Assembly (NCBI GenBank): GCA_964352475.1
Contig: CAYGSL010000002.1
Coordinates: 41,384 to 105,383 of the forward strand
Origin: an uncultured Pseudomonadales bacterium
GTDB lineage: Bacteria > Pseudomonadota > Gammaproteobacteria > Pseudomonadales > JAUIET01
Length of the DNA: 64,000 nucleotides
Direction of reading: 5' to 3'
The notes beneath the pieces are model-generated. The model was not told the DNA's origin. It ran no database searches and saw only the letters and a list, made by a program, of their open reading frames with translations. This document shows, piece after piece, positions 1 to 64,000 of this stretch. The number at the start of each line of letters is the position of its first letter. Positions within the stretch are counted from its first letter, which is position 1. A program made the position numbers and the translations under genes.

Positions 1-1098
1 ATAGCACCACACCGCTGCGATTGGCATGAATAGCAACCACACAAAGTAAATGCTGAGCTCGGCCTGGACTGCATCGATGCTGCTGTAGCTGTAAACAATG
101 AGTTGCCGGCTGGCAAGCAAAGCCAGCGAAATGATAGCGCTGGCGCCCACGCAGCAAACAAGGCAAGCCCTGACGGTGCTGCGAAACTTCTTATAGTTGC
201 GCTCGCCAATGGCGTAACCACACAGGCTTTCTGCTGCGTGAGCAAAGCCGTCCAAGGCAAATGCAGCCAGCAGCACCAGTTGCAACAAAATGGCGTTGGC
301 TGCCAGTATGGTGTCGCCTTGTTGCGCGCCCTGAGCCGTGAAAAACAGGAAACAGAATAATAAGCAGAAGGTGCGCACCATAAGGTCTGCATTCATCTGC
401 AATAATTTCCTGATGCTTTTACCATCAAGCAGTGCGGCCAAGGAAACAGTCGTTTTTTTATCTGTTGGCGACATTTTATCCGCCGATGGTTCCTTGCCCG
501 TTAGCGGCATCGTGCGGCGGAAAAACAAGCTTATGGCAATCAGGCAACCGGTGTATTCAGACAGCACTGTTGCCCAGGCCGCACCGTCACTGTTAAGCCC
601 GAGTTTCATAATGAACAGGTAGTCGAGCACAATGTTCAGCACGTTGGTGGTAATAATGACCAACATAACGGCTCGGGTGTTTTGTACACCAATCATCCAG
701 CCGCTAAGGCAATAGGTGACCAGTACCGCGGGTAAACTGTAAAAGCGAATCTGGCTGTAGCTCAGGGCAAGCTCATCAACGCGCTCGCTGGCGTCCACAA
801 ATAGCAATGCCGGCGCCAGCAAATAGTCTCTAAATAGCAGCAAAACAAGGCCGATCAACAGGCTTAGCGTAATAGCGCGCGCCACGCCAAGTTCTATTTC
901 CTGTGAATTGTTAGCGCCATGATGTTGCGCGGTCAGGCCGGTAGTGCTCGTGCGTAAAAAGGAGAAAGTCCAGGCAACCATCGCCATGATACTGCCGCCC
1001 ACCGACACAGCACCCAGATAAGTGGGGCTGTCGAGGTGGCCTAAAATGGCAGTATCCACTATACCCAATAGTGGGATGCTGATATTAGATAGCATCAA
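1..1098 (-). CDS. dinF: MATE family efflux transporter, DinF-like; C-terminal part lies beyond the window start
   Basis: The minus-strand frame is open from pos 1 up to an in-frame TAA at 1149-1147. It is absent from the ORF track because it is open-ended. Own translation: ..IIYHRIWALAWPLMLSNISIPLLGIVDTAILGHLDSPTYLGAVSVGG...FALDGFAHAAESLCGYAIGERN, which shows typical MATE/DinF TM1 and second-lobe motifs. The first canonical starts are TTG 1098 and ATG 1095; the true start is uncertain (see finding). Confidence 0.8.
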   Translation of the reverse strand, partial: MMLSNISIPLLGIVDTAILGHLDSPTYLGAVSVGGSIMAMVAWTFSFLRTSTTGLTAQHHGANNSQEIELGVARAITLSLLIGLVLLLFRDYLLAPALLFVDASERVDELALSYSQIRFYSLPAVLVTYCLSGWMIGVQNTRAVMLVIITTNVLNIVLDYLFIMKLGLNSDGAAWATVLSEYTGCLIAISLFFRRTMPLTGKEPSADKMSPTDKKTTVSLAALLDGKSIRKLLQMNADLMVRTFCLLFCFLFFTAQGAQQGDTILAANAILLQLVLLAAFALDGFAHAAESLCGYAIGERNYKKFRSTVRACLVCCVGASAIISLALLASRQLIVYSYSSIDAVQAELSIYFVWLLFMPIAAVWCY

Positions 1099-1451
1099 GG
1101 GCCAAGCCAGCGCCCAGATTCGATGGTAAATGATGAGGTCTGTCTCTTACTGAACGCTTTAGAAAAAGCGGATTAATGGTTGGAATTACACACTAATTCT
1201 CAAGGCATACAGGCTAGCGGTACACAATTGAGATTTGCTATACTCGCATAGTTTTGCCAGACCGAACAAGGAAAGACAGTCTCAGGCAATGGAAGGCTTA
1301 TTTTTGCAAACACAAACCCTTGCATTCAGCGAACGCTCAAAATTGAAGCGTGCCGGTGCCAGCGGTTTCTTTAACATTTGATATGGGGTCAAGATCAATG
1401 TCATTAGATCTTTCTAAGTCACTTTCACCTGTGCGCGCGGCGGTGGCACCT

Positions 1452-2573
1452 ATGCGTAAAGCACTAGCGGGTGCTGGCTTAATGCTTGGCAGCGCGGCTG
1501 CAATTGCCGAACCAGCTGAGCGCTGGGGCTTGAACATGACGCAGGGTGTGACCGAGATCAGTCGCGGTATCTATGACCTGCACATGCTTATTTTCTGGAT
1601 ATGCGTTGTCATCGGCGTTCTCGTGTTTGGTGTGATGTTTTATTCCATGTATAAGTATCGCCACTCCAGAGGCGTAAAGCCGGCGACCTTCCATGAAAGC
1701 ACGTCAGTGGAAATCGCCTGGACGGTTATTCCCGCCATTATCCTGATTGCCATGGGTATCCCGGCATCCAGCATGTTGATGGAGATGTACGACGACGCTG
1801 AAGACGCCGAGCTGAGTGTGTTGATTACTGGTTATCAGTGGAAGTGGAAGTACGAATACATGGATGAAGGCGTGAGCTTCTTCAGTAACATGCGGACCTC
1901 GCGCGGTGAGATTAACAACATCGAGCCGAAAGGTGAGCACTACCTGCTTGAAGTGGACAACCCGCTGGTCATTCCAACCGATACTAAAGTACGCTTTTTG
2001 ATCACCGCCAATGACGTAATTCACGCCTGGTGGGTGCCAGCGTTTGCGGTTAAACAAGACGCGATACCCGGGTTTATCAATACCGCCTGGACGATTGTTG
2101 AAGAAGAAGGTGTCTATAGAGGCCAGTGCGCCGAATTGTGCGGACGCGACCATGGCTTTATGCCGATTGTAGTCAACGCGATGGAAAAATCGGAGTACAA
2201 CAGCTGGCTGGGAGCTCGACAGGCTGAAGCCGCTGAATTGGCGCAACTGATCAAGCAAGAAAAGACGTTTGACGAACTGATGGACGTTGGTAAAGACGTT
2301 TACAACAAACAGTGTGTTGTGTGCCACGGCGCGAACGGTGAAGGCGGTGTTGGTAAAGCCATTGCTGGTAGCCCAATTGCCACCGGTGCAATGGATCAGC
2401 ATTTGTCAGTGATGGTCAATGGTGTGGCCGGAACTGCGATGCAGGCCTTTGGCGCGCAATTGAACGAAATTGAGCTAGCCGCCGTAGTTACCTATTCACG
2501 CAACTCGTGGGGTAACAATATGGGTGACAGCGTTCAGCCGGTAGACGTTTACAACTTCAAGCAAGCTAATTAA
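1452..2573 (+). CDS. coxB: aa3-type cytochrome c oxidase subunit II with C-terminal monoheme cytochrome c domain
   Basis: ORF 1350..2573. CuA centre region HAWWVPAFAVKQDAIPG...CAELCGRDHGFMP; C-terminal CVVCHG heme motif. I prefer ATG 1452 (MRKALAGAGLMLGSAAAIA, signal-like) over GTG 1350. Confidence 0.93.
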   Translation: MRKALAGAGLMLGSAAAIAEPAERWGLNMTQGVTEISRGIYDLHMLIFWICVVIGVLVFGVMFYSMYKYRHSRGVKPATFHESTSVEIAWTVIPAIILIAMGIPASSMLMEMYDDAEDAELSVLITGYQWKWKYEYMDEGVSFFSNMRTSRGEINNIEPKGEHYLLEVDNPLVIPTDTKVRFLITANDVIHAWWVPAFAVKQDAIPGFINTAWTIVEEEGVYRGQCAELCGRDHGFMPIVVNAMEKSEYNSWLGARQAEAAELAQLIKQEKTFDELMDVGKDVYNKQCVVCHGANGEGGVGKAIAGSPIATGAMDQHLSVMVNGVAGTAMQAFGAQLNEIELAAVVTYSRNSWGNNMGDSVQPVDVYNFKQAN

Positions 2574-2609
2574 TCGCCGCGCAGCGGTTAAAAGAGAGAG
2601 GAGCCCACA

Positions 2610-4163
2610 ATGGGAGATCATGGTCCAGCAAAAGGCTTAAGCCGATGGCTTTTTACAACCAACCATAAAGATATTGGTACGCTGTACCTTTGGTTCAGTT
2701 TTGCCATGTTTCTGGTTGGCGGTATTTTCGCCCTGGTAATTCGAGCCGAATTGTTCGAGCCCGGTCTGCAAATAGTGCAGCCCGAATTCTTTAACCAGAT
2801 GACCACCATGCATGGTCTTGTGATGGTCTTTGGTGCCGTTATGCCAGCCTTTGTCGGTTTGGCGAACTGGTTGGTGCCAATGATGATTGGTGCGCCGGAC
2901 ATGGCACTGCCACGCATGAACAACTGGAGCTTCTGGATTCTGCCGTTTGCGTTTTTCATGATGTTGTCGTCGCTGTTTGTTGAGGGAGGAGCGCCAAACT
3001 TCGGCTGGACCTTCTACGCACCGCTGTCGACAACCTACGCACCGCCGAGTGTGACCTTCTTTATTTTTGCCGTACACATCATGGGTGCGTCGTCGATCAT
3101 GGGGTCTATTAATATCATCGCGACTATCATGAACCTGCGTGCACCTGGCATGACCTACATGAAAATGCCGCTGTTCGTATGGACGTGGTTCATTACTGCG
3201 TATCTGCTGATTGCGGTTATGCCAGTACTTGCGGGCGTGGTGACCATGATGTTGATGGACATCCACTTCGGCACCAGCTTCTTTAGCGCAGCCGGTGGTG
3301 GTGACCCTGTATTGTTCCAGCACATTTTCTGGTTCTTTGGACACCCTGAGGTGTACATCATGATTCTGCCGGCATTTGGTATTGTGTCGCAGATCATCCC
3401 AACCTTTTCTCGCAAACCGCTGTTTGGCTACGACTCAATGGTGTACGCGACCGCGTCTATCGCGTTCTTGTCATTTATTGTTTGGGCGCACCACATGTTT
3501 ACGGTGGGCATGCCGCTGGCCGGCGAGCTGTTTTTCATGTGGGCAACGATGCTGATTGCAGTACCCACTGGCGTTAAGGTGTTTAACTGGGTAACCACGA
3601 TGTTCCGCGGTTCCATCAGTTTCGAAACGCCGATGCTGTTTTCAATTGCGTTCGTTATTTTGTTCACCATTGGTGGCTTCTCTGGATTGATGTTGGCGAT
3701 AGCGCCGGCTGACTTCCAGTATCACGACACCTACTTTGTGGTCGCGCATTTCCATTACGTACTGGTGCCTGGAGCGATCTTCGGCATTATGGCGGCGGTC
3801 TATTACTGGCTACCAAAATGGTGTGGCAACATGTACGACGAAACCTTGGGCAAAACCCACTTCTGGTTGTCGTTTGTTGGTTTGAACGTGACTTTCTTCC
3901 CAATGCACTTTGTCGGCCTTGCCGGTATGCCGCGTCGTATTCCTGACTACGCCTTGCAGTTTGCTGACTTTAATCAGATTGCCAGTGTGGGTGCGTTCCT
4001 GTTTGGGGCGTCGCAGGTGTTCTTTATGTTCATCGTGATCAAGACCATCATGGGCGGCAAGAAAGCGACTGATCAAGTGTGGGAAAGTGCTGAAGGTCTG
4101 GAGTGGACTATTCCATCGCCAGCGCCCTACCACACATTCACTACACCACCTGAAGTGAAATAA
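2610..4163 (+). CDS. coxA: cytochrome c oxidase subunit I
   Basis: 517 aa, 12-TM profile, motifs WFFGHPEVYIMILPAFG, VWAHHMF, HFHYVL. Strong SD (gagaggag) upstream. Confidence 0.97.
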   Translation: MGDHGPAKGLSRWLFTTNHKDIGTLYLWFSFAMFLVGGIFALVIRAELFEPGLQIVQPEFFNQMTTMHGLVMVFGAVMPAFVGLANWLVPMMIGAPDMALPRMNNWSFWILPFAFFMMLSSLFVEGGAPNFGWTFYAPLSTTYAPPSVTFFIFAVHIMGASSIMGSINIIATIMNLRAPGMTYMKMPLFVWTWFITAYLLIAVMPVLAGVVTMMLMDIHFGTSFFSAAGGGDPVLFQHIFWFFGHPEVYIMILPAFGIVSQIIPTFSRKPLFGYDSMVYATASIAFLSFIVWAHHMFTVGMPLAGELFFMWATMLIAVPTGVKVFNWVTTMFRGSISFETPMLFSIAFVILFTIGGFSGLMLAIAPADFQYHDTYFVVAHFHYVLVPGAIFGIMAAVYYWLPKWCGNMYDETLGKTHFWLSFVGLNVTFFPMHFVGLAGMPRRIPDYALQFADFNQIASVGAFLFGASQVFFMFIVIKTIMGGKKATDQVWESAEGLEWTIPSPAPYHTFTTPPEVK

Positions 4164-4168
4164 GAACC

Positions 4169-4747
4169 ATGGATCGATCCGTTAAAAAAACCGTACGCAA
4201 TGCACTGTTCGCCGTGGTGGGCATGTTTGCGTTCGGTTTTGCGTTGGTGCCAATCTACGACATATTTTGTGATATCACTGGCCTAAACGGCAAAACCTCA
4301 GACACAGCGTATACCGCGGTTGATGTGGCCGTGGATACCAGCCGTAAGGTCACTGTGCAGTTCATTGCTACTAACAATGAAAATATGCCGTGGGAATTCA
4401 AACCGGCGGTCAGTTCGATAGTGGTTCACCCTGGCGAAGCGGTCAGCACCGAGTTTTTTGTGCGCAACCCCAAGCCTATGTCAATGGTTGCTCAGGCTGT
4501 CCCTAGTGTCGTGCCGTTTAAGGCCGCTGAGTATTTCCACAAGACCGAGTGTTTTTGCTTTAACCAGCAACCACTCGATGGTCGCAGCGAAACATTGATG
4601 CCGCTGAGATTTATCGTTGACGTCGATTTACCGAAAGACGTCAAAACCATCACTCTGGCGTATACGCTGTTTGATGTAACCGAGAGTTTTGATACTGCTG
4701 CAGTGAATGCTAACGCCGACACTCAGCAAGTAGCTGAAACCATTTAA
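4169..4747 (+). CDS. ctaG: cytochrome c oxidase assembly protein CtaG/Cox11
   Basis: 192 aa, N-terminal TM anchor, Cox11 copper motif KTECFCFNQQ. Position between coxA and coxC. Confidence 0.9.
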   Translation: MDRSVKKTVRNALFAVVGMFAFGFALVPIYDIFCDITGLNGKTSDTAYTAVDVAVDTSRKVTVQFIATNNENMPWEFKPAVSSIVVHPGEAVSTEFFVRNPKPMSMVAQAVPSVVPFKAAEYFHKTECFCFNQQPLDGRSETLMPLRFIVDVDLPKDVKTITLAYTLFDVTESFDTAAVNANADTQQVAETI

Positions 4748-4774
4748 TGAAGACCTTTGCGATGGAGCAAGCTA

Positions 4775-5752
4775 ATGTCGTCAAGCAATAGTAATAGCGA
4801 TTACGAGCATTATTACGTACCGGATAGCAGCAAGCTGCCAATTTTTGCCAGCCTGTTTCTGTTCATCACCGTGTATGGTGCAGCAACGCTGTTCAATAAT
4901 ATGAGTGGCATGCCAGCCACCTTCCAGGGTGACTGGGTTCACTGGATTTTGATTCTAGGCTTTGTGGGTTTTGCCTGGGTGCTGTACGTTTGGTTCAGCA
5001 CAACAATCCGAGAAAACTTGCAGGGGCTGCCAAGCGCCCAACTCAAGCGTTCCTACGTTATGGGCATGATGTGGTTTATTTTCTCCGAAGTAATGTTCTT
5101 CTTTGCGTTTTTCGGTGCGCTGTTTTACGTGCGCAACCTGGCCGGTCCCTGGTTGGGCGGTGAGGGCGAAAAAGGCATTGCCAACCTGTTGTGGCAGGGT
5201 TTTCAGTACGACTGGCCAATGATGATCACACCGCAACAGGCTGCTGAGGCGGCCGGCGGCCAAGTAACCGCGATGAACAACGAGTTCAGTGGTCCAGATA
5301 AGCACATGGCGTTTCCTGGTTTTGGCGCTATGTTTGGCTGGTTACCGTTATGGAACACCATCATCCTGTTGAGCTCCAGCGGTACCGTGCATATTGCCCA
5401 CCATGCCCTGAAAGAGGGTAACAAGCAGAAGATGAAGCTTTGGCTTGGCATCACCGTTTTGCTTGGCTTTATCTTTGTGGGTATGCAGGCTTATGAATAC
5501 TACGAAGCCTATGAGCATTACGGCCTGACGTTGAACGCTGGTATTTACGGCTCAACGTTCTTCATGCTGACAGGTTTCCACGGCTTCCACGTCTGTATTG
5601 GCGCATTTATGTTGCTGGTGATGTGGTTGCGAGCGACTCAGCGTGATCACTTTACCCCGGAAGACCACTTTGGTTTTGAAGCGGCTTCATGGTATTGGCA
5701 CTTTGTTGATGTGGTCTGGGTAGGCCTGGTGTTCTTCGTTTACATTTTCTAA
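4775..5752 (+). CDS. coxC: cytochrome c oxidase subunit III
   Basis: ORF 4757..5752. ATG 4775 has GGAG 8 nt upstream. C-terminal motifs GFHGFHVCIGAFMLLV and ASWYWHFVDVVW. Confidence 0.9.
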   Translation: MSSSNSNSDYEHYYVPDSSKLPIFASLFLFITVYGAATLFNNMSGMPATFQGDWVHWILILGFVGFAWVLYVWFSTTIRENLQGLPSAQLKRSYVMGMMWFIFSEVMFFFAFFGALFYVRNLAGPWLGGEGEKGIANLLWQGFQYDWPMMITPQQAAEAAGGQVTAMNNEFSGPDKHMAFPGFGAMFGWLPLWNTIILLSSSGTVHIAHHALKEGNKQKMKLWLGITVLLGFIFVGMQAYEYYEAYEHYGLTLNAGIYGSTFFMLTGFHGFHVCIGAFMLLVMWLRATQRDHFTPEDHFGFEAASWYWHFVDVVWVGLVFFVYIF

Positions 5753-5780
5753 ACGTAAGCAGCACAAACGTCTTTTGTTT

Positions 5781-5812
5781 AGGGTGGTGTTAAAGCCGCC
5801 CTTTCATTTATT
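5781..5812. terminator. hairpin between convergent coxC and DUF2909 genes
   Basis: agggtgg (5781-5787) / ccgccct (5796-5802), 7 bp with one G-U pair and an 8-nt loop, followed by T-rich ttcatttatt. Confidence 0.45.
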
Positions 5813-6038
5813 CTGCGGCTGCCGCGGGTATGTTCCAGGGTACTTGATTGCCCAGCTCGCCGGTATACAAGCCATACGCGGTTACTGCAAACAGCAACAC
5901 GGCTATCACCAACCTGGTGCCCAATGAATAGTAGGTACGCTTGGTCGAGCCTTGGTCTTTGATAAAAAAGAACAGGCCACTGAACAAGCTGACGACTAGC
6001 GCGATAAGCAGTACCGCAACGGTTGTTCGAATCCACAT
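5808..6038 (-). CDS. twin transmembrane helix small protein (DUF2909-like) of the cox cluster
   Basis: ORF 5808..6062. Two hydrophobic helices (MWIRTTVAVLLIALVVSLFSGLFFF and LVIAVLLFAVTAYGLY). Typical position between coxC and SURF1 in gammaproteobacterial aa3 clusters. Start taken at MWIRTT. Confidence 0.65.
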   Translation of the reverse strand: MWIRTTVAVLLIALVVSLFSGLFFFIKDQGSTKRTYYSLGTRLVIAVLLFAVTAYGLYTGELGNQVPWNIPAAAAE

Positions 6039-6109
6039 CGCGACAGTGTATATGCATACCACTCAATACACTACACTAGCGCACGACAAGTTCTACACCA
6101 CTCACAGGG

Positions 6110-6865
6110 ATGCCCGCTGTGCCCAGCCAATTTAAGCCTGAGCGGAAAACTACGTTGTTAACAGCCTGTCTGTTGCCACTGCTGGTCGGTCTCGGTTTCT
6201 GGCAGCTCGACCGCCAGCAGCAGAAGCTGGATATTCTGGATACCTATCAGCAGCGTATTTCAGCACCCCCGCAATCACTTCAGGAAGAATGGCAGCGCCT
6301 GCAAGGCGATGACGCCTCATATCGGCGCGTGCAGTTCACTGCAGAGCTTGGGTCCGAGCCTATGATTTTGTTGGACAATAAGATCATTAATGGCGTGGTT
6401 GGCTATGAGGTGATTCAACAAGCAATTCTGAGTGATTCGCGACTTGCCTGGGTGAATCGTGGTTGGGTACCTGCCGGCAGAACCCGACAAGATCTGCCGG
6501 TGCCGGATAGTCCAACGGGATCCATTGACCTACAAGCCCACGTATACATACCGCTGGGTGAACAATTCATATTGTCCAATCAACCCTTGAGTGTGGGCTC
6601 TGAGACCCCGATAATTGCGCAGCATATTGATATGGCCGAATTACAGCAGCTGAGCCAGCCACAAGAGAGCTTCCGGCACTTACTGCGACTGGAAGAAGGC
6701 TCTTCAGCCGCTTTGGAGATACAGTGGCCCGCCGTCAATACGCGGCCCGAGAAGCATCAGGCCTATGCAATTCAGTGGTTTGCCATGGCATTTGCACTGA
6801 TAGTGTTTTACGTATTGCGAAGCCTGGAAAAAGCCCCAAGCCGGCCTGAGCAAAGCGATAATTGA
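6110..6865 (+). CDS. SURF1 family cytochrome oxidase biogenesis protein
   Basis: 251 aa. N-terminal TM plus GFWQLDRQQQK; C-terminal HQAYAIQWFAMAFAL, a SURF1 signature. Confidence 0.85.
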   Translation: MPAVPSQFKPERKTTLLTACLLPLLVGLGFWQLDRQQQKLDILDTYQQRISAPPQSLQEEWQRLQGDDASYRRVQFTAELGSEPMILLDNKIINGVVGYEVIQQAILSDSRLAWVNRGWVPAGRTRQDLPVPDSPTGSIDLQAHVYIPLGEQFILSNQPLSVGSETPIIAQHIDMAELQQLSQPQESFRHLLRLEEGSSAALEIQWPAVNTRPEKHQAYAIQWFAMAFALIVFYVLRSLEKAPSRPEQSDN

Positions 6866-6875
6866 AGGAAAAACA

Positions 6876-7496
6876 TTGACTGACACCGCACCGCCAACCA
6901 TGTCTGAGCAAGAGATCCGCTCCAATAAGATCAAGCTGTTAGTTTTGATCCTGGTGCCTTTTGTGCTGATGCTGCTTGCATGGTTCATCTTCTATTCCGG
7001 TATTGGCATGCCCACCGGCACGTCTAACAGAGGCACGCTGATCAATCCGCCCTTGCAGATAAATGAGCTGCTGCCGGATGGTGCTGAACTGGTAGCCGGC
7101 CGCGAAAACCTGCAATGGTTCTTTTTGCTACCCAGTCGAGCGGTATGCGACCAGGCCTGCGAGCAGCGCCTCTACCTGACGCGGCAAATTCGCACCGCTC
7201 TGGGTAAGCACACGCACAAAATTCAGCGTTTGTTATTGAAGGAGGCCGGTACCGAACTGGATGCGGATTTTCAGATTTTGCTCAATGAAGAACACAGCGA
7301 CCTGAACGTTCAGGAGATATCCTGGGCCAAGCTGGAAACAGCACTGGCTGAACACGACACAGCCGCGGCCACGGCGACTACAGATGGCTATTATCTGGCC
7401 GATTTTCGCGGCTTCATCATGATGTATTACGGGGGGCAGCACAGCTACAAAGACACCATGACAGACGTTAAATTTTTGCTGAAGTACGCGCCATGA
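6876..7496 (+). CDS. membrane-anchored hypothetical protein of the cytochrome oxidase biogenesis cluster
   Basis: 206 aa, single N-terminal TM (LLVLILVPFVLMLLAWFIF), CDQAC (CxxxC) motif. 4-bp overlap with ctaA. Alternative start ATG 6900. Confidence 0.6.
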   Translation: MTDTAPPTMSEQEIRSNKIKLLVLILVPFVLMLLAWFIFYSGIGMPTGTSNRGTLINPPLQINELLPDGAELVAGRENLQWFFLLPSRAVCDQACEQRLYLTRQIRTALGKHTHKIQRLLLKEAGTELDADFQILLNEEHSDLNVQEISWAKLETALAEHDTAAATATTDGYYLADFRGFIMMYYGGQHSYKDTMTDVKFLLKYAP

Positions 7497-8527
7497 ACAG
7501 CAAGATATTAGGAACTCGCAAGCCAGGCTTCAGGCTTGCTCTATTCGCCACGCTTTTTGCATTTGTGGTCATAGGGCTGGGCGCGTTTACCCGGCTGGTA
7601 GATGCAGGTTTGGGTTGCCCGGATTGGCCAGGCTGTTATGGGCACGTTCTGTGGCCAACTAGCGAAACTGAGGTTGAGCGTGCCGAACAGTTGTTTCCTG
7701 ATGCGCCGGTAGAACACGACAAGACATGGCCGGAAATGGTGCATCGGTATGTGGCTGCCAGCCTGGGGTTATTTGCCATCGCCTTGCTGTTCATTGCTGC
7801 GCGCAATCGCGGCAAAGACCAGCCGTTCCGGCATGTGGTGTTCCTGCTGCTATTGGTTATTGTGCAAGGACTGTTCGGCATGTGGACGGTTACCTTGAAG
7901 CTGTGGCCACAAGTGGTCACCGCGCATTTGCTTGGAGGCTTTCTTACGGCGGCCACGCTATGGCTACTGACGCTTAGACTGTCTGGCAAAGTATGGCGTA
8001 CGGCGGGAGCAGGCAAACGCAAGCTTCGCAAATTGTATCCGTTTGCGCTGCTCACCACCTTTGTATTGTTACTGCAAATCGCGCTGGGTGGCTGGACCAC
8101 CTCGAACTACGCAGCGGTAGCCTGCCCAGACTTTCCAACCTGCCAACAAGCCTGGTTGCCTGAAATGGATTTCGCCAAAGGGTTCAATTTCCTGCAAGGC
8201 ATAGGCCCCAACTATCTGGGCGGCACCATGGATAATGCAGCGCGGGTCAGTATCCACTTTGCGCACCGAATTGGCGCCATCGTAGCGAGCGTGTTTATTC
8301 TCATTGTGGTGTTCAGATTATTCACATCCAGTTCACTGTCTGCTGCCAAACGCCTGGCGGCTATTACGCTGGGCGTGTTGTTGCTTCAGATCGGTCTGGG
8401 TATCAGCAATATTGTGTTTCATTTTCCAGTCAGCGTTGCGGTGGCGCACAATGGCATTGGTGCGGTGTTATTGTTATGCATGATCACGGTATTGCACCGC
8501 ACCTTTAACGTGGAATTGCTCAGATAA
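7493..8527 (+). CDS. ctaA: heme A synthase (COX15/CtaA)
   Basis: 344 aa polytopic protein. Cys pairs [10 protein letters not shown] and CPDFPTC. Conserved His residues in TM helices. Confidence 0.85.
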
Positions 8528-8529
8528 TC

Positions 8530-9444
8530 ATGACGGCTACCAGCAAAACCCAGGGCATGACATCGCTGCTGCGCGATTACTACGAGCTGTGCAAGCCCAA
8601 TGTTGTGCTGCTGATGCTGCTTACCTCTGCGATCGGCATGTTTATGGCTGTGCAAGGCATGGTGCCCGTTGATGTGCTGATTATGGGCAACCTTGGTATT
8701 GCCTTGTGTGCAGGTGCTGCAGCTGCGATTAACCATATGCTGGATTTTAAAGCGGACCAGCAAATGGCAAGAACCGTGGAACGCCCGATTGCCAAAGGCC
8801 GAATTGGCCCGCGCGAAGCTGGCGTTTTTGCGCTGTTGTTAACCTTGCTGGGTCAGGCCATTTTATTGGTATTCACCAATGTATTAACTGCGGCTCTAAC
8901 ATTTGCGTCAGTGATCGGTTACGCGTTTGTCTACACGCTTTATTTAAAAAGGGCCACACCACAAAACATCGTGATTGGGGGCCTGGCCGGAGCGGCGCCC
9001 CCGCTACTGGGCTGGACGGCGGTTACCAATGAGGTTCACCCGCACGCTTTGCTGCTGGTATTGATCATATTTGCCTGGACGCCCCCGCACTTCTGGGCGC
9101 TGGCAATTTACCGCAAAGACGAATACGCGAAAGTAGACATACCCATGCTGCCGGTTACCCACGGTATAGAATTTACCAAGCTACAGGTAATGCTGTACAC
9201 GCTGTTACTGTTTGCGGCGAGTTTGATGCCGTTTGCAACAGGTCTTAGCGGTGGTTTGTATCTGTTGGGCGCCTTGGCCCTGGGCATTGGCTATTTGTAT
9301 TGGTCGTTTATGCTGTGGCGAGGAAAGGAAACGCAGTTTGCTATGGATTCTTTCAAGTACTCCATCATTTATTTAATGGCACTGTTTCTGATCATGTTGC
9401 TTGACCACTGGTTGATTGCACCCACCTATGTTGTTACGTTTTGA
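8530..9444 (+). CDS. cyoE: protoheme IX farnesyltransferase (heme O synthase)
   Basis: 304 aa UbiA-fold protein with motifs [23 protein letters not shown] and [10 protein letters not shown]. Confidence 0.93.
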
Positions 9445-10130
9445 ATAGTGGTATGAGCGATACGAAGACGCAAACCCAGCAACGCAATGTCTGGAAAACG
9501 GTTGGCTTACTGATACTGGCGATGGTCGTTATCATGGGCTTGTTCGTCAATCGTTGGTTAACACCCACGCCATTATCTGACGCCAAGCTGTATACCCTGG
9601 GTGCAAAAGTGTTTGATGTGCCACGGCGTTTTGAGCAAGTGTCATTGCTTGACCAACAAGGTGAAACGTTTGACTACCAGCGCTTGCAAAACAAATGGTC
9701 ACTGGTGTTTTTTGGATTCACCTATTGCCCGGATATCTGTCCGGCAACGCTGGCGCAGATGCGCACAATGGTCAATTCCCTGGAGCCGGAACTTCTGGAC
9801 ACCACGCAGGTGATTTTAACCTCTGTGGACCCGGCCAGAGACACGCCGGAAAAACTCAAAGAGTATTTGAACTACTTCTCCAGTGACTTCATCGGCTTAA
9901 CCGGAGAATTCCTGGCCTTACAGCGTTTTGCCAGCCAGCTTAATGCTGCGTTTCAAAAAGTACCCGGGGGCGGTGAAAATTATCAGATAGATCACAGTGC
10001 GCAAATCATGTTGATTAACCCCAAAGGTGACTATCACGGTTTTATTAAACCGCCGTTTACGCCTGAAAAAATTAATGATGCGTATCTGGGTGTGCGCAAG
10101 AATTTTGAGCTGAAGTATCCAGACGGCTAA
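9441..10130 (+). CDS. SCO1/SenC family copper chaperone
   Basis: 229 aa, N-terminal [13 protein letters not shown] copper-binding motif, downstream His (IDHSAQI). Alternative start ATG 9453. Confidence 0.9.
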
Positions 10131-10151
10131 ATGCCTGAACCTGTTAAGCGA

Positions 10152-10934
10152 CTAGCGCGTGCGTAGCGCCAGTGATGCGCTAAACATTAAGAATGCAGCC
10201 ATCACAATAGCCGGTCCAACGCTCACGTCCACATTATACGAAGCGGCAATACCGGCAAGTGTTGCCACACAACCAATCAAAATTGCAGCAAACGCCATTT
10301 GCCGTGGAGAGCGTGTGATGTTTCGCGCGGTAGTGGCAGGAATAATCAGTAAGGCGGTTACCAGTAAAACACCCACAACCTGTATCGCGGTTGCGATAGT
10401 CGCTGCCATCAGCACTAACAAGATAACGCGATAAACCTGGACATTGATGCCATCTACACCGGCTATCTCCTGATCCACCGCGATAACAACCAGCTTGCGC
10501 CAGCACAACAGCAGAATTGTACAAATCACGGCAGTAACAATTGCCATGCGCTGCACGTCTTGCCAGCCTACCGCGAGTAAATCGCCAAACAGGTACGCCA
10601 ACCAGTCAACGTGCGCGTGACTGACAAAGCCCAGCACAATGACGCCGCCGGCAAGCGCAACATGGGCGAGAATTCCAAGCAGGGTATCCATGGGCAAGGC
10701 GTGGTGCTGATGCAGCCAGGCAAGAGCTAACGCAATTACAATGCCGCAAAGCAATACGCCATAACCCAGCGGCACTTCCATATACAAACTGATGGCCACA
10801 CCTAGCAAGGCGGAATGCGCTAATGTGTCACCAAAGTAGGCCATGCGCTGCCACACCACGAAACACCCCAAAGGGCCAGTTAATACTGCAACCAGCAAAC
10901 CGGCGCATACCGCTCTTAGTAACAGTTCTTCCAT
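10152..10934 (-). CDS. znuB: zinc ABC transporter permease ZnuB
   Basis: 260 aa polytopic ABC-3 permease. Overlaps the znuC stop by 1 nt. Contains FGDTLAHSALLG. Confidence 0.9.
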   Translation of the reverse strand: MEELLLRAVCAGLLVAVLTGPLGCFVVWQRMAYFGDTLAHSALLGVAISLYMEVPLGYGVLLCGIVIALALAWLHQHHALPMDTLLGILAHVALAGGVIVLGFVSHAHVDWLAYLFGDLLAVGWQDVQRMAIVTAVICTILLLCWRKLVVIAVDQEIAGVDGINVQVYRVILLVLMAATIATAIQVVGVLLVTALLIIPATTARNITRSPRQMAFAAILIGCVATLAGIAASYNVDVSVGPAIVMAAFLMFSASLALRTR

Positions 10935-11680
10935 TAGCCGTCTTGTTCCGTGACAACCGCGCCGTGCAGGTCATGTTCGTGATCGTGATGATGGTGGTAT
11001 ACCGCCAGAGTGTCGGCGTATCGATTGCCAAACAGCTCAAGGAATGCTGGATCTGAACTAACATGATCAGGGTTCCCCTGACAGCACACATGTCGATTAA
11101 GACAAATGACGGTATCAGTATGGGCCATCACTATATTCAAATCATGCGACACCATCAGCACGCCGCAGCCATGATCGTCGCGTACTTTGGCAATCAGTTT
11201 GTACAAGTCAGCCTGGCCGGCAAGGTCAACGCCTTGCACTGGTTCGTCAAGAACCAGCAGGTCGGGGTTTCTGAGTAACGCTCTTGAGAACAGTACACGT
11301 TGCAGCTCGCCGCCAGAAACCCGATTTAACTGTGCACCAGCCAGCTCGCTAACGCCGGACTCTCCTAATGCCTCGAGTGCTTGCTCTTTTTTGCTGCCAT
11401 CAAGCATCAGAAAATCAATCACCCGTAAGGGCATGTGCTCGTTGATTCGAACCCGCTGTGGCATGTAGCCGATACGCAGGGCAACGCGGCGCTGTAATGA
11501 GCCGCTGCTCAGCGCCTGCAGACCAAGTAATGTGCGCACCAGGGTAGTTTTGCCGGCGCCGTTAGGGCCGATAAGCGTGACTATTTCCCGGTCGGCAATA
11601 CTCATGGTAATGCCTTGTAAAATTTCCCGGCGGGCAATCTTCACGCTGGCGTCGGTTAAAGTTAACAGTGGCTCATTCAT
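10934..11680 (-). CDS. znuC: zinc ABC transporter ATP-binding protein ZnuC
   Basis: Walker A GPNGAGKTT, signature VSGGELQRV, Walker B LLVLDEP, His-rich tail VYHHHHDHEHDLHG. Confidence 0.92.
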   Translation of the reverse strand: MNEPLLTLTDASVKIARREILQGITMSIADREIVTLIGPNGAGKTTLVRTLLGLQALSSGSLQRRVALRIGYMPQRVRINEHMPLRVIDFLMLDGSKKEQALEALGESGVSELAGAQLNRVSGGELQRVLFSRALLRNPDLLVLDEPVQGVDLAGQADLYKLIAKVRDDHGCGVLMVSHDLNIVMAHTDTVICLNRHVCCQGNPDHVSSDPAFLELFGNRYADTLAVYHHHHDHEHDLHGAVVTEQDG

Positions 11681-11712
11681 AACGCTATGATACCATCTGC
11701 GCGCCCCCAGCC

Positions 11713-12609
11713 GTGGAGTTAAGACTCATCGCCAGAACCCTTTTTATCATCCTCGCGATTTGCATTTCCGGCAATACACTTGCACAAACCGAGCAATCCT
11801 CATCAGCGATTGTTGTTTCCCTGCGTCCGGTGCAATTGATAACACAAGAAATTGTCGGTGATCAGCTGGCACAGCATATGTTGCCGCTAAGCAGCGAGCA
11901 GGCGCACAGCTATTCGATAAAGTTTTCGCAATTACAGGCGCTACAGTCTTCTCGTTTACTGATCTGGCTGGGCCCGGAATTTGAGCACTACCTGGAAAAA
12001 CCGTTGGCGGCGATGAGCCCGGCGGTACGCGACTTTTCACTGTTGCAACGTGGCGGGCAACTTCACAGGCAGACAAGCAGTGGCGATCAGACGCATGTGT
12101 GGCTTGATCCTTTGTATGTGCGAAGTCTAATTCCGGTTCTCAGCGAAACCCTGGCCAATGAATTTCCAGAGCACGGGGATGCGTTTGTCCAGGCCGGCCA
12201 GGCATTCATAGAAGCCTTGCACGATCTTCACCAGCGCACAGCGGAATTACTGAAGCCGTACAAGGGTCTTGGGGTGATCAGTGACCATGGGGGACTGGAA
12301 GTATTCCTGCATCGCTACGGCTTGCGTCATACAGGCAGCTTGCAGACCGCTAATCATGGCTCGCTTAGTTTGCAACGCGCACGCAGCTTGCGCGAGGAAA
12401 TACAGCTGGGGAATGCCGCTTGCGTGGCTGTGTCACAGCAACAAGAGCACGATTCGCACTCTGGACTTGCATCGCTGAGATTATTCGACGGCCAGGAGAT
12501 TAGCGTCGCCGAACTGGATTGGTTCGGCGATAAGGCAAGCAGTTATGAAATGCTGATTTCAACACTCGCAGATACGCTGGCAAATTGCCTTGCCAGCGCC
12601 GTACAGTAA
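11713..12609 (+). CDS. znuA: zinc ABC transporter substrate-binding protein ZnuA-like
   Basis: 298 aa, GTG start, signal peptide, cluster-9 SBP motifs (THVWLDP, ISDHGGLEVFLHRYGL). Divergent from znuCB. No His-rich loop seen. Confidence 0.8.
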   Translation: MELRLIARTLFIILAICISGNTLAQTEQSSSAIVVSLRPVQLITQEIVGDQLAQHMLPLSSEQAHSYSIKFSQLQALQSSRLLIWLGPEFEHYLEKPLAAMSPAVRDFSLLQRGGQLHRQTSSGDQTHVWLDPLYVRSLIPVLSETLANEFPEHGDAFVQAGQAFIEALHDLHQRTAELLKPYKGLGVISDHGGLEVFLHRYGLRHTGSLQTANHGSLSLQRARSLREEIQLGNAACVAVSQQQEHDSHSGLASLRLFDGQEISVAELDWFGDKASSYEMLISTLADTLANCLASAVQ

Positions 12610-12615
12610 CAGCAC

Positions 12616-12873
12616 TTATTCTGCAGCTGCTATGGTCTTGTCTACTTTGGCTTCCATGTCGCGATTCATGTCGCGCTCAAGCTCTTCATTGAGACGGTCC
12701 ATGGCGTCGTCAAGACGCATTTGAGCCGCCATCTCTGCTTGTTTATCCAGAGCGATTGGCACCAATGTATTGCTCGCCAACATCTGCGCTTGCGCGATTT
12801 GCTGATCTTCGGTGGCAAAACCAGCTGAGCTGATTAATCCTGATGCCAGAGCTGCGATGAGCTGCTTCTTCAT
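12616..12873 (-). CDS. small secreted helical hypothetical protein
   Basis: ORF 12616..12978. An internal ATG gives MKKQLIAALASGLISSAGFA, a signal peptide, followed by a charged helical region. No family recognised. Confidence 0.5.
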   Translation of the reverse strand: MKKQLIAALASGLISSAGFATEDQQIAQAQMLASNTLVPIALDKQAEMAAQMRLDDAMDRLNEELERDMNRDMEAKVDKTIAAAE

Positions 12874-13124
12874 GTCCTTACCCCATGCGATTAAGCTGTA
12901 TGTTCTGCTATGGTCGTTCAAAATATGACCACTTCCAGTTAAACCTAGCATAAGGATGCGCGAGCACAGGCTGATCAATAATTCAACGGTGTTTTTTTAG
13001 ACAGGCGTCACGTTTTGTTCGATTTTTACCCGTTTAATGCCGTGTATTCCGATGAAAGGCGATCGCCTCTCGGCAATTTGGGCATCTAGCAGTAGACTGT
13101 GCGGCTAATTAACGGTGAGAAGAT

Positions 13125-15863
13125 ATGGCGCAAAAAATGAACAAAGAACAGGTTTTGCCACTGGTATTGGTGGACGGTTCTTCTTATCTGTACCGGGCGT
13201 TTCATGCGCTGCCACCCTTGGTCAGCTCCAAGGGGCAGCCGACCGGGGCCGTAAAAGGCGTGATCAGTATGCTCAAGCGGCTACAGCTGGATTACCCTGG
13301 CTCCAGTGTAGTCGTGGTATTTGACGCCAAAGGCAAAACCTTCCGTGACGATATCTATTCCGAATACAAAGCCAATCGCCCGTCCATGCCGGATGATCTA
13401 CGAGCCCAGATTGAGCCGCTGCACGAGCTGGTTCAGTGCCTGGGTATGCCTCTGCTGTGCGTGCCAGGCGTTGAGGCAGACGACGTGATCGGCACACTTG
13501 CTCATGAAGCTTCGGAGGCTGGTAAAAAAGTTATCGTGTCCACCGGCGACAAAGACCTTGCGCAGCTGGTCAACGAGAACATTACGCTGGTAAATACCAT
13601 GACCGATACGGTGTTGGACATTGCCGGTGTGGAAAAGAAATTTGGCCTGCCGCCTGAACTGATAATCGACTTTCTGGCCTTGATGGGCGACAAGGTAGAC
13701 AACATTCCCGGTGTTGCCGGAGTGGGTGAAAAAACCGCACTCGCCCTGCTGCAAGACATTGGCAGCCTGGACACCATTTACGCCAACCTGGATAGGGTGG
13801 CCGAGCTGTCCGTGAGGGGTGCTAAGACGCTGGGCGATAAATTAGCCGCCAATGAAGCAGATGCTCGCCTGTCGCAGCGACTGGCAACCATTGATCTGGC
13901 CGTGAAACTCGATCTCGGCGATGATGCGCTGGATATGAGCTCACCCGATAGTGAACGCTTACTGTCACTGTACAAAGAGCTGGAATTCAAGACCTGGGCC
14001 GAGGAAGTCATTAGTGGAGAAGACGGCGCACCCGCCGTGAGTGGCGGTCAAATGCAAACCGAGGTCGATCTAGTTGACACCGAACAATCACTGAAGGCCT
14101 GGATAGAAAAACTGAAAAGTGCAGAGTATTTTGCGTTCGATACTGAAACCACAGCGCTGGATTATATGCAGGCAGAACTGGTCGGTGTGTCGTTTGCAGT
14201 AGAGCCTGGTGCGGCCGCTTATGTACCTGTGGCGCACGACTACGACGGTGCTCCTGAACAGCTTTCCAGAGAGCTGGTACTGAGCTTGTTAAAGCCTGTA
14301 TTGGAAGATGCCAGCTACGCAAAAATTGGCCAGCATATGAAATACGATATGAATGTACTGGCGCGCTACGACCTTGCAATTAATGGCCTGTTTGCAGACA
14401 CCATGCTGGAGTCTTACGTGCTCAACAGCGTTTCCAATCGCCACGACATGGACACGCTGGCGATGAAATATCTGGGCCACAAAACCGTCCATTTTGAAGA
14501 CATTGCTGGCAAAGGCGCCAAGCAGATCACCTTCAACAAGGTACCGCTTGAGCAGGCAGCTCCGTATGCTGCTGAAGACGCTGACATCACTTTGCGACTG
14601 CATCAAACGCTGCAGCCGCAGTTGGACGCCGAGCCTACCCTGGCCAGTGTGTTCAATGACATAGAAATTCCCCTGGTGCCGGTGCTGTCAAAAATTGAAC
14701 GTAATGGCACGCTGGTTGATGCCTCACTGCTTGCTACTCAAAGCGAACAACTGGGTGAGCGCCTCGCTGAGCTGGAGCAACAGGCTTACGACATGGCCGG
14801 CGAAGAGTTTAATCTGGGCTCGCCTAAACAACTGCAAACCATATTTTTTGAAAAGCTGCAGTTACCAGTGATCAAAAAAACTCCAAAAGGTCAGCCCTCC
14901 ACGGCCGAGCCCGTGTTGCAGGAGCTGGCGCTGGACTATCCTCTGCCCGCCTTGATTATGGAATACCGGGGCTTGAGCAAACTGAAATCAACCTATACCG
15001 ATAAATTGCCGCTGCAGATTGATAGCAATACCGGCCGTATTCACACCTCTTACCATCAGGCAGTCACAGCGACCGGACGATTATCATCTACTGACCCGAA
15101 TCTGCAGAACATCCCCATCCGTACCGCCGAAGGGCGTCGAATACGCCAGGCGTTCATAGCACCCAAAGGCATGTCGATTGTTGCGGCTGATTATTCTCAA
15201 ATTGAATTGCGCATCATGGCGCACTTGTCACAAGACCCGGGCTTGCTGGAGGCCTTTGGTGGTGGTCATGATGTGCACCGGGCAACCGCAGCAGAAGTGT
15301 TTGGCGTTGAGCTTGATGAGGTCAGTGACGACCAGCGCCGCAGCGCCAAGGCGATTAACTTCGGCTTGATTTATGGAATGTCAGCGTTCGGTTTGGGCCG
15401 GCAACTGAATGTGGGCAGGCGTGAGGCACAGGAATACATAGACCAGTATTTCGCGCGCTACCCCGGTGTTGCCACTTACATGGACGACATTCGCAGCAGC
15501 GCCAAAGAGCGGGGCTTTGTAGAAACCTGTTTCGGTCGCCGCTTGTATCTACCGGAAATTAATGCTGCCAATGGCATGCGCCGCCAAGCAGCAGAGCGAA
15601 CGGCCATCAATGCGCCCATGCAAGGCAGCGCCGCTGACATTATCAAACGTGCAATGATTCAGGTTGACGCTATGTTAACGGAAGAGAACAGCGCTGCTCG
15701 CATGATTATGCAGGTTCACGATGAATTGGTATTTGAAGTACCGACTAACGAAGTAAGTGAGTTTTCTACGCGCATCGTCAACATAATGCAAAATTCGGCG
15801 GAGTTAAGTGTGCCACTGTTGGTGGAAGCTGGCTCGGGTAAAAACTGGGACGAGGCGCACTGA
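13125..15863 (+). CDS. polA: DNA polymerase I
   Basis: 912 aa. 5'-nuclease N-terminus (LVDGSSYLYRAFHA), 3'-5' exonuclease (FDTETT), polymerase motifs (DYSQIELRIMAH, RRSAKAINFGLIYG, QVHDELVFE). Confidence 0.98.
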   Translation: MAQKMNKEQVLPLVLVDGSSYLYRAFHALPPLVSSKGQPTGAVKGVISMLKRLQLDYPGSSVVVVFDAKGKTFRDDIYSEYKANRPSMPDDLRAQIEPLHELVQCLGMPLLCVPGVEADDVIGTLAHEASEAGKKVIVSTGDKDLAQLVNENITLVNTMTDTVLDIAGVEKKFGLPPELIIDFLALMGDKVDNIPGVAGVGEKTALALLQDIGSLDTIYANLDRVAELSVRGAKTLGDKLAANEADARLSQRLATIDLAVKLDLGDDALDMSSPDSERLLSLYKELEFKTWAEEVISGEDGAPAVSGGQMQTEVDLVDTEQSLKAWIEKLKSAEYFAFDTETTALDYMQAELVGVSFAVEPGAAAYVPVAHDYDGAPEQLSRELVLSLLKPVLEDASYAKIGQHMKYDMNVLARYDLAINGLFADTMLESYVLNSVSNRHDMDTLAMKYLGHKTVHFEDIAGKGAKQITFNKVPLEQAAPYAAEDADITLRLHQTLQPQLDAEPTLASVFNDIEIPLVPVLSKIERNGTLVDASLLATQSEQLGERLAELEQQAYDMAGEEFNLGSPKQLQTIFFEKLQLPVIKKTPKGQPSTAEPVLQELALDYPLPALIMEYRGLSKLKSTYTDKLPLQIDSNTGRIHTSYHQAVTATGRLSSTDPNLQNIPIRTAEGRRIRQAFIAPKGMSIVAADYSQIELRIMAHLSQDPGLLEAFGGGHDVHRATAAEVFGVELDEVSDDQRRSAKAINFGLIYGMSAFGLGRQLNVGRREAQEYIDQYFARYPGVATYMDDIRSSAKERGFVETCFGRRLYLPEINAANGMRRQAAERTAINAPMQGSAADIIKRAMIQVDAMLTEENSAARMIMQVHDELVFEVPTNEVSEFSTRIVNIMQNSAELSVPLLVEAGSGKNWDEAH

Positions 15864-15906
15864 TTGTAAAATCTTTGCACTGCGCAAGCAGGATGCTGGA
15901 TTGCAG

Positions 15907-15934
15907 GGAACTCTATTAGCCAAGGCCTGTCATA
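15907..15934 (+). promoter_or_regulatory. candidate extracytoplasmic-stress sigma (RpoE/AlgU-type) promoter
   Basis: GGAACTC (15907-15913), 16-nt spacer, TCATA (15930-15934). This compares with the known consensus GGAACTT-N16-TCAAA (E. coli sigmaE) and GAACTT-N16/17-TCTGA (AlgU). Confidence 0.4.
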
Positions 15935-15940
15935 GTTAGT

Positions 15941-16027
15941 GTTGGCGCCACGCGCCAATATAGTGCTAGCCCCATAAGCACTACTTTTCCCCGGCTCCGG
16001 TGCCCCCACCGGGCCGGGGCTTGTTCA
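15941..16027 (+). ncRNA. candidate small RNA in the polA-engB spacer (Spot 42 / ErsA-like position)
   Basis: Downstream of the candidate promoter there are three hairpins. First: ttggcgc-cac-gcgccaa (15942-15958). Second: tagtgct-agccccata-agcacta (15961-15983). Third: a 13-bp GC-rich stem with one bulge (15989-16019), followed by cttgttcaatt. There is no ORF. The same spacer hosts spf in enterics and ErsA in Pseudomonas. Confidence 0.4.
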
Positions 16028-16627
16028 ATTGGCTGAATTTAACCAGCCAGCGATAACTTCCTTGGCTTCAAGCAACCCACTCTTCTTCAGAGAGGAGAAC
16101 AGTTGTACTGTGGCGCAGGGGTGATCATCTAACGCTTTGCGAACCTTCAACAAAGTGCTGTTTGCCGGCCCGCGTTTTAATTTATCGGATTTGGTCAGCA
16201 GTACGTGAATGGCCAGTCCACTTTGGCTGCTCCAGTCCAGCAAGGCCCTATCGAACTCTTGCAGAGGGTGGCGAATATCGGATAACAAGATCAATCCGCA
16301 TAAAGACTGGCGTTCCCGCAGGTAACGGTCAAGATGTCGCTGCCACTCATCACGCTTGCTCTTGGAGACTTTGGCATAGCCGTAGCCAGGCAAATCAACC
16401 AGGCGCTGGTTTTCGCCTACCGAGAAGAAGTTCAGTAGCTGGGTACGGCCGGGTGTTTTGCTGGTGCGCGCCAGCTTCTTCTGCGCCGTTATAGTATTGA
16501 TGGCACTGGACTTTCCGGCGTTGGATCGGCCGGCAAAGGCCACCTCGGTGCCAGTATCGGGCGGACACTGGGCAAGTTTTTGCGCGCTGAGTAAAAATTC
16601 AGCCTGCTGAAAGGCAATATTGGACAA
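16025..16627 (-). CDS. engB: ribosome biogenesis GTP-binding protein EngB/YihA
   Basis: 200 aa. G1 [10 protein letters not shown]3 DLPGYG, G4 TKSDK. Confidence 0.93.
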
Positions 16628-16812
16628 GGGTCGTTCTCACTTTACTGCTACTATTTAGCAGTTATCTACCGAATGCATTATTGCAGAGAATACAGTGACT
16701 TTTGCCACTGGATGGCCACCAGCACCCTGTTCGGCTATAATTCCGCGGCTTTTTTAGGGTGGTTCCAAACGTTGGCGGGGCCTGCAGACCTGATCTACGG
16801 ACATATTATCGA

Positions 16813-17454
16813 ATGAACATTGTACAAGCACTCTCTTCAACAGTTAAGCGCAACAGAATAGCCTCAGCATTACTTGCCACATTGCTAAGCAGCATTAGCC
16901 TATCGGCATTCGCTGGCGACGCTGAGGCCGGCAAAGCCCTGGCAGCCCCTTGCGCGGCTTGTCATGGCCCGGATGGCAATAGTCTTGCACCCAATTGGCC
17001 AAAATTGGCTGGAATGGGCGAGCGCTACGCGCTCAAACAGTTAAATGATATTAAAAGTGGTGCCCGCAGTATTCCCGAGATGGCTGGCCAGCTGGATAAT
17101 ATGAGCGGTGAAGACCTTGAAAACCTGGCCGCCTATTACGCTTCTCAAACCATGAGCGGTGGTGTGGCGAAAGCGGAGTTGGTCGCTGAAGGGGAATCAA
17201 TTTATCGCGGCGGTGTCAGAGAGTCAGGAATTAGCGCTTGCACTGCATGCCATTCGCCTACGGGTAAAGGGAATACTTTGGCGGGTTTTCCACGACTTAG
17301 CGGACAACATGCAACGTATATAGAAGCGCAATTACTTAAGTTTCAATCCACGGAACGCAATAATGACGCCGAAGCAGTAATGCGCGATATCGCCAAACGC
17401 ATGACTGCTGCCGAAATCAAAGCAGTCTCCAGCTATGCATCTGGCCTGCGTTAA
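16813..17454 (+). CDS. di-heme cytochrome c4
   Basis: ORF 16759..17454. Start taken at MNIVQAL. Signal peptide; two heme motifs, CAACHG and CTACHS. Confidence 0.9.
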   Translation: MNIVQALSSTVKRNRIASALLATLLSSISLSAFAGDAEAGKALAAPCAACHGPDGNSLAPNWPKLAGMGERYALKQLNDIKSGARSIPEMAGQLDNMSGEDLENLAAYYASQTMSGGVAKAELVAEGESIYRGGVRESGISACTACHSPTGKGNTLAGFPRLSGQHATYIEAQLLKFQSTERNNDAEAVMRDIAKRMTAAEIKAVSSYASGLR

Positions 17455-17466
17455 CAGGAAACAGCC

Positions 17467-18123
17467 ATGAGTTTACAGATCATTCCACGTATAGCAGCTC
17501 TGGCGCTGCTGTTTTTCCCGCTGTTGGCCTGTGCCGAGGCGGTTACAGAAGACAAGTACAAGCAAGGTCAGCATTACAGCGTATTGACCTCGCCAGTGAA
17601 AACACGCAATTCCAAGAAAGTCGAAGTTGTTGAGGTGTTCTGGTATGGCTGTTCACATTGTTACAGCTTCGAACCCGTTATCCAGCGTTGGCATGAAAAG
17701 CAAGCCGCTGACGTGGACTTTTGGCAGTCGCCTGCGATCTGGCGTGACCATATGGTGGTTCATGCCCGGGCGTTCTATGCCGCACAGCAGCTAAAAAAGA
17801 AATATCCGGGTCTGCATCAAGCCATTTTTGATGCCATGAACGTGAACCGGAACCCGCTTGACAACGAAGCAGCGGTTGCTGCCTTGTTTGCCAAGAATGG
17901 TGTCAGTTCAGAAGAGTTTGGCAAAGCCTACAACTCATTCGCCGCGACCAGTGGCGTGCGTTTGGCTGATGCCAGAACACGAAACTACAAGGTAAGCGGA
18001 ACGCCGGAGCTGATCGTAAACGGCAAGTATCGGGTGTCAGCAAGAATGGCTGGCAGCCAGCAGGATATGCTGGATGTTGTTGACTTTCTAATCAGTAAAG
18101 AACGCGCAGCCGCCGCTCAATAA
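17467..18123 (+). CDS. dsbA: thiol:disulfide interchange protein DsbA
   Basis: 218 aa, signal peptide, active site WYGCSHCY. Confidence 0.9.
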   Translation: MSLQIIPRIAALALLFFPLLACAEAVTEDKYKQGQHYSVLTSPVKTRNSKKVEVVEVFWYGCSHCYSFEPVIQRWHEKQAADVDFWQSPAIWRDHMVVHARAFYAAQQLKKKYPGLHQAIFDAMNVNRNPLDNEAAVAALFAKNGVSSEEFGKAYNSFAATSGVRLADARTRNYKVSGTPELIVNGKYRVSARMAGSQQDMLDVVDFLISKERAAAAQ

Positions 18124-18207
18124 TACACCTTTATTTTCTGACTCTCGCGGGGCACCAAGCGCCGCGATTCCTTCTATACTGAATGTTCCTATTGCCTGAC
18201 ATGGATT

Positions 18208-19644
18208 GTGATGGCCACCGAACAGCCAGAGGAACAGCGCTGGAAAGCCAAATACCGCACCTTGCTTGATGAACAAGCGGCGAACGACGAGCATGCCGAT
18301 CATCTGCGCCAAGCCGTTATTCGTCTCAGCCACATTGTTGATGGCAGCAGCGAAGAGCTGGATGATTTGCTCCACGAGCTACGACATAAAGTGCGTTTTG
18401 GCGGCTCTACCGAAGAGTTGCAGGAACTGATAGCCCAGATTGATTCTGCTTGCGCAGACTTGCCTCTGGGCCGGCAAGCGCCTGTCTGCGACAGCGCGAC
18501 TCAACCAGAACAGACAGCAAGCGAGCCCGTGAACGAACTGGCGAAGGAGTTGGCTGCGCCGAAAACTCAAGAGCGCCCCAAGGCAGCCGAGCCTGCATTT
18601 ACCTCTATTAGCGAACGAGTCGAAGGCGTGCTGATCGATATGGTATCGAATCTGAAAGTGCCTGAGTCGGTTGCCGAAAGCAAACAGCGAATAGAGAAAA
18701 CACTGCAGCACGGACTGAACTGGTACGAGCTGATAGCCACTCTGGAAGAGCTCAGCCTGATCATTGCCGGTACCTTGTACGAAGGGGAAAAAGACTACGC
18801 CGGTTTTTTACAGCAAACCATTGGTGAATTAGCGTCACTGCAGGAATTGGTAATGGCCTGCCAGCAAGCTGAGCATAGGCACAGTGTGCAGGGCAAGGCT
18901 CTTGAACAAAGTATCACGGGTGTCTTGAAGGACCTCGGCGAGTCTCTGCACGATACTGATATAGAAAAAATGAAATTTGCCGTGCAGCAAGGGCTTAATG
19001 AGATTGCAGGCAATATGCAGGAATTCAATAGCGCTCAGGAAAGCAGCGCGCTTGAGTTGCAAGAAAACGTGCATGCTTTAACCACACAGGTATTGCAGTT
19101 GCAGCAAGAAGTGGCACAGGCGCAGAAGCAGATTGAGCAGCATAAGCGCCAGGCAACCACTGACCCGCTAACGAAACTGCCTAATCGCACGGCTTATGAT
19201 AATCGTTTGAAGCTGGAGTATCAGCGTTGGATACGCTATCAGCGACCGCTAACGATAGCCGTTGCTGATATCGATTTCTTCAAAAAGATTAACGACGGTT
19301 TTGGCCATCTGGCAGGCGATGCTGTCTTGGTTGACGTAGCCACGCATATTAAAGATTCGCTTCGTAAAACCGATTTTGCTGCGCGCTATGGTGGCGAGGA
19401 GTTCGTATTGCTTTTACCGGAAACCAATGAAGAGCAAGCCCTGATAGCGTTGGAGAAGCTCAGACAATCGATTGAGCAACACGAATATAACTACGAGGAT
19501 CTGGGCATTGAAGTAACCATGTCTTTTGGTCTTTCCGCGTACCGTGAAGACGACAACATCAATATGGTATTTGCGCGCGCCGACCAGGCCTTGTATGCCG
19601 CTAAACAGCAAGGCAGGAATCGCTGCGTCATAGCAAACCAATAA
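18208..19644 (+). CDS. diguanylate cyclase (GGDEF) with long N-terminal coiled-coil region
   Basis: 478 aa. C-terminal GGDEF domain (DPLTKLPNR, DIDFFKKINDGFGH, RYGGEEFVLLL). No TM segment. Alternative start ATG 18211. Confidence 0.9.
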   Translation: MMATEQPEEQRWKAKYRTLLDEQAANDEHADHLRQAVIRLSHIVDGSSEELDDLLHELRHKVRFGGSTEELQELIAQIDSACADLPLGRQAPVCDSATQPEQTASEPVNELAKELAAPKTQERPKAAEPAFTSISERVEGVLIDMVSNLKVPESVAESKQRIEKTLQHGLNWYELIATLEELSLIIAGTLYEGEKDYAGFLQQTIGELASLQELVMACQQAEHRHSVQGKALEQSITGVLKDLGESLHDTDIEKMKFAVQQGLNEIAGNMQEFNSAQESSALELQENVHALTTQVLQLQQEVAQAQKQIEQHKRQATTDPLTKLPNRTAYDNRLKLEYQRWIRYQRPLTIAVADIDFFKKINDGFGHLAGDAVLVDVATHIKDSLRKTDFAARYGGEEFVLLLPETNEEQALIALEKLRQSIEQHEYNYEDLGIEVTMSFGLSAYREDDNINMVFARADQALYAAKQQGRNRCVIANQ

Positions 19645-19703
19645 CTGGCATTACCAAGCTTGCGGCTCAGTCGTCAACAGCCCGCAATATGAATTAATGC
19701 CAG
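19645..19703 (+). terminator. nested hairpin right after the GGDEF gene stop (no U-tract)
   Basis: ctggcatta (19645-19653) pairs with taatgccag (19695-19703). An inner ttgcgg/ccgcaa stem is present. Followed by ttgaaact, so it is not a canonical intrinsic terminator. Confidence 0.3.
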
Positions 19704-19800
19704 TTGAAACTCGGTCAGGCTGAACTATAGTTTTCAAAAGGACAAAAAATGCTCAGTTGATCAGCCTTGCCGCTGCCAACTGCTTACCGCGGAGCACGCC

Positions 19801-19962
19801 ATGAGCAAACATCAAATTACCCCAGAGCAAGTACGTAAAATTGAAGATGCGCTGGAAGAGCGTAAGCAGAATCGTGAGCGCCGAAAAAGCAGCGAAAACT
19901 TCCCCAACGATTTCGATCGTAGAGAACATCACGGTGATCGGCGCGAAGAAGCGCAAGACTAA
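19801..19962 (+). CDS. candidate 53-aa highly charged small protein (below ORF-track cutoff)
   Basis: Own translation: MSKHQITPEQVRKIEDALEERKQNRERRKSSENFPNDFDRREHHGDRREEAQD*. GGAG lies 8-11 nt upstream of the ATG. Codon choice resembles neighbouring genes. It competes with the hydrophobic antisense ORF 19753..19956. Confidence 0.4.
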   Translation: MSKHQITPEQVRKIEDALEERKQNRERRKSSENFPNDFDRREHHGDRREEAQD

Positions 19963-19980
19963 GCTTTAGAGCTTCTTAAC

Positions 19981-21039
19981 TCAGCGTTTCAGCTGCTCGT
20001 ATCGATTTCTAAAGCGATGCGCTTTTTGTAAGCGCTCACGCAATGCTTCGTCCTCAGGCGACAATGCGTAAGCGTACTCCCAATGTTCAATTGCCTTGTC
20101 AATATCACCCAGGCTGTATTGATATTTGCCTTGTTCAATACGCTGGTCAACGTCCGTCACTATTAATGCCGCCAATCGAGACTGTTCTTTTGCCAGTGCA
20201 GCATCGCCCGGTTTCAGCGTCAGCGCTTCATCCAGGTGTAGCTTGGCGTTGACCAGGTTTTTCTGCCGTACAGAATACCGATATCGGTGCAGTGCAGCGG
20301 CAACAGCCGCCTCGTCTACTTTCAGCTGCGCCTCGGGAACCACTTCTTCCAAAAGCGGCTTGGGTTTGCTGGCGACTCGAGCCGGCTTTATCCGCGCCTT
20401 TACCACGCGTAAAGCCGTATTTGTTCGCTCATCATCACGCAAATTCCTGGACAACTGCAGCATGTTGCGCGCATCTCGCCACTTTTTTCCAGCCATTAAA
20501 CGCTGACCCTCAGCCAGTAATGCTTCGGCGATATCCGAGGCCTCAGCAAGGCCTTGCTGATACCTGTCAGGGTCGCCCGAATCATTGATCATCTTTAGCC
20601 GCTTCAATTCTTCCGGCAAGCGTTTTGCGCGAAGTATTCGGTAGGCAAGTAATTGCTTGCGATGGAAAGCATCCCGAGAAATATAGAATGTATTCAGAGC
20701 CTCTCGTAAAGTCTGACTTTCCGGGTAGGCCTGCAGAGCGCCCTGATACAGCTCGTTGGCTGATGCCCACGACTGTTCTTCTTGCAAGCTGCTTGCTTCG
20801 GAAATCACAGCTTTTTCATAGGCCGATGATGCCTTGAGGTTATTCTGCAGAAGCTCCTGTCTGGCTTGCGCAGTCCATTCCTCACCCTCGGCCGCATTTT
20901 CTATTGCTCGCTTTGCAGCGCCAAATTTGAATTCTTTCTGCAGCTGGGCCACTTTTTCCGCCAATGGCACTTCTTCCACGGGCTGCACGGCACAAGCGCC
21001 TAACAACGCTACCAGCGCCGCGATGAGCAACTTTTGCAT
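19981..21039 (-). CDS. helical (TPR-like) lipoprotein, function unknown
   Basis: ORF 19981..21066. Start taken at MQKLLIAALVALLGAC (lipobox LGAC). All-helical, repeat-like sequence. Immediately downstream of the cyclase gene. Confidence 0.75.
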   Translation of the reverse strand: MQKLLIAALVALLGACAVQPVEEVPLAEKVAQLQKEFKFGAAKRAIENAAEGEEWTAQARQELLQNNLKASSAYEKAVISEASSLQEEQSWASANELYQGALQAYPESQTLREALNTFYISRDAFHRKQLLAYRILRAKRLPEELKRLKMINDSGDPDRYQQGLAEASDIAEALLAEGQRLMAGKKWRDARNMLQLSRNLRDDERTNTALRVVKARIKPARVASKPKPLLEEVVPEAQLKVDEAAVAAALHRYRYSVRQKNLVNAKLHLDEALTLKPGDAALAKEQSRLAALIVTDVDQRIEQGKYQYSLGDIDKAIEHWEYAYALSPEDEALRERLQKAHRFRNRYEQLKR

Positions 21040-21066
21040 TAGCTGTGTGGACACGCTCATGTGCAA

Positions 21067-22521
21067 TCAGGCAGCTCGCTGCGTACTGAGAACATCCTGA
21101 ATCAGATTTTCCATCACAAAAGGATTGATCTGATCCAGATCAAGCACGTTGTAAATAGTGATAGGCTCGGATTTACCGCGTACCCGAATCTGACGCTGTG
21201 GTTCAACCCGTAAGGTTTTGTGCTCGGATACGCGCTCATACAAACCTTCTTCAATAATAATCTGGCCACTGCGAGCTTCGTTGGAAAGTCGCGAGGCCAG
21301 ATTAACCGAATCGCCTACCACTGTATATTCCAGTCGATTGTTGGAACCCAGTAAACCGGCCAACATCTGACCACTGTTAACACCTATTCGTAGTTCAACG
21401 GCGAATTCTCCATCATCAAGCCTTTTTTGATTCAGTCGGTTGATCAGTTTTTGCATCAGCACGGCGCAGGCTACCGCATGGAATTCGTGCTGCGGATCCT
21501 GTTTGGGGGCGCCGAACACTACCATGGCGCAATCGCCTATGAATTTATCGATGGTTCCGAAATACGCTTTGGCACAGGCCTCTAGGTGATTGAAGTATTC
21601 ATTCAGCAACTCGCTCACTTCCCGTGGCGACAATTGCTCGCTGATGTGAGTAAAGCCCACGATATCGGCGAACAACACCGTGGCGTTCACTTGTTGGCCG
21701 CCATCACGAATCGTGTCCAACTGGTCGATCACTTCACTTGCCACGCCCTTGGTCAGCATCTGCTCCATCAGGTCTTCAAGCTGGTTTTTTCTGTTCAAGC
21801 CAGAACCCATTTCATTGATGGCAGTAATCAATTGACCAAACTCATCCTGTCGTTGAGTTGATATTGGTGAGAATTTTCCATCGCGAATGTTGTTGCTGGC
21901 GGCAACCAATTCATGCAGCGGTCCGGTTAAACGTCGGCTGAGTAAATACACCAGGGCACAAATAGCCAGCAGCAAGCTACCACTTATACCGGCAACCCAT
22001 ACCAGTGACTTTTGGCTTGAGCGCAGCAAAGCGGCCTGGGAATAGCTGGCAACCGCATAACCTGCAGTCACTCCCTTAAAACGGATTGGCTCAATATGAA
22101 TCGACAGAGTTTCAACGCGCGGGCGTTTTCTATCATCAGGTACTGACATCTGCAGCTCCTGATACGGCTTATCAAACAGCAGCTCATCACGATCGGGAAG
22201 CAAGCCATCGTTAGCAACTAACAATCCGTCCAGATCGAAAATGCCGGCTCCCAGAATGCGCTCGTTGGCTGCGATTTTTTTGGTTAGCGCTTGTAACTGA
22301 TAGGTCTCATCGGTAAACAGAGGCTCAACGGCATTGTTAGCCAACTGCTCAGTGATCAATGTGCTGTAGTCATAGCTGTGTGCACTGACCAGGCGAGACT
22401 GGTTGTTAAGCAGTACAACGGTCAGTAAAGCGATGCCTAGCATCACCAATACGCTGATGCTTAGGGCGAGCTTTAGGGCTATGGGAATTCTTGGCACCAG
22501 TGGTTTCGTCTCGCTAATCAA
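21067..22521 (-). CDS. membrane sensor class III adenylate/guanylate cyclase with HAMP domain
   Basis: 484 aa. Two TM segments flank a roughly 140-aa periplasmic region. HAMP (LTGPLHELVAASNNIRDGKF). Cyclase core (VLFADIVGFT, DKFIGDCAMVVFGAP, VGDSVNLASRL). Confidence 0.88.
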   Translation of the reverse strand: MISETKPLVPRIPIALKLALSISVLVMLGIALLTVVLLNNQSRLVSAHSYDYSTLITEQLANNAVEPLFTDETYQLQALTKKIAANERILGAGIFDLDGLLVANDGLLPDRDELLFDKPYQELQMSVPDDRKRPRVETLSIHIEPIRFKGVTAGYAVASYSQAALLRSSQKSLVWVAGISGSLLLAICALVYLLSRRLTGPLHELVAASNNIRDGKFSPISTQRQDEFGQLITAINEMGSGLNRKNQLEDLMEQMLTKGVASEVIDQLDTIRDGGQQVNATVLFADIVGFTHISEQLSPREVSELLNEYFNHLEACAKAYFGTIDKFIGDCAMVVFGAPKQDPQHEFHAVACAVLMQKLINRLNQKRLDDGEFAVELRIGVNSGQMLAGLLGSNNRLEYTVVGDSVNLASRLSNEARSGQIIIEEGLYERVSEHKTLRVEPQRQIRVRGKSEPITIYNVLDLDQINPFVMENLIQDVLSTQRAA

Positions 22522-22847
22522 TCAGTGTTTCGCGCATACCTATGCACGTGGTTCAGGCGGCTTGTCTGCGCGCGTGAGCGCCTTGCCCGAGAAAACAACA
22601 GGCCTCGTTTAACAATAGTTTATGCGTTAAAAAACAACCAGTTAGCGACGTGCGGTACCGATGAACGGTAGGCTTTATCTGCCTGCGGTCAAATTGCTCG
22701 GTGATTTCTGGCCAGTACGTCGTAATTCGCACCGAAATGGCGATTTATGCCACTGAGTTAAAAGCGCATAGAACACAATGATCTGGTGCGCGAGGGCGCT
22801 GCGTACTAAGCTATGAAACAAGCATGAGTCAACTTTGCACAAGCGTA

Positions 22848-22876
22848 TTGGGATTGGCGCGTGCAGAGGCTATAAT
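22848..22876 (+). promoter_or_regulatory. candidate sigma70 promoter for the cytochrome c5 gene
   Basis: TTGGGA (22848-22853), 17-nt spacer, perfect TATAAT (22871-22876), about 75 nt upstream of the TTG start. Confidence 0.35.
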
Positions 22877-22951
22877 GCGCGCCGCCCGTGCCCGGTGACT
22901 AATGCCCGGTTACCGACGTTTTCAACTTTGCTTCTTCGAGAGATCGTTATT

Positions 22952-23389
22952 TTGAACATTCGCACTCCTCTTACCTCTTCATTGTCATGTTTGGCACTCC
23001 TTATCGGCATGGTTCTATCTATGAGTCTGCAGGCCACTGAAAAAATGGCACAGGAAGTAGCTGACCGAACCAAGCCGGTTGGTGAAGTGTGTATTGAGGG
23101 CGACCCGTGTGCTGCCCAGGCCGCCAGTGCAGCCAAACCCAGTGGGCCGCGAAGTGGTGAAGATATTTATGCCGCGGCATGCACCAGCTGCCACGCATTA
23201 GGTGTTGCCGGTGCACCGACATTTGGAGATGTTGCTATGTGGGCGCCGCGAATCGCCAAAGGCGTTGAGACCTTGTACACAAACTCAATCAAAGGCATCA
23301 ACGCCATGCCGCCTAAAGGGTTGTGCATGGACTGCTCTGACGAAGAGATCCAGGCCGTGGTTGACTATATGCTGGATGCCGCCAGGTAG
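22952..23389 (+). CDS. cytochrome c5 family monoheme cytochrome
   Basis: ORF 22835..23389. TTG 22952 follows gagag and yields a signal peptide (LNIRTPLTSSLSCLALLIGMVLSMSLQA). Heme motif CTSCHA, plus a C-terminal Cys pair (CMDC) as in c5. Confidence 0.85.
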   Translation: MNIRTPLTSSLSCLALLIGMVLSMSLQATEKMAQEVADRTKPVGEVCIEGDPCAAQAASAAKPSGPRSGEDIYAAACTSCHALGVAGAPTFGDVAMWAPRIAKGVETLYTNSIKGINAMPPKGLCMDCSDEEIQAVVDYMLDAAR

Positions 23390-23411
23390 CCCAGCCCCTG
23401 ATCCAGGCGGC

Positions 23412-23891
23412 TTAGTGTATTTCCTCTAGCCGCCTTGCCTGCCAGAACCTTGGTGCCCAATAGCTGTTGTTCATGTCAGACTGGGTAACCCCGGCACTTT
23501 TCGACGCGTGAATGAACTGGCCATCGCTTAGATAGATGCCAACATGTCTGACCCCGCGGCCGGTGCGGAAGAACACCAGGTCACCGCTTCTAAGCTGGCT
23601 TCTGGATATTTTCTTTCCCTGGCGAACTTGCAGTTCGGTAGTACGGGGTAATGCGCTGGCAAAGCGTTGCTGAAAAGTATTCTGAACAAAACCGGAGCAA
23701 TCAATGCCGCGTTTGCTGTTTCCGCCCAAAAGATACGGCGTTCCGCGCCACTGCGCGAGCTGCGCGTGTAAAGCAGTTTCAATCGTATTGGTCTTGCCGG
23801 CCCTGTTGTCTTGCTGAGCCACTTTACCCGGGCCAGTGCACGCTGACAGTACGCTGATAAGCAAGAGAATGGCGGTAATTCGGGCTGGCAT
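23412..23891 (-). CDS. NlpC/P60 (C40) peptidoglycan endopeptidase lipoprotein
   Basis: ORF 23412..23924. ATG 23891 gives the lipoprotein signal MPARITAILLLISVLSAC. Catalytic region GIDCSGFV ... HVGIY. Confidence 0.88.
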   Translation of the reverse strand: MPARITAILLLISVLSACTGPGKVAQQDNRAGKTNTIETALHAQLAQWRGTPYLLGGNSKRGIDCSGFVQNTFQQRFASALPRTTELQVRQGKKISRSQLRSGDLVFFRTGRGVRHVGIYLSDGQFIHASKSAGVTQSDMNNSYWAPRFWQARRLEEIH

Positions 23892-23927
23892 AAGGCTTGA
23901 GTGTAGCAAAGCTGGCTCGAACAAACC

Positions 23928-25937
23928 CTAGTCGAACAAGGCCTTCAGGCCCGATAGCGTTTGTTCACCGCGTTGCTGGTTCGCTTCGGGCGAGGCTGCA
24001 TTGCGCTGCGGCCAATGAATGCAGTCACCGGGCAGCTCATCAAGGAAACGCGAGGGCTCACAATCAATAACATGGCCGTGTTGCTTGCGTTTTCGCGTAT
24101 AGACCATGGTTAGTGTCTCCTGCGCCCGGGTGATACCCACATAAGCAAGCCTGCGCTCCTCGTCGATATTCCCTTCATCTATGCTGTTGTGGTGCGGCAA
24201 AATGCGTTCTTCTACACCCATCATAAATACGTGTCTGAATTCCAGACCCTTGGCAGCGTGCAGGGTTAGCAGTTGAATCTGGTCCATTTCTTCTTCATTT
24301 TCCTGTCGTTCCAGCATGTCGCGCAGCACCAGCTTTCCGATCACTGCTTCGATCGCCTGATCCGTTTCTTCTTCCTCATCCCGATTGTTCAAGTCCTTTT
24401 CGATGCTGCCCAGCAAAAATTGCACGTTCGCCCAACGCTTTTCTGCCGCCGCCGGGGTACTGCTGTTTTGCAATAGCCAGTCTTCATAAGCAATATCCGC
24501 AAGCAGTTCGCGTACAGCCGCCATAGGGCTCTCGGCGAGATAACGTTGCTTGGCGATCAGCCAATCACCAAAGCCGCGCACGGATTGGGCCGCTTTCCCG
24601 GTTAATTGAGTGTATAAGCCCAACTCTGAACAAGCGCTTAACAGACCGCAGTCGCGGCTTTTGGCGTAAGCCGCCACCGTCTCCAGAGTTTGGGCGCCAA
24701 TACCTCGTCTGGGCACGTTTACTACCCGCAGGAAGGCGCTGTCGTCGTCGGGGTTAACCAGCAAACGCAAATACGCCATCACGTCCTTGATTTCGTTGCG
24801 GGCAAAAAACGATGTGCCGCCGCTGATTCGATACGGTAGTTGATCCGCTTGCAGGCGCATTTCCAGCAGCCTGGCCTGGAAATTACCTCTATACAGTACC
24901 GCAAAATCCGACAGGTCCGCGCTTGAACGCAAGCGCCGGTCAAGAATGGAGTCCACAATGTAGTCGACTTCATCCTGGTCGTCGGTTCTGCATTCGATGC
25001 GAATCGGCTCACCAGGTGCGAGGCTGCTCCAAAGCTGTTTTTCAAACACGTGCGGGTTATTGGCGATCAATTGGTTAGCCGCATTCAATATAGTGGGGGT
25101 AGAGCGGTAGTTTTGCTCCAGTTTCACCAATTCAAGCTGATGGTAGTCTTCTTGCAGCTTGCCCAGGTTTTCAGGTCGTGCGCCGCGCCAGGCATAAATG
25201 GACTGGTCGTCATCGCCCACTACCGTGAGCATCTGCCGGCTTGAAGTTAACAACTGCACTAATTCGTACTGGCTGGTGTTGGTGTCCTGGTACTCATCCA
25301 CTAATAAATAATGCACCCGAGATTGCCACTTTTCCAATAACTCCGGATTGTCGCGTAAGGCCAGAACCGGGCGGTAGATCAGGTCGTCAAAATCTACGGC
25401 GTTGTACGCAGCCAGGCTTCGCTGATAACGCTCAAACAGCGCAGCTGCCTGCAACTCTACGGGATTGCTGGCCAGGCTGCGTACATCGGCCGGGCGCAGC
25501 AATTCGTTTTTCCATTCCGAGATTAGGTATTGGCAGGTTTTGACAATCTCCACCTCATCACCGCGCTCATGCATGGCCAGCTCCTTGAGCAAGCCCATGG
25601 AGTCTTCGGCATCGAAAATTGAAAAGCCGTTATTGAGCTCGAACAGGGCGAGGTCACGGCGCAATATTTGCAGACCTAGCGTATGAAAAGTAGAGATACC
25701 CACACCGCGAGCTTGCTTGCCCAGGGTAGCGCTAAGCCGATGACGCATTTCCTGCGCCGCCTTGTTGGTGAATGTAACGGCGATAATCTTGTTGGGCGTA
25801 TAGCCGCACTGGTCTACCAGATACGCAATTTTTTCAGTGATAACACGTGTTTTACCACTGCCTGCGCCGGCCAATACCAACATGGGGCCATCAATGTATT
25901 TAACCGCGCGTTGTTGCGGTGCGTTTAGAGAATTCAA
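23928..25937 (-). CDS. rep: ATP-dependent DNA helicase Rep (UvrD/Rep family)
   Basis: ORF 23928..26006. LAGAGSGKTRV (motif I), VDEYQDTN, and later UvrD-family motifs. Comparison with remembered Rep N-termini suggests the start near LNAPQQ (TTG 25937); ATG 25994 is the alternative. Confidence 0.92.
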   Translation of the reverse strand: MNSLNAPQQRAVKYIDGPMLVLAGAGSGKTRVITEKIAYLVDQCGYTPNKIIAVTFTNKAAQEMRHRLSATLGKQARGVGISTFHTLGLQILRRDLALFELNNGFSIFDAEDSMGLLKELAMHERGDEVEIVKTCQYLISEWKNELLRPADVRSLASNPVELQAAALFERYQRSLAAYNAVDFDDLIYRPVLALRDNPELLEKWQSRVHYLLVDEYQDTNTSQYELVQLLTSSRQMLTVVGDDDQSIYAWRGARPENLGKLQEDYHQLELVKLEQNYRSTPTILNAANQLIANNPHVFEKQLWSSLAPGEPIRIECRTDDQDEVDYIVDSILDRRLRSSADLSDFAVLYRGNFQARLLEMRLQADQLPYRISGGTSFFARNEIKDVMAYLRLLVNPDDDSAFLRVVNVPRRGIGAQTLETVAAYAKSRDCGLLSACSELGLYTQLTGKAAQSVRGFGDWLIAKQRYLAESPMAAVRELLADIAYEDWLLQNSSTPAAAEKRWANVQFLLGSIEKDLNNRDEEEETDQAIEAVIGKLVLRDMLERQENEEEMDQIQLLTLHAAKGLEFRHVFMMGVEERILPHHNSIDEGNIDEERRLAYVGITRAQETLTMVYTRKRKQHGHVIDCEPSRFLDELPGDCIHWPQRNAASPEANQQRGEQTLSGLKALFD

Positions 25938-26060
25938 CGAGGTGTACTGCAATGGGAATTCAGCGGGCGCGTATAGTAACAGACGTACACCCATAATGAG
26001 CGACAAATGGCAGCTCTAAATATTGCAAACGCGGTTGAATTACTGCACAGTCGTAGATGC

Positions 26061-27812
26061 ATGGAATTGTCACTGGTACCCGACAGCGGGGTTGAAAAAG
26101 CGCTGCACAGCAGCACGCGTGTACTCCTGGTGAGTGAGCGCAAGAGCGATTACCTGCGCGTGTCTCATGTGCTCTCGGCTATCGATTCGCGGCGTTTCGA
26201 ACTTACCTGGTGTGCTGATCTTGAGCATGCACTGGAAGCCATGCTCAGCCAGATCCACGACGTGGTTTTGCTCGATTACAATCCGGAATTCGCGCCAGAT
26301 GAAGGCAGGCGCTTATTGCATGCGGCCAACCAACACGGCTGTACCGAGCCCATCATTGTATTGACAGACACTCTGGACAAGCAACTGGACCAGGAAGTGA
26401 TAAAGGCGGGCGCCTCTGATTACCTGACTAAAACCCAGCTTAATACACGCGTGCTGGAGCGCGCGATTCGCTATGCGCTGGACCGCAAACAAGCCGAACT
26501 CAAATTGTCGCGACTGGCGCATTACGACGCGCTCAGCGGTGTGCCTAACCGGGTTCTGTTTAAAGATCGGCTTGAGCGCGCCATTCAACGCGCCGAACGA
26601 GGCCATCAGGGTGTTGCCTTATTGTTCCTGGATTTTGACGGCTTCAAAGCCGTCAACGATACCTACGGCCATGACGCTGGTGACCGCTTGATTGAGCTGA
26701 TCGCCGAGCGCTTATCGGCCTGCATGCGAAAAACGGATAGCGTGGCACGTCTTGGCGGCGACGAATTTACAGTGGTTCTGGAAGATGTGAATTCCCGGGC
26801 CGATATTATTAATGTGGCACGCAAAATAATCCGCACCGTTGCCAAACCGTTTCCCATAATGGGAAATCAGATTGTTGCCGGCTGCAGCATAGGAATTGCA
26901 CCCTACCCCGATGCCGGCACTGATTTCGACACCTTGCTGAAACACGCTGACACCGCGATGTATCAGGCCAAAGAGATACAAGGCAGCGCTTACAAATTTT
27001 ACAGCGACCAAATGAGCGCCGATGCGCTGGATCACAACCGGCTGGACAAGGAACTTAAGCAAGCATCACAAAACAGCGAATGGCAGCTGCACTTCCAGCC
27101 CAGAGTTGATTTGGCAAGCCGCAAGATCAATGGCATTGAATGCTTGCTGCGCTGGCAGCACCCGTCTGACGGATTGTTGAAACCGCAAGATTTTCTGCAC
27201 ACGGCTGAAGAAACCGGCCAAATTGTTCAAATTGGTTATTGGGTAATACATGAGGCTTGCCAGGTACTGAGCAAGCTGGATGACCTGGGTTACCCGGCCT
27301 TGAATGTGGCGGTTAATTTATCGCTGCAACAAATTCAAGACCCTGCCTTTGTGGCTACCGTCACTCAAATTGTTGAACAAAGCGGTATTGATGCACGACG
27401 CCTGGAACTCGAAATTGCCGAGCCAGCCTTGATGCATAACGCGGAAGAAAAACTGAGTATTATGGAAGCGGTACACGCTCTCGGCCCCAGCTTCACACTG
27501 GACAGTTTCGGAACCGGATTTTCATCGTTCCCGCAAATGCAGCGGCTGCCAATTCAAGCGGTGAAGGTAGATCGCAGTGTGGTACAAAATATTTTAAACA
27601 GCGACTCTGACGCAAAAATAGTCAAAGCCATGATTAACCTGGCAAAAAGCCTGGACCTGCATATTGTGGCTGAAGGTGCAGAAACAATAGAAGAAGTTCG
27701 TTTCCTGAAGAAGCATCAGTGTGACGCGATGCAAGGGCACTACTTTAGTGAGGCCGTGCCATTCGACGCATTGTGCCAGCTGCTAAACGCTAAAGTGTTG
27801 CTGGCGGTGTGA
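26061..27812 (+). CDS. response-regulator-like REC + GGDEF + EAL protein
   Basis: ORF 26007..27812; start may be ATG 26061 (MELSLV). REC-like N-terminus (VVLLDYN, IIVLTD, KAGASDYLTK). GGDEF (RLGGDEFTVVL). EAL-type domain with an ECLLRW variant, plus DSFGTG and KVDRS. Confidence 0.9.
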   Translation: MELSLVPDSGVEKALHSSTRVLLVSERKSDYLRVSHVLSAIDSRRFELTWCADLEHALEAMLSQIHDVVLLDYNPEFAPDEGRRLLHAANQHGCTEPIIVLTDTLDKQLDQEVIKAGASDYLTKTQLNTRVLERAIRYALDRKQAELKLSRLAHYDALSGVPNRVLFKDRLERAIQRAERGHQGVALLFLDFDGFKAVNDTYGHDAGDRLIELIAERLSACMRKTDSVARLGGDEFTVVLEDVNSRADIINVARKIIRTVAKPFPIMGNQIVAGCSIGIAPYPDAGTDFDTLLKHADTAMYQAKEIQGSAYKFYSDQMSADALDHNRLDKELKQASQNSEWQLHFQPRVDLASRKINGIECLLRWQHPSDGLLKPQDFLHTAEETGQIVQIGYWVIHEACQVLSKLDDLGYPALNVAVNLSLQQIQDPAFVATVTQIVEQSGIDARRLELEIAEPALMHNAEEKLSIMEAVHALGPSFTLDSFGTGFSSFPQMQRLPIQAVKVDRSVVQNILNSDSDAKIVKAMINLAKSLDLHIVAEGAETIEEVRFLKKHQCDAMQGHYFSEAVPFDALCQLLNAKVLLAV

Positions 27813-28450
27813 CCGAATCAATAGAGTCAGTGGCAGCCCAGCCGCATTCAACAGCTAAATATTCAGCGCGTATTGCCGGTGCCACTGACACTGAGCTGTT
27901 AGCCACAATACTCGCCGACGCCTTTCATGAAGACTCTGTGGTGCGCTGGATTATTCCAGATTCGAAATACGATCAGAAGTTTTTCACTATTGATTTACGG
28001 CAGGCCTATTTGCCCTATAGGCATTGCTGGGTACTCGCTGGAGGCGAAGGTGCGGCTTGCTGGTTGCCACCTGAGGCTGAGGTCAAGGGTGCCCCTATAT
28101 TGCCTTTACTCAGTGTGTTTGTACCAATTATTTTAAAATACGGCTTTCAATGCGTGAAACGCGGCGGCGTGATAGAACAGGTGTTTGCTGAGCACCGACC
28201 GAAACAGGCTCACTATTACTTGCATATGCTAGGTGCCAGGCACGATCAGCAGGGAAAAGGTGTGGGCAGCGCATTGTTAACAGAAGGCTTGAAAGTAGTG
28301 GATCAAAAAGGCATGCCTGCGTATCTGGAAAGCTCTAACGAAAGTAACCTGCCGCTGTATGAGCGCTTTGGTTTTCGCACCACCAGCGAACAAACCCTTG
28401 GCAATGATGGCCCCAGGGTGTGGTTCATGTGGCGCGAGGCACAATCCTGA
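27809..28450 (+). CDS. GNAT family N-acetyltransferase
   Basis: 213 aa. Acetyl-CoA binding region QQGKGVGSALL and C-terminal YERFGF. GTG start overlaps the upstream stop. Confidence 0.8.
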   Translation: MTESIESVAAQPHSTAKYSARIAGATDTELLATILADAFHEDSVVRWIIPDSKYDQKFFTIDLRQAYLPYRHCWVLAGGEGAACWLPPEAEVKGAPILPLLSVFVPIILKYGFQCVKRGGVIEQVFAEHRPKQAHYYLHMLGARHDQQGKGVGSALLTEGLKVVDQKGMPAYLESSNESNLPLYERFGFRTTSEQTLGNDGPRVWFMWREAQS

Positions 28451-28459
28451 TAATATTGA

Positions 28460-29854
28460 TCAGAGCATAAAGCCTATATCCGAACTGGAAAAATTCGCCA
28501 GATTCGGAAATACGCTATTTAATTGATTTTCCTCCACGCCAAACCAACGCGCCAGGGTGGCGCCGTACTGATCGACCGACGTGGTCGGTATAATACGGCC
28601 CTGTCCGGAATCCTGTTCACCGCCAATTTCAATCTCCGGCATTACGCCATAAATATCCTGGCCACGCACAGCACCACCCATTAGCAATTGATGCCCTCCC
28701 CAACCGTGATCGCTGCCATCGCCATTGCTGGTTAAGGTGCGGCCGAAATCAGCGGCGGTAAATGTGGTGACTGAATTCTGCAAACCAAGCTCTTCAGTTG
28801 CGGCATAGAACGACGCCATCGCTTCGCTCAATTCAGTGAGCAACAGCGGATGGCGGGTGGCCTGATCGCTGTGAGTGTCCCAGCCGCCGAAACCAACAAA
28901 GAATATTTGCCGCGACATGTCCAGCGCGTCGCTGGCGCCAATTAACTGTGCGACCATATTCAGAGACGCACCTAACTGGCCTTGGGGAAAAGAAGTGTTA
29001 AACGGAGCAACGTTTTCCAGGGCGCCGCCAACATCGCCCGCTAAAGCCTGAGCCTGCAATCGCGTATTGGCGAACTCATCGCTGAATAAAGACAGGTTGT
29101 TTTTCTCCAGCAATGCCTGATAGGCCTGTGCTCTGCGCTGTTCCTGTTGGCCGGCCGCATCTGGACTAACACCCAGCAGTGGAATAACACCCGAGGGAGA
29201 CACGTTATAAGGCAGACCTGAGCTACTGAATTGCATCAGGTTTGCACCGCTTAGAGATATGTTCATCGAAAGCTGTTGATTAGTGTTCTGATTGCCTAAC
29301 AAATCTGCCAAGCGCCCTGCCCAGCCTACAGGCATGGGTGCTTCTGGCGCCAGGCTTTGCCAAAAGTCTTGCTGGTCGTTGTGGGAAAACAGTCTGGGTG
29401 GCAAGGCAACGGTCTGCCCCAGGTAGCTGTCACGCGTGGTCGGCTCAACCAGGGCGCCAACGTTTGCCAGGATGGCCAGATTGCCGGTTTGAAACAGGGT
29501 TTGCGCTGCTTCCATGCCGGGGTGAAAACCGTATTCGTTGCCATCTGGTGACGCCGCCGTTATTGGCAATAGCGCGCTCTGGTCAACCGCCAAAGTCTGC
29601 CTGGCTTGCGCGTATTGCTGGTAGGCACTGTCGCTGCGTGGCACAACCATATTGAATGAGTCGTTACCGCCATAAAGAAAAATGCAAACCATGGCTTTGT
29701 AATCGCCGCTGGATTGCGCCATGGCTTTGCTGATGCCCATGCTACTCATTACACTGGCGCCGGCACCAAGCGCCACACTGTTGCGTAAAAAGCCGCGGCG
29801 GCTATTGCTCAGCAGCTTTCTTTCGCCGGTAAGTATTCGTGATGACTTGCTCAT
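28460..29854 (-). CDS. DUF1501 domain protein (Tat-exported, sulfatase/phosphatase-like fold)
   Basis: 464 aa. Twin-arginine signal SRRGFLRNSVALGAGAS; YGGNDSFN and SDHGWGG motifs typical of DUF1501. Paired with DUF1800 upstream. Confidence 0.88.
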   Translation of the reverse strand: MSKSSRILTGERKLLSNSRRGFLRNSVALGAGASVMSSMGISKAMAQSSGDYKAMVCIFLYGGNDSFNMVVPRSDSAYQQYAQARQTLAVDQSALLPITAASPDGNEYGFHPGMEAAQTLFQTGNLAILANVGALVEPTTRDSYLGQTVALPPRLFSHNDQQDFWQSLAPEAPMPVGWAGRLADLLGNQNTNQQLSMNISLSGANLMQFSSSGLPYNVSPSGVIPLLGVSPDAAGQQEQRRAQAYQALLEKNNLSLFSDEFANTRLQAQALAGDVGGALENVAPFNTSFPQGQLGASLNMVAQLIGASDALDMSRQIFFVGFGGWDTHSDQATRHPLLLTELSEAMASFYAATEELGLQNSVTTFTAADFGRTLTSNGDGSDHGWGGHQLLMGGAVRGQDIYGVMPEIEIGGEQDSGQGRIIPTTSVDQYGATLARWFGVEENQLNSVFPNLANFSSSDIGFML

Positions 29855-29888
29855 AGTAATTCCTCTGATGTCAATGTGTGGCAGGCCC

Positions 29889-31631
<1,743 letters not shown>

Positions 31632-31774
31632 CGATTCACCCTCACAAGCTGGTTCTTGCCCTGCCGCGTAGTTGCGGTGTGCTTGTAGGGTTTAACCCAG
31701 GCTTTTCGATTTGGTTGACCTGAGATCTTTCAATTGGATGAACGGTAAGTGGGCCGTCTATCTGTCCGTCATCG

Positions 31775-33277
31775 TTAAAACTCCACCATCGCCCTATACC
31801 CCATCGCCTCCAATAACGACGCCTTACTAATCCCCTCCTCCGCTTTCATATCCGCGATTGTGCGCGCGACTTTCAAGACCTTGTGATAAGCGCGAGCCGA
31901 TAAATTGAGTTGCTCACTGGCAGCGTACAGCAGCTCCTGCTCTGGATCGGCAAGTTTGCAGATATCGCGGATTTGTGGGCTGCTCAAGTCGCTGTTCAGG
32001 CAGTTCTGGCGTTGCAGCTGAACTGTGCGCGCCGCATTAACGCGTTTTAGTACGGTTGCACTGCTTTCTTCCTCACAATCACGGTTCTCAAATTCTCTGG
32101 GCGAAACCCGGCTAACGGTAACGTGCAGGTCTATGCGGTCCAGAAGCGGTCCGGACAGTTTGCGGTTATAGCGGGCTATTTGTTCCGGCGTGCAGCGACA
32201 TTGCACGCGTTGGTCGCCGTCGTAGCCGCAGGGGCAGGGGTTTCTGGCTGCAACCAGCTGAAAACGGCATGGGTATGAAACCTGCTCGCGGGCCCTGGAG
32301 ATACAAATCTCGCCGCTTTCCATGGGTTCACGCAACACTTCTACAACGCTGCGTGGGAATTCAGGAAATTCATCCAGAAACAATACGCCGTTATGGGCCA
32401 GCGATATTTCACCTGGTCGTGGGTGGCTGCCGCCGCCAACCATGGCAGTGGACGAGGCGCTGTGATGAGGGGCGCGAAAAGGTGGCGAGGCGGCAAAAGG
32501 AATAAAGTCGCTACTAACGGCAAGCGAATGAATCGACGCTACTTGCAATACCTGCTCGCTGCTCAACTCAGGCAAAATCCCCGGCATGCGGCTGGCCAGC
32601 ATGGTTTTACCGGTACCAGGTGGCCCGGTGAACAACACATTGTGACGGCCGGAGGCGGCAATCTCTATGGCGCGTTTGGCCATGAACTGGCCTTTTACGT
32701 CAGAAAAATCGCCATGTGGCTGCGCTGAAGTCTGTAAGTTTGTGATCGGCACCGGTGACAGTTTGGTATTGCCATTGAGGTGGGCGCAGAGTTCCAGAAG
32801 ATCCCCCGCGGCATAGATTTCGCTGTGCTCCAGAATACCGGCTTCAGTAGCGTTCGCGGCGGGCACAAACAGTGTGTTGCCGGTGTCGGCGCCTTGTATA
32901 AGAGAGGGTAACAAGCCTTTTACGTAGCGAAGTTCGCCGTTCAGGCCGAGTTCTGCATAGAACTCGCTATGATCCAGCGCTTGCTCGGGCAGTTGGCCAG
33001 ACGCCACCAGCACTCCCAGGGCAATAGCCAGATCATAGCGGCCGCCGTGCTTTGGAATGTCGGCCGGGGCAAGATTCACGGTAATGCGAGTATCTGGAAA
33101 CTCAAAATGGGCGTTGAGCAGAGCGCTGCGCACCCGGTCTTTGCTTTCTTTTACCGCGGTTTGCGCCAAACCAACAATATGAAAAGCGGGCAGCCCGTTC
33201 GATAAATGAGTTTCTACGGTAACGCGTGGCGCTTCTATACCAATCTGCGCGCGCGTATGTACAACGGCAATAGACAT
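31775..33277 (-). CDS. yifB: YifB/ComM family Mg-chelatase-like ATPase
   Basis: 500 aa. Walker A GPPGTGKTM, VLFLDEFPEF, Cys cluster CPCG...C.C. N-terminal Lon-like domain. Confidence 0.92.
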   Translation of the reverse strand: MSIAVVHTRAQIGIEAPRVTVETHLSNGLPAFHIVGLAQTAVKESKDRVRSALLNAHFEFPDTRITVNLAPADIPKHGGRYDLAIALGVLVASGQLPEQALDHSEFYAELGLNGELRYVKGLLPSLIQGADTGNTLFVPAANATEAGILEHSEIYAAGDLLELCAHLNGNTKLSPVPITNLQTSAQPHGDFSDVKGQFMAKRAIEIAASGRHNVLFTGPPGTGKTMLASRMPGILPELSSEQVLQVASIHSLAVSSDFIPFAASPPFRAPHHSASSTAMVGGGSHPRPGEISLAHNGVLFLDEFPEFPRSVVEVLREPMESGEICISRAREQVSYPCRFQLVAARNPCPCGYDGDQRVQCRCTPEQIARYNRKLSGPLLDRIDLHVTVSRVSPREFENRDCEEESSATVLKRVNAARTVQLQRQNCLNSDLSSPQIRDICKLADPEQELLYAASEQLNLSARAYHKVLKVARTIADMKAEEGISKASLLEAMGYRAMVEF

Positions 33278-33311
33278 ATTGATCCCTCCATGGATACACG
33301 TCTGCGGATGC

Positions 33312-33329
33312 GTCGGCCTTGGGGCCGAC
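33312..33329 (-). terminator. hairpin downstream of ubiK
   Basis: gtcggcc-ttgg-ggccgac, a 7-bp GC-rich stem with no U-tract. Confidence 0.3.
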
Positions 33330-33332
33330 TGA

Positions 33333-33599
33333 CTACTTCAGCGAATTACTGATCTGCTCAAGCTCCTGCTCAAGTTCTTCCACCCGGCTTCGGGTTTTAC
33401 GCAAAACCTCCTGTTGTGCGTCAAATTCCTCTCGGGTCACAATGTCCAGCTTGCTGAATACATTTTGAACAATGGACTGTACGCTTTTTTGCAACTCGTT
33501 GCGAGCATCAGCAGCGGTTGAGCTGTCGCCACCACTGATGCTGGTAAACAATTGGCCCAGCTGATCGCTGAGCTGCTGGATAATTCGGTCTCTAATCAT
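33333..33599 (-). CDS. ubiK: ubiquinone biosynthesis accessory factor UbiK (YqiC/BMFP family)
   Basis: 88 aa coiled-coil protein. VTREEFDAQQEVLRKTRSRVEELEQEL is typical of the family. Confidence 0.8.
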   Translation of the reverse strand: MIRDRIIQQLSDQLGQLFTSISGGDSSTAADARNELQKSVQSIVQNVFSKLDIVTREEFDAQQEVLRKTRSRVEELEQELEQISNSLK

Positions 33600-33685
33600 G
33601 TGTGAAGTGCTTGCGAGTGACGCTGCATTCTACCGAACTGTGCACCAGCATGCCTGCTATTGCCTGCGGCAATGGTAGATTTTGG

Positions 33686-33702
33686 TGCGCTATTACGGTG
33701 CA
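33686..33702 (+). promoter_or_regulatory. candidate NtrC enhancer site
   Basis: TGCGCTattacGGTGCA versus the consensus TGCACC-N5-GGTGCA (10/12), about 85-100 bp upstream of the sigma54 promoter. An extra TGCACC half-site lies at 33641-33646. Confidence 0.35.
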
Positions 33703-33785
33703 CAGTCTTATTTTGGCGCGAAATTCCTACCCTTTTTTTCTACAGAGCAGCTCTAAGCCATTGAATTAATGCAATAAACACTAAC

Positions 33786-33801
33786 TGGCACAGTACCTGC
33801 T
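33786..33801 (+). promoter_or_regulatory. sigma54 (-24/-12) promoter
   Basis: TGGCACagtacCTGCT matches TGGCAC-N5-TTGCW with correct GG/GC spacing, 58 nt upstream of the porin gene start. Confidence 0.55.
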
Positions 33802-33858
33802 AAATGCTACTCATCATTAACTTAAGCGGGCCTAATGCCTGGCTTTCTGGAGCACAAC

Positions 33859-34512
33859 ATGAAAAAAGCATTTATTGGAATAGCGGCAGCGGCTTCTATG
33901 TTATCAACCTTACCGGTTAACGCCGATGTATCCGTGAGCGGCAATCTGGGCGTCATGTCAGACTATTTCTACCGCGGAATATTTCAATCAGACAGCGTCG
34001 CCAACGGCGGGCTTAATCTGGAAGCCGGTGGATTTTACCTGGGCACCTGGGCAGCTGATGTGGATGACGGCCTGGAAGTCGATGTATTCGGCGGCTATGG
34101 TCACGAATTTGAAGGTGGTTTTAGCGCAGGCATTGGCTTCACCGGTTATTACTACACAGGCGAATTTGATGACACCTACCAGGAAATCAACCTCAGCGTA
34201 GGTTGGAACTTTCTATCGGTTGATTATGCGATTGGCGAATACGACAACTTTGGCGGCGCCAAGCAAGACTATGACTTTTTAAGCGTTAGCGCTGAATACA
34301 ATGGCCTGTACGCCCTGTTTGGCAGCTTTGGTGACGACTTTAGCGGCGACTACTGGGAGCTGGGCTACGGCATGGAAGTGGCGGGTTTTGATGTAACCGG
34401 CTCGATTATCATTAACGACAAAGAGCTTTCCGGTACGGTAGATTCCAGCGGAAATCCCGATGCGGACGAATCGTTTGTGCTGAGCATCAGTAAATCAATC
34501 GATATTATGTAA
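33859..34512 (+). CDS. TorF-family putative outer-membrane porin
   Basis: ORF 33835..34512. Start taken at MKKAFIGIAAAASM (signal peptide). GNLGVMSDYFYRGIFQSD...GFYLGTWAADV resembles the proteobacterial TorF/TIGR02001-type beta-barrel often found next to glnK/amtB. Confidence 0.8.
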   Translation: MKKAFIGIAAAASMLSTLPVNADVSVSGNLGVMSDYFYRGIFQSDSVANGGLNLEAGGFYLGTWAADVDDGLEVDVFGGYGHEFEGGFSAGIGFTGYYYTGEFDDTYQEINLSVGWNFLSVDYAIGEYDNFGGAKQDYDFLSVSAEYNGLYALFGSFGDDFSGDYWELGYGMEVAGFDVTGSIIINDKELSGTVDSSGNPDADESFVLSISKSIDIM

Positions 34513-34595
34513 GCGCCAAGTACGCACAACAAGTAAGCCGGGCAGGTGAAATCAAGGCGATCAATAAATGCTACTATTGCTGCCATAGAGAATAG

Positions 34596-34946
<351 letters not shown>

Positions 34947-34969
34947 TTGCCCGCTTAAAAAGAAGGAAG

Positions 34970-35003
34970 AAAAAAACCGGCCGTGGTAAGCCGGTTTTTT
35001 TTG
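34970..35003. terminator. bidirectional rho-independent terminator after glnK
   Basis: A-run, ccggc-cgtggtaa-gccgg stem-loop, then T8 (aaaaaaaccggccgtggtaagccggtttttttt). Confidence 0.8.
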
Positions 35004-35130
35004 CTTTTCTCCACACCTGGTCTATACATAAAGTCTGCCAATTAAAGGCGCAGGAAACGTGCTGAAGCAAAGTGCCAGCTAGCTCAACACGTTAGATCAA
35101 AAAATGACCATCAAGTGGGGATGATAGAGC

Positions 35131-35355
35131 ATGAAAACGGCCGCTGTAGAGCATCAGCTCAAAGATTATCTGGGCAGTAAAGACGATAACGCTGAAACAC
35201 GTACTGTTGGTACGCGCGTTCGCTTGCGAAGTAAAATGGAATCTGAAATCGAGGCGTTCTTGCAACGCGGCGGACAAATCGCTGAAATCGAAGCGAATGT
35301 TATGGCCGATCCTCCCCGCAAGCCCACCAGCGACTACGGCAGCCAGCCAATTTAG
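35131..35355 (+). CDS. sutA: SutA-like RNA polymerase-binding small protein
   Basis: 74 aa. The C-terminal FLQRGGQIAEIEANVMADPPRKPTSDYGSQPI matches my recollection of the conserved SutA C-terminus (FLSRGGKVQEIEPNVVADPPKKP..YGS.PI). Confidence 0.7.
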   Translation: MKTAAVEHQLKDYLGSKDDNAETRTVGTRVRLRSKMESEIEAFLQRGGQIAEIEANVMADPPRKPTSDYGSQPI

Positions 35356-35364
35356 CTTCTAACC

Positions 35365-35390
35365 GGAAACGGGCTTTCCTGCCCGTTTCC
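35365..35390. terminator. perfect 10-bp hairpin between convergent sutA-like and HAD genes
   Basis: ggaaacgggc-tttcct-gcccgtttcc. No clear U-tract on either strand. Confidence 0.5.
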
Positions 35391-35397
35391 TCTACCG

Positions 35398-36099
35398 CTA
35401 TAAGCTTTTGATCGCGTCCGGTAACTCGTTTACAGACGTCAGAATCAAATCGGGTTGTTGTTCATGCGGCCAGGGTTCTCCCTCAGGGTTTATCCAGACG
35501 CATGGAATTCCCAGCTGTTGCGCTCCCAGCACATCGTGTTCGGGGTTGTCGCCAATGTGCAGCATTTCATGTGCGGCTATTTCGAATTTCTGCAATGCCA
35601 ATTCAAAATGAGGCGCGGCCGGTTTGCTGGAGTTAATGTCTTCAGCCTTGATACCGAAATCAAACAAGTGGGAAATATCCAGGCGCATTACATCAGCATT
35701 GCCGTTGGTCAACGCCACTAACTGAAACCGTTCTTTTAATCCAGCCAGGGTCTCTTCTACGCCGTCATACAGTGTTACGTCGTGCCTGGCCTCAATAAAT
35801 AGCTCGAAAGCTTGCTCTGTCAGCTGACGTGCTTCCAGCTCCGAGTAACCTGAATCGCGGATAAGTAAATACACAGATTCAATTCGAAGCTTGCTTATCT
35901 GGTGATGCAAATCCGGGCGCTGCTTATATAGCTCAATTCGCCGTTGAATAATTGTGTCCTGGTCAAAGCGCTGAAATACTTCCGGGCAACGCTGCCGTAG
36001 AAATTGATTCACTCGCTTTTCTGCGGCTATAAGTACCGGTCTCACCGGCCACAGCGTATCGTCCAGATCAAACGACAATACTTTCAGTGTCTCAGACAT
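35398..36099 (-). CDS. HAD-superfamily hydrolase
   Basis: 233 aa. Motif I FDLDDTLW, motif III/IV region HIGDNPEHDVLGA. 1-nt overlap with the xerC stop. Confidence 0.85.
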   Translation of the reverse strand: MSETLKVLSFDLDDTLWPVRPVLIAAEKRVNQFLRQRCPEVFQRFDQDTIIQRRIELYKQRPDLHHQISKLRIESVYLLIRDSGYSELEARQLTEQAFELFIEARHDVTLYDGVEETLAGLKERFQLVALTNGNADVMRLDISHLFDFGIKAEDINSSKPAAPHFELALQKFEIAAHEMLHIGDNPEHDVLGAQQLGIPCVWINPEGEPWPHEQQPDLILTSVNELPDAIKSL

Positions 36100-37073
36100 C
36101 AGTCGTCATTGCCCTTAACCGCACGCGGATGCGCTTTGTCATACACCTCGGCGAGATGCTGGTAGTCAAGATGGGTATACACTTGCGTGGTGCTGATATT
36201 CGCGTGCCCCAGCAGCTCTTGCAGGGCGCGCAAGTCACCGCTGGATTGCAACAAATGGCTGGCAAAGGAATGGCGCAACATATGTGGGTGCAGCTTATGC
36301 CCCATGGCTTGCTGTTTGCACCAATATTCCAGCCGCGCCTGAACGCTGCGCGGCTTGATGCGGGTGCCGCGTTTACTCAAAAACAGGGCGGTTTCATCGT
36401 TCGCAGGTGAAAAATCCTGCCGCCATTTCATCCATTCGCGAATTGCAGAGGTAGCCTTGGATCCCACCGGCAGGCTGCGGGTTTTGTTGCCCTTACCGGT
36501 TACCAGCAGCATATTAGCCTTAAAATCCAGATCGGCAAGATTAACACTAACCAATTCACTTAAACGCAGGCCGGACGAATACATCAGCTCAAACATGGCT
36601 GCGTCTCTGGCGGCAAGCGCATCATCAGCGCTGATACTGAGAAAGTGTTGAAGTTGATCGACCTCGGCCGCCTTGGGTAAGGTTTTGTTTGTTTTTGGTG
36701 CGCGAACTGAAAGGGCGGGGTTGTGTTTTACTACGGCATTGCGATTGTAGAAACCATACAGCGAACGAATCGATGAGAGTAGCCGCTGTATGCTGCGCCC
36801 GGATAAGCCGCGCCGGTGTTGCTTGCCAACCAAACCACGCACATCCGCCTCAGTCACCTGTTCAGGGCTGGTAAGATCCTGTAGCGCACAATGGTTGCTA
36901 AACAAAGTCAGGTCGCGTTGATACGCGCCCATTGTATTTACCGACAACCGCCGCACTGTACGCCCATAGCTTAAGAACTCATTGATTAATGAGTCCAGCG
37001 TGCGCAGAGGTGTATCGTTTGAGGTTTTGGAATCGCTGATCGGAGGCTTGCTACAAGTATCGCGGTAAGGCAT
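36099..37073 (-). CDS. xerC: site-specific tyrosine recombinase XerC
   Basis: ORF 36099..37091 (TTG); ATG 37073 preferred. Motifs ELMYSSGLRLSEL, HMLRHSFASHLL, LGHANISTTQVYTH. dapF-DUF484-xerC context. Confidence 0.9.
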   Translation of the reverse strand: MPYRDTCSKPPISDSKTSNDTPLRTLDSLINEFLSYGRTVRRLSVNTMGAYQRDLTLFSNHCALQDLTSPEQVTEADVRGLVGKQHRRGLSGRSIQRLLSSIRSLYGFYNRNAVVKHNPALSVRAPKTNKTLPKAAEVDQLQHFLSISADDALAARDAAMFELMYSSGLRLSELVSVNLADLDFKANMLLVTGKGNKTRSLPVGSKATSAIREWMKWRQDFSPANDETALFLSKRGTRIKPRSVQARLEYWCKQQAMGHKLHPHMLRHSFASHLLQSSGDLRALQELLGHANISTTQVYTHLDYQHLAEVYDKAHPRAVKGNDD

Positions 37074-37737
37074 GCGCCAGAACTTCACCAATGTAGCTCA
37101 GAAACAGAGTGCCCATACCGCTCTTGTAGTGCTGCGAGTCACGACTGCCAACCGCCAACAAACCAATATTGGTGGTGTTTCGAATAGGTACGACAGCGGC
37201 CGACTTTATCTGCTCGGCGTTGTCGCCAAACAAAAATTCGTTTTCTTCCTTGCGCAAGATGCCACAGATAACCTGTCGGGCATCCATCAGGTTACCAACT
37301 GACTCACGGGCAGTGGCTGGCGTAACACAGCGGTAGTTACCGGTGGTACGCTCTTGGGCACCGAATAAATACAAGCTGTTGAAATCTGTTTTGAAGTCTT
37401 TTTTGAGGCTTGAATCAAGCGAGTCAACGGCCGCGGACAATGAATCGGCGAGCAATAAGTCCAACACCAGCCGCCGGGTTAACTCAAATAAGCGGTCATT
37501 GTCGCGAGCGTTATCAACCAGTTTTACCAATCGTGAGCGCAGCTCCTGATTGCGTTCTCTAAGCACTCCGAGCTGTCGTTCGACAAGCGACACCGCTGTG
37601 CCGCTCTCGTGCGGCAATTCCAGGTCAGCTAGTACTGCTGGCTGTCTATTAAAAAAGCCAGGGTTTTCGCGTAAAAACGCGGCCACTTGCTCTTCGTCTA
37701 TCTCAGCTAATGGTTGAGCCGGTCTAATCGCACTCAT
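37051..37737 (-). CDS. DUF484 family protein
   Basis: 228 aa, GAF-like C-terminus. Conserved partner between dapF and xerC. N-terminus FLRENPGFF. Confidence 0.85.
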   Translation of the reverse strand: MSAIRPAQPLAEIDEEQVAAFLRENPGFFNRQPAVLADLELPHESGTAVSLVERQLGVLRERNQELRSRLVKLVDNARDNDRLFELTRRLVLDLLLADSLSAAVDSLDSSLKKDFKTDFNSLYLFGAQERTTGNYRCVTPATARESVGNLMDARQVICGILRKEENEFLFGDNAEQIKSAAVVPIRNTTNIGLLAVGSRDSQHYKSGMGTLFLSYIGEVLAHALPRYL

Positions 37738-38564
37738 ATTCGAATCTGGCCTTCAAAAACGGTCATTGCCGGTCCTGTCATAAAAACCGGTTTGCCTTCG
37801 CCCTGCCATTCTAGTTTCAAAACCCCGCCTTTCAAATGGGCTTGGGCCGAATCCGTGAGTAAGTTACGTAATCGGGCGCCCACGAAGGCCGCACACGCAC
37901 CCGTACCGCAGGCCAGTGTTTCACCAACGCCGCGTTCTACCACGCGTAAATCAAAGCTCTGCTGGTCGCGGATTTTGGCAAAACCCACGTTTACCTGCTC
38001 CGGAAAACGTTCATGGCGGCTCAAACTGCGGCCAAGCTTGTTGACACGCATTGAGCGCATATCGTCAACAAACATCACCATGTGCGGATTACCCATAGAC
38101 ACGGCACTGACATCAAACTGCTTGCCTTTGTGCTCAAGCGCGTAGCTGACACTGCGCGAATCGGCGATAAAAGGAATATCAGCAGGATCCAGCCTAGGCA
38201 CGCCCATATTCACCCGCACCTGACCGTCGTCCTCCAGCTTCAGTACCAGCTCGTTATTGCTGGTCTCCACTACAATTTCGCGTTTGCCGGTTAATTGCTT
38301 GTCGTGAACATATTTGGCAAAACAGCGCACGCCGTTGCCACACTGCTCAACTTCGTTACCATCCTGATTGAATATACGGTAGCGAAAATCAACATCCGGG
38401 TTGTGCGGGTGCTCAACCAATAACACCTGGTCGCAGCCAATACCAAAATGCCTATCAGCCAGGCGTCTGATCAAGGTTTTGTTCAGCCTGATATTCTGCG
38501 CAAGCAAATCCAGCACAACAAAATCGTTGCCCAGCCCATGCATTTTGGTGAACTTGATGAGCAT
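37734..38564 (-). CDS. dapF: diaminopimelate epimerase
   Basis: 276 aa. MHGLGNDFVV; catalytic Cys motifs EQCGNG and ACGTGA. Confidence 0.95.
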   Translation of the reverse strand: MLIKFTKMHGLGNDFVVLDLLAQNIRLNKTLIRRLADRHFGIGCDQVLLVEHPHNPDVDFRYRIFNQDGNEVEQCGNGVRCFAKYVHDKQLTGKREIVVETSNNELVLKLEDDGQVRVNMGVPRLDPADIPFIADSRSVSYALEHKGKQFDVSAVSMGNPHMVMFVDDMRSMRVNKLGRSLSRHERFPEQVNVGFAKIRDQQSFDLRVVERGVGETLACGTGACAAFVGARLRNLLTDSAQAHLKGGVLKLEWQGEGKPVFMTGPAMTVFEGQIRI

Positions 38565-38566
38565 GT

Positions 38567-39823
38567 TCAGTTGCCATCCGGCAATAAGGCTTCGCCGGCA
38601 ATCTGATGCGCAAAGTCTTCTCTGGCGCGAACCAGATAGGCGTTTTCGCCGTCCACTATCACTTCGGCGGCGCGTCCACGGCTGTTGTAGTTGGAACTCA
38701 TCACAAAACCATAGGCACCGCTGGATCTTACGGCCAGCAAATCATCGGCTTGAATAGCCAGCGGTCTGTTTTTTGCCAAAAAGTCAGCCGTTTCACAGAT
38801 AGGGCCCACCACATCGTAGTGCTGCAACGGCCGCTGGGCGTTCTCAAGCACAGGATCTATTCCCAGCCAGGCCTGGTACAGCGCCGGGCGTATCATATCG
38901 TTCATTGCGGCATCAACAATCGCGAAATGACGGTCTTCATTGCGTTTCAAGTACAGAACCGAGGTGATCAAGGCGCCGGCATTGGCCACAATCGATCGGC
39001 CAGGCTCAACCAGCAGCTGTACCTCGCGATCAGCAAGCCGTTCGCGCACCTGTTGCAAGTATTCCTGTGGGGTAGGAGGTTGCTCATCTTCATAACAAAC
39101 ACCCAGGCCACCGCCTATATCAATATGGTGAATGGGTATACCGTCACTGGCAAGCTCATCAACCAGCAGCAGAAGACGGTCCAATGCGTCGAGAAAGGGC
39201 GCAGTTTCGGTCAGTTGCGAGCCAATATGGCAATCGATTCCGCAGATCTCTATGTGTGACAGTTCGGCCGCCTGGCGGTACACCGCTTTGGCTGCATCAA
39301 CCGCAATACCAAATTTATTCTCGCTCAAACCGGTGGAGATGTACGGGTGGGTTTTGGCGTCCACATCGGGATTTACCCGCAGCGATATTCTGGCGGTTTG
39401 CTGAAGTTCACTGGCCACTAGCTGTAATTGATGCAACTCGGCTTCTGATTCAACGTTAAAACAAAAAATGCCCGCTTCCAATGCGTGGCGCATTTCATCA
39501 CGGGTTTTACCAACGCCTGAAAAAACCACTTTACTGGCCGAGCCTCCTGCTGCCAGAACTCGTTCCAGCTCGCCACTTGAGACTACGTCAAAGCCTGAAC
39601 CCAGGCGTGCCAGCACGTTCAATACGGCCAGGTTGGAATTGGCTTTTACCGCATAGCAGATCAGGTGCTCAGAACCGGCCAACGCTTGTTCATACGCGCG
39701 ATACGCCTGCTCAATGGCCGTGCGCGAATACACATAGCAAGGGGTGCCAAACTGCTCGGCAATTTGGCCCAGTGACACCTTGTCGGCGTGCAGCACGCCG
39801 GATTGATAATGCAGGAATGTCAT
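38567..39823 (-). CDS. lysA: diaminopimelate decarboxylase
   Basis: 418 aa. PLP Lys region YAVKANSN, GGGLG, EPGRSIVANAG, CETAD. Confidence 0.95.
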   Translation of the reverse strand: MTFLHYQSGVLHADKVSLGQIAEQFGTPCYVYSRTAIEQAYRAYEQALAGSEHLICYAVKANSNLAVLNVLARLGSGFDVVSSGELERVLAAGGSASKVVFSGVGKTRDEMRHALEAGIFCFNVESEAELHQLQLVASELQQTARISLRVNPDVDAKTHPYISTGLSENKFGIAVDAAKAVYRQAAELSHIEICGIDCHIGSQLTETAPFLDALDRLLLLVDELASDGIPIHHIDIGGGLGVCYEDEQPPTPQEYLQQVRERLADREVQLLVEPGRSIVANAGALITSVLYLKRNEDRHFAIVDAAMNDMIRPALYQAWLGIDPVLENAQRPLQHYDVVGPICETADFLAKNRPLAIQADDLLAVRSSGAYGFVMSSNYNSRGRAAEVIVDGENAYLVRAREDFAHQIAGEALLPDGN

Positions 39824-40008
39824 TGGCCGGGCTCGGTAGAATCGGCCTTGCTGGTTTCGTTCGAACGCTCTTCTGCCTGACTATCCTGCACACTCGGTAC
39901 TGGCTTGTCCTGCGGCTTGTTGGGCAAATACAGCGGCCCTTTCTGCCCGCAAGCTGCCAGCGCGACAACACTGGTTGCCAGCAATGTAGATAAAAATATG
40001 CGTTGCAT
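39820..40008 (-). CDS. lptM: small lipoprotein LptM/YifL (LppL-like)
   Basis: 62 aa. Lipobox LAAC followed by GQKGPLYLP, the family signature. Sits upstream of lysA-dapF. Confidence 0.75.
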   Translation of the reverse strand: MQRIFLSTLLATSVVALAACGQKGPLYLPNKPQDKPVPSVQDSQAEERSNETSKADSTEPGQ

Positions 40009-40115
40009 GCTGATTCAGAGGCTCCATAACCGCCAGATAATACTCAAGATAGCGCGATTATACGGTAGCTCAGGTCGAAATACCTGTGTACTAAAGCGTC
40101 TGATTCAGCGGCTCG

Positions 40116-41519
40116 TTAGCGGGAAGTGAGCGCTTGCTTTCCTTCCGCCACCCGCAGTAACACCTGTTCTGGCGCGGTACCGCCAAGGTGGTTGCGGGCT
40201 GCCAGTGCGCCTTCCAGCGTAAGGAAGTCGTACACGTCATCGCTGATCAGTGTTGAAAAGCCTTGCAAAGTGGGCAGGTCAATCTCGGCGAGATCCAGCG
40301 ACTGCTGAACACCAAAGGCCACAGCACTGCCGACCACTTCGTGTGCGTCTCTGAACGGCAGGCCTTTTCTGACCAGGTAATCAGCCAGGTCGGTGGCCGT
40401 TGCAAAACCTTTCATTGTGGCCGCTCGCATAGCCTCAGGCTTACAAATAATCGCAGGTATCATATCCGCAAATGCCCGCAGGCAGTCGTGCACGGTATCC
40501 ACGGTGTCAAACAGGGGTTCTTTATCTTCCTGATTGTCTTTGTTGTACGCCAGCGGTTGCCCCTTCATCAAGGTCAGCAAGCCCATAAGATGACCATTTA
40601 CCCGGCCAGTCTTGCCTCTGACCAACTCAGGTACGTCAGGGTTTTTCTTTTGCGGCATGATAGATGAGCCCGTGCAAAACCGGTCGGGCAATTCAATAAA
40701 GCCAAACTGCGCTGAGGTCCATAGCACCAGCTCCTCAGAACAGCGCGACAAATGCGTCATGATCAGACTGGCAGCAGCACAAAACTCAATAGCGAAATCA
40801 CGGTCGCTGACCGAGTCAAGGGAATTGCGGCTGGCACGCTCAAAGCCCAGCTCTGCGGCGGTGAAGTCACGGTCAATGTCGTACGTTGTGCCGGCCAATG
40901 CGGCAGCGCCCAGCGGGCTAATATTTACCCTGCGTCGGCAGTCTTGCAGTCTGTCGTAATCTCTATCCAGCATTTCGAACCAGGCCAGCATGTGGTGGCC
41001 AAAGCTGATCGGCTGCGCGGTCTGCAAATGGGTGAAGCCGGGCATCACGGTAGCTGCTTCACGCTCGGCAAGTTCCAGCAGGCCTTGCTGCAGCCGGCTT
41101 AGCTCGGCACTGATGCGATCAATGGATTCACGCATGTAGAGACGAATATCGGTAGCAACCTGATCATTACGCGATCGACCGGTGTGTAATTTCTTCCCTG
41201 CGTCACCAATTTTTGCCGTCAAGGCCGCTTCAATGTTCATGTGCACGTCTTCAAGTGCCACCGACCATTCGAATCTGCCTTGTTCTATATCACTCCGAAT
41301 ATCGTGCAGACCCTGCTGGATAGCAGCCAACTCCGAGGCACTTAATATGCCCTGCTGGCAAAGCATGGCGGCATGTGCCAACGAACCTTGTATGTCTTCT
41401 CGATACAAACGCCGGTCGAATTGCTCCGAGGCGGTAAATCGTTGCACAAATTCGTCGGTGGGCTCGGAAAACCGGCCGCCCCAACTGCTGTTGGTTTGAT
41501 CGCTCACTGGAACTCTCAT
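40116..41519 (-). CDS. argH: argininosuccinate lyase
   Basis: ORF 40116..41558. Start taken at the ATG giving [17 protein letters not shown]. Fumarate-lyase signature [12 protein letters not shown]. Confidence 0.95.
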
Positions 41520-41567
41520 TGCGATTGAAAACAAGACAGTATACCAGCACAAAAGCACTGCTAGACT

Positions 41568-42665
41568 GTGACAATGGCCACGCCAAAACCAAACCCACCA
41601 CCCATAGAACGCCGCGACCAGGCGCGCGCGGGTTATTTCGTATTACCCGATCTGTGCAAGGTACAACCATTGTTTGTGCTGATCGTAACAGCTCAGCTGT
41701 TAGTAGTGGTGCAAACGCTATTGCTCGGACCGGTAAGCAGCTTCGATTGGGCTCACTTCGCTACCGCTTCGTTCTATGTGCAATGGAATGTGCTGCTGTG
41801 CGCTGCGGTGCTGTGCAAGTTTCGCGAGCGCATTCAGCGTATGCCCATCACCCCCGGCGCTCTGGTTGCCTATGGGCTGATTCTTTTAATGTCTTTTCTA
41901 CTAAGCGTTATCGCGCAGTGGCTGGTGCACACTTATTTGTCACGAGTATCAGGTCCCTGGCGCTGGAATTGGCAGGAAACCGCTTCGCAATTAGCCGTAG
42001 TAGCCGTAATCGGTGGTATCGCACTGCGCTATATGTATCTTCAACAGCAGGTGTTGATTCAGGGCCAGGCCAGGCTGCAGGCCCAGATACATGCCTTGCA
42101 ATCGCGTATTCGCCCACACTTTCTGTTTAACAGCATGAACATTGTCGCCAGCTTGATCAGTACCGACCCGAAACGGGCAGAGCGCGTGGTGGAAGATATC
42201 TCTGAACTGTTTCGCGCAAGCCTTCGCGCCGGAGACGAACTGGTCGCTCTGCGTGAAGAAGTAGACCTGTGTAAGCAATATATAAGTATTGAGCAGCTCA
42301 GACTTGGAGATCGCCTGCAAGTAGATTGGCAACTAGACGAGTCGCTAATGGATGCCAGACTGCCGTCGCTAACATTGCAGCCGATTATTGAAAACGCGGT
42401 ATATCACGGGATACAACCATTGGTTAATGGCGGAACTGTTCAAATAGTAGGCAGAAAGAAAGGTGATGACATTAGCCTGATGGTGAGTAATCCGCTGCCC
42501 GATCAAACTGAATTTGATGAAAAAGAATTACCGCGCGGAAACCGCATTGCGTTGGCAAATACCATCGCCAGATTGCGTGCGCATTTTGGCCCAGATGCCA
42601 ATGTGAAAACATTTAATAACGGAGATCGATTTTCTGCGGAAATCAGCTATTCTGTTAAAAAGTAA
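41568..42665 (+). CDS. algZ: LytS-type sensor histidine kinase AlgZ/FimS
   Basis: 365 aa. Four or more N-terminal TM segments, [15 protein letters not shown] (His_kinase/LytS H-box), GHKL ATPase region. Followed by algR. Confidence 0.85.
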
Positions 42666-42698
42666 CATTATAAAACCTTAGAAAGGCAGCCACCAACA

Positions 42699-43442
42699 AT
42701 GAATGTTTTGATCGTTGATGATGAACCTCTGGCGCGAGATCGACTCAAGCGCATGGTTAACGAAACTCGAGATTGGCGCGTAATCGCTGAAGCCAGTAAT
42801 GGCGCAGAAGCTATTGAGCTGTGTCAACAAACCCGCCCCGACGTTGTTCTGATGGATATCAGAATGCCGGAAATGGACGGCTTGTCTGCCGCCAGACGCA
42901 TCTCAGACGATGAAAATGCGCCTGCGATTATTTTTTGCACAGCGTATGACGAATACGGTGTTGAAGCGTTTGAGGCAGAAGCGGTTGGCTATTTGTTGAA
43001 ACCGGTGCGCCAGGAAAACCTGGAATCTGCACTGTCAAAAGCGCAGCGACTCAATCGTTTACAATTGAATGCCATTAACGCGGCAAACGATGCGGAATGT
43101 ATTCTCAAGCAACGCGAGCACATCACTTCGCGTTCACGCCGTGGTATTCAAATGGTGCCTTTCTCTGACGTTAGAGTATTTCGCGCCGACCACAAATACG
43201 TAACCGCCTATCATAACGAAGGTGACCTGCTAATCGATGACACCTTGAAAGAGCTGGAAGCCGAGTTTCCAGACAAACTGATTCGTGTGCACCGCAATTC
43301 CCTGGTAGCGATTAACTACATACTGGGTATGGAGCGTAATCAGGAAGGTGTGCAATGCCTGGTGTTGGACGGCATTGAGTTACGACCTCAAGTTAGCCGT
43401 AGGCATTTGCCACGGGTTAGAAAGTTGATGCAAACGCTGTAA
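42699..43442 (+). CDS. algR: LytTR-family response regulator AlgR
   Basis: 247 aa. REC (VLIVDDEP, VVLMDIRMP) plus C-terminal LytTR domain (IRVHRNSLV). argH-algZ-algR-hemC synteny. Confidence 0.92.
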   Translation: MNVLIVDDEPLARDRLKRMVNETRDWRVIAEASNGAEAIELCQQTRPDVVLMDIRMPEMDGLSAARRISDDENAPAIIFCTAYDEYGVEAFEAEAVGYLLKPVRQENLESALSKAQRLNRLQLNAINAANDAECILKQREHITSRSRRGIQMVPFSDVRVFRADHKYVTAYHNEGDLLIDDTLKELEAEFPDKLIRVHRNSLVAINYILGMERNQEGVQCLVLDGIELRPQVSRRHLPRVRKLMQTL

Positions 43443-43485
43443 TACACGTTTTCCAAGCTTCACACGCCATTCGTTGGTGTGTGCG

Positions 43486-43520
43486 TAAAAAGACCACCTG
43501 GCGGTGGTTTTTTTGTTTTT
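43486..43520 (+). terminator. rho-independent terminator after algR
   Basis: aaaaagaccacc-tggc-ggtggt followed by tttttttgttttt. Preceded by a second hairpin, cacacgcca/tggtgtgtg (43461-43483). Confidence 0.8.
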
Positions 43521-43597
43521 GCGGCCCTTCTTATAGCAGTTCCTGTTTGTTCATTTAGCTGCCGGCTCGTATCATAGCCGCAGCCAGGGACAACACC

Positions 43598-44527
43598 ATG
43601 ACCAACACATTGCGCGTTGCAACACGCAAAAGCCCGCTTGCGCTATGGCAAGCGGAATACGTAAAACACGCTTTACAAGCCTTGCACCCTGATCTCTCGG
43701 TAGAGCTGGTACCAATGACCACGCGGGGCGATAAAATTCTGGATACCGCATTATCCAAAATTGGTGGTAAAGGTTTATTCATAAAAGAACTTGAGCATGC
43801 CTTGCTGAATGATGAGGCTGACATAGCCGTGCATTCAATGAAAGACGTGCCCATGGAGTTTCCAGACGGCTTGTGTCTTGGCGTTATTTGCGAACGTGAA
43901 AACCCGTTCGACGCTTTTGTCTCGAACAATTTTTCCAGTGTGGATGAATTGCCGCAGGGTGCCAGGCTGGGTACGTCCAGCTTGCGCAGGGCCAGCCAAT
44001 TGCAACACTATCGACCGGACCTCGCGGTGCTAAATTGTCGCGGCAACGTAAATACCCGACTCGCTAAATTGGATAACGACGAGTACGACGCGATCATTCT
44101 CGCGGTAGCCGGTTTGAAACGCCTGGAAATGTCTGACCGCATTGCCCAGCAGCTGGACTCTGAATTGTGCTTGCCGGCACCTGGGCAAGGTGCGGTGGGT
44201 ATTGAGCTGCGCGCAAACGATGAACGCACGCAAGCCATTATCCAGCCGCTGAATCATGGGCTTACCATCGCCTGCGTCAGTGCCGAACGCGCACTAAACA
44301 GCGCTCTGCAGGGCGGTTGTCAGGTGCCTATTGCTGCGTACGCAACTTATGCTGACGACAGCGTATGTTTACGCGCCAGGGTAGCCAGCCCCGACGGTAA
44401 AACCTTGCTATTGGCTGACGGAACAGCAGCGAGCAAAAATTCAGAAGCCTTGGGCCGGGAAGTAGCACAGCAGCTACTGAACCAGGGCGCCGGCGATATT
44501 CTGCAAGCGGTGTATGGCGCGCAATAA
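43598..44527 (+). CDS. hemC: hydroxymethylbilane synthase (porphobilinogen deaminase)
   Basis: 309 aa. [39 protein letters not shown]. Confidence 0.95.
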
Positions 44528-44543
44528 CCGGCGCTGAACTGCA

Positions 44544-45317
44544 ATGGAAAATTCCAGACCTGATGCTTTAAAGGGCTTGCCCATTCTGCTAACCCGGCCA
44601 AAAGCGCAGGCGGCAGATTGGATTCGGCATTTACTCGCTTTAGGTGCACAGGTGCAGCACATCCCAACGCTGGCGATCCAGCCTTTACCGCTACCCGACA
44701 ATGCAGCAGAGATGCTGCGCCAAGCGGATTTTGGCGTATTTGTCAGCGCCAATGCGGTATTGGCGGCTGCAGAACTGGCAGGGGATGTAGCGCTGCCGCT
44801 GGCCTGGCACTGTATTGGTAAAGCCACCGAAAAAATAGCCGTCGAACAGGGGTTTACTGTTTGCCCAAATGACGCGATTGATAGCGAGACGCTATTGCAG
44901 CATGAAATGATGCAAAACGTGACCGGCAAACGCTGCGTGATTGTTCGTGGTGAAGGAGGGCGGACCAAGCTGGGTGACACATTACGCTCGCGTGGCGCGA
45001 ACGTTGAGTATTGTGAATTGTACCGGCGTGACGGTGCGTGGCAGAATGCCGAGCTTCTGGCATCATATTTAGCCAGTATGGCAGGCCTGCCTCATATCAT
45101 TATCGCAAGCAGTGCTGACTCACTAAATTACACCTTTTTACTTGCGGAAAAGCGTGAAATGCGGGCAAATGTACAACAAGCGACCATACTGGTACCTGGC
45201 AAGCGCGTGGCGGAAGTAGCAGCGCGTCTGGGAGCTCGGCATGTTTTGTGTGCCGACAGCATCCGATTGGCGGATATAGTGGCTGAACTAGAACAATGGT
45301 GGACGAAGCAACAATGA
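44544..45317 (+). CDS. hemD: uroporphyrinogen-III synthase
   Basis: 257 aa. LLTRP N-terminus, HEM4-like two-lobe pattern. Position between hemC and hemX. Confidence 0.88.
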   Translation: MENSRPDALKGLPILLTRPKAQAADWIRHLLALGAQVQHIPTLAIQPLPLPDNAAEMLRQADFGVFVSANAVLAAAELAGDVALPLAWHCIGKATEKIAVEQGFTVCPNDAIDSETLLQHEMMQNVTGKRCVIVRGEGGRTKLGDTLRSRGANVEYCELYRRDGAWQNAELLASYLASMAGLPHIIIASSADSLNYTFLLAEKREMRANVQQATILVPGKRVAEVAARLGARHVLCADSIRLADIVAELEQWWTKQQ

Positions 45318-46642
45318 CGGATACGGAAAACAGCGGCGACAGTGAGCTGACACCAGCACAGCAGGACGACACTGAAAAAGCGCCCGCCAAAGCAAAAAAA
45401 GCCAAGGTAAAAGATGGCAAGCCCAAGGTAGGATTGCTGTGGTTTTTTGTATTGATCACCTTGTTGGTCAGCGGTGGTGCCGGTTACGGAGTCTATCTGT
45501 TGTGGCAACAAACCGATCAGGCCGCTGTTAGCCAGTCCGATCTTTTAGAGCAAAGTCAGACCGCCATTATCGATTTGCGCGGCGACCTCGGTGATGTGGA
45601 AACCGCATTAGTGAGTGAATCAAGCCAGCGCGAGTCAGCAATTCAGTCTGCACAAAGTGAAATAGGCTTGTTGGCCAAATCACTGGAAAAACAATCTCGA
45701 CACATCAAAGAACTGAGCGCATCCAACCGGGATCAGTGGCTGCTTGCAGAAGTGGAATACCTGTTGCGCCTGGCTAACCAACGCATCTTGATGAGCAAAG
45801 ACGCCAGCGGTGCTCTGGCCATGCTGGATTCCGCGGACGGTGTGTTGCAAGGCATAGATGATGTGTCGCTACACAATGTCAGAAAAGCCATCGCCGACGA
45901 TCTTGCCAGCTTGCGTGCAGCTGACGAACTTGATGTGAATGGCAGCTATCTTAAGTTGGCGGCACTAGCCTCACAGGTGGAAACACTGGAGCTTTATGAG
46001 TTACCAGAGTTTGATTTACCAGAAGTAGATACAGAGCTGCTCACCCCGGACGAACAGCAAGCCTGGACTGAGCGCTTAAAGCAAACCGTTAGCGCTATAG
46101 GCTCGGCGTTTAGCAAAGCCTTTATTATTCGTCGCGACAATGAGCAGGTAGAAGCCATGCTTGAACCGCAGGACGAACTGTACCTCAGGCAAAACCTGCG
46201 CTTGATGCTGGAGCAATCACAGCTGGCCTTGTTATCACAACAACAGGGGGTGTATCAGACCAGCCTTGAAAAAGCGCAGCGCTGGATAGCACAGTATTTT
46301 CTGATAGAAGACAAGGCGACGCAGGCCGCGCTGCAATCACTGTCTGATCTGGCAACCCTGAATGTAGACCCACCCTTACCGGATATTTCAGGCTCATTTC
46401 GAGCGCTGAAGAAATATCAGAAAGATCAACAAAACACGCGGCCCGGGCTGGATTATCAGCCTGAAGAAGCCGCGCCTGCGCCAAGCCCTGAACCCGAGCC
46501 AGCAGCCAATGCCGAACAGGCAAGCGAAAGCGCCATTGAATCCGCCACCAGTGAGGCAGTTGACGCTGCAGAGAACGCCGCTGAAGAAGCTGGTGCTGCA
46601 GAAGCGGTTGATGCCACACCAGCCGCTGCTGCGGAAGGCTGA
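45314..46642 (+). CDS. hemX: HemX protein (membrane-anchored, coiled coil) with acidic Ala/Glu-rich tail
   Basis: ORF 45296..46642. ATG 45314 overlaps the hemD stop (ATGA). One TM (LLWFFVLITLLVSGGAGYGVYLLW). Motif WLLAEVEYLLRLANQRIL. Confidence 0.8.
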   Translation: MTDTENSGDSELTPAQQDDTEKAPAKAKKAKVKDGKPKVGLLWFFVLITLLVSGGAGYGVYLLWQQTDQAAVSQSDLLEQSQTAIIDLRGDLGDVETALVSESSQRESAIQSAQSEIGLLAKSLEKQSRHIKELSASNRDQWLLAEVEYLLRLANQRILMSKDASGALAMLDSADGVLQGIDDVSLHNVRKAIADDLASLRAADELDVNGSYLKLAALASQVETLELYELPEFDLPEVDTELLTPDEQQAWTERLKQTVSAIGSAFSKAFIIRRDNEQVEAMLEPQDELYLRQNLRLMLEQSQLALLSQQQGVYQTSLEKAQRWIAQYFLIEDKATQAALQSLSDLATLNVDPPLPDISGSFRALKKYQKDQQNTRPGLDYQPEEAAPAPSPEPEPAANAEQASESAIESATSEAVDAAENAAEEAGAAEAVDATPAAAAEG

Positions 46643-46653
46643 GGGCCAGTCAA

Positions 46654-47859
46654 ATGATAAAGTTTTTCATTCTTGCCCTGATCATTACCGGCCTGGTCAT
46701 AGGCCTGGCAATGCTGGTTGAACGCGACGCCGGCTACATACTAATCGCCTACGACAATACCAGCATAGAGTCCAGTCTATGGGCCGGGCTGTTGGCTCTT
46801 GCGCTAGTCTTGTTTCTGCTTTACTGGCTGGTTCGCCTGATAATGAAAATACGCTATTCAGGCCGCAGCCTCAGATACTGGCGTGAAGGCCGCCAGGCGC
46901 GCAGAAACGAAGCGCAGGTCACCCAGGGCTTAATTCAATACATGGAGGGTGACTGGAAGGCGTCTGCGAAAACATTCTCACGTGGCGCTGAGCGCTCACC
47001 AACCCCCTTGCTTAGCTACCTGATGGCAGCGCGTGCAAGCGACGCTGCGGGTGATACAGCGCAATGCGAAGAGTTTTTAAAGTTAGCGGAAAGCAGCACG
47101 CCGGATGCAAATGTAGCGATTGGTCTTACTCAGGCCGAGCTTCAATTGAACAAGGGTGAATTTGAGAATTGTCTGGCCAACCTCAACAGAATTCGAAGCG
47201 AACAGCCGGAGAATGTGCTGGCATTGCGCTTGTCTGCCGATGTGTATGAGGGCCTGGAAGATTGGGCAGGCCTGCAACAACTTCTGCCTGTTTTGCGTAA
47301 AAAGAAACTGTTGCCGGAAGACACACTGCTTAAGCTCGAACACAAAACTTTCGAGGCGCGACTGGCCAACGTAGAGACAGCCAATGATCTACAAACAATC
47401 TGGAATGAGGTGCCCAAGCATCTTAAGAAAGACCAACAGTTGGTGGCTGAGTACGCCAATGCTCTGATCAGGTTCGATCAGCATAATGACGCGGAGTCTT
47501 TGTTACGGGCCACCCTGAAAAAAGACTGGTCGGCGAAATTACTTGGCATCTACGGCCAGGTGCGTGGTGACCTGAGTAAGCAGCGCTCAGTGGCTGAAGG
47601 CTGGTTAAAGTCACGTCCGGATGATGCTGATTTACTGCAAGCCCTGGGCCGAATATGCGCAGCCGACGGTGCACTTGAAAAAGCACAAGAGTACTTCTCA
47701 TCAAGCCTGGCAATTAAACCTGATTCTGACACTTATGGTGAGCTGGGGCAGCTATACGCCAAAATGGGCGACAGTGAGCAGAGTAATCAGCAATATCAGA
47801 AAGCGCTGGGCATGGATGAGAGTCCGGTTGAGAATGCTTTGCCTGGGCCTGCTGTATAG
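46654..47859 (+). CDS. hemY: HemY protein (membrane-anchored TPR protein)
   Basis: 401 aa. Two N-terminal TM segments, then TPR-like repeats. Last gene of the hemCDXY cluster. Confidence 0.85.
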   Translation: MIKFFILALIITGLVIGLAMLVERDAGYILIAYDNTSIESSLWAGLLALALVLFLLYWLVRLIMKIRYSGRSLRYWREGRQARRNEAQVTQGLIQYMEGDWKASAKTFSRGAERSPTPLLSYLMAARASDAAGDTAQCEEFLKLAESSTPDANVAIGLTQAELQLNKGEFENCLANLNRIRSEQPENVLALRLSADVYEGLEDWAGLQQLLPVLRKKKLLPEDTLLKLEHKTFEARLANVETANDLQTIWNEVPKHLKKDQQLVAEYANALIRFDQHNDAESLLRATLKKDWSAKLLGIYGQVRGDLSKQRSVAEGWLKSRPDDADLLQALGRICAADGALEKAQEYFSSSLAIKPDSDTYGELGQLYAKMGDSEQSNQQYQKALGMDESPVENALPGPAV

Positions 47860-47913
47860 TTCTTTGTTTGAGTTCGTTACTGAACGGAATTCGCGTTTAG
47901 CGTCGAGACCGGC

Positions 47914-48019
47914 GTTGGGTCGCATATACGCTTTTGGGACACGACGTGAATACATCCCTGTAGTCTTGTGTTCGGGGTCCCTCCCTCACACAGTCCCAAA
48001 AGCGTATATGCGACCCAAC
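47914..48019. repeat. palindrome A: 27-bp perfect arms around a 52-nt conserved core
   Basis: gttgggtcgcatatacgcttttgggac (47914-47940) is the exact reverse complement of 47993-48019. The loop 47941-47992 is acgacgtgaatacatccctgtagtcttgtgttcggggtccctccctcacaca. Confidence 0.95.
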
Positions 48020-48020
48020 A

Positions 48021-48080
48021 CCTCAGTGCAAAAGTTAGAATTCTGTGCTTGAAAAAATAAACCAAAAATCAGCACTGAGG
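48021..48080. repeat. middle hairpin: 9-bp arms around a 42-nt A-rich loop
   Basis: cctcagtgc (48021-48029) / gcactgagg (48072-48080). Loop: aaaagttagaattctgtgcttgaaaaaataaaccaaaaatca. Confidence 0.85.
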
Positions 48081-48190
48081 CGACGAATAGAATAGGCGCT
48101 AGATAGACTGTGTGAGAGAGGGACCTCGAACACAAGCCCCCATGGATGGGTTCACGGCGTGTCTATCTAGCGCCTATTCTATTCGTCGCC
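48079..48190. repeat. palindrome B: 28-30-bp perfect arms around the inverted copy of the 52-nt core
   Basis: ggcgacgaatagaataggcgctagatagac (48079-48108) is the exact reverse complement of 48161-48190. The loop 48109-48160 is the reverse complement of loop A at 43/52 positions. The arms are unrelated to the arms of A. Confidence 0.95.
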
Positions 48191-48229
48191 GGTCTCCAAA
48201 AGAAACCCCAAACCTTCGAGGTTAAACTA

Positions 48230-48658
48230 TTAAACCCAATCAACTTCCCAACCACCAGCCTGCTCCCGCAAACTGGCCAACATACTTCGCTGCGACTCCT
48301 CGGAATGCGCAATCGCATCAACAACCCCCCACACCGGTTTAGGCCAAGCGGCGTCATTAGTGAATCGCGCAATATGATGAACATGAAGTTGCGGAACCAT
48401 ATTACCAAGGGCCGCCACATTCATTTTGTCGGCACGAAAAGCCAATGCCATCGCTTCAGAAAGCGAATTGGATTCTTTGTTTAGCTGAAGTTGCTGATTA
48501 GCAGACAACTGAAAAGCCTCGCGAATATCAGCAACGCGAGGAACCAGAATAAACCAGGGGTAGTGTCGGTCGTTCAGAAGAAGTAGGCGACATAGAGGTA
48601 AATCGCCGACGTGTATACAGTCGGCGGCTAGGCGTTCATGCAGAACAAAGTCTGCCAT
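48230..48658 (-). CDS. HIT family (histidine triad) nucleotide hydrolase
   Basis: 142 aa. Histidine triad QLHVHHIAR. Confidence 0.88.
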   Translation of the reverse strand: MADFVLHERLAADCIHVGDLPLCRLLLLNDRHYPWFILVPRVADIREAFQLSANQQLQLNKESNSLSEAMALAFRADKMNVAALGNMVPQLHVHHIARFTNDAAWPKPVWGVVDAIAHSEESQRSMLASLREQAGGWEVDWV

Positions 48659-48674
48659 CGCCAGAGGGTTCGTT

Positions 48675-49934
48675 TTACTTGCGTTTCATTGACAGGAAGA
48701 ACTCTTCATTGGTCTTCACGTCTTTGAGTTTATCCAGCAGGAATTCTACCGCTGGCAAGTCTTCCATGGAGTGCAGCAGTTTGCGCAGAATCCACATTTT
48801 TTGCAGTTCGTCGTCGGTGGTCAATAACTCTTCGCGACGGGTACCAGAGCGGCGAATATTGATGGCTGGATAGATGCGCTTCTCAGCCGCTTTGCGGTCA
48901 AGATGCAATTCCATGTTACCGGTGCCTTTAAATTCTTCGTAGATAACCTCATCCATCTTGGACCCGGTATCAATCAGTGCGGTAGCGATAATGGTTAAGC
49001 TGCCACCTTCTTCAATGTTTCGTGCCGCACCGAAGAAGCGCTTCGGGCGTTCCAGTGCGTGAGCGTCAACACCGCCGGTTAATACTTTGCCTGATGAAGG
49101 TACGATCGTGTTGTAGGCTCTTGCCAAACGTGTGATGGAGTCTAACAGAATGACAACATCTTTCTTGTGTTCTACCAATCGTTTGGCTTTTTCGATAACC
49201 ATTTCGGCTACCTGCACGTGGCGTGATGGTGGTTCGTCAAACGTACTGGCAACCACTTCCGCGCGCACCGAGCGTTGCATCTCGGTGACTTCTTCCGGAC
49301 GTTCATCAATCAACAGAACAATTATGTAACACTCAGGGTTGTTTCGAATGATTGCCTGGGCAATGCCCTGCATCATCAAGGTTTTACCTGCTTTAGGTGG
49401 TGACACGATCAAGCCGCGTTGGCCTTTGCCGATCGGTGCGACCAGATCAATGATTCGGGCGGAGAGATCTTCGCTGCTGCCGTTACCTACCTGAAGCTCC
49501 AGGCGTTCTGTTGGAAACAGAGGTGTCAGGTTTTCAAAAAGAATTTTTTGCCGCGAGTTATCCGGCTTGGTGAAATTAATGTCGCTTACTTTCAGCAAGG
49601 CAAAATATCGCTCACTGTCTTTTGGCGGGCGAATCTTTCCGGAGATAGTATCTCCGGTTCGTAAGTTGAAACGGCGAATCTGGCTGGGCGATACATAGAT
49701 ATCGTCAGGACCGGCCAGGTAACTGCAATCGGCAGAACGCAGGAAGCCGAAGCCGTCCTGCAAAATTTCCAGAACACCATCCCCGTAAATATCTTCGCCG
49801 CTTTTAGCGTGACGCTTGAGGATGGAGAAAATAACATCCTGCTTGCGTGAGCGGGCAATGTTGTCCAGACCAACTTCTTTTGCGATGTCGATCAGTTCGT
49901 TAATGGGTTTGGTTTTCAGATCAGTAAGATTCAT
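48675..49934 (-). CDS. rho: transcription termination factor Rho
   Basis: 419 aa. MNLTDLK N-terminus, RNA-binding domain (GFGFLR), Walker A PPKAGKT, and the rest of a highly conserved Rho sequence. Confidence 0.98.
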
Positions 49935-50235
49935 GGACTAAGAGTTTCCAGAGTGTTGATAGGTTTTGGGCTTACGCGGACAGGTAGAGAATGTGCGAGT
50001 GTAGTAACTGATTGCAGTTAAACGGCATTGCTATAGCACACTGCTACAAGCGCCTCTGCGTTGGGCGTAAGCGATTAGTATTTGTTTTGCTTGTTAAGAA
50101 AGAAGAGGGTTAGCGATAGACTTTATACGCTAAATATAGTGTGAACTGACTCACAAGTCCAGTAAAAACTACACAGGGAGTTTGCCGGCCCATTCTTAAA
50201 CAAGCGACAAGGCAAAAACCCTGTGGTGGTCTGAC
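49935..50235 (-). promoter_or_regulatory. long rho 5' leader / trxA-rho spacer
   Basis: 301-bp non-coding spacer upstream of rho with no ORF. Rho is known to be autoregulated by attenuation in a long leader in enterics. No specific sites identified here. Confidence 0.35.
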
Positions 50236-50565
50236 TTAGGCAACCGTAGTGTTGATGAACTCACTAAGCTGGTTTTTGGACAAGGCGCCTACCTTCTGGC
50301 CCTGCGCGTCGCCTTTATCGAAAATCATCAGTGTAGGAATGCCACGAACGCCAAAGCGGGCAGCGGTTTCCTGGTTGGAATCCACGTCTACCTTGCAGAT
50401 TTTAACTTTGCCGTCGTATTCGGCGGCCAGCTCATCGAGTACCGGAGCAATCATTTTGCAAGGACCACACCACTCAGCCCAATAATCAACTAATACGGGG
50501 ATATCAGAATTGATAACCTCTTCTTCAAATGTGGCGTCTGTAACGTGAACAATCTGTTCGCTCAT
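50236..50565 (-). CDS. trxA: thioredoxin 1
   Basis: ORF 50236..50580. Start taken at MSEQIVHVTD. Active site WAEWCGPCK. Confidence 0.95.
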   Translation of the reverse strand: MSEQIVHVTDATFEEEVINSDIPVLVDYWAEWCGPCKMIAPVLDELAAEYDGKVKICKVDVDSNQETAARFGVRGIPTLMIFDKGDAQGQKVGALSKNQLSEFINTTVA

Positions 50566-50749
50566 AGGGGTTTGCTCCAAAAGTGGCGACTAGCCAGTGG
50601 TTAAAATTCGCGCAGAAAAACTCGTGAGGTGGTTGATGCAGAGCGAAATATCGTCAATGTAACAGGATAATATGGGCAGCACTGGCATTATTCAAGGGCT
50701 CTGAATCATTGTTTGTTGCGGAACCTCAGCGGCCAGACGCGGTCCGAAA

Positions 50750-51478
50750 GTGGTATTCTGCAAAGCCTTAAGTTCTGTGAGTCTATCGGTGACAACAAAA
50801 AAAATAATAATTCTGGTGCTCATTCTGGCCGTCTTCGCCGCTTTTTACGTGTTCGATCTGGGTCAGTATTTCAATCTCGACTACTTCAACACGCAAAAGC
50901 AGGCATTGTTTGACTATTACGCGGCCAACCCGTTGCGTACCTGTTTGATTTATTTAGCTATTTATATTCTGGCCGCCGGGTTTTCACTACCTGGTGCGGG
51001 TTCTGGTTTAACCTTGGCCGGGGGCGCAATCTTTGGTTTTTGGCTGGGTACCTTGCTGGTGTCGTTTGCTAGTACCATCGGTGCCACCATTGCGTTCCTA
51101 ATGTCCAGAACGCTATTACATGACTGGGTGCAGGGCCGATTTGGCGAGCATCTTGAAGCAATCAATAAGGGGGTAGAAGAAGACGGTGCTTTTTACTTGT
51201 TCAGCATTAGATTGATACCGGCGTTTCCTTATTTTCTGGTCAATATGCTTATGGGGCTTACACCCATTAAAACAGGTGTATTTTTTGTGGTCAGCCAGCT
51301 AGGTATGTTGGCTGGCACCATGGTTTTCGTAAACGCCGGTGTTCAATTGGCCAATATCGACTCGGTTGGCAGCGTATTCTCGCCAACCTTGATAGCCTCC
51401 TTCGTATTACTGGCCGCATTCCCATTTATTGTGAAGGCAATCATGGGGCGTTTTTCCAAGGTTCCAGAGGCCGAATAA
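50750..51478 (+). CDS. TVP38/TMEM64 (DedA-superfamily) membrane protein
   Basis: 242 aa polytopic protein. Contains LIPAFPYFLVNMLMGLT, typical of the SNARE-associated/TVP38 family. Stop overlaps the start of the next gene (TAATG). Confidence 0.85.
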   Translation: MVFCKALSSVSLSVTTKKIIILVLILAVFAAFYVFDLGQYFNLDYFNTQKQALFDYYAANPLRTCLIYLAIYILAAGFSLPGAGSGLTLAGGAIFGFWLGTLLVSFASTIGATIAFLMSRTLLHDWVQGRFGEHLEAINKGVEEDGAFYLFSIRLIPAFPYFLVNMLMGLTPIKTGVFFVVSQLGMLAGTMVFVNAGVQLANIDSVGSVFSPTLIASFVLLAAFPFIVKAIMGRFSKVPEAE

Positions 51479-52980
51479 TGAGTTTTTTCGCTGATCGCAG
51501 GCGCCTGAAGGCATTTAATAAACCAGCCAGCTTTGATGCTAATGTCATTGTTATTGGCGCTGGCAGTGCGGGCCTGGTGTCGTCACTGATCGCGGCAACG
51601 GTGAACGCCAAGGCAATCCTGATTGAGCGGCATAAGATGGGTGGTGACTGCCTGAACACGGGTTGCGTGCCCAGCAAAGCGATTCTGCGTTCAGCCAAAA
51701 TCAAACATTATGTTGAGCGGGCAGGGGATTACGGTGTAACCGCCCCGGATGACGTAAAAGCGGATTTTCCCGCTGTTATGCAACGCGTACAAAACGTCAT
51801 AAAAGCGATTGAACCGCACGATTCTGTAGAGCGCTACGAAGGGCTTGGTGTGCAGTGCGAGCTCGGTGAGGCAAGGATTGTGTCGCCATGGGAAGTCGAC
51901 GTCAGCCAGCCTAATGGTGAAAGCAAACGGTTCAGCGCCAAAAATATTATTATCGCTAGTGGTGCGCGACCCTTTGTGCCACCAATTCCCGGCTTGGATA
52001 AAATCAACTATCTAACGTCTGATACCGTGTGGGAGTTAGAGGCCTTGCCTCGCTCGCTCGCGGTGATGGGGGCCGGACCCATCGGTTGTGAGCTTGCGCA
52101 GGCGTTTGCGCGCCTGGGCAGCAAAGTGACCTTGGTAGATATGGCACCGCGTGTGTTGCCCCGCGAAGATGAAGATGCGGCAAACGCGGTGTTATCGTCG
52201 TTGCAAGCTGATGGCATTGAAGTGCTGGTAGACAGCAAAGCCAACGCTGTTGAGCAGCGAGAAGGTGACAGTGTTCTGATTCTTGAAACGGGCGGCGAAA
52301 CCCGTGAGCTAGAGTTTGAACACTTGCTGGTTGCAGTAGGCCGAAAAGCCAACACTGACAACATGGGTCTGGAAGACCTAGGCGTAGAGCTTAATCGAAA
52401 CGCTACCGTGGTAGTTAATGACTACCTGCAAACTACCTTGCCCACCGTGTATGCCTGTGGTGATGTAGCCGGTCCTTATCAATTTACTCATACCGCTTCA
52501 CACCAAGCCTGGTTTGCATCGGTCAATTGTTTGTTCGGGCCATTTAAACGCTTTAAGGCCGACTATTCAGTTATTCCATGGGCTACGTTTACCGACCCAC
52601 AAGTGGCGCGGGTTGGTCTTAATGAGCAGGATGCAAGCGAGAAAAATATTGCTGTTGAAGTGACTCGCTACGGTATCGACGATCTGGACCGTGCCATTGC
52701 AGACGGCGAAGCGCACGGTTTTGTAAAGGTTCTCACAGCGCCAGGCAGTGACAAAATTCTGGGCGTAACCATTGTCGGTTACCACGCCAGTGAGCTAATC
52801 GCCGAATACGTGCTGGCGATGAAGCACGGCCTTGGTCTTAAAAAGCTAATGGGCACTATACATATCTACCCCACGCTGAATGAAGCGAATAAATTTGCCG
52901 CCAGTGAGTGGCGCAAAAAACATAAGCCGGAGGGCCTATTGACTTGGGTGTCCCGGTTTCACGCCTGGCGTCGATCCTGA
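51478..52980 (+). CDS. FAD-dependent pyridine nucleotide-disulfide oxidoreductase (class I, Lpd/MerA-like)
   Basis: 500 aa. FAD fold VIVIGAGSAG, redox disulfide GGDCLNTGCVPSK, NAD fold VMGAGPIGCE, dimerisation domain with HIYPTLNE. Confidence 0.9.
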   Translation: MSFFADRRRLKAFNKPASFDANVIVIGAGSAGLVSSLIAATVNAKAILIERHKMGGDCLNTGCVPSKAILRSAKIKHYVERAGDYGVTAPDDVKADFPAVMQRVQNVIKAIEPHDSVERYEGLGVQCELGEARIVSPWEVDVSQPNGESKRFSAKNIIIASGARPFVPPIPGLDKINYLTSDTVWELEALPRSLAVMGAGPIGCELAQAFARLGSKVTLVDMAPRVLPREDEDAANAVLSSLQADGIEVLVDSKANAVEQREGDSVLILETGGETRELEFEHLLVAVGRKANTDNMGLEDLGVELNRNATVVVNDYLQTTLPTVYACGDVAGPYQFTHTASHQAWFASVNCLFGPFKRFKADYSVIPWATFTDPQVARVGLNEQDASEKNIAVEVTRYGIDDLDRAIADGEAHGFVKVLTAPGSDKILGVTIVGYHASELIAEYVLAMKHGLGLKKLMGTIHIYPTLNEANKFAASEWRKKHKPEGLLTWVSRFHAWRRS

Positions 52981-53023
52981 GGCGGCACACAGTTATACTG
53001 CCCCTTGAGAACTCGGGGGCACA

Positions 53024-54223
53024 ATGAACGAACAAGATCGAAAATTACGCGACAGCTGGGCGCAATTTTGCGATTCGCTCAAAGCCAGTGGTGACATCAT
53101 ATTTCGCGATAACGGGCCACAAAGCCCGGTGTCAAAAGCCAGCGGTTTACGTTTGCTGGCGCGCAATGTGTCGCTGGCCATGCAATTTGAAATGGAAAAT
53201 TGCGATCCAGATTTTCCAGAGCTGCTGCACTACTTTGACCCGCTGAGAAAACAAGGCGGCGATAATACGGATGCCTTGTATGTGGGCGCGCCAATCAATG
53301 GGCAGCACAGCTATCGCCTGCTTGGCAACAAGGGCAGCGCTGCGTTTTTCGCGGTGACAGTATTGGAAAACGGCAATACGCCGTGGGGTGGGCAGGTGGT
53401 AGCCACTTTGCTGGGCAAGGATTTCAAGGTTGATGAAAAAGGCAACTTCGAACTTATTGTTAGTCCGGAATCACCGCCTGATGATTTCAGTGGTGCCGGT
53501 AAAAACTGGATTCAATCCTCACCCGATACCTATCGAATAACGTTCCGTCAGTTCTTTGCTGATTGGAACAATGAAAAACCCATGCAGGCTGAAATCGAGT
53601 GCCTGAGCAGCAGCGCAGCTCACCCCGTGTTTGAGCCCGAGGACTTGCAGCGCGGTCTGGAAAAATCCGCGCACTGGATTAAGTGGTCGGTCTCATATTG
53701 GGCCGAGATGATTGATAAGTGGAAAGCGCAAGCTAATACCTTTATGTCGTACGGCGAGCTTGAGAAAAACAAAATTGACTTCACGCCTGGGGGAGCGCCG
53801 ATCATCGCTTACTGGCAACTTCCCAAAGATGAAGTGCTGCTGGTCAGGGTAACTCCGCCCAACGCGGATTACTGGGCGGTGGAGTTTGGCAATTATTGGT
53901 GGGAAACAATGGACTATCGCTACCATCTGAGCAACACCAATTGCCATTACGCGGTGCTTGAAGACAATGAAGAGCTTTGCGTGCTTATCAGTCATGATGA
54001 CTTGGGAGCAAACAATTGGCTGGATCCCAGCGGACACGAAGAAGGCTATATCACCTATCGATGGATTGGCGCAGATCACTATCCAAAGCCAACATGCGAG
54101 CAAATGACAGTAGGGCAATTGCAGTCAAAATTCCCGCATCTACTCAACTGCGTTGACAGCCAGCAGCGCAAACAACAGCTTAAAGAACGCCGCCAGGGTG
54201 TAGTCAGAAGGTTTGGAGCATAA
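53024..54223 (+). CDS. hypothetical protein (possibly DUF1214-like), no signal peptide
   Basis: 399-aa ORF with coding-like composition. GGDNTDALYVGAPINGQHSYRLLG loosely resembles DUF1214-type proteins; family assignment is uncertain. Stop overlaps the next start. Confidence 0.7.
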   Translation: MNEQDRKLRDSWAQFCDSLKASGDIIFRDNGPQSPVSKASGLRLLARNVSLAMQFEMENCDPDFPELLHYFDPLRKQGGDNTDALYVGAPINGQHSYRLLGNKGSAAFFAVTVLENGNTPWGGQVVATLLGKDFKVDEKGNFELIVSPESPPDDFSGAGKNWIQSSPDTYRITFRQFFADWNNEKPMQAEIECLSSSAAHPVFEPEDLQRGLEKSAHWIKWSVSYWAEMIDKWKAQANTFMSYGELEKNKIDFTPGGAPIIAYWQLPKDEVLLVRVTPPNADYWAVEFGNYWWETMDYRYHLSNTNCHYAVLEDNEELCVLISHDDLGANNWLDPSGHEEGYITYRWIGADHYPKPTCEQMTVGQLQSKFPHLLNCVDSQQRKQQLKERRQGVVRRFGA

Positions 54224-54606
54224 TGAAAACGTTTGCCGCTAGCTGCCATTGCCAGGCCGTTAAAATTGAATTCGACGCCGAGCTGCCGCTGGTGGTTGAT
54301 GATTGCAATTGCTCAATTTGTTCCAAGACAGGCAATTTATACGTGATACTGCCCAAGTCACAGTTTCGTCTGCTCACCGACCAGCAGCATCTGAGCGTTT
54401 ACCGGTTTAACACAGGCGTTGCCCAGCATACGTTTTGCAAACACTGTGGCGTTAAACCGTTCTACACGCCACGTTCCAATCCGGACGGCGTCAGCGTGAA
54501 CGCGCGCTGCATTGATGGCGAGCTACCAGAGATGAGCATCGTCCCGTTTGATGGTCAGAATTGGGAACAACACGCGCACACGCTGGCGCATAAAAGCAAA
54601 GACTGA
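54223..54606 (+). CDS. GFA family (glutathione-dependent formaldehyde-activating / CENP-V-like) zinc protein
   Basis: 127 aa. Cys pattern CHC...CNCSIC...CKHCG, characteristic of GFA. Confidence 0.85.
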   Translation: MKTFAASCHCQAVKIEFDAELPLVVDDCNCSICSKTGNLYVILPKSQFRLLTDQQHLSVYRFNTGVAQHTFCKHCGVKPFYTPRSNPDGVSVNARCIDGELPEMSIVPFDGQNWEQHAHTLAHKSKD

Positions 54607-54647
54607 TACTGTTTCTGCTGACAAGGCCTAACAATCGGATAGTACGT

Positions 54648-55073
54648 ATGAGCACACTGGCACAAGGCAATTCCACAATAGGCTCCTGGGAGGAGACTAC
54701 GGTCAATGAGCGCGATGATGGCACACGTTTAAGCAAAGCGTCTATTACGCAGAACTACACGGGCGACATCGAAGGCAGCAGTCAAATAGAGTATCTGTTA
54801 CTGCACGCCGCCGATAAATCAGCGCAATTTCTTGGCTTTGAAACGGTGCAAGCCACGATTGGCGGCAAGCAAGGTAGCTTTGTGCTGCAGCACGATGGCA
54901 AGTTCAGTATTGGTGTTGCCAGCAGTACGTTTAAGGTGGTGTCCGGTTCGGGTCGAGGTGGCCTGATGAACATCAGCGGCTGTGGAAGCTTTGCCTCTAC
55001 CGGTGAGGGTACATCGGAATACAAATTCGAATACAACGCTGACTCCAGCGAAGATCAAGTCGGCGCAGCCTGA
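54648..55073 (+). CDS. DUF3224 domain protein
   Basis: 141 aa. WEETTVNE...ITQNYTGDIEGSSQIEYLL...GSFVLQHDG pattern, as in DUF3224. Confidence 0.7.
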   Translation: MSTLAQGNSTIGSWEETTVNERDDGTRLSKASITQNYTGDIEGSSQIEYLLLHAADKSAQFLGFETVQATIGGKQGSFVLQHDGKFSIGVASSTFKVVSGSGRGGLMNISGCGSFASTGEGTSEYKFEYNADSSEDQVGAA

Positions 55074-55086
55074 GCCTCACCACTCC

Positions 55087-56115
55087 ATGTTTTTATCTGA
55101 TAACACTGCACCGGCCAGTCCGGAAGTTTTGAGCTATATCCAGCAACATTTGCAGGATAGTATTGATCTTCCTTATGGTGGCGACCAGCTAAGCGAAAAG
55201 CTCAACGATTGCGTTAGTAAAATATTTGAGCGGAAAGTGCAGGTGTTTCCGGTGTTATCGGGCACAGCCAGTAATTGCCTTGCTTTAGCCGCGATGTGCC
55301 CATCCACGGGTGCCGTAATAACCCATCGCAATTCACACTTGAGTGTTGATGAAAATACCGCGCCACATTTTTTTACTGGCGGCGCGGCATTGCATCAAAT
55401 TGGTGAAGGTGCAGATATCATTAGTGCTGAAGAACTCAGCCGGTTTTGTGCCAAACGACCCTGGCGTGACGTGCACAGCGCTGTACCTCGTGTACTTACT
55501 ATAACCCAGGCCACCGAGCTTGGCCGGGTGTATTCAACTGAACACCTGCAGGAGCTTGGCGAAATCGCCAGCCATTACAATATGCGGGTGTTCATTGATG
55601 GCGCCCGATTTGCCAACGCGCTGATCAAACAGAAGCTGTCGCCTTCGGCGGCTGTAATGCCATCGGGCGTATCTGCCATGACATTAGGCGCGATCAAGAA
55701 CGGCACCTTCGGTGCCGAGGCGCTGGTATTGTTTGACGCCGAACTGTTTCCAGCGGTCAGGCAAAAAGCCAAGCAGACCGGGCACCTGGCCTCGAAAATG
55801 CGCTATCTGTCAGCACAGTTGCTGGCGTACTTTGATAACGAGCTCTGGCTTAACAACGCGCGAGCGGCCAATTCTGCGGCGGAGCGATTGTGTGCGCTGC
55901 TAAATGACCACCCGCACTGCAGCCTGACCATAGAGTGCGAAACGAACCAGATATTTGTCAGCATGCCAGACGGCCTGCAAGAGCATTTGCACAAGGCCGG
56001 TTTTGAAACCTACCCTTGGCACGTGGAAGACAAGGCCTGTTTCCGGCTGGTGACAAACTGGGCCACCAGTGACGCCCACATCAATGCTTTTGCCAACGCT
56101 CTTAACACCTACTGA
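55087..56115 (+). CDS. threonine aldolase / beta-eliminating lyase family PLP enzyme
   Basis: ORF 54982..56115. Start taken at MFLSDNTAPASPEVL. SGTASN, FIDGARFANA and the GAIKNG Lys region fit low-specificity threonine aldolases. Confidence 0.75.
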   Translation: MFLSDNTAPASPEVLSYIQQHLQDSIDLPYGGDQLSEKLNDCVSKIFERKVQVFPVLSGTASNCLALAAMCPSTGAVITHRNSHLSVDENTAPHFFTGGAALHQIGEGADIISAEELSRFCAKRPWRDVHSAVPRVLTITQATELGRVYSTEHLQELGEIASHYNMRVFIDGARFANALIKQKLSPSAAVMPSGVSAMTLGAIKNGTFGAEALVLFDAELFPAVRQKAKQTGHLASKMRYLSAQLLAYFDNELWLNNARAANSAAERLCALLNDHPHCSLTIECETNQIFVSMPDGLQEHLHKAGFETYPWHVEDKACFRLVTNWATSDAHINAFANALNTY

Positions 56116-57443
56116 GACAACTTCCCGGCGCCACCAAAAAACAAAAACAGCGCCAGGCACAAGGCAACAAATTCGGCGGCTGGCAAGGTAATAAATACTC
56201 CGGTGTCTCCCAGCCACATTGGCAACAGCAGCAGGAAAGAGGCGGGCAGAATCAAGCTTCTTGACGCGGCAATCATAGCCGAAGGCAAGGGTTGGTCGGT
56301 AGATGTGAAAAACACGGTTAGCATAATATTGGCGCCTATCATCAATGGCGCGGGCCAAAAATAATAGGCAAAACCCAATGCTATCTCCATGGTTGTTGCG
56401 GCACTTTCCTGCATAAACACACCAATGAGAACCTCGGGTACAAAAAACAGTAAGGCAGACATGCCAAGGCTGATAGCCATTGTGGTGGCAATACCTATAC
56501 GGAAAAATTGGTAAATGCGAGGGATGTTTCTTGCACCCAGATTCTTGCTAATCAGTGGTTGAACCGCATCCGCAAAGCCATAACTGAGCATGATGCCAAC
56601 GAACATCACGTATTCCACGACCGTAAACGCAGCCACACCTTCAGTGCCAAAACGCTTGATCAGGGTCCAGTTAAACATCAAGGTAACCACGCCAACAGAG
56701 AGCTCGTTGGTAAATTCTGACACGCCGTTTACCGCCGCTCGGCCTATTGGCTTCCAGCTACCGCTTGGCCAACGCAAGCGCAGGTTTGCTCTTGCGCTGA
56801 AAAAGTGAGGAATCAATACCGACAGCAAGGCCACGTAGGAACAAGCCATTGCCATTGCGGCACCCACTATTCCCATCTCCAGCTTAACCACAAACAACCA
56901 GTTCATAAACACATTAACCAGAGAGCTTGCCACCAGAGAACAACAGGCAAGAATTGGCCGACCGTCCACCATCACAAAATAATACAGTGTATATGCGGTC
57001 GTCGTTAGCGGTGCTACGCATAGCAATATTGTTAGATAATTAACAAGTAAGTCAGCTGTTTCTGGGTTAGCACCTAACAATCCGACTACTTGATCGATGA
57101 ATACCAGACTTGGAATGGCCAGGGCAACGGCTATCCCAAATGCCAGTAACATAATTTTCGTGAACACATCACAGGCGGCCTCCGGATTCCCCCCGCCGAG
57201 CAGCTTGCCAGTAATCACAGAGCCGCCCATGGCAAACATAAATGCCACTGCGAACAGCAAAGAGATGGCCGGCATACTGAGATTGACGGCGGCCAGGGCG
57301 GCTACGCCTACGTAGTTGCCCATAAAAATAGCAGTGACCACGGTGGCAGACGACAGCGCGCCCAGTCCAATAACAGACGGCACGGCGTAATGCAGAAAGA
57401 CCCGGCCTGGCGGGCCAGCTAAGGGGTCATAAGTGTCAGACAT
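56109..57443 (-). CDS. MATE family efflux transporter
   Basis: ORF 56109..57458; about 12 TM segments. ATG 57443 overlaps the end of the carbonic anhydrase gene by 8 bp. The 3' end overlaps the convergent aldolase gene by 7 bp. Confidence 0.88.
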   Translation of the reverse strand: MSDTYDPLAGPPGRVFLHYAVPSVIGLGALSSATVVTAIFMGNYVGVAALAAVNLSMPAISLLFAVAFMFAMGGSVITGKLLGGGNPEAACDVFTKIMLLAFGIAVALAIPSLVFIDQVVGLLGANPETADLLVNYLTILLCVAPLTTTAYTLYYFVMVDGRPILACCSLVASSLVNVFMNWLFVVKLEMGIVGAAMAMACSYVALLSVLIPHFFSARANLRLRWPSGSWKPIGRAAVNGVSEFTNELSVGVVTLMFNWTLIKRFGTEGVAAFTVVEYVMFVGIMLSYGFADAVQPLISKNLGARNIPRIYQFFRIGIATTMAISLGMSALLFFVPEVLIGVFMQESAATTMEIALGFAYYFWPAPLMIGANIMLTVFFTSTDQPLPSAMIAASRSLILPASFLLLLPMWLGDTGVFITLPAAEFVALCLALFLFFGGAGKLSQ

Positions 57444-58044
57444 TACCGTTGTCAGCAACGCTGGGACACAAAGGCTTCAAGATGCCGTCATGCAAGTCGT
57501 ACACCCAGCCATGCACGCGCAAAGACTGACCGGCTGCCCAGGCCGATTGCACGATATCGGATTTGCATACTTGCTTCATCTGAGCGAGTACGTTCCACTC
57601 GCATAAGCTGCGCGCCCTATCATCGCTGGGTAAAGCATCCAGGTCGCCGCGACGATCACTTACCAATTGCTTGACAGGTTGTATCCAGTTGGCGACCGGC
57701 GGATCCAGTTCTGCGCCATCCAGTGCCGCCTGGACACCACCACAGCCATAATGCCCGCAGACAATAATATGGCTAACTTTCAAGGCTTGCACGGCGTATT
57801 GAATCACTGACAAGGCATTGTCATCATCCAGCGAGACTATATTGGCAACGTTTCTGTGTACAAACACTTCACCTGGCAACAAGCCCAAAATCTGATTGGC
57901 CGGCACCCGGCTGTCTGAGCAGCCAATCCACAGATAATCAGGATTTTGCTGTGCAGACAGTCTGGAGAAAAACTCCGAGTCGTCTCGCTTGACCGAATCG
58001 GCCCATTCGCGGTTGTTGTTCAAAAGTTGTTTTAAGGTTTCCAT
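57436..58044 (-). CDS. can: beta-class carbonic anhydrase
   Basis: 202 aa. WIGCSDSRVPA, FVHRNVAN and CGHYGCGG, colinear with E. coli Can as I recall it. Confidence 0.93.
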   Translation of the reverse strand: METLKQLLNNNREWADSVKRDDSEFFSRLSAQQNPDYLWIGCSDSRVPANQILGLLPGEVFVHRNVANIVSLDDDNALSVIQYAVQALKVSHIIVCGHYGCGGVQAALDGAELDPPVANWIQPVKQLVSDRRGDLDALPSDDRARSLCEWNVLAQMKQVCKSDIVQSAWAAGQSLRVHGWVYDLHDGILKPLCPSVADNGNV

Positions 58045-58183
58045 GATGACAATTTACTCAGCGGTGTATCTCCAAATGCGATTTTACCGGAATTTGCCAA
58101 ACTTGATCGCATTACCGGCCGTGTCTGTAGCGATGAATCTGGCAGTGCGCTAAGCTGAGAACAGCACAGTACTGGGCAATACC

Positions 58184-59764
58184 ATGAAGCAACTTCTGAT
58201 TCGGCTACAGCTAATAATTTTTGGTGCGCTGCTCGCTTCGCAAGCCGCCTCGCACAGCGCCATGTTTCCTGATCAGTTTCGTTACGACAATAGTAACGAA
58301 GGCCTGCGCGTACAGCAGACTGACAGCGAAGTCGCAAAATCCCTATCCATCATACGCCGAATGGAAACCTGCAGCTCAGGTGTGGCTGGTGATTACCCGT
58401 GTCGAAACATAGACCTTCGCAGCGTGTTCAGTTCAGCTGAGCTGGGTGCTGCGGGTAATGAACTCAATGACATCTGGGGTTGGACAGATCTGGCCACAGG
58501 CATGGAAGTGGCCATAGTAGGGCTGCAAAGCGGCACATCTTTCGTTGATATCACCGACCCGGTTGCACCAATACTGCTGGGTTTTCTGCCATCACATAAC
58601 AACGGCTCGGATGACTGGCGTGATATTAAAGTGTATCAGGACCATGCATTTATAGTGGCCGATGGACAAGGCAACAATACCCATGGTCTGCAGGTGTTTG
58701 ACCTGCGCACGCTTAACACCGTAACCGCTGGCAGTACTCTCACAGAAACAGCGCATTTGGCAGGCTTTGGTGCAGCGCATAATGTCGCTATCAATGAAGA
58801 CAGTGGCTTTGCTTATGTGGTTGGCGCAACGCAATGCAGCGGTGGCTTGTACATGGTTGACGTGTCCACGCCAGCCGCGCCACAGTTCGCCGGTTGTTAT
58901 TCAGGCGACGGCTATACCCATGATGCGCAGTGTGTGAACTATCAAGGTCCTGATTCGCCGTTTTTTGGCGAAGAGATCTGTGTCGCCTATAACGAAGACA
59001 CCATTACCATTGTTAATGTGTCGGACAAAAATAACCCGCAGTTGCTGTCGCGTACGCCGTACAGCGGCTCGCAGTACACCCATCAAGGCTGGTTTGTGGA
59101 TGACAATCACAGCCTGTTGATCATGAACGATGAGCTGGACGAGCAGCGTACCGGTATCAATACAACGTCTCACATTTGGGACGTGAGCTCCTTGACTGCT
59201 CCAATGGAGACAGGCCGCTTTGTGAATTCCACCGGCTCTATCGATCACAACTTGTATACCGTTGGTGATCTGGCGTATGAATCCAACTACCGTTCCGGCC
59301 TGCGTATTCTGGATACATCTGACGCTGCCGCAGGCAACCTGACCGAGGTAGGATACTTTGACACCATCCCCTGTTCCGACTCAGCGCAGTTCTCAGGTGC
59401 CTGGAGCAGCTACCCGTATTTTGCCAGTGGCAATGTGGTGGTTAGCGATATTGGTGCCGGCTTGTTTGTGCTAACGCCGGATATGGCGGCGATAAACGCC
59501 GCCAGTAACCCGGGTGCACCAGCAGTGAGCCCGGCCTGTGGTGGTCCGAACCCTGACCCAGATCCGGACCCAGACCCTGGTCCTGACCCAGATCCAGGCC
59601 CCGACCCTGACCCTGACCCAGATCCGGACCCAGACCCACCCACACCCGGCGGTAATGGCAATACCCCGGCAACAACCGGCGGCGGTGGTGGTGGAAGTAC
59701 ACCGTTGCACACAGTAGTAATGTTGTTTGCGCTACTGGGTTTACGTAAACGTTTCTCGATTTAA
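58184..59764 (+). CDS. secreted beta-propeller protein (LVIVD-repeat / choice-of-anchor B-like) with (Asp-Pro)n linker and GlyGly-CTERM-like anchor
   Basis: 526 aa. Signal peptide; repeated strand motifs (AFIVADG, AYVVGA, TIVNVSD, LLIMNDE, YESNYRSGLRILD). Linker PNPDPDPDPDPGPDPDPGPDPDPDPDPDPDPP. Tail GGGGGGSTPLHTVVMLFALLGLRKRFSI. Confidence 0.8.
   Translation: MKQLLIRLQLIIFGALLASQAASHSAMFPDQFRYDNSNEGLRVQQTDSEVAKSLSIIRRMETCSSGVAGDYPCRNIDLRSVFSSAELGAAGNELNDIWGWTDLATGMEVAIVGLQSGTSFVDITDPVAPILLGFLPSHNNGSDDWRDIKVYQDHAFIVADGQGNNTHGLQVFDLRTLNTVTAGSTLTETAHLAGFGAAHNVAINEDSGFAYVVGATQCSGGLYMVDVSTPAAPQFAGCYSGDGYTHDAQCVNYQGPDSPFFGEEICVAYNEDTITIVNVSDKNNPQLLSRTPYSGSQYTHQGWFVDDNHSLLIMNDELDEQRTGINTTSHIWDVSSLTAPMETGRFVNSTGSIDHNLYTVGDLAYESNYRSGLRILDTSDAAAGNLTEVGYFDTIPCSDSAQFSGAWSSYPYFASGNVVVSDIGAGLFVLTPDMAAINAASNPGAPAVSPACGGPNPDPDPDPDPGPDPDPGPDPDPDPDPDPDPPTPGGNGNTPATTGGGGGGSTPLHTVVMLFALLGLRKRFSI
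59552..59641. repeat. 30-bp tandem repeat x3 encoding the Asp-Pro linker
   Basis: cctgacccagatccggacccagaccc occurs at 59552-59577 and identically at 59612-59637. A 3-mismatch copy lies at 59582-59607. The period is 30 bp. Confidence 0.9.
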
Positions 59765-59776
59765 CACGCCAAGATA

Positions 59777-60718
59777 ATGCTGCTTCGCCACGGTGTATTT
59801 CTGCTTGCGTTCATTGCGTTTCTGTCAGGGCCAGTGTATTCAGAAAACAATGGCAATGAAGCAATCAAAGCGGGCAGTGAATTGCTGCTTGAAGCCGATT
59901 CACTGGAGCAGCAAGCACGCAGCTTGATTCAACAAGGCAGCCAACGCCGAAAAAACATCAAGCAACAGCGCCAATCTGTCTTGCAGCTGCCGCAAGGCGA
60001 GCAGAGAGTCGCTGAGGAAAAACGTTTGCAACAGGCCATTACAGAAAGCCTGAACGCACAGCGCAACGGCGCTAATCTACGTAAACAGGCGGCGGCCTTG
60101 CGCGAGCAAGCATTGGACAAATTTGCTTTGGGATTGGGCCAGAAATGGCCACTATGGGCCGCAAAACGTCAGTCAATTCAATTAAGCGATGGGTTCAGTG
60201 ATGTGCCACAGCTGGGTGGGCACAATGTGAAAACGCGCAGTGTGCATCCGAGTAAAAAAGACCTCGCTGGCAACCCGGAAATACAACAAAGCAATGATAT
60301 GTCACTTGCGCTGCCAAGATTGTCAGCGCAGCAATTACCACCACAGCTCAATACCGACAGCTTCACTTTCTCACGCGACCGCCGCTTCATTGGGCACATA
60401 GAAGTGCTGCAGGATTCTGTGCGCAATGAAGATGGCCGAATCGAGATTAATGAATTGCATCAGTGGGTACTGGTACTTAGCAAGCTTAACGGTGAACCGG
60501 TGCAGGGTGCGGCTATAGAGTTTACCGGTCATATGCCAGGCCATGTGCACGGCCTGCCAACGCAACCTGTTATAAGCCGTGAACTGGCACCCGGTATCTA
60601 TGAAATATCAGGCGTTAAATTTCAGATGCGTGGCTGGTGGGTGATCGAACTTAAAGTGGCTGCAAGCGAGGATTCAACTGAGCAGCGCGATAGTCTGCGC
60701 TTTAATTTGCACTTATGA
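59777..60718 (+). CDS. secreted hypothetical protein: Gln/Arg-rich helical N-terminal half plus C-terminal beta-rich domain with HMPGHVHG motif (FixH/YtkA-like?)
   Basis: 313 aa, signal peptide (LLAFIAFLSGPVYS). The C-terminal ~100 aa, WVLVLSKLNGEPVQGAAIEFTGHMPGHVHGLPT...YEISGVKFQMRGWWVIELKV, resemble YtkA/FixH-type Ig-like domains. 4-bp overlap with the next gene. Confidence 0.7.
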   Translation: MLLRHGVFLLAFIAFLSGPVYSENNGNEAIKAGSELLLEADSLEQQARSLIQQGSQRRKNIKQQRQSVLQLPQGEQRVAEEKRLQQAITESLNAQRNGANLRKQAAALREQALDKFALGLGQKWPLWAAKRQSIQLSDGFSDVPQLGGHNVKTRSVHPSKKDLAGNPEIQQSNDMSLALPRLSAQQLPPQLNTDSFTFSRDRRFIGHIEVLQDSVRNEDGRIEINELHQWVLVLSKLNGEPVQGAAIEFTGHMPGHVHGLPTQPVISRELAPGIYEISGVKFQMRGWWVIELKVAASEDSTEQRDSLRFNLHL

Positions 60719-61911
60719 GCCGCAAAGTTATCGCCGCATTGTTATTCACCTGCGTGCTCAGTGCGTGCGGTAAACCATTGCCGCCTTATGAGCACGGTCT
60801 CACAGACAGAGACATCGCTTTTTTGCAGACTTTCTCCTTGAACAAACTACCCCCGCTGCCCGCTGCTGAAGACAATCAATACGCAGACAATGAACAAGCG
60901 GCGTTACTGGGTAAGCAATTATTTTTTGACCCGCGCTTAAGCGCGAACGGTGTGGTAGCTTGCGCCAGTTGCCACCAACCGGAACGTTATTTTACTGATG
61001 GCCTGGCGCGCGGCAAAGGCATAGCCACCACCCACCGCAATACGATGTCACTGTTAGCTTCTGCCAGGGGGCCATGGAAGTATTGGGACGGTCGTAAAGA
61101 CAGTTTGTGGGCGCAAGCTATCGAGCCTCTTGAGCATCCTGATGAGCACGGGTTCAGTCGACTAAAGCTTAAAGCATTGATCAGTGAACATTATTCCAAG
61201 CCCTACGCTGCGGTGTTCGGACCTGTTTCAAACGCAAGCGCTGATGCAACTCGGCTTATGGTCAATGTGGGCAAAGCATTGATGGCCTACCAGCGGCGGC
61301 TAAGCTTGCAGCCCAGTAAGTTTGATCAAATGGTAACAGCACTTGGGCAAGATGAAGTGCCGTCAATGGAAGCCAGGCTTTCAAACAGCGAACTGAACGG
61401 AATGCGTTTGTTTATGGGTAAAGCGGCCTGTGCAAGCTGTCACAATGGCCCACTGTTTACTAATTTCGAATTTCATAATATTGGTGCACCGGAGGCCGAT
61501 GTCAGCAAGGTTGATCTGGGTCGCTACACTGGCATAGAGAAGCTTCGCAATGATGAATTTAATTGCCTGTCGCAGTGGAGCGACGCAGCAGCGGAAAGCT
61601 GTCAGGAGCTCAAGTATCTGAAAACCCTGGGCCCTGAACTGGTTGGCGCGTTCAAAACGCCGTCATTGCGAAATGTGGCTGAAACCGCGCCATACATGCA
61701 TGCCGGGCAAATCGATTCTCTTGAAGAGGTTATTGAGCATTACAGCGCGCCGAAACCGCCGTTTTATGACCGGGCTCAGCATCCCAGCAGGCCACACTTT
61801 GACATTCTCCCGCTGGGCCTGAATGCACAAGAAAAATCCGAGTTGGTCGCATTCCTGAAAACACTGAGCTCGCCTATTCCCGACGATGATCCCTGGTGGT
61901 CGCCAAACTGA
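60715..61911 (+). CDS. di-heme cytochrome c peroxidase family lipoprotein (MauG/MbnH-like)
   Basis: 398 aa. Lipobox LSAC; heme motifs CASCHQ and CASCHN; conserved FKTPSLRNVAETAPYMHAG. Confidence 0.9.
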   Translation: MSRKVIAALLFTCVLSACGKPLPPYEHGLTDRDIAFLQTFSLNKLPPLPAAEDNQYADNEQAALLGKQLFFDPRLSANGVVACASCHQPERYFTDGLARGKGIATTHRNTMSLLASARGPWKYWDGRKDSLWAQAIEPLEHPDEHGFSRLKLKALISEHYSKPYAAVFGPVSNASADATRLMVNVGKALMAYQRRLSLQPSKFDQMVTALGQDEVPSMEARLSNSELNGMRLFMGKAACASCHNGPLFTNFEFHNIGAPEADVSKVDLGRYTGIEKLRNDEFNCLSQWSDAAAESCQELKYLKTLGPELVGAFKTPSLRNVAETAPYMHAGQIDSLEEVIEHYSAPKPPFYDRAQHPSRPHFDILPLGLNAQEKSELVAFLKTLSSPIPDDDPWWSPN

Positions 61912-62082
61912 GATTTATGTTTCTCAAGCGAATGGGCAAAATCTTGCCTAATTGTTGACCGATCTCTCATTCTTAAGCTGTACAAATACCCATTTAGCCC
62001 TGACGATTGTAAAAACAGCTAGCCTGAAAGTAGCAGTTCACAGTAAGCGTGCAACTACCTGCCTAAGGCGGAGGACGATACA

Positions 62083-62595
62083 TTGAAGCTTCATTACAAA
62101 TTAATATTGCTCGCATTGGTGGCCATGCTTGCTCTGCCGATGTTTATGGTAAAGCCCAATGGCGAACGCATGATGAGCTGGAGCGATTGGCTACCGGACA
62201 GCAAAGTGCTGGATACAGCGGCGGATAAATTGCGTGCCGTGGCCAACAGCAACCCTGACTTCAGTGACACGCCGAGTTTGAAGGGCAGCAGTAAAATGTA
62301 TTCCTGGAAAGACGAGCGCGGGGTTATGCACTTCTCGGAGCAACCGCCGCCTGAGAACATCGAAAATGCGAAAGTGCGAGACCTGCCAAAAGAAGTGAAT
62401 CTGATGGCGGCGGTAAAGCCACGCGATCGAGATGGGCAATCTGGTTCGGCGTCTGCAAGTGGCGCACAAGGCAAGGGTTTCAATCTGGCGTTTCCTACCA
62501 CCGTACCGGTCAAGGATATTCCGAAATTGGTGGATGATGCCAAGGCCTTGCAAGACCTGGCCGACAAGCGTACAGCAGCCCTGAAAGAACTCTAG
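62083..62595 (+). CDS. DUF4124 domain protein
   Basis: 170 aa. TTG start after GGAGG; signal peptide. YSWKDERGVMHFSEQPP matches the DUF4124 signature. Confidence 0.75.
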   Translation: MKLHYKLILLALVAMLALPMFMVKPNGERMMSWSDWLPDSKVLDTAADKLRAVANSNPDFSDTPSLKGSSKMYSWKDERGVMHFSEQPPPENIENAKVRDLPKEVNLMAAVKPRDRDGQSGSASASGAQGKGFNLAFPTTVPVKDIPKLVDDAKALQDLADKRTAALKEL

Positions 62596-62711
62596 TCACT
62601 CGCTATTCGGAACTCGCAAAACAGTAACAGATAAGCCGCCTTTTTAACGCGTATCGCTGCAATGCTGCGTGTTACACTCGCGCGCTTACTTTTTTCATTT
62701 CCGAGAACACT

Positions 62712-63476
62712 ATGAATTTTAATTTTGGCCTCGTCCTCCGCCAGGGTCTACTGGTGCTGCTGGGCACCGTATTTCTTTCTGCTTGCCAGAAGCCCGCCGA
62801 CACTGAAACCACCCTGAGTGCTGATGCTACCGATGCAGCTGGCCCAAGTCTTGATACCGACAAAGACAAGCTCAGTTATGCACTGGGCTTGAGTTTGGGT
62901 ACACAAATGAATGCAGACAGCATGGATATCGCGCTGGATAATTTTGCGGCCGGCTTTGGCCACGGTATGGGTGAAGGCGAAGCCCTGATGACCACTACCG
63001 AAGTGCAGCAACGCTTGCAGGCGTTTTCTCAACAACGCCGTGATGAACAGCAGGCCAAAATGGAAAAAGCAGCCGATGATAATCGCCAGGCGGGCGAAAC
63101 TTGGCTGGCTAACAACGCAAAGAAAGACGGTGTTGTAACAACAGATTCCGGCCTGCAGTACAAAGTATTGACGGCAGGTGATGGTAAGAAGCCCAGCGAA
63201 ACCGATACGGTGTCTGTGCATTATCGTGGCACATTGTTAGACGGCACAGAATTTGACAGTTCTTATGCTCGAGGTGAGCCGGCAGAATTTCCGGTCAACC
63301 GAGTGATTGCCGGTTGGACCGAAGCATTACAGCTAATGCCAGTAGGGTCCAAGTGGGAGCTGTATATCCCGTCTGATATGGCCTATGGCCCGGCTGGAAC
63401 AGGTCGCGAGATTGGCCCTAATCAAACGCTTATGTTTGAAGTAGAGCTGCTGGACATCAAAACAGCAGCAGAGTAG
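62712..63476 (+). CDS. FKBP-type peptidyl-prolyl isomerase lipoprotein (FkpA/Mip-like)
   Basis: 254 aa. Lipobox LSAC, N-terminal dimerisation helices, FKBP core VHYRGTLLDGTEFDSS...GWTEAL...PSDMAYG. Confidence 0.92.
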   Translation: MNFNFGLVLRQGLLVLLGTVFLSACQKPADTETTLSADATDAAGPSLDTDKDKLSYALGLSLGTQMNADSMDIALDNFAAGFGHGMGEGEALMTTTEVQQRLQAFSQQRRDEQQAKMEKAADDNRQAGETWLANNAKKDGVVTTDSGLQYKVLTAGDGKKPSETDTVSVHYRGTLLDGTEFDSSYARGEPAEFPVNRVIAGWTEALQLMPVGSKWELYIPSDMAYGPAGTGREIGPNQTLMFEVELLDIKTAAE

Positions 63477-63491
63477 TTAAAGCGGTGGTGC

Positions 63492-64000
63492 TTACTTTAA
63501 GCGATGCAGAAAGCCGTTTGACGAGACTGCCCAGTAAGCGCCACCACCTTTTTCAAAACCCAGAGCTAACACGGCAGCGCTGTTAGGCTTCCAGGCGTCA
63601 CGCTTGGGGATTGTCCACGAGCGTATGCTGCGAAGTCGACTGGTACTCCATAGTTGCACCACTCTGTCTGATGTGCCTGTCAACAGCTCACTGCCATCGC
63701 TGGAAAATCGCGCTGATTGAAAAGTCAGCCCGCGCTGCAGCGCGAAAGAGCGCATAGGTAATTCACCAATCAACTCACCGTCTGCTGTGCGCCATAGCAT
63801 TGCGGTGTCGTATTTGCTGACGCTAAAAGCAATCTCACCGTCCGGAGACAATTCAACCAAACGCACTTCATCATTGTGATCAATTTTGTGCAGCTGCTCG
63901 CCAGTCTCTGTATCCCAAAGTCTAGCGGTATGATCTTCTGAGCCGGTTAATGCATAGCGCCCGTCCGCACTTAAAGACACACTGCGCACGCGATTGTCAT
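63492..64000 (-). CDS. WD40-repeat protein, N-terminal part beyond the window end
   Basis: ORF 63492..63989. The frame stays open to 64000 (..DNRVRSVSLSADG). Repeats show the GSEDHTARLWD and GTSDRVVQLW WD40 signatures. Confidence 0.8.
   Translation of the reverse strand, partial: DNRVRSVSLSADGRYALTGSEDHTARLWDTETGEQLHKIDHNDEVRLVELSPDGEIAFSVSKYDTAMLWRTADGELIGELPMRSFALQRGLTFQSARFSSDGSELLTGTSDRVVQLWSTSRLRSIRSWTIPKRDAWKPNSAAVLALGFEKGGGAYWAVSSNGFLHRLK

What the first reader, a model, noticed from the sequence alone, without database searches (positions are those of the whole stretch)
47905..48196. Cloverleaf of perfect palindromes: one conserved 52-58 bp module at the apex of two unrelated 27-30 bp stems
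All of this is read directly from the sequence. An 8-9 bp outer inverted repeat (gagaccggc 47905-47913 / gccggtctc 48188-48196) encloses three hairpins separated by 0-1 nt. Hairpin A has 27-bp perfect arms (47914-47940 / 47993-48019) and a 52-nt loop. The middle hairpin has 9-bp arms (48021-48029 / 48072-48080) and a 42-nt A-rich loop. Hairpin B has 28-30-bp perfect arms (48079-48108 / 48161-48190) and a 52-nt loop. The arms of A and B share no similarity. The two loops, however, are reverse complements of each other at 43/52 positions, and both are bounded by gac...gtc. So one roughly 58-bp module occurs twice, in opposite orientation, each time capping its own perfect palindrome. This is the reverse of the usual patterns: MITE/IS elements have conserved ends and direct target duplications, REP elements and terminators have conserved stems, and attC sites have conserved ends with a variable centre. 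On a single transcript the two loops could also pair with each other, giving an alternative long helix. As DNA, they are 52-bp inverted repeats flanking 47993-48108. Possible readings are: a structured ncRNA with fully covarying stems; a small element that inserts into hairpin apices or creates inverted target duplications; or an inversion/recombination site. It may also serve as a terminator for the convergent hemY and HIT genes.
Basis: seen in the sequence. Interest (0 to 1): 0.7.

Follow-up and report, generated by a model that had tools for sequence, protein, structure and literature searches.

The report
Paired TwoAYGGAY-like CsrA-decoy RNA elements
The "cloverleaf" is two back-to-back copies of a roughly 130-base structured RNA element, a divergent relative of the little-studied TwoAYGGAY motif, which shows two protein-binding-type loops on top of a long stem and is scattered in many copies through environmental and plant-pathogen gammaproteobacterial genomes.

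Summary
The sequence features are real, but the anatomy was misread. The "outer repeat" and "middle hairpin" are the conserved ends of one ~130-nt unit present twice, head-to-head: copy A at 47903-48032 (-) and copy B at 48069-48198 (+). Each unit is a 30-bp stem (P1) capped by a three-way junction with two short hairpins (P2, P3). The arms are not unrelated; they are homologous and evolve fast by compensatory change.

The unit belongs to a dispersed multi-copy family: 61 copies in 340 kb from four related MAGs, and about 100 more in diverse metagenomes, Xanthomonas and Stenotrophomonas. Covariation is overwhelming (95-98% paired; 29-40 of 45 pairs with double changes). Stem mismatches are G.U on one strand only (57 vs 6 lineage-collapsed events). 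That same strand shows GGA in both apical loops (CANGGANG, the CsrA/RsmA site).

One intermediate copy matches Rfam TwoAYGGAY (RF01731, Csr/Rsm clan) at 37.8 bits against a cutoff of 43. The window copies do not match. Published Xanthomonas sRNA candidates SRC020 and SRC291 map onto such pairs.

Adjacent copies are head-to-head in 37 of 38 cases. The locus shows presence/absence and inversion between relatives.

Verdict: a new variant of a known kind. CsrA binding is inferred, not shown.

The parts
47903..48032 (-). Copy A of the ~130-nt element (functional strand is -): 5' UUUGCACUGA - P1 - three-way junction - P1' - GGUCUCGA 3'
   Evidence: Covariance model R1, 142.3 bits; RNA fold -73.9 kcal/mol, z = -10.0; coordinates verified
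47993..48022 (-). Copy A, P1 5' arm (GGUGUUGGGUCGCAUAUACGCUUUUGGGAC)
   Evidence: the repeat finder I2; 29 Watson-Crick pairs plus one pair that is G.U on the - strand only
47967..47992 (-). Copy A, P2 hairpin UGUGU-GA-GGG[AGGGAC]CCC-GA-ACACA; tandem G.A internal loop; apical loop with GGA at 47977-47982
   Evidence: Consensus fold and covariation (G-C/A-U 19:15 at the middle pair)
47943..47965 (-). Copy A, P3 hairpin GAC-UACA[GGGA]UGUA-UUCAC-GUC; reads ACAGGGAUGU, an 11/12 match to the CsrA SELEX consensus RUACARGGAUGU
   Evidence: consensus from PMC4347634
47911..47940 (-). Copy A, P1 3' arm
48033..48068 (.). 36-nt A/T-rich spacer between the two 5' ends (75% A+T); not conserved between loci
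   Evidence: no sigma-70-like promoter detected
48069..48198 (+). Copy B of the element (functional strand is +)
   Evidence: R1 142.9 bits; fold -74.6 kcal/mol, z = -8.8, MFE equals the consensus structure; independent assemblies of the same strain break inside it
48079..48108 (+). Copy B, P1 5' arm (30/30 Watson-Crick with 48161-48190)
   Evidence: the repeat finder I1
48109..48134 (+). Copy B, P2 hairpin UGUGU-GA-GAG[AGGGAC]CUC-GA-ACACA; apical loop 48119-48124
48136..48158 (+). Copy B, P3 hairpin GCC-CCCA[UGGA]UGGG-UUCAC-GGC; reads CAUGGAUG = CANGGANG / AYGGAY; loop 48143-48146
   Evidence: Rsm consensus from PMC6849547
48161..48190 (+). Copy B, P1 3' arm
48204..48223 (-). Terminator-like hairpin plus U-run belonging to the HIT gene, between its stop codon and copy B (context, not part of the element)
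46654..47859 (+). hemY (context): stop codon 44 nt from copy A's 3' end
   Evidence: ORF; the orthologue carries Pfam HemY_N
48230..48658 (-). HIT-family hydrolase gene (context): stop codon 32 nt from copy B's 3' end
   Evidence: ORF; Pfam HIT

Best explanation
The region holds two head-to-head copies of a ~130-nt structured RNA element that works at the level of one strand. Each copy folds into a 30-bp helix (P1) capped by a three-way junction whose two short hairpins (P2, P3) each show a GGA motif in the apical loop, about 23 nt apart. This is a divergent branch of the TwoAYGGAY RNA motif (Rfam RF01731, Csr/Rsm clan). The most likely mechanism is that the transcribed element binds one dimer of the global regulator CsrA/RsmA through its two GGA loops. 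The many dispersed copies would then act together as a distributed decoy or sponge (or as local recruitment sites). The long P1 gives nuclease-resistant stability or an RNase III processing site. The family multiplies and is lost like a repeat element, by an unknown route, and settles at gene 3' ends, typically as divergent pairs. Shown here: the fold, its strand, the GGA loops, family membership by homology, multi-copy dispersal, the pairing rule, gain/loss/inversion, and expression of Xanthomonas members. Inferred: CsrA/RsmA binding, the decoy function, which strand is transcribed, and the mode of spread.
For: Anatomy: the two units align end to end and give a gapless 130-column family alignment. 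Fold: 98.3% of cells paired versus 28-41% for slid controls, with 29/45 pairs showing double changes. On 75 diverse metagenome copies: 95.1% paired versus 36-41%, 40/45 pairs. Single-strand selection: P1 mismatches are 57 G.U versus 6 A.C after collapsing lineages, p = 1.6e-11; 87 versus 9 in the independent set. GGA loops: 95/114 predicted apical loops carry GGA on that strand versus 0/112 on the other; 166/191 versus 1/197 in the unbiased set. Three structurally different P2 versions all keep GGA in the loop, and an expanded copy adds two more CANGGANG hairpins. Motif definitions checked in the literature: RUACARGGAUGU with GGA in hairpin loops (PMC4347634); A/U-CANGGANG-U/A for the RsmE dimer (PMC6849547). 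Known family: L098:1001-1130 matches RF01731 over model positions 1-168 at 37.8 bits, E = 7.8e-5, with the same hairpins and the 'uuuac..CGG' junction. TwoAYGGAY was described with two AYGGAY loops and a very large P1 (PMC2864571 supplement), and was predicted to bind CsrA and to carry tandem G.A pairs (PMC4333381). Expression: Xcc 8004 sRNA candidates SRC020 (RPKM 262) and SRC291/sRX102 (RPKM 437, northern positive) map onto a pair's spacer and the 5' halves of the copies. Xanthomonas has RsmA but no CsrB/RsmX/Y/Z homologue.
Against: No binding, and no strand-resolved transcript data, exists for any member; the Xcc RNA-seq was non-strand-specific. No sigma-70-like promoter or intrinsic terminator was found at the window pair or the Xcc pair, and there is no conserved upstream motif. 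The window copies are not recognised by RF01731 even at E <= 10, and none of ~20 diverse copies reaches its gathering score. The window P2 loop is AGGGAC, not AYGGAY. I could not verify a csrA gene in the window's clade. G.T wobble is also tolerated in single-stranded DNA, so the strand asymmetry alone does not prove RNA. Core modules are exchanged between copies, so core conservation may partly reflect concerted evolution rather than selection on each copy.
Confidence: 0.6

Rival explanations
1. A single-stranded-DNA mobile repeat (REP/REPIN- or MITE-like). The hairpin and its apex would be the recognition structure of a trans-acting transposase or HUH nuclease, the GGA loops would be incidental, and there would be no RNA function. 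(This could also coexist with the RNA reading, as the way the family spreads.)
For: Multi-copy dispersal in intergenic 3' regions. A young near-identical subfamily. Presence/absence and rearrangement at the orthologous locus. Inverted doublets as in BIMEs/REPINs. Assemblies break at copies. Three remnants share one breakpoint after UUYAC. G.T wobble is tolerated in ssDNA.
Against: No Y1/HUH transposase or any recurrent non-metabolic gene near 61 copies. No conserved terminal repeats, no GTAG, no consistent target duplication. The conserved part is the apex, not the stem. Three different P2 architectures all preserve a CANGGANG-type loop, and insertions add more of them, which a nuclease site does not predict. 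Homology to an RNA motif in the Csr/Rsm clan. RNA detected in Xcc.
Confidence: 0.15
2. A structured RNA that binds a different dimeric protein, or acts through loop-loop or antisense pairing between the two complementary cores of a pair, rather than through CsrA/RsmA.
For: Two near-identical loops suggest a homodimer but do not name it (PMC2864571 context). In a read-through transcript the two cores of a pair are complementary (43/52). In the Xcc RsmU study, mutating all predicted GGA motifs did not abolish RsmA binding, so GGA counting is an imperfect predictor.
Against: The loop consensus is the specific CANGGANG / ACARGGAUGU CsrA site, not merely GGA. Rfam curators place the related family in the Csr/Rsm clan. 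Singles are as common as pairs, so core-core pairing cannot be the general mechanism.
Confidence: 0.12
3. A passive 3'-end hairpin (REP-like mRNA stabiliser, RNase III site or transcription barrier between convergent genes) with no specific ligand.
For: Location within 14-70 nt of stop codons, mostly between convergent genes in the clade. A 30-bp perfect helix is a potential RNase III substrate and exonuclease block (inference).
Against: This does not explain the invariant unpaired nucleotides of the apex while P1 diverges by about 43%, the strand-specific GGA loops, or the orientation antisense to neighbouring tandem genes (12:2 and 5:3). No U-tract follows the stem.
Confidence: 0.08
4. One reading: a small core element that inserts into the apex of pre-existing hairpins (or creates inverted target duplications), or a programmed invertible DNA switch.
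For: Each copy has private arms. The whole pair is inverted relative to hemY/HIT compared with L036, L042, L043 and L045.
Against: The arms are homologous across copies with a clear consensus, and orthologous copies keep related arms. The outer stem P0 occurs only with elements. There is no recombinase nearby, no promoter to switch, and the pair is symmetric, so inversion changes nothing obvious. The window's spacer haplotype differs from that of its 98%-identical relative, which fits recombinational replacement rather than switching.
Confidence: 0.03

Closest known systems
TwoAYGGAY RNA motif (Rfam RF01731; Weinberg et al. 2010, PMC2864571; predicted CsrA binder, Gardner & Eldai 2015, PMC4333381)
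   Same: A large P1 closing a three-way junction. Two short hairpins with A-N-GGA-Y apical loops. Tandem G.A pairs in the first hairpin. A shared 'UUUAC..CGG' strand after the second hairpin. A full-length sub-threshold model match by an intermediate copy.
   Different: The window copies and all ~20 diverse copies tested fall below the curated score. In the window clade the P2 loop is AGGGAC and P3 is much shorter than in the Rfam consensus. P1 is a continuous 30-bp near-perfect helix. Dispersed multi-copy occurrence, obligatory head-to-head pairing, gain/loss/inversion, and presence in Xanthomonadaceae and marine Pseudomonadales are not in the published descriptions I could read.
Csr/Rsm decoy sRNAs (CsrB, CsrC, RsmX/Y/Z; Rfam clan CL00106)
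   Same: GGA motifs shown in hairpin loops with CANGGANG context, proposed to titrate CsrA/RsmA dimers. The expanded copy L011:6961-7163 has five hairpins and gives a faint RsmY match (12 bits).
   Different: Those are one to a few dedicated genes per genome, with many GGA sites per RNA, GacA/UvrY-dependent promoters and intrinsic terminators. Here there are two sites per unit on a long stem, tens of units per genome, and no recognisable promoter or terminator.
RsmU (sRX061) of Xanthomonas campestris (Tang et al. 2020, PMC7694677)
   Same: A GGA-bearing RNA lying just downstream of a gene in a host that lacks CsrB/RsmXYZ. RsmA binding was shown experimentally for RsmU.
   Different: RsmU is a single-copy, ~77-100-nt, terminator-ended 3'UTR fragment with no long P1 and no sequence similarity. 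The family here corresponds instead to the same study's uncharacterised SRC020 and SRC291/sRX102.
REP/BIME and REPIN elements; structured interspersed repeats such as ERIC, Correia and bcr1 (comparison from my own knowledge of these families)
   Same: Intergenic, multi-copy, palindromic, frequent inverted doublets, located at gene 3' ends, hairpin maintained by compensatory change, cause assembly breaks.
   Different: In those families the stem or terminal repeats are the conserved part, and a transposase (RAYT, IS) or target duplication is known. Here the apex is conserved, the stems are private, no GTAG motif, no TSD and no linked transposase were found.

Membership tests
TwoAYGGAY RNA motif (RF01731) | Score at or above Rfam's curated gathering threshold (43 bits) | tested here: not met
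   Window copies: no RF01731 match even at E <= 10. Best family member, L098:1001-1130, scores 37.8 bits over the full model, E = 7.8e-5. 0 of ~20 copies in 14 loci reach the threshold.
TwoAYGGAY RNA motif (RF01731) | Two terminal loops each containing AYGGAY | tested here: not met
   Copy B: P3 AUGGAU fits, P2 AGGGAC does not (R in place of Y). Copy A: AGGGAU and AGGGAC. In the wider family both loops are mostly AUGGAU/AUGGAC. The looser feature, GGA in both apical loops, is met in 44/54 clade copies.
TwoAYGGAY RNA motif (RF01731) | Three-way junction closed by a (often very large) P1 stem | tested here: met
   30-bp P1 plus P2 and P3; covariation; published description.
TwoAYGGAY RNA motif (RF01731) | Tandem G.A pairs in a stem of the first hairpin | tested here: met
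   GA/GA internal loop between P2a and P2b in type I and type II copies, including both window copies; feature cited in PMC4333381.
TwoAYGGAY RNA motif (RF01731) | Sequence homology traceable to seed-like members | tested here: met
   Copy B contains the exact 25-mer CCCATGGATGGGTTCACGGCGTGTC used. L098 shares it, scores 93 bits with the window-clade model R1, and aligns to RF01731 including 'uuuac..CGG'.
Csr/Rsm decoy sRNAs (CsrB/RsmY/RsmZ type) | Several GGA motifs in hairpin loops matching the CsrA/RsmE consensus | tested here: met
   CAUGGAUG / ACAGGGAUGU in P3 and A-N-GGA in P2; strand-specific; consensus checked.
Csr/Rsm decoy sRNAs (CsrB/RsmY/RsmZ type) | Physical binding and titration of CsrA/RsmA | not testable with these tools
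   Needs EMSA, CLIP or genetics. Only a prediction exists for TwoAYGGAY.
Csr/Rsm decoy sRNAs (CsrB/RsmY/RsmZ type) | Dedicated gene with its own promoter and Rho-independent terminator; match to a curated model | tested here: not met
   No sigma-70-like promoter or terminator at the window or Xcc pair; no conserved upstream motif; RsmY match only 12 bits versus 57.
REP / BIME / REPIN (RAYT-mobilised) | Short imperfect palindrome with a conserved stem and 5' GTAG-type motif | tested here: not met
   The unit is 130 nt; the stem is the variable part; no GTAG at either end.
REP / BIME / REPIN (RAYT-mobilised) | A RAYT (Y1 transposase) gene flanked by copies in the same genome | tested here: inconclusive
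   None in ~900 kb of element-bearing sequence held. The queries were recalled from memory, and whole genomes could not be scanned.
MITE | Conserved terminal inverted repeats and target-site duplications | tested here: not met
   The arms differ between copies. The 5' and 3' end motifs (GGCACUGAGG / CCGGUCU) are not inverted repeats of each other. No consistent duplication flanks the young subfamily.
Integron attC site | R''(RYYYAAC) ... R'(GTTRRRY) core sites in that order, imperfect stem with extrahelical bases | tested here: not met
   Read from the sequence: copy A has GTTGGGT ... ACCCAAC only by virtue of its palindrome and in the reverse order; copy B has neither; the stems are perfect.
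Intrinsic terminator | G+C-rich stem followed directly by a U-run | tested here: not met
   No U-run follows P1 on either strand. The only terminator-like site is HIT's own hairpin at 48223-48204.

The most novel reading that the evidence does not exclude
A self-propagating family of CsrA/RsmA-decoy RNA genes. Tens of copies per genome together form a 'distributed sponge' whose dosage evolves by gain, loss and recombination of copies. They spread by an as yet unknown mechanism with no cis-encoded protein, and they settle almost without exception as divergent (head-to-head) pairs. In Xanthomonas and many environmental gammaproteobacteria that lack CsrB/RsmXYZ, this family (including the already detected sRX102/SRC020 RNAs) would be the main missing antagonist of RsmA.
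Probability: 0.2. Interest if true: 0.8.

Novelty: new variant of a known kind. Interest (0 to 1): 0.5.

Why it matters
TwoAYGGAY has been an orphan motif since 2010. CsrA binding was predicted in 2015 but never tested, and recent papers still call its function unknown.

This finding extends the motif in three ways:
- **Host range:** it reaches a large, uncatalogued branch that Rfam's model misses. The branch is present in marine Pseudomonadales, Stenotrophomonas and the plant pathogen Xanthomonas campestris.
- **Genomic behaviour:** the branch behaves like a repeat family, with many copies, a near-absolute head-to-head pairing rule, fast compensated stem turnover, gain, loss and inversion.
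- **Existing data:** it connects the motif to expression data already published, namely SRC020 and SRC291/sRX102 in Xcc 8004.

The last point makes an open question directly testable in a tractable organism: what antagonises RsmA in Xanthomonas, where no CsrB/RsmXYZ homologue exists?

It also raises a general question of how a non-coding RNA gene with no linked enzyme multiplies within genomes.

Practically, a better covariance model would annotate hundreds of currently anonymous intergenic hairpins and explain recurrent assembly breaks.

Tried and rejected
1. Rfam on the window (gathering and E <= 10) and on six loci: nothing meaningful. Generic miRNA-precursor hits on both strands are artefacts of any long hairpin.
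2. blastn against plasmids gave no match. The viral-contig scan gave 0 matches, so there is no sign of a phage or plasmid origin.
3. Outer-flank pairing as a general feature: not significant for most copies. It is real only as an extra ~20-bp stem P0 in one young subfamily, and P0 never occurs without the element. The idea of insertion into a pre-existing hairpin is therefore rejected.
4. Linked protein: the recurrent neighbours are thiolases, SDRs, acyl-CoA ligases and ABC-F proteins, which are large metabolic paralogue families. tblastn with CsrA, IS200 TnpA and a RAYT-like query found nothing reliable. One weak CsrA-like ORF in L111 was not trusted.
5. Pairs as recent inverted duplications: partners are no more alike than random copies (16.4 vs 18.2 of 30). 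Rejected.
6. Pairs as composite transposed units: the spacers are unrelated in length and sequence. Rejected.
7. sigma-54 (-24 TGGCAC) and GacA-box readings of the conserved 5' end and of P0: the spacing does not fit (read from the sequence). Dropped.
8. attC reading: the GTTRRRY/RYYYAAC in copy A is in the wrong order and absent from copy B. Dropped.
9. RsmU as a member: its primers and coordinates show a different, terminator-ended RNA. Rejected.
10. A target-site duplication could not be established from the young subfamily.
11. The history of the hemY-HIT spacer could not be fully reconstructed.
Full report
**1. Observation.**
- Arms 47911-47940/47993-48022 are 30 nt and 97% complementary.
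- Arms 48079-48108/48161-48190 are 30 nt and 100% complementary.
- Each pair encloses 52 nt, and the two 52-nt loops are reverse complements at 43/52 positions.
- The short repeats GAGACCGGC and CCTCAGTGC are also present.

Chance cannot produce this. About 6e-12 perfect 30-bp inverted repeats are expected in 64 kb, and the core 28-mer is never found in shuffles.

**2. Corrected anatomy.**
When 47905-48025 is laid beside the reverse complement of 48076-48196, the two align from end to end.
- Copy A is 47903-48032, copy B is 48069-48198, and 36 nt lie between them.
- The arms are not unrelated. They are identical at 17 of 30 positions in register, and all 13 differences are compensated in the partner arm.
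- Of the nine differences between the cores, eight form four compensated pairs. The ninth is the variable N of a CANGGANG loop.

**3. A repeat family with a very well supported fold.**
An exact-pattern scan of one genome per species found 44 copies in 39 loci of four gammaproteobacterial MAGs. A covariance model built from 35 copies raised this to 61 copies in 340 kb, with only the two in the 64-kb window. Every copy has its own compensated stem.

The consensus structure is as follows:
- P1 is a 30-bp helix.
- P2 is UGUGU/ACACA, then a tandem G.A internal loop, then GGG/CCC with a hexaloop.
- P3 is GCC/GGC enclosing CCCA/UGGG with a tetraloop and a UUYAC bulge.

On the gapless alignment, 98.3% of cells form standard pairs, against 28-41% when partners are slid by 1-3 columns. 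29 of 45 pairs show changes on both sides.

**4. Which strand, and what it displays.**
P1 mismatches are almost all transitions in one direction.
- After collapsing related copies, there are 57 G.U events on one strand against 6 on the other (p = 1.6e-11).
- Duplex DNA cannot feel that difference, so selection acts on a single strand: minus for copy A, plus for copy B.
- On that strand, 95 of 114 predicted apical loops contain GGA. On the other strand, 0 of 112 do.
- P3 reads CAUGGAUG, or ACAGGGAUGU in copy A. The P2 loop reads AGGGAC.

These match the CsrA SELEX consensus RUACARGGAUGU, with GGA in a hairpin loop (PMC4347634), and the RsmE consensus A/U-CANGGANG-U/A (PMC6849547).

Because my first scan pattern had fixed most of P2, I examined copies found only by the model.
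- P2 occurs in three different architectures, and all keep GGA in the loop.
- A 203-nt expanded copy (L011:6961-7163) adds two further hairpins, CACAUGGAUGUG and GGCAGGAUGCC.

**5. An unbiased, much wider sample.**
There were no hits in viral contigs.
- In 80 loci, the model finds about 100 near-full copies with 49-77% G+C.
- P2 is there typically NNNGCC-AUGGAU-GGCNNN.
- 166 of 191 apical loops carry GGA, against 1 of 197 on the other strand.
- P1 has 87 G.U against 9 A.C.
- On 75 of these copies the fold is 95.1% paired, against 36-41% for slid controls, with 40 of 45 pairs doubly changed.

**6. Relation to a known family.**
Among these diverse copies, L098:1001-1130 matches Rfam RF01731, the TwoAYGGAY RNA motif, over the whole model at 37.8 bits (gathering score 43; E = 7.8e-5 in a 231-nt query). 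That family sits in clan CL00106 together with RsmY.

The Rfam consensus has the same plan and shares sequence:
- a long outer helix;
- ggaCAuGGAUGucc;
- GCCaUGGAuGGC;
- then 'guuuacgaCGG'.

What the literature says about the motif:
- The original description gives two AYGGAY terminal loops and a P1 that is 'often very large (e.g., 24 base pairs...)', in Clostridia, gammaproteobacteria and the human gut (PMC2864571 supplement).
- A later study predicted CsrA binding and cites work that identified two tandem G.A pairs in one stem (PMC4333381). That matches what I had inferred independently.
- The motif is still called relatively unexplored and of unknown function.

Membership by the curated model fails for the window copies (no match at E <= 10) and for all ~20 diverse copies tested at the gathering threshold. 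Their P2 loop, AGGGAC, is not AYGGAY. I therefore treat the window elements as a divergent, uncatalogued branch of that motif, linked by intermediates. Copy B carries the exact 25-mer shared with L098.

**7. Cultured hosts and expression.**
- One GC-rich host is a Xanthomonadaceae: PepP is 87% identical to Stenotrophomonas and 83% to Xanthomonas.
- In complete genomes, the model finds a head-to-head pair in X. campestris CP155990.1 (L168 3349-3477 minus, 3608-3738 plus) and a copy downstream of pepP in Stenotrophomonas sp. 169.
- In Xcc 8004, Tang et al. (PMC7694677) listed two 'homologous' intergenic sRNA candidates. SRC020 is 203 nt with RPKM 262. SRC291, also called sRX102, is 81 nt with RPKM 437 and a positive northern blot.
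- By blastn, these map onto the spacer of such a pair plus the 5' halves of the copies.

So family members are expressed. The library was not strand-specific, however, and the strand calls are only in figure images. The ends of these candidates, at the P2 loop, may simply reflect mappability of repeated and palindromic sequence.

The same paper states that no CsrB/RsmX/Y/Z homologue exists in any Xanthomonas. It describes RsmU, which is a different, terminator-ended RNA.

**8. Genomic behaviour.**
- **Location:** copies are intergenic and, in the clade, mostly between convergent genes (18 convergent, 10 tandem, 1 divergent).
- **Pairing rule:** adjacent copies are head-to-head, with the 5' ends of the GGA strand facing, in 16 of 17 cases in the clade and 21 of 21 in the metagenome set. 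Gaps range from 16 to 337 nt, with unrelated spacers. Partners are no more similar than random copies.
- **Orientation of singles:** between tandem genes, the GGA strand is mostly antisense to the genes (12:2 and 5:3). ORF calls in GC-rich DNA are noisy, so this is only suggestive.
- **Neighbouring genes:** no mobilisation gene recurs nearby.
- **Young subfamily:** one near-identical subfamily carries an additional ~20-bp outer stem.

At the orthologous hemY-HIT spacer:
- The most distant relative (L036, about 80% DNA identity) has the same two copies but in swapped order. A and B orthology is clear (107/127 and 112/127 identical, against about 85/127 for cross pairs).
- Three closer relatives keep only a B-type left end, and all three are broken after core position 5.
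- In one relative the genes abut.
- The window's own strain is confirmed by independent assemblies that break inside copy B.
- The window's spacer and B arm differ far more from its 98%-identical relative than the flanking genes do, which suggests recombinational replacement.

In another orthologous pair, the stems are conserved (25/30) but the P2 module has been exchanged. Modules therefore move between copies, and core conservation may be partly concerted.

**9. Mechanism proposed.**

Shown:
- a one-strand fold with two GGA loops on a long stem;
- homology to TwoAYGGAY;
- multi-copy dispersal and the pairing rule;
- gain, loss and inversion;
- expression in Xcc.

Inferred:
- each unit binds one CsrA/RsmA dimer through its two loops, about 23 nt apart;
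- the copies collectively titrate the regulator or recruit it locally;
- P1 gives stability or an RNase III site;
- the head-to-head rule and the coverage of the Xcc spacer fit divergent transcription from the spacer, or read-through that meets the sense copy second.

No promoter or terminator was detected, and I could not verify csrA in the window's clade. I put the identity of the element at about 0.85 and the CsrA mechanism at about 0.5. The overall figure of 0.6 is for the combined statement.

**10. Rivals.**
- **ssDNA transposable repeat:** this explains dispersal but not the loop conservation across three P2 architectures, the homology to an RNA motif, or the absence of a transposase. 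It may still describe how copies spread.
- **Other ligand, or core-core pairing:** not excluded.
- **Passive 3' hairpin:** does not explain the invariant apex.
- **Apex insertion and a programmed inversion switch:** rejected for the reasons given in the rival entries.

**11. Verdict.**
The finding is real and more interesting than REP-like debris, but it is not a new kind of thing. It is a pair of divergent TwoAYGGAY-like elements.

The new elements are:
- the breadth of an uncatalogued branch;
- its repeat-like dynamics and pairing rule;
- the link to expressed but uncharacterised Xanthomonas sRNAs, which makes the long-standing CsrA-binding prediction testable.

Noticed in passing
window 48204-48223 (-): Terminator-like hairpin plus U-run (AACCUCGAAGGUU..UCUUUUGG) directly after the HIT stop codon and immediately before copy B. 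HIT transcription may therefore stop before reaching the element.
   Followed up: partly
L011:6961-7163 (-): A 203-nt expanded copy with five hairpins. The inserted ones, CACAUGGAUGUG and GGCAGGAUGCC, are textbook CsrA-type sites. It gives a faint RsmY match (12 bits, E~1). It looks like a step toward a multi-site CsrB-like RNA.
   Followed up: partly
L002:6490-6650 and L004:2147-2312: Copies in two different MAGs share a ~31-nt extra hairpin (AAAGC...GCUUU) inserted between P3 and the junction. It has no GGA, and the private P1 arms are intact.
   Followed up: no
L016, L025, L028, L032, L034, L008, L023 (flanks of the 130-nt unit): A young, near-identical subfamily in MAG SGMAG-84 carries an extra ~20-bp outer stem (GAAUGGCACUUACUUAAGCA / UGCUUAAGUAAGUACCAUUC), giving a ~200-nt element. 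In L025 complementarity extends about 15 bp further still. Possible 5-6-bp direct repeats at two copies (L016 TCAGA, L028 CTGACC) were not consistent enough to call a target duplication.
   Followed up: partly
L042 ~2430-2497, L043 ~2430-2546, L045 ~2271-2389 (hemY-HIT spacers of relatives): Three lineages keep the same truncated B-type left end, and all break at the identical point: after ACGCC on the displayed strand, which is UUYAC|GGCGU on the functional strand. Each has a different sequence to the right. This is either one ancestral deletion or a preferred breakage or cleavage site.
   Followed up: partly
window 47860-48229 versus L042: The flanking genes are 97-98% identical to L042, but the spacer haplotype and the B-copy arm (22/30) are far more divergent, and the pair is inverted. 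The spacer seems to have a separate history (recombinational replacement or re-insertion).
   Followed up: partly
L021:5041-5317 versus L038:60-335: In orthologous pairs of two species, the right-hand copies share stems (25/30) but carry different P2 modules (type I vs type II), with the reverse on the left. Apical modules are exchanged independently of the stems.
   Followed up: partly
L040, L041 and many metagenome loci (e.g. L048, L061, L072, L088, L113): Contigs frequently end inside a copy. The family is a recurrent cause of assembly breaks, which also implies multiple copies in those genomes.
   Followed up: no
L111:3745-4020 (-): A 91-aa ORF with weak similarity to CsrA (33% over 51 aa, E = 1e-5) on a contig that also carries an element. 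It is too divergent to call.
   Followed up: partly
Literature: PMC7694677, Fig. S2: The same Xcc study reports a second set of multi-copy sRNA candidates (SRC017/SRC434/SRC565), unrelated in sequence to this family. It may be another uncharacterised repeat-borne RNA.
   Followed up: no
window 48080-48189 and many loci: Plant and animal miRNA-precursor models (e.g. MIR533 at 34 bits, on both strands) match these hairpins at low E-values in short queries. This is an artefact of any long near-perfect hairpin and a trap for automated annotation.
   Followed up: yes
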